Shown one piece after another: positions 1 through 64,000 of a stretch of 64,000 nt of DNA. The notes under the pieces were generated by a model. The model saw only the letters and a program-made list of their open reading frames with translations, did no database searches and was not told the DNA's origin. The stretch comes from Octopus vulgaris (taxonomy: Eukaryota). The position numbers were made by a program, and so were the translations under genes. The DNA lies in contig OX597815.1 in NCBI GenBank assembly GCA_951406725.2, positions 105,834,001 through 105,898,000 on the forward strand, given 5' to 3'. Every line of letters starts with the position of its first letter. The stretch's first letter is position 1.

Positions 1-220
1 GAATATTCCATTCTTACCTTATTTATATTTAAATTTCCTCCATCCTCTCTATTTAATTTATTCATTTATTACTCTAATTCTATTTACCTACTCTATCTTA
101 TCTCCAATCAACATGCAAACCCCTTGCCCAAACATATAAAAATAGAAATCATAAACAGTATCATGCAGTCTGCTATAACGAATCCATAAATACATATAAA
201 ACATCCAAGTGTATATTTTT

Positions 221-305
221 TCCTCTGAAGATATTATACTCAGGTCATATAAATTTAATATTTAATTAATATTTACTCACTAGTAATTGAAACAGCTGTA
301 AAGGA
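221..305 (+). ncRNA. Minimal hammerhead-ribozyme-like motif in Penelope-like tail
   Basis: tcct-CTGAAGA-(AT-rich stem II)-GAAA-cagctg-TA-a-agga: both core motifs intact, palindromic stem III, stem I tcct/agga with one extra A; followed by (TA)n. Confidence 0.55.
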
Positions 306-1006
306 TAATGATTAATTTGCTGTTAATAATAAACAATTATTAACTTCTTAATCTCCATTTTCTTTTCTGCTTATATATATATATATATATATACACATGT
401 CAATACACACACACACATGCACACACATATATATCATCATTGTTTAACATCTGTCTTCCATGCTTGCATGGGTAGGACAGTTAGCAAGACTGTAGTAGTT
501 ACAAGACTACTCCAAGCTGCTGTGTCTCTTTTGACAGAGTCTTTATGGCTGGATGCCCTTCCTAACACCTACCACTCTGCGGAGTGGATTCTGCTTTTTA
601 CATGGCACCAGCACTGGCAGGGTTGCTAAATAACTTGTAAGACAAGGAATTGGGGTGGGGTGCATTGGAAGAATGGAACTTGTATCATATGATGAAATGT
701 TAGAGTGTGACAGAGAGACAGGGAGGCAGAAACAGGTATCTTGTTATAAAGGAGGGGGTATTGGAGGAGGTGATCTTGTGTTAGATGATGAAAGGATAGA
801 GTGTGACAGAGAAATAGAGTGACAGAAACAGATGTCTTACTATAGAGGAGGTACGTGGCTACCTGGCTTACTGCTGTTTCTGCTATAAGATAGGGTGGAC
901 TCTTAGTTGAGTATCAGGATAACATCAGAGCCTTGAATATGAAGTGCACTTTATTTAGGATAGTTACATTATCAGAACATACAAGCGTTGAGTGAGAAAG
1001 TCTTAT

Positions 1007-1028
1007 ATTGTATGTGTGTATATATATA

Positions 1029-1080
<52 letters not shown>

Positions 1081-1150
1081 CATACATACATACATACATA
1101 CATACATACACACATATACACGCACACACACACACACATGCATGCACACA
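1007..1150. repeat. Compound microsatellite (TA)n(TACA)n(CA)n
   Basis: Direct reading; source of the spurious YIYI/CVCV ORFs. Confidence 0.95.
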
Positions 1151-1160
1151 AATGCACATT

Positions 1161-1378
1161 TTAACCCTTTAGTATTTAAACCAGCCACATCTGGCCCAAA
1201 CATTCTGTTCGATCCAGCCAAATCTGGGCTTTCACACATTCCCTACAATATCATTTTAAAAATAAACAATTGTATCATCAAAATCTCAAAGTTAAACGAT
1301 AATGTATAATTAATTCAAAACAATGTAAACAAATAAGCATTATATTTGACAGAGTAATCTGAATGATAAAAGGTTAAA
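1161..1378. mobile_element. piggyBac-type MITE
   Basis: TTAA-ccctttag...ataaaagg-TTAA termini, no coding capacity. Confidence 0.65.
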
Positions 1379-2225
1379 CTACTGAATATCTTAACTCATG
1401 TATCTAAATTTAAGGAAATTGAATCAAATGCAGTTCCCTTTTCTCTGCTCCTCTTGCTTTAACACAGCCACAAACAGCAGCTCTTTGCTTGGTCAAAAAT
1501 TGTTTAAATAGGTTACAACTAATACCTTTCCAGTCACTTTGAATTCTTCCCACTAAATCTTAATGTTCAAGTGATGTTATTATGTCATCAGTTTCTTTCT
1601 CTGTGCAACATGTTCTTGCAGTTTTGGCATTTGGTAGGTTCTCCCATATTTCTACATCTTCAGTCTCCCTCAGCATCATGACTGTTCATGTCTTTCTGGA
1701 TTGGTAGATCTCAAAATTTTAAGGTTATAGGTAGTTGAAGAGACCCACTCTTTTGATATACCCCTGAACTATTAATTGTTTCCTGATGTAAATACCACAC
1801 TTTTTCTCCTTGATCTCCACTCTCAACAGAACTGTTTTTTATATGAGCAGTGGTCAAGCAGTACAGGTGTATAGGCTAAACTACAAGCAGCAGATCTTGT
1901 ATATGCCCAACAGTTTTAACCTATCTATGGCTTTCAACCTATCTTTGCTTTATGCCATGATCTCAGCACCTCTACTCAATCAGACAGTGAGTTAATGTAC
2001 CATAGTTCTAAGTGTTTTATGGGTTTGTCTTAAACCATTAACATAGTATCTCCTACTATTTTAAACTTCACTTGCTTCTGCCAATCTTTGACAAAAGTCA
2101 GACTATGTGACTTATTTTCCTTAATCCGCATTCTTGGCCAAATAGTTAGTTCTATGTACTATAATGTGTAATAAGTAAAGTATGAAGTGATATAATAAAG
2201 TAAATCCATTTTCCTTTTCTTCCAG

Positions 2226-2291
2226 TAAACTTCAAACTACTTATGAAGAAGAGAAGGTACTCAACTGCAAATACAAGACAGATTTAACAGG
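2226..2291 (+). CDS. CCDC171: CCDC171-like coiled-coil protein, internal exon (first in window)
   Basis: Pyrimidine tract + ttccag acceptor, gtaag donor. Reads KLQTTYEEEKVLNCKYKTDLT(G). Ends in phase 2, matching the phase-2 start of the exon at 7930. Confidence 0.7.
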
Positions 2292-2661
2292 GTAAGATTT
2301 TTTTATGGGAAGGTCACTTTTGTATTTATTAATCTATAGATAGGGGTTTGAAACACAGGTCACATCTGGTTTGTACTTGCAGCGGACTGTAGCTGTTGGC
2401 TTAGCTCCAGATCAACCCTGATCTAGCAAGCTATGATGAAAGGCCTTTTTATTTCTTCAGAGAATTTTGCCTCTTATATCCAGTAGGTAGATTAACACTT
2501 TATAGGTTAGTAAACTGAGAAAGAAAACATTGATAGAAAGCGAGTTTTGGGTGAGTGAAAAAAAAGTTGAGCATAGCATTCAGAGTGGCTTCTGAGGAAT
2601 CATATGTAAAATATGGATTATTAAAGATAATAAGGTGAATCAATTAGTGGTACCCTAATGT

Positions 2662-2688
<27 letters not shown>

Positions 2689-2693
<5 letters not shown>

Positions 2694-3160
2694 GATTAGG
2701 GCTCAGTAAAATAATTTACTTTGCCACATACTGAAATTTTTAGAAATAGCAGCCAAAAAGTTTTTTTAGCCATTTCTACTACTTTAAGAAGAGTCTCCCA
2801 GATAGTGTATACTCAAAAATAATTCACGTAGATATGGAGGGAAAACACCAAAATATCACATGTACAAAGATATGTGATATGTACATGTGATATTTTGGTG
2901 TTTTCCCTCCATATCTACGTGAATTATTTTTGAGTATACACTATCTGGGAGACTCTTCTTAAAGTAGTAGAAATGGCTAAAAAAACTTTTTGGCTGCTGT
3001 TTCTAAAAGTTTCGGTGTGTGGCGGAGTAAATTGTTTTACTGAGCCCTAATTATATAACGTAATATTTTGAATACACCTTGAATGGTCCTTTTACATACT
3101 GAACACTACTTGGTGAAATTAATTAATAATTAATTGATTTTACCCTTAATCATTGATTAT
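2689..3160. mobile_element. Fold-back element in (TA)n, probable Penelope-like inverted terminus
   Basis: Arms 2689-2866 and 2880-3057, 13-nt loop, no indels; the right arm continues ~100 nt to another TA run. The Penelope assignment is inferred from the inverted-truncation architecture and TA targeting. Confidence 0.6.
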
Positions 3161-3170
3161 ATACATATAG

Positions 3171-3944
3171 GGAACCCGTGGAAGAGGTAGACCAAGGAAA
3201 ACCTGGGACGAGGTGGTGAAGCACGACCTTCGAACGTTAGGTCTCACCATGGAAACGACTAGAGACCGAGACCTATGGAAGTATGCTGTGCGTGAGAAGA
3301 CCCGGCAAGACTAGTGAAGCCATAACCTGTGGCCCCTACCTGGGACGTAGTCAGTCCACCTGTGCATACCTTCCTGCTTGTGACACTTGTGAAGACCTGT
3401 TGAGGCAAATCAAATCAAAGTCAAATCGAATCAAGTCAAACCAAATCAAAATAGATGAACATCAATGGAATTTGTATCCTTGTGGTACCAGTGCCGGTGG
3501 CACATAAGAAAACCATCCAAACGGGACCGTAGCCAGTACCGAATCGACTGGCCTCCGTGCCGTGGGCACGTAACAAACACCATCCAATCGTAGCCGTTCG
3601 CCAGCCTCGTCTGGCACCTGTGTCGGTGGCACATAAGAAAAACACCGAAAACACCATATCCGAGCGTGGCCGTCTGCCTGCCTTGTCTGGCACCTGTGTT
3701 GGTGGCACATAAAAAACACCATCCGAGCGTGGCCGTCTGCCAGCCTCGTCTGGCACCTGTGTCGGTGGCACATAAAATCACCCACTACACTCTCGGAGTG
3801 GTTGGCGTTAGGAAGGGCATCCAGCTGTAGAAACACTGCCAGATCTGACTGGCCTGGTGTAGCCTTCGGGCTTGCCAGACCCCAGTTGAACCGTCCAACC
3901 CATGCTAGCATGGAAAGCAGACGTTAAACGATGATGATGATGAT
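3171..3944 (+). mobile_element. Young 5'-truncated RTE-clade LINE: ORF C-terminus, 3'UTR with tandem repeats, (GAT)n tail
   Basis: 3171-3314 reads GTRGRGRPRKTWDEVVKHDLRTLGL...RDRDLWKYAV* (RTE C-terminal signature). CpG-rich; ~4 tandem 60-75 nt units at 3488-3780; gatgatgat tail. Confidence 0.88.
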
Positions 3945-4361
3945 ATATATATAAATACACACACATATATATCTATATATCTATGTATCTACATATATAT
4001 ATAGAGAGAGATATAGATATATAGATATATATGTGTGTGTATTTATATATTTATATATATATATATGTATGTATGTATGTATGTATATACAAAGAGAAAG
4101 AGAGAGAGATACATACAGGTATATGTATGTCCCTTACAAGATTTTAGTCAACCCTAGACTATGATAAAATATATTTGTACAAGGTGTTGCAAAGTGAGAT
4201 AAAACCTAGAACCATGCTACTACAAAACAAAACTTCTTAACATTATAACCTTGTCCATAATCATTAATATGTTTAATACCCTGCCATGCATCTATAGGAA
4301 AAATGTGTTTAGAAGGGAATTAGGGTCACAACGTATCCACAATTATGTTGTGTCAAGTACT

Positions 4362-4763
4362 TCTATAAAAATAAACACAAAATTCTGTCTGTCTGTCTGT
4401 CCAGGACCCCCATATCTCAGTCTACATTTCTCCTACATAGACATATACCTGTTTGGTATTGGGATGATCTTGGGATTGAAAATCTGACCTTTATTTGGTT
4501 CTTGAACATCCAGCATTGGGATCAGGTCTAGATGAGGATTTGTTATATGCTAACAGTTGAAAATTCTAATTTTCAAAGAATTCTGAAAATTTATGAACAC
4601 TTCAAGTTTTTCATTTAAACTGAATTTAAGGTAATACCATATTGGTAGAGTACCAATAAATGTTTTATTAATATTACTCCCTTTAGTTTTTGGACTGCAG
4701 GCCCAATTAGCCCTCCACAGGAGCTAGCTTAAAAGTATGCACAGGGTGCAGCTTTTAAGCTAG
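4362..4763 (+). mobile_element. Non-autonomous Helitron-like element
   Basis: Starts TCTATA..., (CTGT)n near the 5' end, ends with hairpin ctagcttaaaag...cttttaagCTAG followed by T. Confidence 0.55.
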
Positions 4764-4824
4764 TTAGTTAGTAAACTTGAAGATGATCTCTCAGAGCTTT
4801 GCTTTTTTAATAAACAAAGAAATA

Positions 4825-5741
4825 CGAGGTGGTGTCAAAAAGTTCCCTGACTGGTTCTGTAGTGTGCCAACAGGTGGCAGCAGTCAGTTGCATGTGCAGT
4901 GATAGCTAGTAGTGACCTTCATGAGGCAGTGTGCTGAGTGGCATCGCTGTGTTTACTTCGCAACTTGTGAAATTTATGTTTTTGTGATCACGTGTATGCT
5001 GCAGTCTGCAATTTTGTCATGGACAAGATCAAAGAGCCAATATGAAATTTTGCATTAAACTTAGGAAGTCTACTACAGAAACATTGAACATGCTTTGGCA
5101 AACTTACAGTGATGAGGCAATGGGTCATATGCAATGCTTAGTGTGGCACAGATGCTTCAAAGGCAGAGAAATGTCCCTGGAAAACGATGAGCTTCTAGAA
5201 GACCTGCCACAATCTGTGGAGCTCAAAGAATTGGATTCTTTACAACAATGCACTCTGTCACTGTGATCTCCTCACTCATGAGTTTCTCACCAAAAACAAC
5301 ATAGTATCGCTTCCACACCTGCCCCATTCACCAGATTTAGCACCTGCAGACGTCCATCTCTTCTCCAAGATGAAAGTGCAGCTCAAAGATCATTGTTTTA
5401 ATACCGTTGTCAGGACCCAGAGTAAATTGCAGGGCTTCTACTCGCTTACATAAAATGACTTCCTGGCCAGATTCAAAAAGTGGTGGGAATGGTGCAACTG
5501 GTGTATTACTGCACAAGGTGACTCTTTCGAAGGAGATGTTAAAACTTAGGATAAGTAAGTTATTTTTTATTAAACAGGCGCAGGAGTGGCTGTGTGGTAA
5601 GTAGCTTGCTTACCAACCACATGGTTTCAGGTTCAGTCCCACTGCGTAGCACCTTGGGCAAGTGTCTTCTGCTATAGCCCCGGGCCAGCCAAAGCCTTGT
5701 GAGTGGATTTGGTTGACGGAAAGTGAAAGAAGCCCGTCGTA

Positions 5742-5778
<37 letters not shown>

Positions 5779-6041
5779 GCGTGTGTGTGTTTGTGTGTCT
5801 GTGTTTGTCCCCCTAGCATTGCTTGACAACCGATGCTGGTGTGTTTATGTCCCCGTTACTTAGTGGTTCGGCAAAAGAGACCGATAGAATAAGTACTGGG
5901 CTTACAAAAGAATAAGTCCCGGGGTTGAGTTGCTCGACTAAAGGCGGTGCTCCAGCATGGCCACAGTCAAATGACTGAAACAAGTAAAAGAGTAAAAGAG
6001 AAAAGAGTATAACTAGTCCTGGAACCTTTTGATACCACCTG
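4825..6041 (+). mobile_element. Internally deleted mariner, interrupted by a SINE
   Basis: TA-flanked TIRs (cgaggtggtgtcaaaaagttcc / ggaaccttttgataccacctg); HTH remnant MKFCIKLRKSTTETL...WHRCFK and PHSPDLAPAD motif. Confidence 0.85.
5577..6008 (+). mobile_element. tRNA-derived SINE with CR1-like tail (nested in mariner)
   Basis: Head with A box (tggctgtgtgg) and B box (ggttcagtccc), internal (TA)n/(TG)n, tail ggcggtgctccagcatggccacagtc...aaaagag repeats. Older copies at ~14110-14445 and ~39595-39925. Confidence 0.88.
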
Positions 6042-7110
6042 TATGATAATAACTAAGCTATAACAGTGTAGTACTAGCTTTCATATAATTGAATGTGTGT
6101 TTGTGTGTGCATGCATGCACGTGCTTTTATACAGAGCTATGGAAAGTTGCTTAAGTTTCATGTAACCCTATTTCTAAACTTTCAGTGAATTCAATCAAGC
6201 CTGTATGAGCATTAATTTTTCAGTCATCATCCAATATGGCTTCTCTCACATGATTTAATGTGATATTCTCATATATATGGTGCACTAGATATAATTATCA
6301 TATTATGTTCCTTAGATATACTATTTATGTATATAGTAGAAATATGTAACTGTCACCCTACCTACCTACCTATTCACTTTCCATGCTGGCATGGATTGGA
6401 CAGTTTGACAGAGAACCAGTGAGCTGCAAGGCTGCATCATGCTCCAGTGTCATCTTTGGCATGATTTCTATAACTGGATGTCCTTCCAAATGCTAGCCAC
6501 TTTACAGAGTGTCCCACCGTCACTAATGAGATTGCCATGAAACTTGCAAGACATAAAAAAAAAAGCAGAGGAAAAGGAAAGGAATAAAGCATCCACTACG
6601 AAGACGAAGTATTTAGGAGAAGGTGGAGGCAGACAACTTTATGCCAAGTGTTGAAAGGCTATAGTATGATAGAGGGACAAGCACAGATGTCTTGCTATGT
6701 AGGGGTTATATGGCTAAAGGAGATTAGAGGAAGGTAGTGATGAGGTGCTAGAGCAAACTCATAAGAAGACAAGCATAAGAGAGGACACAGTCATTAGATC
6801 ATAGGAGAGGATGATAGAGTGTGTAGATGCTTTCATAGGTGTGTAAATAGGGAGTAAACAAGAGGAGGTAGAGGTTAATGTAGTGAGTGATGAACAAAGG
6901 TGGGAGTGCAAATGATGGGAAATATCAGTGTGGGGAGGGGCAAGGCGAAAGAAAGAAAATATAAGAGAAAGTGAGCGCAAGGTGTAGGAGCAGTGGAAAG
7001 GAAGATATAAGAATACATAAAGGTTATAGTGGGTCGTGATGGTAGATATGGGAGGGCATTGAGAATAATAGCAGAGAAGAGAGGTGTTTGGAATGGAGTA
7101 TAGCATAGAG

Positions 7111-7314
7111 CAGTGGTTTTCAACCAGGGTTCCGCCAGTACAGTCCAAGGGTTCTGCAAGAAGTTACAAAACTGCTAAAATCGGCAGTAATTATTAATTC
7201 TCCTATGCAGATATGTGTGCATAAGACTATTAAATTATTGCACAGGGGTTCCTCGAGCCAGTGGAATGTTCCTTGGGGTTGGTTCCACTCCAGCAAAAAG
7301 TTTGAAAAGCACTG
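7111..7314. mobile_element. hAT-type MITE
   Basis: cagtggttttcaa...ttgaaaagcactg TIRs with perfect 8-bp TSD gcatagag (7103-7110, 7315-7322). Confidence 0.9.
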
Positions 7315-7929
7315 GCATAGAGGAGAGAGAGCAGTGATTGAAGTCACAGAAGGGGATGATGATTGGTTGAAATGGTGTGGGTAGGGGATGAAGAGGTATG
7401 TGGGAGATCATTTGGGAGGGGATGTAGTATGTTCTAATTCTGCTCTCAGGTGAGCACAGCAGCCTAGTAGTATCATAGAGTGGGGGGGGGGGGAAAGAAT
7501 GAAAACAGTAGGGGACAAAATCTCACATGTATATACAATTATAACTGAGTGGTTTTCGGACATTATTTTTGCAGTTTTGGATGTGTCTTCCTGAGCACAG
7601 GAAAACACCTATCATGTCAGTCCTTTGTCATCTCATTTGTAAGGCTCATCATCTTGAGATCAGTCTTCAAATACCTAAGCAAAAACATAAATAGTTCATT
7701 AGAATGCATTGGGCATGCAACAAGACAGGACATAGGATGGCGGGTGATTAAATGTCAATATAAAGTAATGGTGGTGGTAGCAATGGTGACGTTACTACTG
7801 CTTCTGCTTTTGCTTCTGCTGCAGAAGCATTGTTGAATTAATTGTAATAGCAGTAGGGATGGTGATTATGGTGATAACATTGCTGCTGATGATGATTATG
7901 TTGATGAAGATGGTGATATATTTTTGCAG

Positions 7930-8068
7930 ACTTCGAGAGGAATTATCTCTAATTCAGAGCAAGATGACAACTGAATTGAATAACAAAAACTCTGTAATTC
8001 ACACAATGTCCAAGGAAACAGAAATACACCTTAAAAACTTCCATAAACTGAAAGATGAACTATCAAAG
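7930..8068 (+). CDS. CCDC171: CCDC171-like exon
   Basis: tttttgcag acceptor, gtatgt donor. LREELSLIQSKMTTELNNKNSVIHTMSKETEIHLKNFHKLKDELSK, heptad-like; phase 2 to 0. Confidence 0.85.
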
Positions 8069-9493
8069 GTATGTTTTTTAAATAAACTAAGAAATATGAT
8101 GATCGGCTCAGTAGTTACTATCGTGTGATGTTTGTAAGGAAAAAATAGTAAGAGGAAGATACTTCAATTTTTGGGGGGTTTTTTCCCCATCTGTGTTTCC
8201 ACCCTTGCTTTTCCTGCAGTCATTGACCTAAAGATATTCAAGTTAAATATCACCTTTATTGAACTGAACAGTTCTGAAGAGCTTGCATTGTTAATAGGTT
8301 TGAAAATATTAAAAATAAATGTGGTGGTGGTGGTGGTGGGGAGGGGGAGGAGAAGAAGAAGAGCAGATATCATTGATCATAAAAGTTTGATCAAGGTGAG
8401 ATAAACCCTGGAACTGCCTTGCTCCATGCAGAAACTGCCAGAGATACTCACATGTACTGTAAGCTCTTTTCTGAACCCATTGTAATGTCAGAGACCCTTC
8501 CGTATTAACAGAAGGTATTTCAGGGTCACAAGCATTTCACTTCTTTGCTTGTACACTTTACCTGAGCACCGCAGCAAGGACTGAATTAGTCTTCACTTGC
8601 AGAAGGGTTCTACCTGTGATCTCTTGTCAACCACAGCCACCTTGAGCTGGTTTCAGCTGCCATGCCTGTCTCCTTGGTGGATTTCTTCACCTGTTTGGGA
8701 TTCAGGCCAATTTTCTGCAGGAAATAGCTATCTATCTGATTGTATTTATTTACTGGTCCTGTTGTAGTTGTTGCTGTTTAGTTTTATTTGTCTCTCCTCT
8801 TCCCATTACCCTTGCTATGTCAAACCTCAGCCCAGGCCCTACACTAATCACTATGTCCTGCTCTTTCAAGAACCTTAGTTTTCTGGAATTCCCTCCTTGC
8901 TCCGTCTTTCTCATAGATGTTGACTTCCAAATGTTCAAAAGGAACATTAACGGTATCACAAGTCTAGGAAGGCCTGAAAAAGCCTTGGGCATTTCCCCTT
9001 CCTCTTGACTAAACAAATAAAGAAAAAAAAGTCCTAAGTCAGCTTTGATCAAGCAGACTCATAATCAGAGATTGAGGCCATGCTGGCATGGGTTACATGT
9101 TTTGGTTGAAGTTGGTAAGCTGGAGGACTGCATCAGGTTCCAATTTGATTTGGCATGATTTCTATGGTTGGATTCCCTTCCTAATGCCAATCACTCCAAG
9201 AGAGTACATGACATCGGCATCAGCCATGACTTCACAAATAACCCAGATCAACATTATCCGGTCCCTCCTTTTCTAAGATGATATGGTGTGATCTGTGAGA
9301 GATCTGGTTACTATTTCTAGCAGATTAAATGACCATGTGTAGACTCCTCTGTTGGCTTGGCTCTGGGCAATATGTTGGGCTCTTGACATCTTTGGTCCAT
9401 ATGACAATAGTTAGATTTTTCTTTCTTCTCAATGGAATGTCAATCAATACTAGTTGTAAATACATCTTTTGCTGACAGACATTGTGTAGATTT

Positions 9494-10845
9494 AATCATC
9501 GTCATCATTTAACACCCACTTTTCATGCTGGAATGGGTTAGACAGTTTGACTGGAACTTGCAAGCCAGAGAGCTGCACTGGTTCCAATCTGATTTGGCAT
9601 GGTTTCTGTGACTGGATGTCCTTGCTAATACCAACCACTCGAAGAGTGTAATGGGTGTCATTTACATGACACCAGCATGGGTGCCATTTATATGACACCA
9701 GTAATGGCCACAACTATGGTTTTACTTGGCTTGACAAGCCTTCTCAAGCACAGCATATTGCCAAGGTTCCAGTCACTTGTCATCACATTTGTGAGCCCAA
9801 CATTCAAAGATCATGCTTCACCACCTTTTCCTTCTCTGCTGTGAGGCCCAGTATTTAAAGATCATGCTACCAGCAACATCCATGATTACAATTTCACAAG
9901 TACCATTTACATGACACCTGCAACAGCCACAACTACAATTTCACTTATCTTGATGAGTTTTCTCAAGCACAACATATCGCCAAAGGTTTCAGTCACTTGT
10001 CATCACCTATGTGAGGCCCAACGTCTGAAGATCATATTTCACCACCTCATCCTGTGTCTTCCTGGGTCTACTTCTTCCACAGGTTTCCTGCAGTTAAAGA
10101 TCAGCACTTCTTTACACAGCTGTTCTCATCCATACACATTACATGACCATACCAGTGCCGTCATCTCTCTTGCACACCGCATTTGATGCTTCTTATGCCC
10201 AGTTTTTCTCTCAAGACACTTATGCTTTGTCGCTTGTGTACACTGACATTGCACAGCCAACATAGTATACTAGCTTCATTTCTTTCAAGCCTTCACATGT
10301 CATCTGTGGTCACAGCCCACATTCCACTGTCATGAAGCATAGCTTTTTGCACAAAGGCAACATCGTCTCCCTTTCATTCAGGGAGGGGTCCTTTGATACC
10401 AACAGAATTAGGAGCTCTTTCAACTTTGCCTTGCCTATTCTTATTCTGACAGCTACATTCTCAAATTATCCACCTCCACTGCTGACTTGGTCACCTAGAT
10501 AATGGAAGCTATCAACTACTTCTAGGTACCCCACTGGCATTTGTTGGAGTTTTTTCTCTTTACATTTCTAGTGTTTATTGTACCTGTGCATCTGCCACAC
10601 ACAAAGATTATTTTCCCTTTTAACTTTCGTCTGATATTGCTGCAGCTCTTATATGTCCATAGCTTGCACTGGGTACATCTTATGGAGTTTCTACCTATGC
10701 CATCTACCTGAAAAGATCTGTGATTTGTCTGCTTTCCTACTTACTAAGACTTTCATTTTTGCTAAATTAACTTTAATGCCCTTTGATTCTAGACCTTGCT
10801 TCAATGCCTGTAATTTCTTCTCTAGTTCTGGCAGTGATTCAGCTA
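9494..10845 (-). mobile_element. Decayed RTE LINE 3' portion
   Basis: (CAT)n tail at the left, 3'UTR homologous to 3780-3940, partial tandem duplication (9694-9826 vs 9913-10048), degenerate RT/PHD-like coding to ~10845. Confidence 0.8.
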
Positions 10846-10942
10846 TAAATATAAATAAAATTATCTTAAATCAGAACCTTGTTGAGCCATGTATCATTAA
10901 TTATGTATCTATATATATACATGTATCCATATATATATATAT

Positions 10943-12049
10943 ATGTCAGATTATTAGGCAGCTCTGTTTTTTTCAAAATAACAAACTTATTTGTTCGAAT
11001 CCAGATATTTTTTCACTGAATGATGGCAACATATACCTGCACATACTGTAGTAAAATAAGTGTAAACAAACGGCGGCCATTTTCATTAAACACCAACAAT
11101 TTTACCATCCTAAATTATTAGGCAATTGCCCAATAAAAGTGTTATTATGGGTCAATAACCTGATTTAACATCAAAGGAGAAATCCACCATTGTCTCAGAG
11201 CTTGAAAAAACAAAAACGACATTGGAAATATCAAAGATCCTGGGAAGAGATCATAGAACTGTGAAGAAATTTGTGGAGTCTTCTGCTGTCTGTTCGAGGG
11301 CTGACAAGGGTAAATCAAGGGTTGTTTCTAAGCGTACCCTGTCACGTGTAACAAGGGAAGTTGCAAAGAACATGTGTCTGACTAGTCAAGAAGTGTTTAA
11401 ACGTTGTGGTAGGGAAGACATTTCAAAATCTACCAGCTGTTGCCTCCTGAATCAGGTAGCCAAGAATGAAGTGGCCAGCTGACTTAAACCCGATTGAAAA
11501 TCTATGGACTGTTCTGAAGAGAAAGATATATAAAGATGGACGGCGGTTTTCAACAAAAAATGCACTCTGGGAAGCTATTGTAGATGCTTCTGACAGTAAT
11601 ACTTCAGATGAAATAGTTACCTTGACAAGTTCAATGGATAAATACTTCATAGACGTTCTCTCATGTGGAGGATCATACATCCATCACCAAGAACTTCATG
11701 ACGTCATATTTCTTGTATTATTTCCATTCAGACATATTATTAGGTTCATTATAAAGTCCGTTATGATTATATTTGTTGTTAAAAATTAATTGTCGCATTA
11801 AATAGATGTTTGTTTTTGCATAATTAGCATTTTAAGTAGAGCTACTTAATAATTTAGGACGAGAAAAATGATGCCTATTAACAAAAATGACCATTGTTTC
11901 TTTACATAAGGGTGGATCAGATTTATCTTGGTACAGTACTTGCAGATGGGTATTATCATCATGCAGTGGGAAAATATCTGGATCTGAATGAATAAATACT
12001 CTGTTATTCAAAAAAAAAAATGAGCTACCTAATAATTTGACATGCAGTG
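10943..12049 (+). mobile_element. Tc1-like transposon, internally deleted
   Basis: Long TIRs (atgtcagattattaggcagctc / gagctacctaataatttgacatgcagtg-TA). HTH LGRDHRTVKKFV is joined directly to WPADLNPIENLW, so most of the catalytic core is missing. Confidence 0.85.
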
Positions 12050-12159
12050 TATGTGTGTATGCATCAATATCTATCTGTTTGTCTATTTCTCTCTCTCTCT
12101 ATCTCTGTCTCTATATATATATATGTTTGTGTGTGTGTGTGGTGTGTGTATGCATATAA

Positions 12160-12692
12160 CAGTGTGAACCTTTATATAGCTTGCGTCCCATTAGCTCATG
12201 AGGGAAAATAACCATTGAACAGCAAGCACCAAAATTCAAAGCGGTTTGAGTATATATAAACATACAATAAGATATCATAACAATAAATTAATATTCTGAT
12301 ATATTAAATACGCTATCATATAGGTGGCTAAAGCAATTAAAAATCAAAAAGGTAGAATACCTAAATAAGAGTGCAAAATAGCACCTACAATTGCTAGAAA
12401 TAAGAGCTAAAAAATATAACTTGAATAGCCACACAAAATCACCAACCTCATGAGATATTCAAAGGGACTCTGAGGAGCAAGCCACATCTTTCTCCAGCGA
12501 GATAAAACTCACTGAATGAAGTAATTTGAAGTATTTTTTACCTCTTATTTCTAGCAATTGTAGGTGCTATTTTGCACCCTTATTTATGAATTCTTCCTTT
12601 TTGGTTTTTAATTGCTTTAGCCACCTATATTATAACGTATTTAATATATCATATTGACTTATCATTATAATATCTTATTGTATGTTTATATA
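12160..12692 (-). mobile_element. Older fold-back element in microsatellite, probable Penelope-like inverted terminus
   Basis: Inverted arms ~12253-12418 and ~12531-12692 with scattered mismatches; decayed hammerhead-like motif on the - strand at ~12170-12207. Confidence 0.55.
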
Positions 12693-12880
12693 TATGTGTG
12701 TGTATATATGTAAGTGTACATGTGTATGGATATATATGTTTGAATGTATGTGTGTGTATATATATATATGTTTGTGTGTGTATGTATGCATGTATGTGTG
12801 TATGTGTGTGTATATATATATATATAGAGAGAGAGAGAGATAGATAGACAGATGGATAAATATATATATATATATTTCAG

Positions 12881-13010
12881 GCCAAGAAACGCCAAATATA
12901 CTTGGAAGAAAAGCACACTGGATGTATGCGTGAGTTAGACATCCTTCTACACAACTTTCTGATTGAAGACAAATCTAAACTCGCTAAGAATACAGTATCT
13001 AAACCTGGGA
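12881..13010 (+). CDS. CCDC171: CCDC171-like exon
   Basis: tttcag acceptor, gtaagt donor. AKKRQIYLEEKHTGCMRELDILLHNF resembles the vertebrate CCDC171 segment AKKHQAFL..ELESILDSF (from memory); phase 0 to 1. Confidence 0.88.
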
Positions 13011-14752
13011 GTAAGTATAATGTAAAGATTTTATATTAATCACTGAATTTTATTGCAGTGGCAGAACTTCAGACTGAGCTGTAAGATATTGCTTGTAACA
13101 TTATTATATAAAGTTACAGGAAAACTGGCTTTCAGACTCTATTTATTATTCTGTCAATTTTTCAATAAATCTCTCTCTCCCCACCCCCACCCCCAAGCTG
13201 CAAATTTCTAACTCCTTATGTTTTCTTTATTATCGTTTTCATTACTATCATCATCTTTTCTTTCATCAATCAGCATCATCATAATAATACTTTTATTAAG
13301 ACTAGTGATAACATTATTATCACTACCACTATTACTACTTCACCCTCTGGAGCTGAAGTAATTGTAACTAGCTTAAATTAATTGAGATACTTGGGTCAAG
13401 AAAGTCCAAATCAATTTAATTAATTATTACAAGTACAACACTTTGCAATACTCCAGTCTATCAACTATATAGTCTGCATGTCAAATACAATCAAGTGTAT
13501 GACCTTACCAAAGGTCAATGAAAGGCAAATTTGGTTACAAATATGGTTGTGTTAATAATTAGTTTCTTTCACAAATCCATGGTTTTAGGTTCAATCTCAC
13601 TGATCAGTACCTTGCCAAATGTCTCCTATGATAGCCTTGTATCATCCAAAGTCTTGTAAACATGAAGAAGCAGTGTGGAAGTTCATCAAATGGACTATAT
13701 CTGCCTTAGATGGTAGACTTAATTGTTCACTTGGTTGAACACTACCATCTGACCTTTGTGTACTTTTAACATTGTCCATTCTTTAAATCTTCTGTATGGG
13801 GATGATCTAAGAGGCATAGTTTTTTGAGCCAATCATGGACAGTATCCTTCCTCATTTAACTTAACTATTGAATGTTTTTAAATATTGGTAGAACTTTTCC
13901 TTTGTTGTGTTTAGACCCATGCCAACTTTGACTGAGCAAGCTTATTATTACCCTGTCTTTTTAAGGTGTCTTAATTTGTCTTTTGTCTTTCATATTTAAG
14001 CCTATGGGATTCAATTTGAGCAAGATTTGGTAGTTAATTCTAACAAGTCAAGTAACCAATTAGAGTATCTCTTATTGGCTCATTTCTTTCTTTTAGATAA
14101 TAAGACAAAGTATTTAGTCCATAAGGTTTTGGGTTCAGTTCTACTGTGTGGTACATTGGGCAAATATCTTCCACTCTAGCTCTGCTCTGACCAAAACTTT
14201 TTTAGTAGATAGAAACTGAAAGAAGCCTGCCATGTGTGTGTGTGTCTCTGTTTGTGTTTGACAACTGGTGTTGGATTGCTTACATCCCCATAACTTAGTC
14301 TTCTGTGAAAAGAGGCCTATACAATAAGTATCAGATTTAAAAAAAAAAAAATAAGTACTGGGGTTGATTTGTTCATCTAAAACCCTTCAATGTGGTACCC
14401 CAGCAAGGCTGCAGTCCAATGACTGAAACAAGTAAGCAATGAAAGATATGACATTACCTTAATTTCTACTTTAGAATTGAATAATAATAATCCAGTCTTA
14501 CTGTAGAGCTGATCATTTGCTCAGTGCAGTAAATGAGGAAGGAGAGGTTTAGTAATAATTGCATAAATTAAGGAGTGAGAGATGTGATCTTAGAGTTCAG
14601 TTAGCTTTAGTAGAACAGGCAGACTTTAAACAGATGCTTCTTCATTTATAATTTTTTCATACCAAAGGCTACTATTTAAGATTTGTGACTATAACAAAAG
14701 TAAGATATTTGATGTTATTACACACATGTGAGTGAGAACACTTTGAGATATA

Positions 14753-15727
14753 TTTGGTATCTAACATATGTCAGATACTGTGAGCGCTGCTTCTGATTGG
14801 TCAATCCATGGTGATGACCCAAGGTCATGGTGACGGCACTACTTTTGTCATTCATAAGTTACAACTAAACTTCATTCATTACTTTCATGAGCAGGTAGAA
14901 TGTAGCCATGTAATTAAACAAACATACTATCTTTTTTTATACCAGATATCACTTAAAGTCATATACACATAAAATATAAACATTTCTGGTGGTAATTCAA
15001 TTTTTTGTTGCCAGAAAAATCACAACATATTTCGTCTGCTCGTCGATACTCTTGCAGTGCAGGTAGATCTATCAACAAGATAGCTACTGTTGTCGATATC
15101 AAGGTGAATGATTTTGTTAAGATTGATGGTAAAGATGGGGGAAGAGTGTTATCCGTTGTTCAATCTCTTGGAACATACAGAATGTTCAAAGTCAAGATCA
15201 ATACTGGCCAAGTTCGACATGTTGCTGGATACAGGTTAACAAAGGTACCTGAAACAGTGTCATCGACGAGTGGATTGTCATAGAAAACAGGTTTGAGTAT
15301 TATTAAAGTTATTGAAGATTCAATCTGTGTTATGTATTTCTTGAACGTGAACTTGAATGTTAACAAAATGTTAAACAGTCATCAGTTATCAGTCATTTCA
15401 CCTGAAAACTTAGCGCTATAAAGTCGGACTATCTTCCTGCGGCATGACATATTTTACAGTTACACATTGTGACGTCACTGACGTGAAATCAAGCTGTATT
15501 CATGCGCGCTTCAACACGATGTGAAGAATTTAGTTATTGGGTTAATAAAATATGGTCGTTTATTCGTGTGTAATAAATAAAATACCAAACGAGTTCCCTA
15601 TGGATACCATATTTATTACAACGAGTGGCTTGTAAACGTATCTAACTCGCTTTTGCTCGTTAGATACGTTTACAAGCCACTCGTAATAAATACGGTATCC
15701 ATAGGGAACTCGTTTGGTATTCTCTAT
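14753..15727 (+). mobile_element. Hairpin-terminated non-autonomous DNA element (Crypton-like?) with small ORF
   Basis: CpG-rich relative to flanks; tttggtat at both ends; terminal palindrome 15581-15721; ORF 15005-15283. Family assignment is inference. Confidence 0.5.
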
Positions 15728-17244
15728 ATATCATCAGTATTTAAGATATCTGAATATACTACAGTCTGTCAATATATTGGTCATAGCACAGATATATAAC
15801 CAGAATTTAAACTATACTAGTATATTACTAGCACAGTAATGTAACTAATATGTTGTGCTATGTGAAAGTGAAATTCAATCAAATTTTGTCATTCATTAAA
15901 ATACATCTTATTTGGATAGCTGCATTTATAAGTTTTTTTTTTTAGTATTCAATCAGACTGATTGAGAAAATCTAATACAAGCCACTTAACAACAGTAACA
16001 ACAAGTATTATTCAATTTATCACTGCTATCTGGATGAGCCATTATAAGATCGAAACTGAAAGCTGCAACTACTGATCACATCATTATTAATCTTTAGTCC
16101 TGTATATACCATAAAGCCACTCTAGAAAATAGGGTTGGTAATACAAAATCTAGTCTTTCGAATTTCAAAGAAAGTTTAGCTTTGACTTAGTTTGGGAGTG
16201 TTTTGTACAAATATCTAGATCAAAGTGAACATGAGAACCAGACAAACTATTGGCAAAGGTTTGATGTCAAATATTTTGCTGAAAATCGAAGTTATATACT
16301 TTGCCAACACTAAAATATAATCACCCTTCTCTCACTTCAGCAGATTCAGATGCACTAATTTTTTTTCTCTTTTACAATATCTTATAACTGTTCCTACCCC
16401 TGTTTCTTTTGATTTCAAATGATCTTTAGATTCTATGCCACTTTTCTCCTCACTAGAGATTAGAATCCACTGAACCAATTCCAGCAGTAACATAAACGGA
16501 AATATCTGTTTTCTAATGTTTTGTAATCTGCACTAATAAAAAAAAAATTGTTGTACTTATATTTCTGTCTGATATATTGATTAGATAGTGACGTTTGTGT
16601 TGTTGTCGACACCAAAAAACTAGATAAGCTACTTTATAGTAGTTATTTGATGTTTCATGTCTCTTAAGTTCAAATTCTGCCTCAACTGACATTAATTTTT
16701 CACCTTCTGAATTCAATAAAAGCCATAATAATAATTTCCAAGAGAATGAGTCAAGTAAGTATAATATCTCTTCTTTGAGAAAAAAAAATTAACTTTTTAG
16801 CAACAGAAAGCCATAATATCAATTTGAACATCATCTATACTTCCTTATTGGTGTTAAAACATTATTCAATTTAAATCATTATTTGTGATTGTCTCTTATT
16901 AGATTTATAAGATAGAAATTAGAATATCAAGCAGGTTCTCTCCAAAATGCTTAAACACATTGAATACATTTTTTCTCTTTAATGCTCTATCAGTTGCCTT
17001 TTTCCCAACATTCCATTTGAATACTACCTTTTCTTTTCAGTTAAGATTTAAGGTAGTTTTTATATTTTAACTTTGGTTTGTAAGTAATGTAACTAATATG
17101 TTCTCCACAGCACAGATTTCTTAATTGTCACACTACTTTTGCAAGTGCTTTGGCATGAAACTCTAACCTTTGAGTCATTCCTGTAGTTTCACAGCTAATA
17201 TATATTATATAGATATATGAGAGAGAGAGAGAGAGAGAGATGCA

Positions 17245-17636
17245 GACATGGCTGTGTGGTTAAGAAGTTTGCTTCCCAACCTCTTGCTTTCAGCTTAGTC
17301 TCACCAAGTGACACCTTCTATAGTCCAACTCCTTTTGAGTGGAGTTTGTTGATGGGAACTGAGAGAAGCTTGTCATATGTATATATGTATGCATATGCTC
17401 ATGTTTGTGCCACTTTGTCTTGACATTTCTGGATAGCTGTAAATGAGAGCCACTGTTATACAAGCAGTGTTCTTCAGTTCCAATTTTCAGTGAAAACATG
17501 TCTGATCAAGGGGAAATATCATATCTGAAAACAAATGAGGGTTGGCAACAGGAAGGGTATCTGGTTGTAGAATATCTATTTCAACAAATTCTGACCTATG
17601 CAAGCATGGAAAAGTAGATATTAAAAGTATGATGAA
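17245..17636 (+). mobile_element. tRNA-derived SINE with RTE-type tail
   Basis: Same head as 5577, but the 3' end aggaagggtatc...gcaagcatggaaaagtagatattaaaagtatgatga matches the RTE 3' end. Similar copies at ~35545-35945 (-) and ~49065-49568 (+). Confidence 0.75.
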
Positions 17637-18702
17637 TGAATTATTGAAACTCTATCAGTGTCATAGAACTTATTGCTGAGTTATATCCCAAACTGCAGTG
17701 CACCAGTGATTGGCCCATTAGATATGGGCCAATCACTGCTAATGTTCACACTTCTTAAGATACATCAGTAAGATATATCTGATATAAACTTATTACCTTT
17801 ACACCCAATCATCATTTTTCCTGCTAACATCAGTTGGATGGATCTCCCAGTGTCTCATCACATGTCTGCAATCCCTCATCGTCTGGCATACACAACAACA
17901 AAAGAAACTGATTATCTCTACTATTGTATGTCTTTTTTTAGAAGAGAGGTATGACTTTAACAGCTGAATGTGCTTGCTATCACCAAGTATTTTACAAGAA
18001 GGACTGGGTACATTCTATGATACAACTGGTACTAAATTGTTTGCAAAACAAAAGAATCCTTCTGCCCTATCTTGCCCTCATTTTTCTTTGCTATTATTTT
18101 TCCTATCATTTTTCAGTGTGGACTAAGTTCATTTTACCTTGATATTGGCACTAGAGAGATTGTCTCTGACAAGATTAAAGAGACTTTCAACACTACATCC
18201 CCACTGTTTGTTCCTTCCTATCAATGATAAATAATTAAGTAATTTTACTCCTTAAAATTAACTGAAATTTGTAGGTAGTCTGCTGATGCAGTAATTGTCT
18301 GATCATTTCTAACTTCTAAATAGAAATGTGTAATACCCTTATAAATGTGTAATAAATTTCTATCTTATCATAAATTAGCATTTCTGAAGACTATAGTAAA
18401 GTAAATTTCAGGAGTTGTATCTTGTGGATAAGATAGGAAAACACTGAGGCAAGTAGTGTTATGGTTATGGCTTGTAGTAGGCAGCAACCAAACTATACCA
18501 GTATGGGAACTATACTAAACTAAACTATAAGCAGGTATTAACAGTGATGATTGCAGTGAATTGTATCACATTGAATTTTCTTGTTGTTTTCATGCACTTC
18601 GCAAAGCAATATGTTATTTAAACATGATGCCTTAAAGGGTAGAAGAGGAACGTGTGATGTATGTTCCTTTCTCAAAGTAATGGCAGTGTTTATATTCTGT
18701 AG

Positions 18703-18824
18703 AGCATGATCTTCTTCCTGGAAAATCCTTGAAATCTGGTGTCTTGACAACTTCATCAGCAACAGAACAATTACGTCAAATTTTGACAACATATAAACAC
18801 AAGGTTGATAAAGCTGCTGAAGAG
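18703..18824 (+). CDS. CCDC171: CCDC171-like exon
   Basis: ctgtag acceptor, gtgagc donor. ...SSATEQLRQILTTYKHKVDKAAEE (cf. CCDC171 [21 protein letters not shown], recalled); phase 1 to 0. Confidence 0.88.
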
Positions 18825-18869
18825 GTGAGCATTTTATAAAATTCCCTGAAAAATACACGTTCACAAGAA

Positions 18870-19760
18870 ATTACTCCTATTCTATAGTACTTACACCCAC
18901 TCTTTAGTACTTACCCCTGCTCTCTAATACCACCACTCTATAGCAAATATAGTCTATGTATAATAATGACTTACTTCTCCTCTGTTGCACTTACCTCTAT
19001 ACTATTGTAATTGCTAACTGCTCTATAATGAATACTTAACACTTTCCTCTAAAGAACATTTACCATTACTCTACTTAACCACATTTTCTATGAAATTTTT
19101 TCTATGCTGTAGTGGTTGTTACCCCTATGCTATTTTACTTACTACTTTTCTACAGAGCACTTAACTCTATAAAACTGTTAGTCTAATTTACACGTATAGT
19201 ATTTACCTCTAACCTATAACATTTTTCCTCTACTGTGTAGTATTTCTACTTTATAGTACTTAAATCTGTTCTATAGTACTTACATCTAATATGTAAAACT
19301 TATTCTACCTGTGTAGTAAGTACTCGCTTCAGATTTATAGGGTTTATTTCTAATTTATACTGATTACTTGTCTTACCTCTACTCTTATTTCTACTCTACA
19401 GTATTTTTTTCTTCCCTGTAGTACTCAATAGGTCATACCTCTACACTATAGTATGCACCCTTATCTACAATAAATATACACCTATACTCTTTAATACCTA
19501 CACCAACTCAACAACAAATACATTCCTCTATACTGTAATAAATACTTGCCTCTTCTCTGTAGTGCTTATTTCTTCTTTGTATTTTACTTACCTCTATTCA
19601 GTAGGGCTTACTTCCACTGAGTTGTGTTTACTGCTATTCTATATTACCTCTGTTTTTTAGGGCTTATCTCTTCTTGAAAATATTTATCTTTACTCTAAAT
19701 TACTTACCTCAACTACTAAAGTACTTATTTTTATTGTGCTTTATAGTACTAATCTCTGCT
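18870..19760. repeat. Degenerate ~20-nt minisatellite (ctctatagtacttac-like)
   Basis: Recurrent tagtactta / ttacctcta variants at roughly 20-25 nt spacing. Confidence 0.7.
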
Positions 19761-21512
19761 CTTTTGTGTTTTATGTGAATCGCATCTCTAATGGCATGTG
19801 ATTTATTTGTGAATATCATCAATTGAATTAATAAAATAATTTCATAAACTGTTCACTCAGACCAGAAGGATCAAAGGCAAGTTGACTCTGATTGTCCAAA
19901 TAGATGAAACATCAAACAAGATAGATATATGCTGGAATGCATAAAGCCCAAATAATTATATTATTGATCTTAAAATATAGATAATGGTTGAACTACTTCA
20001 GAATGAAATAGAGTTTTATGACTACAGAGATAAAGATGTCTTTAAATTCAGTACAATACTTACTTAACAATGAGTAGTGATTATGAATAGAATTATTGTC
20101 TGTGTTTCATCACTTCTTTAATGTTCAATTTTGATATGCTGGCATTGGTTGGTCCACTATCTTTTCAGATACTTCATTCCTGTATCTTCTCAAGTATTAA
20201 CATTCCTTCATTCTCTACTCTAATCTACCTCTTCTCCACTTCCTTAACTCATTTGTTTTCAGCTTTTCTAGTTAGTTAAATTTATACACCCCACAAATCA
20301 TTCTCCACTTGCTCCACTGTAATTACACATTACTTGTACTTAACTATTAAAATGCATCTGTTTCTGTTTATTGCATCAAGACACAGACTGCTTTTGATAG
20401 AGGTTGCAGTTCTTGGCATTAACTATAGCAAGTTAAGTAAAAAGCTAAGTTGTTTCCAGTAGTATTAACAAAGCATCAAACTTTGGATACTATAATGCTA
20501 CTCAACTATCAGCCTATTCCCTGCTTCCCTATTAATTTTAATGTTTTTTGACCTGGTAGAAGACAATTTTCTACTAGACACAACACACCAAACTGTTGCA
20601 TTGTCATTGACTGCAGTGTAATACTGACATTTAATTTATTAACCCCAGTGAGATAAAATGTGAAGTTGTATAGGGTTTGAAAACAGTGATCTACATGTAA
20701 AGTATTTCAGGAAAGTATCCAATCTGGTCATCTATACCAGCCACCATCCAATCTCTCTCTCAGCAATCTCAGCCATCTGTATCACCCACCAACCCTATCC
20801 AATCTGACATCTTGCTCTTTCAGTGATCTACACCATTTACTATATTATCAGAATAAGTTTCATAATGAGTTTTTTATAAAGAAATCTTTGGTTTATAGTG
20901 ATATTCATACTTTCCTTATCAGCATTAATAATGAAAATGAAATAAAATGTCTACAAGCAATAGCTGATCCAGTCAGATTATTGTTATATACATCACTATA
21001 ATAATTATTTCTAGCAAAGGTACAAAACCACACATTTTGAGGAGAGTATAACTGATATTAACAGCCCCTGTACTTGATTAGTACAATTTTATGATACAAC
21101 CCCCCACCCACCCAGAAACTGAAAGGCAAAGTGAACCCAGGTGGAATTTGAACTCAGGCTATAAAAGGATATAACTAAATACTATCTACAGCATGTTCAT
21201 TTCTCTGCTACATCCATTCCTCTGCACAACCCTGAATATTAATGAAATAGATTTCTAACATAGGCTCAACAGAAATATTGAGGATTAAGCTGACCCAAGT
21301 ATATGACTGGTACTTTTATTTTATTGACCCAGAAAGGTTAGAAAGTAAAGTGGATCTCAGGAGGATTTAAAATCAGAGCATGAAAGGGTTTATCAAAAAA
21401 TAAAAATTTTCTTCACTTCCTTACCATGTACCTCCCAAATAAGATTAATGATTACAATATTTAAATCAAATGTTTTCCTTAAATGTATTTACCTTATCTT
21501 TAATCTCTGTAG

Positions 21513-21602
21513 AACATCAAGCAGAAGTCTTTGGTGAATAGTTTATCAAAAGAAATTGCCACTTTCAAAGAGCTGTTGATCACAAAAGACAGAACTATTG
21601 AA
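21513..21602 (+). CDS. CCDC171: CCDC171-like exon
   Basis: ctctgtag acceptor, gtaaat donor. NIKQKSLVNSLSKEIATFKELLITKDRTIE, 90 nt, phase 0/0. Confidence 0.8.
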
Positions 21603-22281
21603 GTAAATATGCTGGAACCTTTTTTCTTTCCTGATTCTGTTTTACCTTAACTTTTGAAGAAGACTTTCTTCACTGCACTTATTTCATTTCAAAGAGATCA
21701 CTGCCATACTATTCATTTCCAGGTAACTTTTATATATTTTAAAGTTGCACACCAGAAGAATATTTCCATTAGTCTTGTTCGTTAGATTTTTTTTCTATCT
21801 GACATACACCTAAATTTTCAGCTGTACATTAAGATGTGTTCTTTATTTTCTATCCTTCCACACACACACACACACACACACACATGTTAAATAGTGTGAA
21901 TGTGTGTCTGCACATGCAATTTAGTTTCCTAGGGCCCTATATTTATAGTCTGTTACTTTTTATTTTTGCTATTTTCTGTTCATTTTTTTGTAAATTTACA
22001 TGTTTTAAATATGTTCTTGTTTGCTATATATTCTTTGGAAAGTATTTCCTAAAAATATATATATATATATAGATATATAAATGCAAAATCCAAGAATTGA
22101 GGTGTAGAAAGAAGGTGAGCTTCAAGCAGTCTGTAGAAAATATAAAAAGCAACTTTCAGGAACAATAGTGGTTTATTGGCATAGAAGGTTGTGAATATTT
22201 CCCATATCGAAGTACGATAAGATGAAAAAAATTCATATAATCAAGATATCCTTGATAACTTCATGTAATCAAGATATTCTT

Positions 22282-22365
22282 GGCCTGAAGAGTAGCCTGT
22301 GGTATACACCTCAATTGGATAGTTACTGCTTCCAAGGTTCCACTCGCTATGAAACATATGGAGTC
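22282..22365 (+). ncRNA. Decayed hammerhead-like motif
   Basis: ggc-CTGAAGA-gtagc...gctat-GAAA-catatg-ga-gtc. Palindromic stem III, but the cleavage-site U is replaced by G. Confidence 0.4.
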
Positions 22366-22387
22366 TGTATTTTATGTACTTCAGCAT

Positions 22388-22730
22388 TATCATCATTGTC
22401 ATTTAACGTCCACTTTTCATGCTGGCATGGGTTGGACTGTTTGACTGAGGGCTGGCAAGCCAGAAGGCTGCACCAGGCTCCAACCTGATCTGGCAAAGTT
22501 TCTACAGTTGGATGCCCTTCCTAATGCCAACCACTCCGAGAGTGTAGTGGGTGCTTTTTACATGCCACTGGCATGAGGGTGGTGCTGGCATCAAGCGCAC
22601 GCGAATGGTTCTTTTTACATGCCACCAGCCAGATCAGATTAGAGGCTGTAGCAGCCTCCTGGCTTGCCAGTCCCCAGTCAAACTGTCCAACCCATGCCAG
22701 CATGGAAACAGAAGTTTAATGATGATGATG
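22388..22730. mobile_element. Head-to-head pair of RTE 3' tails
   Basis: 22388-22494 is the imperfect reverse complement of 22626-22730; (CAT)n and (GAT)n tails at the outer ends. Confidence 0.75.
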
Positions 22731-22760
22731 TATATATGTCTGTAAATATAGATATGTATG

Positions 22761-22811
<51 letters not shown>

Positions 22812-23171
22812 ATGTATGTATATATTTATATGTATGTGTGTATATATATATATAAGGAAATAGATTCATACAATTAAAAATTTATTACATTATAATATAA
22901 AGTAATATACTATAATAAGATGTAATATAATATAACAAATAATTAAAACAAATATAAATCTGTAAAACTAAGTAAACTTCTGTTACTTTATTTATATATA
23001 TATATTATCTTTTTTATCTAAGAAATAGTATCATTTATAATAATCGTAGCTTTATACATGAGTTTAATTGATTTACAGTGATATTTTCCTCTGATAAACC
23101 AAGTAAATTTGTGTTTTTTACTTGTTATTTACTAAGAATAATGTTTATATTAGTAGGAATGCATATATTTG

Positions 23172-24409
23172 AATAATTGGGTGTTGAGGCAGTTACTCAA
23201 CAACTCAAATGTGGACGTAATATACCTTGACTTTGCAAAAGCTTTTGATAAAGTGGATCATGCTATGATATCCCACAAACTGCATGATCTTGGCATAGCT
23301 GGAAAACTTGGACAGTGGTTACATGACTTTGGAGCCATCTCAAAGGAAACACAAATAGTGAGTGATGTTCCACAGGGTTCTGTCTTGGGACCACTGCTTT
23401 TCATAGTGGCTCTCTCAGATATGCCCTCAGCTGCCCAGATAGCCACCCTTGCTAGCTACGTAAATGATAGGAAAGTCTCACAGAAAATACAGAACCCCAG
23501 CGATGTTGCACACCTGCTGCAGGAGTTGGACTCAATTTACAGGTGGGCTGAGAACAATAATATGCAGTCTAATGCCGAAAAATTCCAGACCCTGTGCTAC
23601 CAGCGTCCAAAACTGAATTTAAAACTTACAGGGTACACTGGTCCACAGGGGATTACAATCTCAGAGCCTAAATCAGTGAGGAACCTGGGTATTGACATGA
23701 GTGATGATACCTCTTTCTAAGTGCACATTACCAGGATGGCGACAAAGTGCAGATGACTGGCTGGATGGATCCTGAGAACATTCAGAACCAGAGATAAGGA
23801 AACCATGATGGTCCACTGGAGGACATACATCCCCAGCTGGCTGGATTACTGCTCCCAGCTATGGTCATCCAACAGTGTAAAATTAACAGCAGACCTTGAA
23901 GTAATCCAGTGAAGCTTCACAAAGATCATCTCTTTGCAACAGCTCAGCTACTGGGAAAGGCTGAAACAGCTAAGACTCTACACCCTGGAGTGAAGGCGGG
24001 AGAGTCATGCAGCAATATACATCTGGAAGATCCTGGAAGGAATTGTGCCAAATTTTGGCATTGACAGCTACACCAATGCCAGAACAGGGCGACAATGCAC
24101 AGTGCCAAAGATCCCAGCAATGCCATCATGCTTCAGGACCAGTTGCTGCACAGCCTGGGTTTCAGGGGCCTACAACTTTTTAATATTCTCCCAAAAAGCC
24201 TGAGGAACCTGCACAAAGTAGATGTCGGAGTTTTTAAATCAAGGCTGGACCTCTACCTGTAGAGAGTCCCAGATGAACCTACCTCACGGCAAGAGGTGCA
24301 AATGAGGGTTGCTACATCAAGTTCCATTCTTCACCAAGTGCCACATATTACTGTAGCAAAATGGCGGTGCTCCAGCATGCCCACAGCTCTTAGTGGAAAC
24401 TAAAAAAAA
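23172..24409 (+). mobile_element. 5'-truncated CR1/L2-group LINE (RT pseudogene + 3' end)
   Basis: DVIYLDFAKAFDKVDH, VPQGSVLGPLLF, degenerate YADD (YVND), VRNLG; stops downstream; A-rich tail before (TA)n. Confidence 0.9.
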
Positions 24410-24431
24410 TGTATGTATATATATATATATA

Positions 24432-25903
24432 CAGTGGGGGGAAATAAATATTTGTACATGTCAAAATTCTTTATTTATCTAATTTCTAATGAACATAAAT
24501 GGGATATACCAATACTATATTTGCATACACATGCATGCATAAACTAAGAATATGTAAAAGAAACTAATAAATTATAGTAACTAAGGAATTTATATACAAT
24601 CATAAATATTTAGGGGTGAAAAAAGTATTCGTACAGAATAAATTTATGATTTTTTTTATGCCACAAAATACTGTTAAAATAATATTTTTTTACTAGAACT
24701 TTCTCATTTGTTCCAATAATCTTATCAGTTGTCATTTTTAAGTGCCAAAACGCTAGCTTCTTCATTCAGCGCTGAGACAACATAAAGTACTACCGTAATA
24801 ATGGCAAAAAGTAAAGAACTCACAAATACAGTGAAAAACTCAATTATTGAACAGTGGAAAGCAGGTAAAAATTACAGGAAAATATCAGAGACCCTTTATA
24901 TTCCATTTTCTACCACATCTTCATTTATTCAAAGATATAAAAAATCAGGAACTGTTGAAAACAGAATATGATCCAGTGCACCATGCAAGATTTCCCCTAG
25001 ATCTTTAAGAAAAATGAAGTGAAGAATCGAAAAAAACACAATGATCACCAGAAAGGAGTTATAAGAAGATTTGTTAGCTTCAGGGACTAGTGTTACACTA
25101 TGAACAATAGCAATGGACTTCATAGGAATGAACTGAAGTCACACTCTCCTAGAAAAACTCCGCTGTTGACTAAAAGGCATAGAGATGCCCGTTTAAAATT
25201 TGTTTATGAACATAAAGATAAACCTGATACATTCTGGGAAAATGTTCTATGGACAGACGAGTCGAAAATTGAATTGTTTGGAAGAAATTTGCGTAGCCAT
25301 GTTTGGAGGAAAGATGGTACTGCCTATTCGCCGAAAAACACAATTCCTACCATGAAGTTTGGAGGTGGAAACATCATGGTGTTGGGGTGTTTATCTGCAA
25401 ATGGTACTGGCAATTTACATGTGATAGATAGTAGAATGAATGCAGAGATGTACCAAAATATTTTTAACAATAATTTATGGGACTCTGCAGAAAAGCTCCA
25501 GCTTTGTGAAGGGTGGGTTTTAAAACAGGATAACAACCCTAAGCACACGGCAAAGTCTACCAAAAAATGGATTGTCGATCACAATATAAAATTATCAGAA
25601 TGGCCAAGCCAGTCACCTGACTTGAACCCCAGTGAAAATTTGTGGCATTATTTTAAAATTAAAATTCATTCAAGAGCCCCAATGTGCATTGCAGATTTGA
25701 AGAAAATTTGTCAAGGAGAATGGGAAAAAATTCCTAAAGAAACATGCAAGTCATTGATTAAGAACTACAAGAAGAGATTGGTTGAAGTGGAACTGAATAA
25801 TGGTTATGCTACGAAGTATTAAATCAGAATTATCAGTTATTTATGTTCTGTACGAATACTTTTTTCACCCCTAAATATTTATAATTTTATATAAATTCCT
25901 TAG
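24432..25903 (+). mobile_element. Tc1 IR/DR-type transposon with DD34E transposase pseudogene, right TIR truncated
   Basis: TA-cagtggggg terminus; inner repeat 24611-24640 mirrored at 25842-25873. ATG 24801 MAKSKEL with stops/frameshift; 25100-25822 has WTDESK, QDNNPKH, SPDLNPSENLW. Confidence 0.93.
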
Positions 25904-25913
25904 TATCTATAAT

Positions 25914-26692
25914 GACCGATTCTATGATACCCTCTTGCAGATAACCTTGTTGACAAATGACAGGGACCTTCTTTTTGTGGCTGGTGACTTCAATGGACAT
26001 ATTGGACAACATACAGGGGGCTTCCATGGAGACTACAGTTTTGGTTCCCGCAACAAGGAGGGAACCAGACTGCTAGAGTTCTGCGATGCAAATGATCTTA
26101 TGGTTTGCAATACTAACTTCAGGAAACCTGCCAGTCACCTAGTCACCTACCTTTCTGGCAGACACACTAACCAAATTGACTACATCCTCGCCAGAAAAAG
26201 AGAAAGATGGCTGCTTATAAATGCCAAAACCTTCCCAGGCGAAGAATGTACCTCACATCATAGTCTGGTAGTTAGTGACTTTAGGATCAGGGCTAAGTGG
26301 ATGCCCAGAAGACGACCAGCATGGAGGAGAAGGGTCTGGAAGCTTAAAGATCCTGCGAATGGACAGAGATTTAGAGACATATTACTCAAAACCTTTGACG
26401 AAATAGAGGGGGATATAGCTTCACACGGTGTAGAAGACAAATGGAGGTTTCTATGGGACAACCTGCTCAGAGCCACTGACCAGATCTGTGGATGGTGCAA
26501 AGTCCTCTCTCTACCCAAAATAATGTGGTGGTAGAACAATGTTGTTGACAGCGCTATTAGAGAAAAGAAACAGACTTGGAAGAATGGAAGAATGGTGGTA
26601 GCAGGGAATTGTATCAGATTGCCAGAAGGGAAGCTAGGAGGCAGGTTTATTTAGCCAGAGGAGAAGCAGATAAGAAAAAATTTGCCAATGTT
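25914..26692 (+). mobile_element. RTE LINE fragment (AP endonuclease domain)
   Basis: AGDFNGHIG, RNKEGTRLLEFC, NQIDYIL, TSHHSLV motifs. Confidence 0.9.
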
Positions 26693-26929
26693 TCTACACA
26701 TGTGTGTCGCGATGATTGATATCTTTTGAGGTACACACACATATAGAAAATGTGACATCATCATATAAAATGTTTACGACAGCTGATTTATGGAAAAGAT
26801 TATAATGTTAAATTTTTGAAATGCAAATATGTGAATGGAAATTAAGTTTAATTTGTAGCCGAAATAGTACTGAATCTTTTGATACACCATACATCAAAAT
26901 TGGTAACTTGGTTTTGAAATGCATATGGA

Positions 26930-26960
<31 letters not shown>

Positions 26961-27718
26961 AGACAGAGTTCTTTCAAACTGAAAGTATTATCTCACATAA
27001 CAATAGAGACATAATACTGAAATAGTGATGAGATAAAAGATTGCCCTGGGCTTACATTAGGCATGAAGTTGGAAATTTATTTGGCCCATGACACTGCATG
27101 GACCTTGGCTTTTGTGTATGTATATGTGTGTATATAGATTTATATATATATATATATATATATAGCATGACATTTTGTCACATTTCTCTCTATATATCTC
27201 TCTCTTTTTCTATCTATCTCTCTTCCTTCCCGCTCTCTCTCTTTATTTATATATACACACACACACACATTGTACACCATTTCCCTCTTTCTCTCTTGTT
27301 GAAACAGTCTATTAACATAATAGATTGTTCATCAAGAGAACAAGAGAGAAACAGTGTACATTTGTTGATGTTGGAGATATATTATTGGAAACAAATACAT
27401 AGAGAGAGACAGTTTGCAATGTTTGATATTGGGAAATATATTAATGGATCCAGGGTAAGTTGAATTAAGAGTAATCTGATAATCTTGATTGCAGTCTGCA
27501 TCAGTGTGGTAGATAATCCCCTGTAAAAGTATCAGAAACAGAACAAAAATGAAGAAGAAATGGTAAAGATAAAAACAAAATGAAAACAGTAAACAAGAGT
27601 ACACAGTATATGTGGACGTATATAAAGTATTGTAGTGTAAAGATAATGTGTGTTCAACATTTCAGACAGTTGTCCTTCAACAGAAAGTAAAAGTAAAAGT
27701 GAAAATATTTTTAGTATT

Positions 27719-27812
27719 TGTTGTTGTTGTTGTTGTTGTTGTTGTGGTGGTGGTGGTGGTGGTGGTGGTGGTGGTGGTGGCGGCGGCGGCATTGTTGTAT
27801 TTGTTGTTGTTG
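27719..27812. repeat. Compound trinucleotide repeat (GTT)n(GGT)n(GGC)n
   Basis: Direct reading; gives spurious poly-P/Q/V/T ORFs. Confidence 0.95.
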
Positions 27813-29779
27813 TTTGAAAGTAAGGAGAAATGTATGTTTTTAAGTAATGTCATGGTTGGTAGGTAGAAGTGATGGAAGAAGAGGATAGTGGTATTGTTGG
27901 GTAAGAAAGCAGTGCAGGAAAAGTAGTTGTGCATTGTATATGTATGTGAAGTGAAGGTGTGGTCTATGTACAAGTGTGTGAAATCTGTGCATTTGCATGT
28001 ATGATGCTCTGTGTTTGTGTGTGTGTATGTGTACGTGTTGGTTTGGTAATACTTTGTAAACATGGGGTGTGTGGGTGTATATGTAAATGTTTGTCGGTAG
28101 AGGAAAGCAAATCAATTGTTCCAATCATATGAAGTACAGAATCACAGGTAGAAGTTTAGTTATTGTTTGCATTGCAACCAGTATATTGTGGGCCTAGGAT
28201 ACAAAAAATAATCACCAATGAAGAGGTACTGAGAACCATGGTCATGTTAGTTCAAGTGGTAATCTACAGGTGATTCACAATTGTCTCGTCAGATATCTAG
28301 ATGTTCCCTAAACTGATCCATTAATTTTTGACCCACCTCACCAAACATACAGCTAACCACATAATGTTCCTGGTAGTGCAGGTGAACCATACAGTGAGGT
28401 GAATGTAAGAGTTTGTTAGGTCTGTTACATTGGAGGCTTTAAGGATGAAAGGACATGTGTAGCAGCAGAGATGGGAACAGATAAAAGGTCCAAGTTGAGT
28501 GCATGAACAGAGAAAGGACTACAGATCAATAAGGCAAGAGCTGTAGTTCTTCCCTACTATGAACTAGGAAGGCAAGCAAGTTTTCTTCCCAAACCATAAG
28601 GATGTTTCCATATTAAAATGGAAAATTAAACTTTATTTGTATTGCAACCAGGGCATAGGAAACAATGGTGAAGATGGATGGATGCAGAGAAGTGTAATCA
28701 GACCACAAGTGATTCATGGTTTTTCTTCAGATATCAGTGGTAGATAATGCCTGTCTCTGTGTTTTTTCTACCTCTACCCTCATACCTTGTATCTATCCAC
28801 CACCAACTGCCTTTCTATTTTCCTCATGTGCCATACTTCTTGGCAAAGCAACACTGGATCACTTGTAATTACCACTTCAACTTATCTCACTTTTTCATCC
28901 AACCATGCTTTTCCTCATGTCTCAGTTGCAATGCAAGCAACTAATCTTCCACCTTAGTATGATACATGCACAATGTTTGATGATGAAGTTTTGTTCTTCC
29001 AGAGAGAGATAGAAGGTGGGTAAGAGAGAGAGAGAAAGAGATCATTTACAAGCTCAGCCAATGTTTTACTGCTGATGTTACTAGTTAGGTTCTTCCTTAC
29101 TCAGGAATTGTGCTTTCTTTTCACTCCACTCTCTGCTTGATTTTAGCTGTGCCTTGCTTGTATAAATTTTCATTTGGACTCAGTAGTATTACTCTTGTAG
29201 TGAAGAGGCACTAAAATAACATTTTATAACAGCAGTAGTATAATACCTTGTAATGCAATAATAGACGATGTTCAGAAGGTGTAACAGAACATAGTAATTT
29301 GTTATAAGAAGAAATGACAATAGCATTAAATCAAGGTTTGCTTGACAGCATACAAGGTGTAGCATTCAGAGGCATGATATAACAGTGTCCTAAGAAGAAG
29401 AGTTCAAGCTATTCATTGTAGGGTCACAAATCCAGAAGGTGTATGCAGCATAAGAAACATGTAACACTGTTACTGTATATTGTAAAATGTGAACAGGATA
29501 AATGTTCAAACAGTCCATAAATAGTTATTTAGTTCTAGAGTATTTTTTCCTTCAATATAGTCCACATGGCGGAGTTGAGCTCCGACAGCAACATGACAAA
29601 TTGCATCTGACTTTCTTGGAGGTTTGGCTGGGACTGGTTAAAATTTTCCCGTAACTTTGTAAAAAGCAGCAGTGTGTATCTATGCGTGAGGTAAAGCGGT
29701 TGACTACACTAACCAAATCACACATAGATGGATAACAGTTCCGCCAAAGGGAATTAGTGCTCCTACACTCTTCTTTTAT

Positions 29780-31060
29780 TGTTGGAGGAGACTATACTTC
29801 CTCCAGGTATCTCTTCTATGAATATCAACAAACTATGCTTTATCTTTTCATCTTTTACTGAATTCTTTACTGGGCCTGTTGCTCAATTCAGTCTCATCTT
29901 ATCTATTGCAAATATTATATCCTTTATTCCAATACACAATTTCAGTGCTGTAGGGCTCATGTAGCTTATCTATTTGTATGTATTCCAGTGTAGTTGTGAA
30001 AACAGTGTATTCATTGAATACTCTATCCAATATTCCACTTAACTTTTGAGGGTCTGTATAAAGTGATGTTTTTCTATCAAATAATAGGGTTTTTAAGGGT
30101 CACTCATACCGTTACTTTCAGAAATCTATAAACCACTGTTTGGTGGGTGTTTGATTTCTGTCTCTATTCTCTCATTTTGTATTTCTACGGATAGCAGTCT
30201 TCAGTTAGTTTTTAGCAATTTGAGACCTCTGATCTTCATGTCAGAATCTTTTCTGGGATATATTCGATGTATTTTTAATAATTGCTTCAGTTCCATGTTG
30301 TCTTGCATGGAAATCCTGTAGATTGTTTTCTCAAATAATTTTCAGTCTAACTTGTGGAAATTCTGACTAGATGAACTCAGCTGGATTGGTTCATGTAAGG
30401 TGCCATACATTGTTAATTCTACTTAGAATCATAGATTGTATAAGTCATTTCATATTGTGGACAGGCTCTACATTAAACTTGAAGCAGTGATGTAGAGTGT
30501 GTCTTGCTGGATAGAGAATCATTTGTTCTCTGAACAGTATATAGATTAGTTCAAGATTCGGATCATCTTCAGTCATGTAATACTTCTCAGACAGACTGTG
30601 ACCCTGACATAATTTGATGTTGGTAAAACTGAAGTCTCTCAAAAGGAAAACAGTAGTTTAGTGATTCATTTTCACTGATATTTTTCTATCTTTCTAAGAC
30701 TCCTCACAAATACCAGGATTAGAGTCATCTGGTGAGAGACATGTTCTATTTAACTGTGTGTTTAGTTACCTAATATGTACTTTTAGTGTGTTACAAGTAT
30801 AGTCTGAAGCAACAGCTACAAGTGTGACATCTTCATAAATACACACTACAACTCTGCCTTGACTACTTTCTTTCTTGTTGGTCCAATAGCATACTTTGGT
30901 ATGTATAATTCTACATCTGTTTTGTTTGTTGTTGAATGTGTTTCCATAAGAGTTATAATGCATTGCTTTATGATATATAACAAGGTCTTAAAGGTAGGGA
31001 ATTTCACTCCTGATGCTCAGGTAGTTACTGAAAAATTGAACATAAGTCTAGAAATTGAAC
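29780..31060 (-). mobile_element. Ancient CR1-like LINE relic (endonuclease to linker)
   Basis: Broken - strand frames give RDFSFTNIK (GDFN-like), EQMILYPAR, TDPQKLSGIL...VFT and DIIFAIDKMRLN*ATGP. Confidence 0.5.
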
Positions 31061-31275
31061 ATGTACCATTAGCTTAGTGGATAAGGATGCCAATATCCTT
31101 TGTTTGAATTCAAATCTCACCAGGAATAATATAAATATTCAGATATAGGAATAAACCAATTAAACTCCTGTGCAGTAGGAAACATACAAAAATTTTTTAA
31201 TTACTTAAATATTTAATAAATCATCTGGGAAATGCAGATATATAACATTTTTATCAATTTTATATATTTTTCAAG

Positions 31276-31437
31276 GACTCACAGACAAACTATACACAAT
31301 GTGCTAAAGAATTATGTCGACTGAGATCAAAATTTAAACAACTTGAAGAAGAAACTTTGCAGTTAAAGATTGAAGTCGAATCTGGTGTCTCACTTAAAAA
31401 AAATGACAAAGTCAGGATTGAAGAATTAACTAAAGAG
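31276..31437 (+). CDS. CCDC171: CCDC171-like exon
   Basis: ttttcaag acceptor, gtaaag donor. DSQTNYTQCAKELCRLRSKFKQLEEETLQLKIEVES...RIEELTKE, 162 nt, phase 0/0. Confidence 0.85.
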
Positions 31438-31470
31438 GTAAAGAAATGGTTTTTAGAATTATTACAGATT

Positions 31471-31680
31471 TAACCATTTTGATACAAACCAGGTTGAGAT
31501 TGCCCTTGATTCTATGTTACAAACTTCTTGATTTAAACTGATATAATTAAAGCCTTCCATCAAAATTCCATGCTAATTTATGTTTCAAACACCAGCTTAA
31601 TAAGGACAAAGTTATTTTACTAAATTATTTTCCAAATATATTAAAACAAAGACAATGTATTTGAACAGAAATATGGTAAA
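31471..31680. mobile_element. piggyBac-type MITE remnant
   Basis: Begins ttaaccattttgatac; right end eroded (gaaatatggtaa). Confidence 0.4.
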
Positions 31681-32224
31681 TGGAGAATATTGCTCTGCTT
31701 GCATACTAAAATTATTCTGCTTCAACTCTTTATTGAACTGATTTTTAATAATACTAAACAGCATTAGGATTAATTTTTAATGGTTTAATCAGGACTATAT
31801 GATGGTGTTCACAGGGAAGTTATTGATGAGGATTAAATTCCAGACGTTTGATGTCTTAAAAAGATACTGTGAGAAAATGGTGGGCTTCAGCTGATGAGTG
31901 ATGAGAAGGGGAAACATCCACCCACCTTTATCTATGATGGTTATTGTTTTCTGTTTTACTCATCATTATTCTCCTACACACTCCACTTTGTTACATTGTA
32001 GGCTGCTCAATGTCAAAATAAATGCCTTAGAAAGAAGTGATTCTAGAGACATCAGACTGATGGGTTAAGTCAAAAACTAATAGAGAAATAGTTCTGGCAA
32101 ACGTTTGCTTTCCATGCTGCCATGGGTTAGATAATTTGACTAGAACTAGTAAGCTGGAGAGCTGCACCAGGTTCCAATCTGACTTTGGCTTGGTTTCTAC
32201 ATCTGATTGCCCTTCCTAATGCCT

Positions 32225-32986
32225 AGTGTTTTTCCCTACTTTTAGGTCACTTTAAATAAAACCCACTTTTCAATAGCACTGTGTACAAACTCTATACTTG
32301 GAATGACCAATTTTAAATACTACTGGAATTTACTCACAAGGTATTGGAATCATATATGTATACCATTCTGCCTAAAAAATGGATCTACAAATGCAATATC
32401 CCTGCATATCTCACATCTATTGTCATTCCTCCACTTCACTCTCTATTTTGTATCTTATTTAAATTAACTATTGCCTAGCCATTTTCTCACATCATCTCCA
32501 ATGAAGAGATATAATAAATATCCTGGAAACAACTGTAAGACCTTCTATTTATAAATGTTCTAAAATCTTCACAGCCTTGGTTTTTTATCTCATTCTGAAA
32601 AAAATTTTTTTATATACACACATGCTGATATATGACCTACGTTGGACTCTTTATTCATATAATCACTGAACCTGGAGCTTAACTATGGTTTATCCATAGC
32701 ACTTACTCAGCATTACCTGACACCTTTGGGTCTTGTTGACACCATTACCTCTCATAACCTCTATTCACACCATATATATACACTATATATGCCATGATAG
32801 ACTGCTAGCCACTAAACCTTTTCTATTTTCTCTCCCTGTTTATTTCTGTGTTCCTTTCTGTCGAAGAGCATAGGCTCAAAACGTAAAAGACTTTCTCACT
32901 TCCTGAGTGTTAAACTAATACATCTGTTTGCTATTTACACCCCCTCTTTTTTTTCTTTTTTTGTAAATTCTCACTATATATATATA
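32225..32986 (+). mobile_element. Two adjacent Penelope-like 3' tails with hammerhead-like motifs
   Basis: Motifs at 32495-32540 (tct-ccaatga...gaaa-caactg-ta-aga) and 32854-32890 (cttt-ctgtcga-a-gagc atag gctc-aaaa-cg-ta-aaag); each tail ends in a TA run. Confidence 0.55.
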
Positions 32987-34599
32987 GTGGTTACAAAGAG
33001 TTGGAAAGCCATCTCAAGCAAACTTATTCTGATGCCAACAGAGGAGGTGAGTTTAAACATTTACCAGGGCTGAACAGAATCGCCACTCCAGGTGCAGGGT
33101 TTGATACTTCCATGGTCAAATTCAGGGAAGTTCAGGAGGTAGTGCACAAAGCAAGGGCTGGTTTTGCTGTTGGCCCTAATAAGGTGACATATGCTGTGTA
33201 CAACAACTATCCAAAGTTACTGAGGTGTTTGTGGCAATCGCTGGTTGAGATATGGAGGTGTGGTAAAGTTCCTGAGTGTTTGTGTAGAGTTGATGGGATT
33301 TACATACCCTAAGAGGAAGACTCAGTGACGCTCTTTGCTGTGTTGAGGGAAAAATCTTCTTCACTGTATTTGCAAAGTGACTCACTACTTACTTGCTTGT
33401 CAATGGCTTTGTGGACACTAGTATACAGAAATCAGGTGTCCCAGGGTTCCCAGGATGCCTTGAGCATGTCTCAATGATTTGGGCTAAGATCAAAGAGAAG
33501 AAAGCATTGTGTAAGGAGCTGCATTTTGTATGGCTGGACCTAGCAATTGCATATGGTTCTGTGCTTCATAGCATGATACGGGAAGCCCTGGAGTTCTTCT
33601 ATGTGCCCCAGAAACTCCAACACATTCTATCTACATACTTTGACCAGTTCATGTTCACTACTGCAAAGTACTCCACTGAATACATTGGTCTAGAAAAGGG
33701 GATATCAAAGGGTTGTGCCATCTCCCTAATCCTCTTTGTGATGGTTATGGAGGTCATACTGGGGGGCTTAAAGCCTGAGCACAGTTTCAACCAATGAGAA
33801 GTAAAACCGAGAGCATTCATGGATGATCTCACCATTGTGCAGGATAATATCAACGTTGCGAGAGGCTGTTAAGTGCAAGGCATTTGAAAGCTTTGATCCA
33901 GACTGCACATGATGTGCATCCATCTCCAGCAAATCTCAAAAAATGGGGTATCCAAGAGAGTGCACAGTGCCACTTTTGTGGGAAGTGTCGGCAGCCTCAA
34001 ACACATGCTGTCAGCTTGCCCCAAAGCACTCCAGTCTGGATGGTATATATTTAGAGATAACTTAGTGCTAAACAAGACAGCATTTGTGAAACAAGGTGTG
34101 AGGCCAAAGAAATAGAAACCTCAGCAGGCGAAAGACAGAATATGGGAGGTGTTCATAGACAAGCCATTGCCTGAAAACATCATTGTGTCAGCACTCCAAC
34201 TTGACCTGGTTTTGGTAGCTGAGGCCCATGAGCAAAAGCTGTTGGGCTATGAAGAGCTGGTAGCTGAAATTTGGGAGAAGGGTTATATCTGTGAGCTGGT
34301 TGCGTTCAAGGTTGGCTGCAGGGGTTTCTGAAGGTGGCTGGTGTGTCTGCTGTTAAGAAGACCATCAAGGAACGTGAGGATAAGCAGTTGAGGGTAGTGC
34401 TTAGATTACCAGAAGGTTTATGAATGCAGACAAGGCCACAAAACTGTCATGAGTCTAGTTGCAATGCAATACGTCCAGCTGTTGCGGACCCACCATGTGG
34501 AGAGATACTGAGCTTGATGGGCCAAAATCTTGTCAAAGCACAGTGCTCAGCTGATGATTGCAGCCAGATTAGAAATGGAGCACACTATGTTTTCTTCTA

Positions 34600-34600
<1 letters not shown>
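32987..34600 (+). mobile_element. Decayed HERO-clade (restriction-like endonuclease) non-LTR retrotransposon
   Basis: QKSGVPGFPGCLEH, WLDLAIAYGSV, GCAISLILF, AFMDDLT, LKHMLSACPKAL (Zn knuckle) and AHEQK..YEEL...VGCRGF (REL domain); flanked by (TA)n on both sides. Confidence 0.8.

Positions 34601-34602
<2 letters not shown>

Positions 34603-34668
<66 letters not shown>
34603..34668. repeat. (TA)n microsatellite
   Basis: Direct reading. Confidence 0.97.
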
Positions 34669-34672
<4 letters not shown>

Positions 34673-37572
34673 CACAAGCTCCAGATTTTGAACTAAGTGC
34701 AAAAGTTTCTACTACCATAACAAATGCTTCTGCGTATCACTGAGAAATCTATTGAGAGCAAAAAGAATCTTCTAAGTAAGGAGCTCTAACTTGTTTCTTA
34801 GAAAGAATTCTGCAAGTCCGTCTATGAGTGCTTGTGAACCGATGATCTCATCTACAAGTGATGGTGTGCGCAAGTCTAGTGTGAGTCAAAGTGATTCAGA
34901 AAACGATTATAATATTTTTTATAATAAATGATCTTGACTTTTTTTTACTTTACATAAAACATTCTTTACATTCTACTGTTGTTTTATTGCCATATATTTA
35001 TGAGTTTTATACATTTTACAGGTAAAATATTTTTCTGGGAGTGAAACATTGCTACTATGGGAAATTATTGCTCTGCTTTACAAGTTTTAGCTTTACAAGC
35101 AGTCTCCAGGAACAAATTAACTTGTATATTGAGGCATTACTGTGTGTGTGTGTGTGGCTGTTTGCTTAAGAAATTCACTCCCCAACCACTTGGTTTCAGG
35201 TTCAGTCCACTGTATGGCACTTTGAGTAGGTTTTGTTTTTTTATGATCCCCTTTGGCATGGTTTCTACAGCTGGATGCCCTCCTTAATGCCAACTACTTT
35301 ACAGAGTGTACTGGATGCTTTTTCTGTGGCACCAGTCCTGATGCTTTCTACATGACACTAGTACTGGAACTTTTTACGGGACGCCAGCACCAGCAGGGTC
35401 ACCAAGTAAATTGCAAAACAAAGACACCCTCAACTGGGAGTAGAAGTGGTAGTAAGGGAGGTAGCTTTCTGTTGGTTGAGAAGTTGAAGTATAAGAGAAG
35501 GACAGAGATAGGTGACTCTGTCTACCAAACCACTTACAAGGCTATATCATTATCATCATTGTTTTAATGTTCACTTTTGCATGCTTACATAGGTTGGACA
35601 GAATTTGTAACCAGCCCTCACCTGTTTCCAAGTAAGGTAATATTTCCCAGACATGTGTTCACAGAATATTAGCAATGAAGGACACCTTGTGTGATAGTAA
35701 CACTCGTTTACAACTATCACATGATGTCAAAGCAAGGCGGCAGTAACACACACACATACATATATGTGTAATTGATGGGCTTCTTTTAGTTTCCATCTGC
35801 CAAGTTCACAGACAAGGCTTTGGTCAACTCAGGGTTATAGTATAAGACACTTGCCCAAGGTGCCATTTCTCATTTTCATCTTGTTCGTGGACTGAACCTT
35901 GAACCATGTGGTTGGAAGGCAAACTTTTTACCATACAGCCATGCCTGTACACACACACACATACTGAGAGAGAGAGGGAGGTATCTCTTCCCATTTTAGT
36001 CTTGACATTATTTCCTTGATTAGTGTGAAACATTACCACTTAAGAAGCAGTGTCATTGTTTGCGTCTTCTATATTAAGCATGTTCAACTTACAAAAAAAC
36101 CAAGGGAATAAATACCTTATTCTGAAACAAGGAGCTGGCAATATGAAAGGCCTTAATCCTTTAACAAGTCTTTTCGTGCAGGACACAAAAAAAGCGGGGA
36201 AAATACAAGATGATAATCAATTAAATACCTTATAATGCAAATGTGACTTATTTACACCCGTCAACACCTGTCCAAGCCACACCCTACCTTAAAGGGTTAA
36301 CAAGTATCAGTTGGAAAAATAAGCATGGAAAAAGCAAATGTAAAAATCGTAATGGTAGTGATAGTGGTGGTGGCGGTGGCGGCGGCGACGGCTAATCACC
36401 TTCCTATAATTTCTTAATTATGATTACACTGATTCATAATTAATACTGGAATCATATCCTAATAATTCCAATCTCTAGTTAGCTCTTTCTACTTTTTGAT
36501 GTTTCCAGTAAAAGAAAACAAATCTCTTTGGTTAAATTGAACTTGTGTATTATTGTACAAGAGCAATGCGAATGTAAGTTGAGTTTGATGATATCAGAAA
36601 TTATAATTGTTTGAAACTAAATTTATAATTTGCTAAAACATTCATTCATAGAAAATATTCAGAAACATTAAATTATTCTGGCACTCTTTCTTTCACAACT
36701 ATCCTCTACTTAGTCTTCCATGTGATTTTATATCATAGCCTCAACTCTATGATGTCACTTGAGTGAGTTCTCCCATTCACCTTGGTTTATGTGGTGGGGG
36801 CGGAGAAGCAATGGAGTTCAACTACGCAAATCAATGTGGAGTAGGCGTAAACAGTTAAAGGGAGATAATAACAGGATTGATATTTGGGGAAGATGACAAC
36901 TTGCAGAATTTTCTCTCTTGCATAAATTAACAGAAGTCTTTTTGTTTAAACTGCTATTAACATCCGTTGGAAATATTTTTAAAGATGTGTTACAGGAATT
37001 GAATAGATAACAGTAAAATAGATAGCTAAATGAGAGTTGTGATTTTGGTGATGATCATAATCGTCGTCATCATTATTAGAATAATATTCTTCTGCAATTA
37101 ATATAAATAAATAAATTTATAAAATTGTTCTTACCCTTATCTAAATAGAGAATGATAGTTGTTTTAAAATAAAATTGTTTTTCTTTAATTGTTATTGTGT
37201 AGTTCCATGTCTCTAAAATGTTATTGTATAGTCCCATGTCTCTAAAATGTGTTCTAGCCATGACTCCTTTTTTTTTTTTTTTTTTTTTTTACAGAATTAA
37301 TCTGGTGCTACCTCATCTACTATAACATTCCTCTTTTTAAAACAGTACAATATGATTTAGGGACAGTTTAACGATCCCTTGTCAAGTATATATCTAATAG
37401 TTGTTGTTTAGCCTTCATCTCATATCTAACCCTGTAGACCTTATTATCAAAGTGACTTCATGTACTATTCTGAATTGTGTCTTGAACTACATTATCTAGT
37501 ATCTCTCTCCTATTTATGATAGCAAAGTGCGATTTAAAAGGAAGATTTTTTCCATTGTTTTGTCTTATTTTT

Positions 37573-38166
37573 CACAGGGCCCTTTTTCTTATGCACAAAA
37601 ATGTAGCATGTGTTCCATAGTATACGAAATAAATTTACAAATGCTATACACAAGTGAAATGATACGCCTTTAACTTTAGACTCTTCAACACCTGTTGAAT
37701 GACGTCCTGCTTATGTGACAGTGAGGCACCAGGACTTTGTGTAATCCTTTGGTGAATGCCCTGAATAACTGTAGGGTCTTTTTGTTTTGGGGCGATGTGC
37801 ACTGACACCATGGCATGCCACTTCTTAACCAACATTTGTATCATTCTCTTTGGCAGCAAGACTTTGTCCAGAAACTTGACTTCAAAAATTTCATGTGTTT
37901 GCTGAAAAGAACCCATTCTTACATATGCTTCCACAATCTTCCCTCTTTCCACAATTGAGTATGTTATCTTGCAAAAATAGGCTAGAACTGTTCACTAAAT
38001 GATGAGGATAATGTAGCAAACCATCAACTAGTGTGCCATCTTTGTTTAGCAGTTACAAGCCGTCAAAATGACACAAGAACACTTGGGTGCGTTTTGTGTA
38101 TGTAAATTTATTTTTGTCTTTACACTATGCTACAGAACCCAGGCTCCATTTTTATATGCCACCCTG
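37573..38166 (-). mobile_element. Tc1/mariner-superfamily deletion derivative (DUF4817-like HTH N-terminus)
   Basis: caccctg-TA terminus with an eroded inverted copy at 37573-37643; ORF ERGKIVEAYVRMGSF...IQMLVKKW...RITQSP. Confidence 0.65.
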
Positions 38167-38219
38167 TAATTTGAAGAATAATTAGTAACTTAGCTGGAAA
38201 GGTGTCTGTGATATATATT

Positions 38220-38410
38220 GATAGGGAGAGTTTACGGAAAAAAACAAAAGACGTAGACAAGTGGTGTACAAAACAAACAGATATATTAGTATAACGCTCA
38301 GGAATAGAATAAGTCTTTTACGTTTCGAGCCTACGCTCTTCTACAGAAAGGGACACAGGAAACAAGAAGAGAAGAAAATGTGTGTAGTGGCTAACGATCT
38401 ATCATGGCAT
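38220..38410 (-). mobile_element. Penelope-like tail with well-preserved hammerhead-like motif (38315-38350)
   Basis: - strand: cttt-CTGTAGA-a-gagc gtag gctc-GAAA-cg-TA-aaag. Same family as 32790-32986; flanked by TA-rich repeats. Confidence 0.6.
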
Positions 38411-38895
38411 CATATATATTGATACATACACACACACAGGCCTGTTCTACTGGCCATTTATTTTAGGTTGTTTTTCTCCTGTCTCTTTTGATGAATAATT
38501 AATAGCTTCCAAAATTCTATGTAAGGACTTCTGATCTCAGTGCAATTTAACTATGTCCCAACTACTGCAGGATTCATTCCGGCCTGTGATTATCTCCAGT
38601 TTCAGGAAGGGTTGGGTAAGAGATATGGATTAGTTATGCATGTGACTGTTACCCATAATATTTGAAGGTCTCTGAAAGTGCTCATGGGGATGATACAATT
38701 GATGTTTAACTTAAACATCTCTAAATCCATGCTTGCTTATAAAACATATTTAGGGACAGTTGACATTCTAAGGAAAAATTATTCAGGAGAAAATTATTAG
38801 TATCAGCTCATATGAAGATACAGTAGAAGTGATACAAAAAGGAGAGTCAAGTGTGCCAAGATGGCTTTGGTTGAGTATTTTCCAATGGTCTAGGA

Positions 38896-39060
38896 CAGTG
38901 GTTCCCAACCTTTTCACTACCAAGGACCCCTTTTGTTTAAATGGATTTTCCCACAAATCCCAGGTTTTCAAAGATCTATCAGCTTAACATGCTCATGGAC
39001 CCCCAGTACTACCTTTGTGGAACACCAGGGGGTCTGCAGACCACAGTTTGAGAATCACTG
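38896..39060. mobile_element. hAT (Charlie-like) MITE
   Basis: cagtggttcccaa...ttgagaatcactg TIRs; perfect 8-bp TSD gtctagga. Confidence 0.9.
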
Positions 39061-39157
39061 GTCTAGGATAAAGAATGGAATAAAGAAAAGTTACTATTCT
39101 ATATAAATTAATTGCTATTATTTTCATTATTTCCAATTTTTTCTTTTCTGTATAAAG

Positions 39158-39196
39158 ATCATGAACTTGAAAGTGAAACATAAGAAGGAAATGGAG
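39158..39196 (+). CDS. CCDC171: CCDC171-like small exon
   Basis: Long pyrimidine tract + aag acceptor, gtaagt donor. IMNLKVKHKKEME, 39 nt, phase 0/0; fills the expected gap between flanking exons. Confidence 0.72.
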
Positions 39197-40289
39197 GTAA
39201 GTTGGTAAATAGTGTCAATTTATAAATTCAATTAGATTTTCTTTTACTTAACCTGTGAAATATTAGTAGCACTGTTGCAAACTTTTTTTTTTCCTAGACT
39301 TGTGACTCAGTTTTACTATTAACCAGCCCTTGGGATTGGCAGAACCATTAGAGCATTAAATAAAATATCTTGTGGTATTTCTTCTGATCTTTATATTTTG
39401 AGTTCAAATCTCACTGATGTCTGCTTTGCCTTTCATCCCTCAAGGGGGCAGAGGTCAATAAAATGAAATACTAGACAAGTACTGGGGTTAAATTATTCAA
39501 ATAACTCCCTACCACTAAAATTGCAGGCTTACAGAAACAGTTATTAACTATGTCAAATATGCTTACAGCAATACATGGCATATATATATAGATGCATGTG
39601 TGGCTGTGTGGTAAGAAGTTTGTTTCCCAACCACATGGTTCTAGATTGCCTGGCACCTTGGGAAGTGTCTTCTTACCTTGGACCAACCAAAGTCTTGTGT
39701 GTATGTATATGTGTGTGTGTCTTTGTTTGTCCCCCACCACCACCACCACCATCAACTGGAGTTAATGTCTTCATAACTTAACAGTTTGGCAAAAGAGACC
39801 AATAGAATGAGTACCAGGCTTAAAAAAATAAGTGCTGAGGTTGATTTGTTCTTCTAAAAATTCTTCAAGCTAGTGCCCCAGCATGGCTGCAGTCAAGTGA
39901 CTGAAACAAGTAAAAGATAAAAGGTAAAGGTAGACAGATATCATCATCATTTAGCATACATGTATATATGTACATATATATACTGTTGGTTGTATGGTAA
40001 TGAAATTGTACCCAATACCACGAGAAGAATAGTTGTCGCTTGTTATCCTGGAAGAAAGAAGAAAAGTTTGTTGATAACTACTTATTTAATTTCTGTAAGG
40101 TTGCTCCATAGAGTAGATATGCATCCTTACAAAGTCCATTTTCTATTCTAGATTAGAATCCTCACTAAACTTTTATCACAATTTCTCTTTTTCCTTCCCC
40201 AAATAGCCAATCACATTAGCCAGTAATAGAGTATTTGGTGGTCAATAAGGAAACTATATATATGAATGACTTTTGATAGCTGTTCAAGT

Positions 40290-40690
40290 TATGTCCATAA
40301 GTGAAGTTAGTAAAGTGTGAATGAACAAGCTTAGCAACAAATTTTGGGGTCCATCAAGGCTGCCATCACCCACCCTCCTATACAGCATAGTCTTTCAGGC
40401 CATCACAGAAAAGTTTCAAACCATTTGTCTATTTGCTGATGATCTGGTTCTTATGGATCGGCTTATAACAAAATTAGAGAAGAAATTCAGGCTTGGAACC
40501 TAACCTGGAATCAAGAGACTGCATGATGAACTTAGCAAAGGCTTGAGGAGTGAGTACATAGGAAAGAAGACAGGACCCCAGTAAATGCCCTTGCTTGATA
40601 TGTGAAAAAGGAGTAGGTAGGAATTCCATATGCTATGCCCAGAATAAGGTATGGACACATAAGAGGTGTAGTAAAATCACAAGCAGGCTA
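40290..40690 (+). mobile_element. Decayed RTE RT fragment
   Basis: PTLLYSIVFQAITEKF..LFADDLVL, homologous to 54190-54530. Confidence 0.7.
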
Positions 40691-40869
40691 GCTTTGTATC
40701 AGATTGATGCACTGAAGCAATATGCACACTATTTCCTTTGATCCACAAATGTACCGTCTCCTTATTTTGTTTTTCCTATCACTACTATTGGGCCACCCAA
40801 TTTTTTCAGTTGCCTGAACTAAAAGTCAGAGGGGAACGGGATAAACTACCTGCATCATCTTGCCATAAA

Positions 40870-42036
40870 AGCAGGTAATAATTTTACCTTGTACTTATCT
40901 TTAGTACAAGTTTTGAAGAGTGCAGTTGGATTTCAACAATTATTTTTTCACAGCTATAATGGACATGATAAAGGAGCATATTCAGTATATTTTGCTTTAT
41001 GAGTTCAATAAAAGCAACAATGCTACGAAAAGTGTGAGAAATATTAATGCAGTATATGGGGATCGGACAATAAGCGTAAGCCAGTGTCAACAGCGGTTCC
41101 AGAAATTCCAAGCCGGAAACTATAGCTGAGAAGACAAGCTTCATCCTGGAAGATTTGTAGAGCTTGACAAGGGCATCCTGCAAACCCTGGTGGAACAGAA
41201 TTCCATTGTAACTATTGAGGAACTAGCAAAGTAACTTGGATTTGGTCATTCAACCATTCATCAACACCCGCATGCCATTGGAAAAGTCAGCAAATTGTGA
41301 CAATGGGTTCTTCACAAACTTTCCAAGCCTAATTGCACCCAGAGAGTGAATGTGTGCTCTTTTCTGCTGTCACATCTTGTGAATGAACCTTTTTTGGACC
41401 AAATAGTGGCTGGTGATGAGAAATGGGTTCTCTATAAAAATGTCAAGCACCAAAGACAGTGGGTAGGGAAAGGAGAAACCAGCACCTTAGACTAAATGTC
41501 TTCACCCACATAAGGTGTTGTTACCTGTTTGGTGGGATGTGAAAGGTTTAGTCCACTTTGAACTTTTAAATCCAAACCAGACGATAACAAAGGAGATCTA
41601 CTGCAAGCAGTTTGAGCAGCTTAAGTCAGCACTAGAAGAAAAACGACCATCTTTGTTTTCAAAATGAAAGTTGTTCTTCCATCAGGATAATGCTTGGTCA
41701 CATACAGAATGGATGACATTCCAAAGGCTACAGCAGTTTGAATGGGAAACGATGCTCCACCCACCATATTCACCAGACATTGCCCCATGTGATTATCATT
41801 TATTCTGCAGTCTTCAAAAATCATTTGTACAGAAAAATATGAACTCTGAAGGTCAGAACAATACTGGAGGAGTATTTTTCATCACAGACAAGTGAATTTT
41901 GGAAGAGGGGTCTTGCAAGTCTACCAGATAGATGGAAGAATATTGTAGAAAATAAAGGAGAGTATATTTTAGATTAAAAAAGAACTTTAACTTAATTTTG
42001 AAAAATAAAAGAAGTATTCCTTTCACTAACCACCAA
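40870..42036 (+). mobile_element. Near full-length mariner (DD34D), transposase pseudogene 40959-41977
   Basis: ILLYEFNK..NATKSVRNINAVYG, WVLHKL, GDEKWV, HQDNA, HPPYSPDIAPCDYHLF; in-frame stops and frameshifts. Confidence 0.9.
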
Positions 42037-42783
42037 TATACTACAACCACTAGCCCACAGATTCAGTATTCCACCTCTTTGCCTATTCTAGCCCTACAGC
42101 TATGGCCCCCTTCTCATCCAATTTAGCTACTTGTCTACTCCATCCACTTAGGCCCACCCTCTCCTCTCCTTCATATTTCCTCCTTTAATCAGCCTTACAG
42201 TGTTTCATCTCCCACATCCCATATTAAGCACATTCCCAATCCCGGTTCTCCCCTCCTAGTCATTCCCTTACAGACTGAGAGAGAAGACATGCAAAGATCA
42301 TGTGCACTGTCTTATTTCCTTAGGCTGGCTCTGAAAATAAACATGTACAGCAAACTTCAAAAATGTCCTGCAACAATTTGGAAAGATATCTCACAGTAGA
42401 TTGAAAATATGGTATGTTGAGAAGTACAAAGGACAAATCTGTGTGTTTGCAACATGTTGTCAGATAATGTTTACCATTGACATTATTATTATCAGTGTTG
42501 ATGTGGTGATAGCAGAGGGCTGGTCTAATATATGGTCTACTATGGTACTGCAGAGTTTAAGTTTTTGTGTTCAATTTCCACCATGGTCAACTTTATCTTT
42601 CATCCATTTTATATAGCCAGGCCTATTCTATTTCCTGTTTGTCCCACCACTTACATAAATGTGTCACTAAAAAGCAAAATTTCATGTAATGTGTGTGTGT
42701 ATGTGCATGCATGAAAGAGAGACAAACAAACAGGTATTTTTTTTTATCCAGTATGTTTAGCTTTTCTTCTCTATATTCTCAAG

Positions 42784-42951
42784 GAAAATTTGGCATATCT
42801 ACACAGTGTCTATCAACGACTGCTGGCTGATCGACCACTTCCATACCCAAAAGAAAGAATTATTGCTGACTTCTCTTGGTTTGATTTAACTTTATTAATT
42901 AATGAACAAGTGTCATCAGTTCTCAACAGTATTCAGAAAGCAAATCAGAAA
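42784..42951 (+). CDS. CCDC171: CCDC171-like exon
   Basis: ttctcaag acceptor, gtaagt donor. ENLAYLHSVYQRLLA...DFSWFDLTLLINEQVSSVLNSIQKANQK (cf. CCDC171 EKLTFLHTLYQHLVAG...FSWSELC...LNRANEK, recalled). Confidence 0.92.
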
Positions 42952-43439
42952 GTAAGTAAAACACTTCAGTTATTCATAAATATTTACTCACACATTCATG
43001 CACCATGTCTATTGTAGTTCACAAATATAAATTAAGCAGCATACATATCCATCTATACTATGAGGAAAAGCAGGAGGCATATTTTATTGATACACTCTAT
43101 AGCACATGCATATTATATAACATATGTAAAAGAAGATAAATCCCATTAAATCTCTGTTTTTGTGAGCGTATTCTGTATTGCATATTGTATTTAGCTAAGT
43201 TATCCCATAGCATCTCTGAACTTTAAATATATGATAATGTAAACAAGATAGCCAAGCCATTCATAACAAATTTTAAATATCTAACATTATTTGTTGTTAG
43301 GTAAGATAGTTTATGATTAATTCTCCAACTGTATGTGATTGTTTCAGTAACAGGTCAATTAGTGTTTATTGACTTAGTAATTCTTCCATTGCTTTTATTT
43401 TACTCATTTGTTTATGCTGCATTATTACCAAGACTAACA

Positions 43440-43650
43440 CTTTCCATACTACAGATACACATAAGCATCTCTTATCTATAGCTATGAAATCCCACAGGGA
43501 TGGTGAAAAGACACATATAAACATCTCTGGGAGTTCACAACATTGTGAGTAGAACACATATAAGCATCTCTGTGATTTTACAGCTGTCTGTGAGCAATGC
43601 ATGTTATGTGCCAATGGGATTTCATATTTATAGATAAGAGACACTTATAT
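43440..43650. repeat. Short degenerate tandem repeat (acacatataagcatctct)
   Basis: Motif at ~43457, 43511 and 43554, with a weaker copy near 43640. Confidence 0.55.
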
Positions 43651-43934
43651 GCATCAGTTGTATGGATAGTATTAAGACCTTTGAAATACTCATTGCTACC
43701 TGCTAAGTCTGAGACACTGGGGAGAAGTACTTCTGCATCTGCCAACTTGTGGAGGTGTTTTGTGTTTCATTGAAAACTCTTTTGGTTATCACTCACAATT
43801 TACTTACAGTTTTAGTTGCTTTGTATGAGTATCCACTCATAGTAACTAGTAGTTGTTTCATCACTTTTAGTGGGAACAAATATTTAGCTACTCCATCATA
43901 ATACAATTTAGTCTTTAACCTTTCTGTCATTAGA

Positions 43935-44752
43935 TAAGGCTGCAAACTCTCATGTGTTTAAGAATGGTGACTGAATGCAGTATTGGTTTGTGGGGCGGGA
44001 CACAACTGGTAGTTCCTACAGGACAACCTTTTGTGGAACACAGACCAAATTTGTGGCTGGAGCAAAGTTCTGGCCAGACCAAGGGTGACATACTGGTGGA
44101 ATAGTCAGGCAGACTAAGCCTTAAAAGTGAAAAGATAGGCTTGGAAAGACTGAGAAAATAGGGGCAGCAGTGAATTACCAGGAGCTAGGAGACAAACTAG
44201 GCATCAGGTTACATAGCCAAGGGAAGATTCACATCTAACAATTGGCATAGCAGCATTATAGTCAATTGCTAGACTAGGTCATGAAAGTTACAGAAAGAGT
44301 TAATGGCCAAATTGATTGGGGAGGGAATTAGTCTAGCTAAAATGCATGTGATATTTGTACTGGGGAAAAGTACTACTAATGTTCTCTTTCTAGTAATGCA
44401 ACTTCAGAAGCATTAAGCTAAAAGTAAGCCATTGTAATTGAGATTCATCAACTTGGAGAAAGCCTATGACAGGGTCCCTCACTCTGTGATCTGTTGGTCT
44501 CTGAAGAAGCTAGGGATAGCCAAATGGTTTGTGAGAGCCATGCAAGCTTTGCATTGGGACACAGTTAATAAGGTAGAATTAGGAATGAGTACAACACTTT
44601 CAGCATACAAGTAGGAGTTCACCAGGACTCAGTTGCAAGTCCCCTCCTATTCATCATAGTCCTCTAGACCATAACAGAAACATGCCAGTTGCCCTTGGGA
44701 TATTGATGGCTTCATTCTTATAGCAAAATCCATTGCAGAATTAGAAAAAGAA
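43935..44752 (+). mobile_element. Decayed RTE LINE fragment
   Basis: Homologous to 26340-26660 and 53950-54320 (LEKAYDRVP, VGVHQDS..SPLLFIIVL). Confidence 0.75.
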
Positions 44753-44754
44753 AT

Positions 44755-46375
44755 TAGGAACACATTAAAAATAGAATTGAGCCCTGATAAACTCCTGCCT
44801 GCTCATTAAGTTTGTATTTGTAATCATTAACTCTTGCTTTGAGGATATCACCTCTTCTGTACATGGTTTGTATGGCTTTCATGAGTGATTGATCTACAAC
44901 TATCTTCCTCAATGACCACCAGATTACAGAAAAAGAGATCTTGTCAAATGCTTTCTCCAGGTCAACAAATGCAAAGTACAACAGTTTACTTTTAGCTAAA
45001 TATTTTTCCTGCAGTTGCTTCATCTCAAGTCCATAGTGCTTTTCATGGCACAAAACTGAACTGCGTTTCATGTTGTCTAACTCTCCCTCTATTTAATTGA
45101 TTGAGCTATATCTCTTTCTGTAACTCATATAATGTGGTCTGGCAATTTGCTACTCTGTAATCTCCTGTACCTTAGTATAGTTGATTATAATGCTGCTATA
45201 CTAGTCATTGGAGATGATAACTTCCTGTACAACCTGATTAACTATATTGGAGACTAAGTCATAACCTACTCTGTCAATTATCTTAAGCATTTCAGCAGTG
45301 GTTCCTAATGTGCCAAGAGCTTTCTCTGCCTTCATATCTTTAATCATTTTATCTATCATATTGCTGTCAACAAGGATAGCCGGCCTCTATCTGTTGGATC
45401 CACTTTCACTCGTGCATTCTCCACTTTTAGTAACTTTCCATTGTAACATTTCCATACCTCTCGCTTTTTTTTTTTTTCCAGAATCAGTAAGTGCAAGTGT
45501 ACCATTATCCAACTGTACACACATTTCTCACCTGCATCTCGTTTTTCTCTGACACACAGTCTTGCAATCCATATCACCTCATGCCTCTGTTCCTCATGTT
45601 GTAGAACATTAGCAACCCTCTGACTTTCTTTCTGATTCTCCCTTTGCTATGTAAATCTGTTGCCTAGCTTCTCTTCTAGCTACTAGTATAATTCTCTGCT
45701 ACCTCCATTTGTCCAGTCTTTCCAAGCCTATCTTTTTGCTTTGATAGCTCTTCCCCCATTACTTTACCTTTGGTCTGGTAGAACTTTGCACCAGCCACAG
45801 ATCTGGTTTGTGGCTTTAAGCAGACTGTCCCATAGAAACTTCCAGTTATCCTCTAGATCATCTCTACATTTTTTTTATTATTTATTGAATTTTTAACCTT
45901 CCATATCTTCCTTTTCCAGACTGCTTTGTGTCTCTAAGTCCTTCTACTTCTCATCCTGAAGTCACTAACCACTAATCTACATTGGATTGTGCATTCTTTA
46001 CCAGAAAACTTAGAATTCATAAGCATCTGTCTATTTCATTTTCTAGTGAGAATATAGTCAATCTGGCTTGTGTACCCACCAGATTGATAGGTGTGTGGAT
46101 GGCTGACTGGTTTCTTCAAGTTAGTGGTACAGATAAACAAATCATTTACATAGCAGAACCCCATCAGCCTTGTTTACTTTCCATTTCTAGAACCAAATCT
46201 GTTAACTCCATATATGCTCTGGAATCTATCAGGTTGCTGTACAATTCAAGTCACCAGTCATGATTTTAAAGTCATTGTTATCCATTATTGAAGTAATCTC
46301 ATAAAGAGCCACATAAATGGTCTTTCTGTTATTCTGCCAGGCCAGATTGTGGAGCATAAGCTGAAATAAATATCA
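44755..46375 (-). mobile_element. Decayed RTE LINE fragment (EN to RT)
   Basis: QLQEKYLAK..LYFAFVDLEKAFDKI, GVYQGS; upstream FISAYAPQSG endonuclease motif. Confidence 0.8.
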
Positions 46376-49300
46376 CATACAGGCACACACACGTGTGTGT
46401 GTCTGTATGTATGTCCGTGTCTTCTTGTGTTGATATTGTATGATAGTTGTAAATGATTGTCACTGCCTTACAAGCTGTCATTCATTTCCAACCTTCCATG
46501 AAAATATGTCCAACTATGGGGAAATATTACTTTGCTCAGAAATAGATGAGTTGATGACAGGAAGGGCATCTAATCATAGAAAATCTGCTCCAACAAATTC
46601 CATCTGACCCTTGCAAACATGGAAAAGTAGAGATTAAAACAATGATATATTTGTGAATCAAAGGTCCAATCAAACTGTCTAACCCATGCCAGCATGGTAA
46701 GTGGAAGCTAAATGATGATGGTGGCAGTGGTGTTGTTGTTGTTGTTGTTTTAGGGTTAGATAGATTTATTCACATACCAAACTACTTTCAACAATTTTTT
46801 GCTTGTCAACAGTACAAATATATATAAAAAAGAAGATAGAGTTTAAAAATTATAAGGTAAAAATTAGACAAACGTGTTTAAACCATCAAACATTCACAGA
46901 AATTTCAGTGAGTTTCACAGGGATAGAGAGTAGTATCAATGTAAATATTCAGTGTACATTATTGAAAGTACAGTCATATTGGCTTTTTATAAAATAAGTG
47001 AAGAAAGAGAAAAAGATGGAAAGGTATTTTTTACAATTTCTGTCATGGTGCATATAGTTCTTTTTTTTTTTTTCAATTTAAAAAAAGAACAAGATAAATA
47101 ATAAACTCAGTCACATCCATAGAGACACTCACACAAACAGATATATATCATCATCATCACCATCATCATTTGATGTTCACCATCCATGCTGGCATGGGTT
47201 GGATGGTTTGACAGGAGCTGGCAAGGCAGGCTTCTGTATCTGTTTTGGCAGGGTTTTTACGGCTGGATACCCTTCCTAACACAAACCACCCAGCAGAGTC
47301 TACCAATTTTACTGACAAGTTATTTAGGTATTGGTTGATTCATAGCTATAGTGTAGAACACCTGCCTACAATGTCTCCACAGTAGGACTGAACTCCCAAT
47401 CACATTGTTCCAAAGCAAACTTAACTAAACAGTCTTCACAGAAGGAGAGGAAGAGATGTACATATGTTTGAAATAGACTGTCCATCCTTTCATAGGTCGA
47501 AAGGTTTGATAAGGATTTGATGAATTGGAAGACCACATCATGCTCCAATGTTTCTATTTTGGCATGCCCTTCCTAATGCCAACTATATTACTGTGTGTAC
47601 TGGGTACTTTATTTCTTATGGCACCAGCTCTGGTGAGATAGCCTTGCAATTTGCAAGATTAAAGATCCTGAAGGAGATGCCCTTGAATGTAAGGTGAATA
47701 GGAGAAAGATTATGGTGATAGTATGTGAGATGCCAAGAGATGCTAAAATATGATGAGAGGAACAGATTTATACTTGTGAGAATGTGGGAGTGAAAAGAAT
47801 CTTTTTATCTGGTGAGGAAGGCAGGATTTCAACTCAAACCACACAAAGTCCACTTTCCCATGCTTGCATAGGTCAGATTGGAATCATTGAGATAGATTTT
47901 CCATGGCTGGATGCCCTTCCTATCACCAACCTTCGCCTGTTTCCAAGCAAAGTAATATTTCCCCGTAACTGAACATGTTTTACACAGAAGATTGGAAATG
48001 AGGGACTCTGCTTATAAGATGGTGTTGGATATTTATAATTATCTCTTGATGTTAAGAAAAGGAGACATAAACATAGTTTTCAGGTTTCCATCACAAGGTT
48101 TAAGTAAAAACATTTTCCAAAAATACCAAGCTCTAGGATCAAACTCATGACCATGTGATTGCCTCACAAGCTTAAATGGGTTTCTTTTATATATATTTAG
48201 TTAGTTGGTGATTTTGTAATTTTAGAGTGAACAACTGAACAAAAATCTATTGCTTTTGATAATATAATTTATTCACTAAAGGATTTAATGTGCTTCAGGT
48301 GAGCAAATGTTTATTACTCATAAAACTGGTGGAAACAGGAAACTTTTACTTCAGAGAGAAATAGATCAAGTCATTGATCTGTTTCAGTAGAGATTTGAAA
48401 AGAAGTTTAAAATGTAATATCTGAACAAGCATTGTGTAATACAAGAAGACAATTGCTAAAAATAAAATAGTACTTCAAAACCATCAGATCACAGATGCAT
48501 TGGAAATCTTGGTTATTATCCATATAAAATGTGAGGGAAAACAAATGCTTTATAGGACATGATTAAGACAGTTTGATTGGAATTGTGGAAATTTATGGAA
48601 CAAATCTTTTTTATTTATTTTTCTCTGAGATTTCTCATAAAATGCCATTGTTCTTGGATGAAACAATGTTAGATTTTAATGGAAAAATCAATAGGAACAA
48701 CTGCCAGTATTATATAAAATAAATCGTTGTACATCAATCCTAAAAATTATAACTGTGGCTCTTCCTTTCTGAATTTATGATTATTTACAGGAGTAAATAT
48801 AAAATGATATTTCAGGGTCAACCATGAATACTGAAAGGTATTGTATTGTCAAATTAAACAATGCCATTCTACATTTGCCATACTTTTTTACTGACAACAA
48901 TTTATGGTTCATGCATGATTGAAATCCTATCAATTACAACCTTCCAGCTTGAGGAGAAAACAAAAAAGAGCAGTTATTATTGTGCCATTTCCAGTGCACT
49001 AAGACAATTTAAGAAATGTTCACAAACAACTTTCTGCATGTAAAGAAAACAATGACACATTTGGTTGTGGTATGCAAGCAAGTCTGTCTTGGTAGGAAGT
49101 TTGCTTCCCAACCATATGGTTTTAAGTTCAGCCCCACTGCATGACACCTTGGGCAAGTGTCTTCAACTATAGCCCCAGGTTGACCAAAGCTTTGTTAGTG
49201 GATTTGATAGACAGTAACGGAAAGAAACCCATTGTATGTGTGTGTGTGTGTGTGTGAGAGAGAGGGGGGACGGAGGGAGAGGGAGAGAGAATATATGGAT

Positions 49301-49692
49301 ATGTTTGTGCAAGCAAGTTCATATTTCCCTTCACTTCCACATGGACTCACTGATTATAAATAAATGACTCATTCATACAGTGTTGTTTGTTTCCAGTTCC
49401 CCATGTAACTATGCTCTAGCTGTTTGTTGTTCAATAAACAGTGAGATATTACCTCAGGTGGTGGTTGGCATCAGGAAAGGCATCTGATCATTGAAAATTC
49501 CGTCCTAACATACTCTTGTTTGAGCCATGCAAGCATTTTAAAAGTAAACATTAAAACAATAATGACAATCTGATTGAAGTGCCAAAGTGTAAAATGCAAT
49601 GTTATTGTTTATAACTTTTCAATAAGTATACATCGAATTAGTTAAATAGTTCCATGAGAAACTGCATGCATGTGTGCATGTATTATATATAT

Positions 49693-50896
49693 AGTATTGA
49701 CCAAAAAGTCATTTGATTTTTTAAACGAAAATAAGACAAAAGTTTTTGTATAATTACCATTCTGTTCCAGTATCTTCTACTATCTTGTGGCAAGATCCAT
49801 TATCTCCTACTCAAAGAATGTCTTGTCTTTATTGGGGAAAAACTCTTCCAGGTGAATTTTTACATCCTCTTAATAGTTGAAGGGCTGTCCATTCAATGAA
49901 TTTTGAAGAGATTGAGATAGATGAAAATCTGAAAGCACAAGGTTGGGCAAATAGGGAGGGTGTAGTAAAATTTCCCAGCTGGACCCCAGTAACTTCTGCC
50001 ATGTCTGCAAAGAAGTGAATGGTTTGGCATTGTCATGATGAATGACAATGTCCTTGTGATTAGTAAGTACTGGATACTTCTGGTGAATTGCTGTGTTTAA
50101 TTTGTCCAGCTGGTCAGAGTACATATTTGAATTGATGATCTTGTCTGTGGGAAGAAGCTTGTAAAGACAGCACCCTTCCAATCCTACCAAATTAAAAGCA
50201 TAACCTTCTTCAGGTGAAGTCCTGTTTTAGAGATTGTGGTGGTTTGCTACATTTCCCTCATTACCGTTTGCAATTCACATTGCTATAGACAGTCTATTTT
50301 TCATCCCCTGTTGCCATTTTCTTCACATTTATGCAATGAATCACAGATGGAAATCCATTGGGAAAAGTTAGCCTCATTCAGTTGATGTGGGACACAAACA
50401 TTGAGTCTACTGACATAACCAAATTGATGCAGATAGTTTTGAACATTCAATTCAGATATTCAAGGAATATCTACAATCATCCTAGTTCTATAACATGAGT
50501 TGGTGTCAATGTTTGACCTCAGTTGGCCAGCCTAGGCAAGGTGCATCTTGAAACAAAAAGATTTCCTGATTGAAATCTTGAAAACCACTTTTGATACATA
50601 CATTCCATAACAGCATTCTCTTCATACACAGCACATATCTTCCTGCAGGGTTCTACCACTTTCTGGCTTTTTATGAAATAAAGAAGCATGAGATATTAAT
50701 AATGTTCATTTTGGATCTCTTTTTACATGGTAATTTTAAGCACCCAAAATACAACCTATATCATTGCAAGTTGGCATCAAACTATGTTGATGTTTCAAAT
50801 ATCTAATGCACAAGGATCAGACTGAAGTTAGCTACTTATTAGAATGCTTAAAGTTTGGTGTTGACAATAACTGAATGAACTTTTTGGCCAGCCTAA
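49693..50896 (-). mobile_element. mariner relic
   Basis: TA-ttaggctggccaaaaagttc TIR at the right with an eroded copy at the left; VCVPHQL, HHDNAKP, HPPYLPNLVLSDFHL motifs. Confidence 0.85.
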
Positions 50897-51050
50897 TATG
50901 TATATATCTATATCATCTTTTTCTCTTCCTTACCCTTTGTTCCTTTCTTCCCTTCCCTCCTATTCTTTTTTTATTTCCTTGCATTTATTGTCATAACCCT
51001 TTCTCCTTATTCGTGCTTCCAGACACAGATGTATTTGGGACATGCATATA

Positions 51051-51267
51051 TGAGGAGTGTTGAAAAGTTCCTGACTTTAAAGGGTATCACAAAAGGCTTG
51101 GTTGGAGGCCCAAACTTCCAAGTTCTTTTACAAGGCATAGAAAAACTGAAGGACCACTTTGATAAGTGTATGAATCTGAGAGGGGAATATGTTGAGTAAA
51201 ATCATAATTAACTGATCCTCCTGTATTTTCTTTTACCCAAAGCCAGGAACTTTTCAGCATCCCTTCA
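51051..51267. mobile_element. mariner-type MITE
   Basis: TA-flanked TIRs tgaggagtgttgaaaagttcctg / ccaggaacttttcagcatcccttca. Confidence 0.8.
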
Positions 51268-51425
51268 TACACACCTATTACTTTCAATTTCTTTAATTCC
51301 CCTCTAATTAATGACTTTTCACCTTCCTCCTGATTCCTTTTTGTTCCTTATTTTCTTTCTTTTTTATAAACTCGCTATTTGTCTTTTTTGCTCTCCCTTC
51401 TCTTTTTTTTTTTTTTTTTAGCTTT

Positions 51426-51464
51426 TATTTCTGATGAAGGATTAACATTCAAAACCTTAGAATA
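51426..51464 (+). ncRNA. Decayed hammerhead-like motif
   Basis: CTGATGA-agga-ttaaca-ttc-aaaa-cc-tta-gaat; the GAAA core has become AAAA. Confidence 0.3.
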
Positions 51465-52069
51465 CTCTCTTTCTCCATTGAAGCATTAAACTAATACCAT
51501 ATTTGTCAAACTTTGTTCCTCCCCAATTTTCTCAGATACACTGTCTTGATCTCTGGAACACCTCATATCTCCTGCCTTCATGCTGCAGAACATTGGCTTC
51601 CCTTCTGCTTCTCCCTTTGCTAAATAAATCTGTCGCTTAGCTTCCTGGTATGATTTCTCTGCTACCCCCATTCTCACAATTTTTCCAAGTTTGTCTCTTT
51701 GCTTTTATAGCTCTGTCTGTTTCACTGTTCCATCACCATGTCATCCTTAATCTGGCTCGAACTTTGCACCAACCACAGATTTGGTCTGTATCCTTCAGTA
51801 ATATTGTCCCATAAAAACTTCCTGTTGTCATCGTCAAAACCCAAGGCTTCACCATCAAGCAGAAATAATCAAGATATCAGCAGAGCATGTATCTCTCTGA
51901 CCTATGCTGATATCTTGCCCTTATAGTTCATCAACTGTATGATATGCAAGACTCATTAGCATCCCTTCAGAACACTGTAAATGAGGACCTACTAAAGATT
52001 CTTGGCACAGCATTGTGAAGGGAAACACATCTCAGTTGTAGCCGAACTGTGTATGTGTGTTTATAGTTT

Positions 52070-52240
52070 CTTGTTATATTTAATCCCCTGTTATATTTAG
52101 TCTCTTCTTATATTTTGTTTCTTGCTACATGTAGTCTCATGTTATATTTAATCCGTTGCTTTGCATAATTGCCTGTTATATTTAATTATTATTATCTTTA
52201 ATCCTGTGTTATATTTAGTTATTTGTTATATTTAATTCAT
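52070..52240. repeat. ~17-19 nt minisatellite (tgttatatttartc)
   Basis: Repeated ttgttatattta variants. Confidence 0.75.
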
Positions 52241-53437
52241 GTGTAGTATACTGCTGGGAACTGTACTGTAACACACCCTTTCACCATCTGTATTTGCCAT
52301 CTGTAAATTATGGTTCAGCTTAACAACCCTATAAACTTCAAGGATTAAAATATCAAGTGATGTTTACCTTCTGCTCAGTCTAACCTAATCCTTGTGTCAT
52401 CATCAATAGTGAGATCTGAGCAAAATGCTATACTATTGTTGTCTGAGTCACTTTAATTTAGATAAGGAGAAAATATAAAACTACTTTTACTCTTTCTAAC
52501 AAACAGATGGATTCATGTTGCTCAAAAAAAATTAGTGTGTGGACCATTTATGTTTTGTAACCCCATATTATTTTGGTATGCTTTTTAATTAAGTGCTGAT
52601 ACCAATGAAGACTGAGGTACACTTTTCACACATTTTTAATCCTTCTGAGATAACATTTTGTGAGCCACTGATTAAATGGGGTACTTTTATCTTTTGTCCA
52701 CAAAGGCAATACTTGTTAGTTTTCCACAGGAGAGTTGCTTTTCTTCATAAAATCTGAATTGAGTCTGTCTTATCAGGCAGTCACCAGAATATATTCTCTT
52801 TCTCTCTTCAAACTTTCTTTGCACCATCAATTTCAGTATTTATCATTCATCAAGCCTTTTTTTAATCTCTTTAATTCCATCTGAGAAATGACATTTTCTT
52901 TTGCTCTCTTTTTAAGTGTGCTTTATATTTGCCGCTATCATTAATGCTATCCGTATCTCGGTTGGCAGCAGCTATTATATACTGAATTAATCATTCTTTG
53001 TTATCTGCATAATATAAATCTAAGCTTTGTTCCTTTTCATTCACTAAACATTTTGTTCATCATACATTAAAATCCTTCTTCAATTTTATGTCATTACAAA
53101 TCACATTGTACAGCAGTTCAAGTCTGTTATACGTTGCCATAGTATTTTAGTATACCTATCTAACATAACCATAAACCATAGGTAAATTAGTACTAACACA
53201 TTCAATGTATTTAATGGTAATGTATTTAATATATTTTGTTGTCTGGGGAGAGTCATAGTGCCTTAATATAATTTCCACTCATTCATTTATTTATTTATTC
53301 CAGAAAGCTTTATTGTCACCATATTTGCAGCAATATCAATGGATTTTGACTGATGGTCCATTATTAAAGCCGTGTTCATTTTTTTTTTTTTTGCTTTTGA
53401 TTTGTTTACTTTTGTGAGATTTTGATGCATGATCTTG

Positions 53438-53475
<38 letters not shown>

Positions 53476-53554
53476 ACATGCCAGCATGCATATGTGCTTA
53501 TGTATATATATATATATGTATATTATGCTATATATTATGCTATATGTATATTAT

Positions 53555-54929
53555 GCTATCCGAATTGACAGTACCTTGGTAGTTAAAGCCATCAAGAGTA
53601 TGAATGCAGGGAAAGCCCCAGGCCCATCAGGAATCACTGCAGAGATGCTCAAAATATCTGGCAGTGTTGGCTATAGCCTAGTCACCCGTATAGTTAACCA
53701 GGTGATACACGAAGGAGTCATACCCAATGACTGGTGTAGCAGCATAATAGTCAACTGCTACAAAGGTAAAGGTGATGCTCTAGATACAAATAATTACAGA
53801 GGTATCAAGTTGTTGGATCAAGTAATGAAGGTCACGGAGAGGGTCATAGCCCAACTAATTAGAGAGAGAGTCAGTTTAGATGAGATGCAGTTTGGGTTCG
53901 TGCCAGGGAAAAGCACCACTGATGCTATATTCCTGGTAAGACAGCTGCAGGAGAAATACCTAGCCAAAGATAAACCTCTGTACCTGGCTTTCATTGATAT
54001 GGAGAAAGCTTTTGACACGGTCCCCCAATCCCTTATCTGGTGGTCAATGAGGAAACTAGGGCTAGATGAATGGTTAGTGAGAGCTGTGCAAGCCATGTAC
54101 AGGGACGCTGTCAGTAAAGTGAGGTTTGGCAATGAGTACAGTGAAGAATTCCAGGTAGAGGTAGCAGTCCACCAAGGTTCAGCCCTCAGCCCCCTCCTAT
54201 TTATCATAGTCCTCCAGGCAATAATGGAGGAATTCAAGACAGGATACCTCTGGGAGCTCCTCTATGCTGATGACCTTGCTCTAATTGCTGAGTCACTATC
54301 AGAACTGGAGGAGAAGTTTCAGGTGTGGAAGCAAGGATTAGAATCGAAGGGCCTTAGAGTCAACCTAGCTAAAACCAAAGTCCTAATAAGTAGGAAGGTA
54401 GTCAAATCACAAATGCCTTCAGGTAGATGGCCCTGCTCGATCTGTAGAAAAGGCGTTGGTAGAAACTCTATAAGGTGCACCAAGTGTAAGCTATGGACAC
54501 ATAAGAGGTGCAGCAATGTCAAAGGAAGGCTAACTAGGAAGATAGTTTTTGTATGTGGCAGATGTTCAGGAGCAATAAACACTGAAAATGCGCAGAGACC
54601 AACTTCTGCCACATTCCAGGGAGAAAAACTAGAAGTAGATGATAGCTTCCATTACCTTGGTGACCGAGTCAGTAGCGGGGGCGGGTGTGCTGAAAGTGTA
54701 ACTGCTAGAGTAAGAATAGCCTGGGCAAAGTTCAGAGAGCTCTTACCTCTACTGGTGACAAAAGGCCTCTCATAAAAAGTGGCACGTAAAAAGTACCCAC
54801 TACACTCACGGAGTGGTTGGCATTAGGAAGGGCATCCAGCTGTAGAAACACTGCCAGATCAGACTGGGCCTGGTGCAGCCTCCTGGCTTCCCAGACCCCA
54901 GTTGAACCATCCAACCCATGATGATGATG
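53555..54929 (+). mobile_element. RTE LINE fragment with open RT + PHD-like region, spliced onto 3' tail
   Basis: KAPGPSG, NYRGIKLL, QFGF, FIDMEKAFD, HQGSALSPLLF, LYADDL, then CSIC...C..C...H..C...C..C. The frame ends at 54775, where the sequence jumps to the 3'UTR and (GAT)n. The N-terminal VCVC part of the ORF call is microsatellite. Confidence 0.93.
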
Positions 54930-55299
54930 TGTGTGTATATGGATGTATGTATGTGTGTTTATGTATATGTGTATGTATCCTGAATATTCATGTGTGTGGC
55001 TGTGTGTTTGTGTATGTATGTTTGTAACTCTGCTTCCTTGCATGTGCATGTTTATATGTATGAGTTTGTGTATGTAAATGCTCCTGTTATATATGCATGT
55101 GTGTCCATATGTATCAGTATGTATGCATGTGTGTGAAGTGTGTGTATATAAGATCGTGTGTTTCTGTCTCCTTTTGTTTATTTGTGTGTGTGTGTGTTTG
55201 TTTGTCTATCTACCTACCTATGTGTTTAATATAATTAAGTTAATATTGATTTAAAGTAAGGTGGCAAGCTGGCAGAATCATTAGCACAATATATTCTCC

Positions 55300-56115
55300 C
55301 TGAGTTAACTTAGGACATACTGCATGCATGCATGCCATTGGTTCATCCCAGATTCCGCACACTCTTACATTTTGCTGACACCTTCACTCAATACACAAAT
55401 TATCTCATCTTGGGCTTCTGTGATAAAGCGCTCTGTTTCTTTTTTCAACCAAATTTCACATACATCCTCAGTTGCTTTCCAAAACTGATTTCTCTCCAAT
55501 TTATTTAACATGCTCTATTTGAATTTCATTCTTGTCTTTTCCCCTCTTTCACACTTAATCGCCTGATCCTTTATTCACTGCCTTTCGTAATTTCTCTGTG
55601 CTGTTCTGTAGATATTCTTAATAAGCTTTTCTTTCCATCTACACACACTCTTCTACAGCCATCAAGTCTCTTCCACACTGGTTTCTTTTCAAGTACAACT
55701 GGTTAATATCAGCTTTGGGATGGACTCCATACATTGTCAAAAGCTTTCTAGTTTTTCTCTCAAAAGTAGTAGTAGTAGTAGTAGTATTTCTGCTGGTGTC
55801 AACTTTACCTTTCATCCTTTCAGGGTTGATAAAATAAATGTTAGTCAAATTACTATGGTCAATGCAATCAACTAACCTCACCCGCTAAATTTCAGTATTA
55901 TTATTATCATTTTGGTTTAGCTCAGGTTCAGTCTTATTCCTGGTTGGAATTTTGTGGGTGATGGGTTACTACCTGTAACCTTAGGTATCCACAAGTTTTC
56001 AGCAGCCTTTCAAGTGCTTAGAACCCTCTTGATAATTCTTGCTGTCCCTAAGAGACAAACTTTCTGTTGGAGCTCTACACGGCATTCTATTTGAATCTCT
56101 TTCAACCATTTGTCT
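55300..56115 (-). mobile_element. R4/Dong-like non-LTR retrotransposon relic (SINE-interrupted)
   Basis: RKTRKLLTMYGVHPKADINQLYLKRNQCGRDL and ETERFITEAQD motifs. Confidence 0.65.
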
Positions 56116-56124
56116 ATATTATTA

Positions 56125-56874
56125 TTACCTCCGCCTTAGTGAAGATGGGGGCATTGTTTTCAGTCATGTTTGTTTGTTTGTTTGTCCATGGACAAGATAT
56201 CTCAAAAACTGCTGGATGGATTTAGATGAAACTTTCAGGGATGTTTGGCCATGTAACTGGTACGGTCTCATTCGATTTTGGAATCAACCCATTAGCGGAC
56301 AAGGATTCTGGATTATTTTTTATATTTTCTTTACATGTATACATAAAGTTTCACATAGTTCTTTTGTACATGCACACACATACACACATATACTCAAACA
56401 TTTTCAGCAATGAACATTACCATCCCATTACTAATGTACACACATGCACACATTCAAACATACCTCTCTTTTACACACATATACTCACACTTCAAACACC
56501 ATTTATTGGCTTTTTCATTCCTTCCTTCATTATTCATCTATCACCCCTTCCTTTCTCATTCTTTGCCACCTTGTTTTGCCTTTCTCATTGTCCTTACTTT
56601 CTCTCACTCCCTCTCAGTCATGGCTTTTACTCTCACTACTTCTCCTTCTCTGTATTAGCATTTCATCTCCTCTCCCATCACCTCTCACTCAATATATATA
56701 TATTTAGATTATTTTTCCATTTGAGAGCGATTGGGTCAATTTTTAGTATTCTCCTTTGTGAGAGCAGTTGATTTTATTTCAGATATTCTCATTTTAAAAA
56801 TCATCTCCGGTTAATCGTTGAGAAGATGTTGGTGTTTTGTTGGCAGAGGTTTGTGCTCTCTGAGTGCTCTTGTT
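56125..56874 (+). mobile_element. Helentron-associated non-autonomous element (HINE/DINE-1-like)
   Basis: 5' subTIR acctccgcc, (TTTG)n, 3' subTIR ggcagaggt, short terminal stem-loop and TT ends. Confidence 0.7.
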
Positions 56875-56902
56875 ACTATTATTATTATTATCATTATTAT
56901 TA

Positions 56903-57135
56903 AGGTGGTGAGTTGGCAGAATCAGTAGCATGCCAGACAAAATGCTTAGTGGTATTTTGCACATCACTACATTCTGAGTTCAAATCTGCCAAGGTCAACT
57001 TTGCCTTTCTTCTTTGCGGGGTAAATAAATTAAGTACCAGCAAAACACTGGGGTCAGTGTAATCGACTAGTCCCCTCTCCATAAATTTCAGGCCTTGTGC
57101 CTTTAGTAGAAAGGATTATTATTATTGTTATTATT
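56903..57135 (+). mobile_element. SINE with Meta/Nin-like central domain and (ATT)n tail
   Basis: B box gagttcaaatc, ggtcaactttgcctttc...gggtaaataaattaagtaccag core. Related copies at ~21000-21390 (-), ~39330-39545 (+), ~55790-55900 (+) and ~63365-63480 (-). Confidence 0.75.
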
Positions 57136-57148
57136 GTTGTTTTTAAAG

Positions 57149-57337
57149 GTGTCCCATCTTGAAGATAGTCTACGTCAAAAAGAGAGTTGTATAACAGGTT
57201 TACAAAAGTCATACGAAGAGCAACTAAGCCACATGATGACTCTGTCTAAAGAACGAGAGCTGACATGGCAGAAACAGAAAACTGAAATTCAGAGCCAATA
57301 TGAAAATGAACTTAGGGTAATTAACAATCAGATTAAG
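57149..57337 (+). CDS. CCDC171: CCDC171-like exon
   Basis: ttttaaag acceptor, gtatgt donor. VSHLEDSLRQKESCITGLQKSYEEQL...WQKQKTEIQSQYENELRVINNQIK, 189 nt, phase 0/0. Confidence 0.9.
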
Positions 57338-58393
57338 GTATGTAGTAGGCTTACATTTTTTCATGTCATTTACAAAGTTATAATTTTTCGTCATTTGCAT
57401 TTCTTTTTTCCTCATTCCCTCTCCATGTGTGTGCGTGTGTGTGCACTTGTGTGTGTGTATGTGCACATGTGTATGTAATAATTTATGCATTACATACATA
57501 TTTGTGTATGTATATAATGTATGCATGTGTGTATGTGTGTATAATGACATCATCTATAACAACTTGACCTTTGTGGATCAGCAGACATGACATCACCTGT
57601 TGCTTCTGCTCACAAGATTGTCTGATTGATTGGCCACATGGTTCACATTTGTGGTGGAAAGAGTAGCTGTGAGATGAATGACTAGCTGTTAGTATCTATC
57701 TGTCTACCTGCCTATCTATCTGTCTGTCTATCTATCTATCTATCTATCTCACTGTTTATCTGTCTTTTTATCCATCCATCTATTTAATTATCTATCTATC
57801 CATCTTTCTATCTAACTGGCTGGCTGTCTATCCATTTGTTTATCTAACTGAATTTCTAAGAATCACTCTGTCTGGTTGGGTTGTACACACACATACGCAC
57901 ACACATGCATAAACACACACACACATACACACACACACCCAAATATAAACATGTTGTTTCAAGCACTTAAATTTGTTAATGTTTCTAAGATATTTAGGTT
58001 TCTCTACAAATAAGACTGCTAATTTTTATAAATCAAATTTTATAAAAATTGATCATCTGATTCATAGTACATATTGCCTGGGTGTTTTAGAAATACAAAA
58101 TAAATTTAAGTATGAAGCATTATCATCATCGTCACCATTTCATGTCCATTTTCCATGCTGGCATAGGTTGAACAGTTTGGCAGGAGCTGGGAAGCCAGAG
58201 AACTGTTGCATGTGTTTTGTTTCTAATCTTCCATGAAAACATGCTTGATCATGGGGTAATATTATCTTATTTGGAAACAAGTGATGGTTAGTGACATGAA
58301 AAATATCCAACAATAGAAAATCTCCTTCAATAAATTCCAGCCAACCCATGCAAGCGTAGAAAAGTTGATGTTAAAACAATGGTGGTGATGATG

Positions 58394-58440
<47 letters not shown>

Positions 58441-58800
58441 TGTGCGTGTGTGTGCGCACATGTACATGCATATCTATATGTACATGTGTGTGTGTGCATA
58501 TATATATAATACCAGTAGAGGTGATTATAGGCCCAGAATTCAATTTGATTTAAAAAGTAACGCTATCACTTTCAACTGAATACCAATGCAACAAGCTTGT
58601 TTGAATTAGTTCACTTTGAAGATGTTGTAAGTGATGGACCCTTGATGAAATTGCAGTGACTAAGATGCATAATTGCATACAGAGTAATGTGTAGTTGCTG
58701 CAGTTGAAACATGTGTTGGTTATTGTTTATATATGCTGTAGAAAACTTTTTAATAAAAAGTTTTGGATGTGAATAAATCTCCACTCTCATCTTGGTTTTC

Positions 58801-58804
<4 letters not shown>

Positions 58805-58884
<80 letters not shown>
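58805..58884. repeat. (TA)n microsatellite
   Basis: Direct reading. Confidence 0.97.
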
Positions 58885-58888
<4 letters not shown>

Positions 58889-59869
58889 ATACATACGAAA
58901 TTTTTTAGTTTTCAACCTATAAACCTTAAGAGCTTCTTGAAACTAAATAAAAGTTTGAATTCTTCAGCAATATATTTTTCATTACAAAATTAACAATTTA
59001 GTATTGTAGACCCAAAAGCTTTATTTTCCTGCTTCCTCATTTAGAATTTATGCATCTGTGAACAACTGAGTTTACATTATCATCTGCCTTCATTTTTGAC
59101 TTGAAATTTGGAATGATAATCTGAAACCAATATTTCCTTTCAAAGTTTTACTTTCCATGTTTATGTTCATATATGTTTCCATATTTATGTTCACATTACC
59201 AAATAAAAAAACAAAAGTAATAGAACCACTTTTTATGCATAGCAATAACAATTTTTGAAGATACTCAGTACAGTAAGTATTCATAAAAAAAAATTTGAAG
59301 AGAAATACATTAAAGAATAGACATGATTACTGTCATACCATAATAGGGTGGTGGTGATAAACCACATGGAAAATAACAGACATCAATAGGCAGAGATCAG
59401 CTGTTGAAGATGTAAAGAGCAACTCATATTTCCCTGGTCTTGCCATCCCTCCCCTGTAATAAATTCCCCCCCCCCCCCAGCTCTTCTATACAATCCTTGC
59501 CCTAAACAGCCATCTCAGGCACTGGCAGCATTTGCACCTATCAGAATGAAGAGACTCAGTCACATGGTACAGATTAACCATTCGATGATGACAATGGCTA
59601 TTGTTGTTACTGAGAGGAAGAGAAACACTACTGCTCTGTAGATCATCTGTTTTAGTAGCAAAGAAATTATCCAAAGTTGTTTGATATTTATGGTGCATCA
59701 TCTCTGATTACAACTCCGAATAGGAAGCAAGCTCATTATGAACTCTTGTAATTTTTTATGTTAAATTTACTATTAAGAAACATTATTAACAATGACCTTC
59801 CTCCATAAATGCTAACCTTTAACCATATTCATTGTAGTTAATTTAAGTGGAGTTGATAGAACATTCATA

Positions 59870-60600
59870 TTTTCTTCTTCATCTCCAGCTGATTCGTGTT
59901 ATAACAGTATCAGTTACTCATTAGACAAATTTTCATACAGGACACAAGCAACTTGGTTATATCCTCTTCTATGACTATTCCATATCCTATATCATTTGTT
60001 CATATCTCAATATACCTTTAAACTTGATGTAGACTTTCTACTGGTGGAAAGCTTGTAGAGTCACTGATACAGTTTAGTCATGCTTTTTTCAAAGTATCAT
60101 CTATAGCTAAGGCTTTCACATCACCCCATGACTCATTTATCTTATTTGCTACATCCATAACATTGAACTTTTTCCAGAAGTCTCTACTTGTAGGTTTATC
60201 CTCCTCATTAATTACTTTTATGGGTTGTTTCAGAGCTTTCTGATAATAAATACCCTATTTAAGTGATCATTTAAGTTCACAGGTTGGCTTGGTGCATCAT
60301 CTAAAAAAAAAAGCAATGCATTCTTGGAAATATAACACTTTGTACTGTCTTTTTCTACAGCAGAGTAAAAAAACAGTTTATAAGCTGGTTTTGTAAAAAG
60401 CCCATAATCATCCAAGCCTCCTTATTTGATACCAAATCAGATGGATTAAACTTAGTGGGATCCTTTCAAGCCCTTGAATTTTGGGAGTGATTCACATGTA
60501 GGGGCTCTTATTTCATTATTACCTGAAGCATCTGCTCCCACAAGATGCTTCAGATCAGCATGATACTGATTTTACTTCACTAGAAGTAAAAATTATAATT
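59870..60600 (-). mobile_element. pogo/Tigger-like transposase relic
   Basis: Broken frames give GADASG, SNKEAWM, ALLFFLDDAPSQP, DFWKKFNV...INESWGDVK. Confidence 0.65.
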
Positions 60601-60666
60601 TCATCATTATGGCATACCTATTCTGGTGTGTATCCATGACTCAGTGAGTTTCTAAAGGTGCATATA

Positions 60667-61563
60667 TGCAAAGTGCATTCAAAAAGTATCTGACTTTATT
60701 TTTTCCCTCCAAAACTAATGCCATATCAGCAAAATCCTATGCAGGTGAGAGGTGACACCACCCTTCCTATGCATGCATGAAAATCTTCACACCAGTAGGC
60801 CATGTCAGTTCTCAGCTGTTACACCTAGAGTACAGACATGTTATATGTGCTTGTTGGATTTTCATTTTTGCACCACAAGATGACCAAACGCATTGAGCAG
60901 AAACCATAAACCATATCTCATCACCAGTGCTGAAGATCTTCATGAAGTCTGGGTTATGGTTTGTGCAGTCCAGTATGTCCTGAGTGATTTCCATACAGAA
61001 TTGCTTCAGCTGCTCCACCAGCACACTGGGGGTGAATTTCACTGATACTCTCCACTTGCACAAATCCTTTGTTAAAATCCCATGCTTATACTCACTTCAT
61101 GAGCAATTTCCTGGATTGTTACACAACAGTCTTTCAAGATCTTTCACTAAACCTCAATTGGCTCCTTGTTTCAGCTTGTGAATAGCCTGCCTGAGCATGC
61201 CTCACTCTGCACTGAGTTGTGGCCATGTTTGAAGCAGTTGTACTTGATCTAAGTTTTACTCATGGCATCATTGCTGAAGGCCTGCTGAATCTTCTGGATG
61301 GTTTTGAGCTTGAGTATTACCAAGCATTTGACAAAACTTGATGCAATATTTCTGCTCAATGCATTTGGTGAAAACAAAAATTCAATACATGTACACTACA
61401 CATCTGTACTCTAGGTGTAACAGCCAGGAACTTATGTGGCCTACTGGTGCAAAACGTTTTTGCCCATACACAGGAAGGATGGCATCACCAAACGATTTTG
61501 CTTATGCAGCATTAGCTTTAGCAGGAAAAAAAATTAAGTCCAATACTTTTTGAATGCACTTCG
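60667..61563 (-). mobile_element. Internally deleted mariner with long TIRs
   Basis: aagtgcattcaaaaagtat / atactttttgaatgcacttcg-TA TIRs; RVSVKFTP and STGDEIWF motifs. Confidence 0.82.
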
Positions 61564-62014
61564 TACATAGGTAATGGCTTAAACAAGTTAAAGTATGCTT
61601 GTATATATGTGGGTGCATAATATATATATATTACAAACATTGCCAGATCAGATTGGAGCCTTCTAGCATGGAAAACAAACGTTAAACGATGATGATGATG
61701 ATACATTTAAATATAAATAATGCATATATTTAATACATATTGTACATAACAATCAAAAGATACTGAAACAAAAATAAGAAATGAATATTCTTATAACAAA
61801 AATACGTAAAAATATCCTGGACCAAAAATATGGTTTCATCTTCCTACAGTCTTTGATCAGAAAGTGACCAAAGTTGGATAACAAAATTGTTCATTGTATA
61901 AAAGATGATTAGAACCCTGTAAAAGGTCACAATTGCTGTTTTCACTCTTCAGACTAAAACATACAAATTTTTAAAAATATATTCTGATTTCATTATTGTT
62001 TTGTATTTATCTAG

Positions 62015-62534
62015 GATAAGCAAGCAATAGCAGAAAAGGCCATTGATAAAATGAAGTGTTCTAGCAACATTCATAAAGAACTGGAATCTAAGTGCAAAAA
62101 AGTTCAAGAACTGCTCTATACACGTACAACACATAATGCTCAGCTACAAATAGTCTGTTGTCTACTTTGTGGTCTTCTCACTCCATTATATACACAAATT
62201 CTTGATTTAATTATGCAATGTTATATTTTAAAAGAATCCATCAAAAGAAGTGAGACAACATTTTCTCATCTACGCCTTTTAATTCAGAGTTTTAGCTGTC
62301 AGTTGTTGAAATTTGAAGAAGATAGCAAGGACAAACCTCACAACAAATTCAGCTATAAAAAATCTCCTATACTGAGGTTGCGTTGCTATGTTATTGTTAT
62401 TTTGGCTGCTAACCGTCTAATTTTTCTGTCGAGGACCAACAAACCACTACTTTCAGCTTTTGACATAGCCTTAGGGCCTGTTTCTCTGAGGGTTCAAGCA
62501 AACATTGATCAAAACTTTCTGGATTCCTTTTCAG
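62015..62534 (+). CDS. CCDC171: CCDC171-like large exon
   Basis: atctag acceptor, gtaaat donor. 520 nt containing CCLLCGLLTPLY and RLRCYVIVILAANRLIFL (cf. CCDC171 CALMAGALYPLY and FRKGVIAVLAANRL, recalled); phase 0 to 1. Confidence 0.93.
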
Positions 62535-63966
62535 GTAAATTTTTTCAAAAATTTTATATCATTGTTGTCTTTTAAAAAAAGAAACATATTTAACTTGAAA
62601 TAATATAATGTGCTGCATATTACCTCATTCCCCCCATCAAATTGACATTGCTTACATTCCAAACATGAGTAATGAATGTCTTATTGAACTAGGATTTTCA
62701 ATAAAGAAAAAATTTTAACTTTATTTATATTGTTAAATAAATTAATACTGTAAATTAATAGTGCAGAACTATATTATGAATTAGATTTTATGCTTGTTAG
62801 GCATATATTAAAATTTTTTATTTGGTCATGTGCCTATAAAAGCTCATACCTCAATGGTTAGGTGTTGCACTCACAACTGTTAGATCATGGGTTCAATTCC
62901 CAGACTGAGCAGTGCAGTGCACTGCATTCTTGAGCAAAACACTTCATTTCACATTGCTCTGCAATCTTTTCAACATCAGCATCCATTTTGACATGGTTTC
63001 TGCAGCTGGATACCCTCCATAATGCCAACCACTTTACTGAGTGTACTGGGTGCTTTTTTTCATAGTACCTCCACTAGTGAGGTTGCTTTGCAACTTGAAA
63101 GACTAAAGGGCATAAAAAGCCTCTGATAAATGGAGGGGAATAGAAGGGAGAGGGTGTATTATGATTTTAGGGAAGGTAATGAGAAGAGTATAATTAAGTA
63201 TAATGAGAAGAGTGGCTGGAGTGATAGTGGAGTGAGTAACAGAATAGACACTTTTGGCAGAGAGAGAATGGAAAGAAACAGGGAAAGGGATTAGTGTCAG
63301 TTGTTAGTGAAAAAGGGAAGGACAGAATAGTAAGGATGATGAAGTGTGTTATATAAGAAAGGGTTCCAGGCTGTCCCATCTCAGTGGGATTCAAATTCAG
63401 AGTGCAGAAAGTTAAAAGGAATACCACAGGGCATTCTATCTGGTGCTCTAATGATTCTGCTAATTCACTGGCTTTGTAGGTATTACTCTTCTGTCCAATA
63501 TCTAGCAAAGACTTGTACAGAAAGGCTACTGTCTCAGAATATATGATAATCTAAAAATTTCTTCAAACTTAGATTAATTGAACTTCTCTAAAGTCACGCT
63601 GTATGGCTCAAATAGACTATTTTCAGCAATTAAGGGAGCCTCTATACAATCACTTATTCTGCTAGAAATAGCTGCCAAATCTCCTTCAAAATACTCCCTA
63701 CTGTGTTTTAAAAAATGTAGGACATGTGGAATAATGCACCTTCTGTCAAAGATGAATGCATTTGATCATGTGTCTGCTATGATAATAGGCCTAACCTCAG
63801 GCTAAATAACAACAACTCACAGTATTTATTTCAAGTAATTAGTAGGGAATTTCTTTTCCCTCTAATTCTTTTATCATCATCATCATCATCATCATCATCG
63901 CTATTATTATTTTTGCGCTCATGGCAATAGTGTGAACATACACATTTCTTTCTTTGATGTTCACAG

Positions 63967-63995
63967 ATGATTGCCTGAAGCAAGTAAAGCAATAA
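63967..63995 (+). CDS. Candidate next exon (17-nt microexon to 63983, or short terminal exon ending TAA at 63995)
   Basis: Pyrimidine tract + tcacag acceptor. The phase-1 reading DDCLKQ is followed by gtaaag (possible donor) and an in-frame TAA. Cut off by the window edge. Confidence 0.25.
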
Positions 63996-64000
63996 TCCAT

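Follow-up and report, generated by a model that had tools for sequence, protein, structure and literature searches.

How does a nearly perfect hairpin come to carry seven clustered A-to-G changes in only one of its two arms? The hairpin in question lies in an intron of the Octopus vulgaris genome, within the window, by which we mean the whole 64-kb stretch of DNA that was analyzed and to which all positions below refer unless another locus is named. A preliminary description had reported an indel-free pairing of 178 bp with eight G:T mismatches, and re-deriving the structure gave an identical result: the arms 2689-2866 and 2880-3057 form 178 pairs with no indels (position i opposite position 5746-i), the stretch 2880-2998 pairs perfectly with the opposite arm, and all eight mismatches are G:T, with G2694 opposite T3052 and the other seven placing a right-arm G opposite a left-arm T at 2999, 3009, 3014, 3017, 3024, 3025, and 3034. 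This hairpin (2689-3057) is the longest close inverted repeat within the window, and its plus strand is predicted to fold into a single stem of -298.9 kcal/mol. The 13-nt loop is made up of the last 5 nt of the left arm copy (2867-2871) and a short insert, and the junction sequence across it occurs once in the assembly. The element continues to 3157, beyond the paired arm, and the whole right arm (2880-3157) corresponds to positions 288-566 of the repeat unit described below.

Features of the hairpin locus, in window coordinates
Feature	Position	Strand	Unit positions or remark
CCDC171 exon upstream of the hairpin	2226-2291	+	Next exon at 7931-8068
(TG/TA)n microsatellite at the left insertion junction	2660-2688		Short TA run after End A at 3158
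Antisense (End B) arm of the retrozyme-like element	2689-2871	-	Unit positions 283-466
Eighth A>G, at 6 nt from the TA-run junction on the left	2694	+	Same state in 1 other of 193 loci
Junction insert, 8 nt, copy of 2885-2892	2872-2879	+	From sequence
Sense (End A) arm, paired part	2880-3057	+	Unit positions 288-465
A>T common to both arms (partner 2809)	2937	+	18-mer found in these two arms only
Seven derived A>G, clustered	2999-3034	+	2999, 3009, 3014, 3017, 3024, 3025, 3034
Sense-arm 3' tail, unpaired, as far as End A	3058-3157	+	Zero private A>G

The host gene is CCDC171, of which tblastn located ten plus-strand exons in the window (2226-62533) and one more upstream, with a 99% match to the Octopus sinensis protein; two residues in the exons at 2226 and 62015 depart from that protein. 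Lying in an intron and on the same strand as its host, the hairpin will be transcribed if the gene is expressed, and it follows that the host and element RNAs run on the same strand. Another CCDC171 intron holds a second fold-back (12297-12651) with 120-bp arms and a 115-nt spacer, which belongs to a different family with a faintly similar end. Just to the right of the hairpin, a 63-nt tandem repeat of 2.9 copies lies inside another repeat (3575-3777). Elsewhere in the window are open frames at 53426-54772 and 25091-25819 that by our reading resemble a fragment of a non-LTR reverse transcriptase and a fragment of a Tc1-type transposase, respectively.

The repeat family matched by the left arm is dispersed in the octopus genome in hundreds of copies (the best 40 of 2294 candidates were scored, and exact-pattern counts ranged from 64 to 243). 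We aligned 364 segments from 199 loci to one natural unit of 566 nt; picking loci by pattern biases this sample against divergent copies and would miss heavily edited members. Units occur in head-to-tail tandem arrays with a period of ∼565 nt, and GC content over the aligned columns is ∼30%, below the 45-50% ceiling used for retrozymes. One strand of the unit carries a type I hammerhead motif whose core is intact in 69 of 96 distinct sequences and whose helices I to III pair in 87 to 95 of 91 to 96, with two helix II pairs that vary with compensation. Rfam matched no hammerhead family to these sequences and returned only miRNA-like matches to hairpins and microsatellites. The hammerhead-bearing strand is likely the RNA strand, which in the right arm is the plus strand of the window. 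Cleavage is predicted at unit position 274/275, and segment 5' ends pile up modestly just after it (28 of 296, against 8 and 14 in the adjoining bins), which hints at hammerhead self-cleavage. The window's copy itself ends before reaching the motif, its left arm stopping 8 nt and its right arm 13 nt downstream of the predicted cut.

Insertions of this family have two fixed 3' ends: End A in 208 of 364 segments and End B, ∼90 nt upstream, in 124 of 364. End A leads into a TA run in 156 of 197 cases and into the next unit in 22 of 197; End B leads into a TA run in 79 of 85. At all 97 of 97 inverted junctions the 3' ends point outward. The Penelope-like build that had been suggested for the hairpin is thus borne out in its parts, namely, the hammerhead, the inverted 5'-truncated arm, the tail, and the TA targets. 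Among those open reading frames of 80 loci that were listed, none for a reverse transcriptase or endonuclease is tied to the unit. We take the element to be a hammerhead-bearing and likely nonautonomous Penelope-type repeat. Two loci (L148 and L173) have identical inversion junction coordinates (365/357) and are possibly one fold-back that was re-copied whole.

The direction of the changes is given by the family. All seven sites, and 2694 too, are A in close relatives, in agreement with the A>G polarity first proposed, and every other segment compared, in a set biased toward the query, carries the left-arm base at all seven sites. By this comparison, each of the eight changes is a derived A>G on the strand predicted for both the element RNA and the host RNA. 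Decay of CpG in the left arm, which had been limited from the start to two sites, fits only 3014 and 3024 and is rejected for the cluster as a whole, the close relatives carrying the left-arm base. The related motif once cited in this connection (63663-63679) is a 17-nt match with E = 0.25, which is a chance match and no family copy; no relatives of the element beyond chance occur elsewhere in the window.

A chance origin of the cluster at the background rate is excluded: at the family's private A>G rate of 0.0055, the probability of at least 7 changes among 16 As is 1.7e-12. Paired columns number 120 or more in 31 of the 85 hairpins found in the family, and among these the window's hairpin alone is dominated by G:T mismatches. 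When the G-bearing arm served as query, none of the best 40 of 1052 candidates, which were the ones scored, exceeded 94% identity, and the assembly contains no match within 3 mismatches of 3009-3034. Four scans with degenerate patterns showed no second cluster among the matches listed (100 of 179, 100 of 243, 100 of 126, and 64 of 64); the most Gs seen elsewhere among those matches was three, two of them subfamily states. G3034 in its own context occurs at one other locus, and both G3025 and G3034 are near-singletons. Two segments were considered as second edited copies and rejected: L229 is a divergent segment whose neighbors stand at 88%, and the pattern in L165 (4 of 6, p = 0.003) is lost after 353 tests. 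We note of the latter that its four A>G changes (L165:1156-1205) fall within 50 nt in the End A tail, directly after a small internal duplication.

The cluster is not part of a family-wide trend. The general A>G excess that the preliminary description had named as a test of its reading is absent, with 135 A>G in 24,909 A against 161 T>C in 31,284 T (p = 0.68) across 353 of 364 segments, the 9 high-rate segments and both arms of the window's hairpin being left out. When segments are split by 3' end, End A shows 89 A>G against 80 T>C and End B shows 39 against 65 (Fisher, 0.018), a division that is post hoc, is partly due to locus picking, and leans weakly in the direction expected of lightly edited fold-back transcripts. 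Sequence context adds nothing to the case for ADAR, contrary to the earlier argument that no changed A follows a G: a 5' G is found at none of the 7 changed As, but also at none of the 16 As available in 2999-3039, so the comparison has no power to detect ADAR depletion. The A of the AAG site at 3026 is unchanged.

The geometry of related hairpins bears on how one arm alone could be altered. Of 63 hairpins that join an End A arm to an End B arm, 31 have an End B arm whose 5' reach exceeds that of the End A arm by 10 nt or more, which means that neither arm was copied from the other; with the arms separately templated in many hairpins, one arm alone can carry edits. In the window's hairpin the left arm extends 5 nt further 5' in unit coordinates than the right arm. 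Fold-back copying of a single cDNA is rejected on that 5-nt extension and on the expectation that the Gs would appear in both arms. Routine homogenization of one arm by the other is rejected as well, the inner and outer halves of other hairpins showing equal numbers of differences (94 against 94). Private changes common to both arms number 25 against 128 that are arm specific, and from these two comparisons we read the A>T shared by 2937 and 2809 as a mark of common source rather than of later conversion. No parent with this A>T or with the same junction is present in the assembly, and re-copying of a whole edited hairpin from a parent is rejected on the uniqueness of both.

We consider the best explanation to be that the right arm was reverse-transcribed from an ADAR-edited fold-back transcript and that seven A-to-I edits were fixed as G, and we put the probability of this reading at roughly 0.55. 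The source would be a sister fold-back whose sense arm is long and whose antisense arm is short; its transcript would be double stranded only near unit positions 370-475, and there ADAR would edit the sense strand. A variant is that the RNA was edited while paired with the first cDNA. Six sampled fold-backs have this form, with an antisense arm over ∼370-475, and one of them (L138) is a near neighbor of the right arm. The Gs are confined to the part that such sister fold-backs pair, with none in the tail. Editing of the unit's own fold is a poorer fit, four of the seven sites being predicted unpaired, which would make it a poor substrate alone. We infer the remaining steps of pairing, editing, twin priming, and joining as follows. 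The hammerhead would cut the RNA at 274/275, and a Penelope-type reverse transcriptase supplied in trans would prime twice at a TA target, copying the edited RNA from End A and, from End B, an unedited unit of the same source. Both reverse-transcription runs would end just short of the hammerhead cut, and the two cDNAs would be joined via the 8-nt templated insert. Of the reading with which the preliminary description had closed, the integration of an edited transcript, the derived A>G on the RNA strand stands, and the copying of the hairpin as a whole gives way before the unique junction and the frequent separate templating of arms.

A second family of retroelements, with no match to the 566-nt unit, provides a much stronger case than the window's hairpin. 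At one locus (L257:2219-2639, G000:C2:154.95 Mb), a 201-bp hairpin contains 73 G:T pairs and 5 other mismatches, about half of its As having turned to G on both arms, and, set against unedited copies, the left arm shows A replaced by G at 47 sites and the reverse at 0. A second locus 31 Mb away (L258, G000:C2:186.23 Mb) has 51 Gs in common with it where unedited copies have 5, and 46 derived Gs are common to the two. That such distant loci share derived Gs speaks for inherited DNA and against local error. The existence of edited, re-copied retroelement hairpins in the octopus genome is therefore supported in the form of this family. This result raised our odds for an edited template at the window's hairpin from about 0.35 to the present value and does not prove editing at that locus.

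An error of the assembly is an unlikely source of the cluster, though several points favor it. The second arm of a near-perfect hairpin could have been misread by long reads and polishing could have failed in the repeat; passages of PMC7229812 describe a fall in Nanopore accuracy in the second arm of inverted duplications, part of PMC2873906 describes how systematic clustered errors can enter reference sequences, and the cluster is a singleton. The skipped bases that PMC7229812 describes in the part cited have no counterpart here, where indels are absent. Paired arms elsewhere in the assembly are not error-rich, with 11.6 and 13.1 private changes per kb against 13.5 in unpaired sequence, a comparison that leaves out deletions, whose count for paired columns is zero by construction. 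None of the 30 other long hairpins has such a cluster, including four of the same sequence and geometry (L004, L066, L121, and L124). We also compared read contigs from four DNA runs (X1, X2, X4, and X7) at 97% likeness; among the runs listed as containing the sequence there was no RNA run. Cover is absent from 3004-3029 in X1 and from 3004-3016 in X4; in X2 and X7 short records give some cover, with no contig listed across the cluster. The contigs equally lack the shared 2937 variant, that is, single-copy variants are dropped, and they therefore neither confirm nor exclude the Gs. An exact 76-nt contig in X2 (3132-3207) spans End A and its flank, from which the insertion is present in that run.

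Two further explanations seem to us very unlikely. The first is write-back in place, in which the CCDC171 pre-mRNA folds into the same hairpin, is edited, and repairs its own locus via cDNA, or in which the target of ADAR is the DNA strand of an R-loop. The intronic, plus-strand position of the hairpin and its predicted fold suit this idea, as does the fact that all 8 changes, G2694 of the other arm included, are A>G on the host transcript. RNA-templated repair is rare, however. If edits fell evenly over the 124 paired As, the probability that 7 of 8 would lie within 36 nt is 2.5e-5, which is a harsh null for a processive enzyme, and the second CCDC171 fold-back shows 8 mismatches of mixed type, just 1 of them G:T.

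Template switching or gene conversion from another subfamily with G at the same sites is the other, and here the case is built on shared states. At unascertained loci, G3009 is found in 59 of 173, G3017 in 31 of 173, G3014 in 9 of 173, and G3024 in 4 of 175; an older subfamily has G2999 and T at 2937 among its states (the G2999 subfamily having been found by searching for that state); and none of the seven changes disrupts the unit's predicted fold, three converting A-U to G-U and four falling in loops. Yet the nearest haplotype differs at 5 sites, no stretch elsewhere falls within the 3-mismatch limit given above, and G3025 and G3034 are, as noted, near-singletons. The right arm also lacks the diagnostic non-G differences of those subfamilies, and the overlap of four Gs (3009, 3014, 3017, and 3024) with other-subfamily states has P = 0.10.

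More remote still is a short patch of error-prone synthesis during insertion or hairpin repair, by a polymerase eta-like enzyme or a burst of reverse transcriptase error: clustered A>G at TA and AA is a known polymerase eta signature, 5 of the 7 changed sites have a 5' A or T, and the 8-nt junction insert suggests end-joining repair, but an A or T lies 5' of 14 of the 16 As in the stretch regardless, a change of 7 of 16 As in one patch with nothing else altered is far above such enzymes' usual rates, and no comparable cluster of any other change type occurs in 353 segments.

The family resembles two groups of known elements. Animal non-LTR retrozymes are described in passages of PMC7229834 and bioRxiv 10.64898/2026.07.22.740005 as AT-rich units in tandem that each contain a type I hammerhead, and are proposed there to be nonautonomous Penelope-like derivatives; the window's family is likewise tandem and AT-rich with a type I hammerhead in each unit. 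Its 566-nt unit is larger than the 150 to 450 bp quoted for retrozymes, a soft limit given that a passage of PMC7229834 also mentions circles of up to >1000 nt, and, unlike the non-LTR retrozymes so described, most copies here are partial and many are fold-backs. The retrozyme passages of the same two sources mention no edited genomic copies and raise editing only as one explanation of RNA heterogeneity. For Penelope-like elements, inverted 5'-truncated copies with an optional tail and TA targets are described in part of PMC8557442, and two reverse-transcription start sites bounding the tail in part of PMC11167929. The octopus family shares the two fixed 3' ends, the TA flanks, and the outward orientation of 3' ends at inverted junctions, with a tail of ∼90 nt against 30 to 40 nt in the elements described there.

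Editing-type changes have been carried into DNA in other systems. According to a passage of PMC11702581, when human L1 generates pseudogene insertions in cultured cells, these can have clustered ADAR-type changes in the inverted-repeat part only. Both cases involve clustered editing-type changes in retro-copied RNA; the L1 case is somatic and induced (3 of 235 insertions), whereas here the affected insertion is natural and is that of the mobile element itself, with changes in one arm and Gs taken from the assembly. Avian retroviruses hyperedited from A to G (Felder 1994; Hajjar and Linial 1995, as cited in a passage of PMC8586724) likewise carry ADAR changes through reverse transcription into DNA, there in a retrovirus and here in a noncoding ribozyme element of a mollusc. 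APOBEC-edited LTR retrotransposons have clustered, one-directional, strand-biased, and fossilized changes; in the part of PMC4866542 that describes them, the edits are G>A, made on cDNA, and limited to vertebrates, in contrast to A>G here, and the screen used invertebrates as negative controls and required at least 10 clustered changes, a number that the window's locus falls below. Cephalopod editing outside neurons is described in a passage of PMC9068888 as targeting repeats and introns. Among the papers listed by our searches of the open-access literature, none dealt with germline fixation of ADAR edits in cephalopod retroelements.

The window's hairpin is a weak, single instance of a real-looking process; with seven sites in one copy it is small evidence by itself, and the L257/L258 family is the stronger test case. 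It is possible, if doubtful, that octopus ADAR acts more generally as a germline mutagen of Penelope-type elements and retrozymes: fold-back insertions would yield double-stranded RNA for it to edit, twin priming would carry the edits into a single arm of the following insertion, and the Gs that mark subfamilies may then be old edits. Were that so, this locus would be a fresh snapshot of a single round, with an unedited control in its other arm. The unedited partner arm also informs how Penelope-type elements build inverted insertions, pointing to two separate templates. If real, the cluster would be the RNA-level counterpart of APOBEC-edited retroelements, in which a temporary RNA edit has been made heritable DNA by way of a ribozyme-bearing retroelement, in animals best known for editing.
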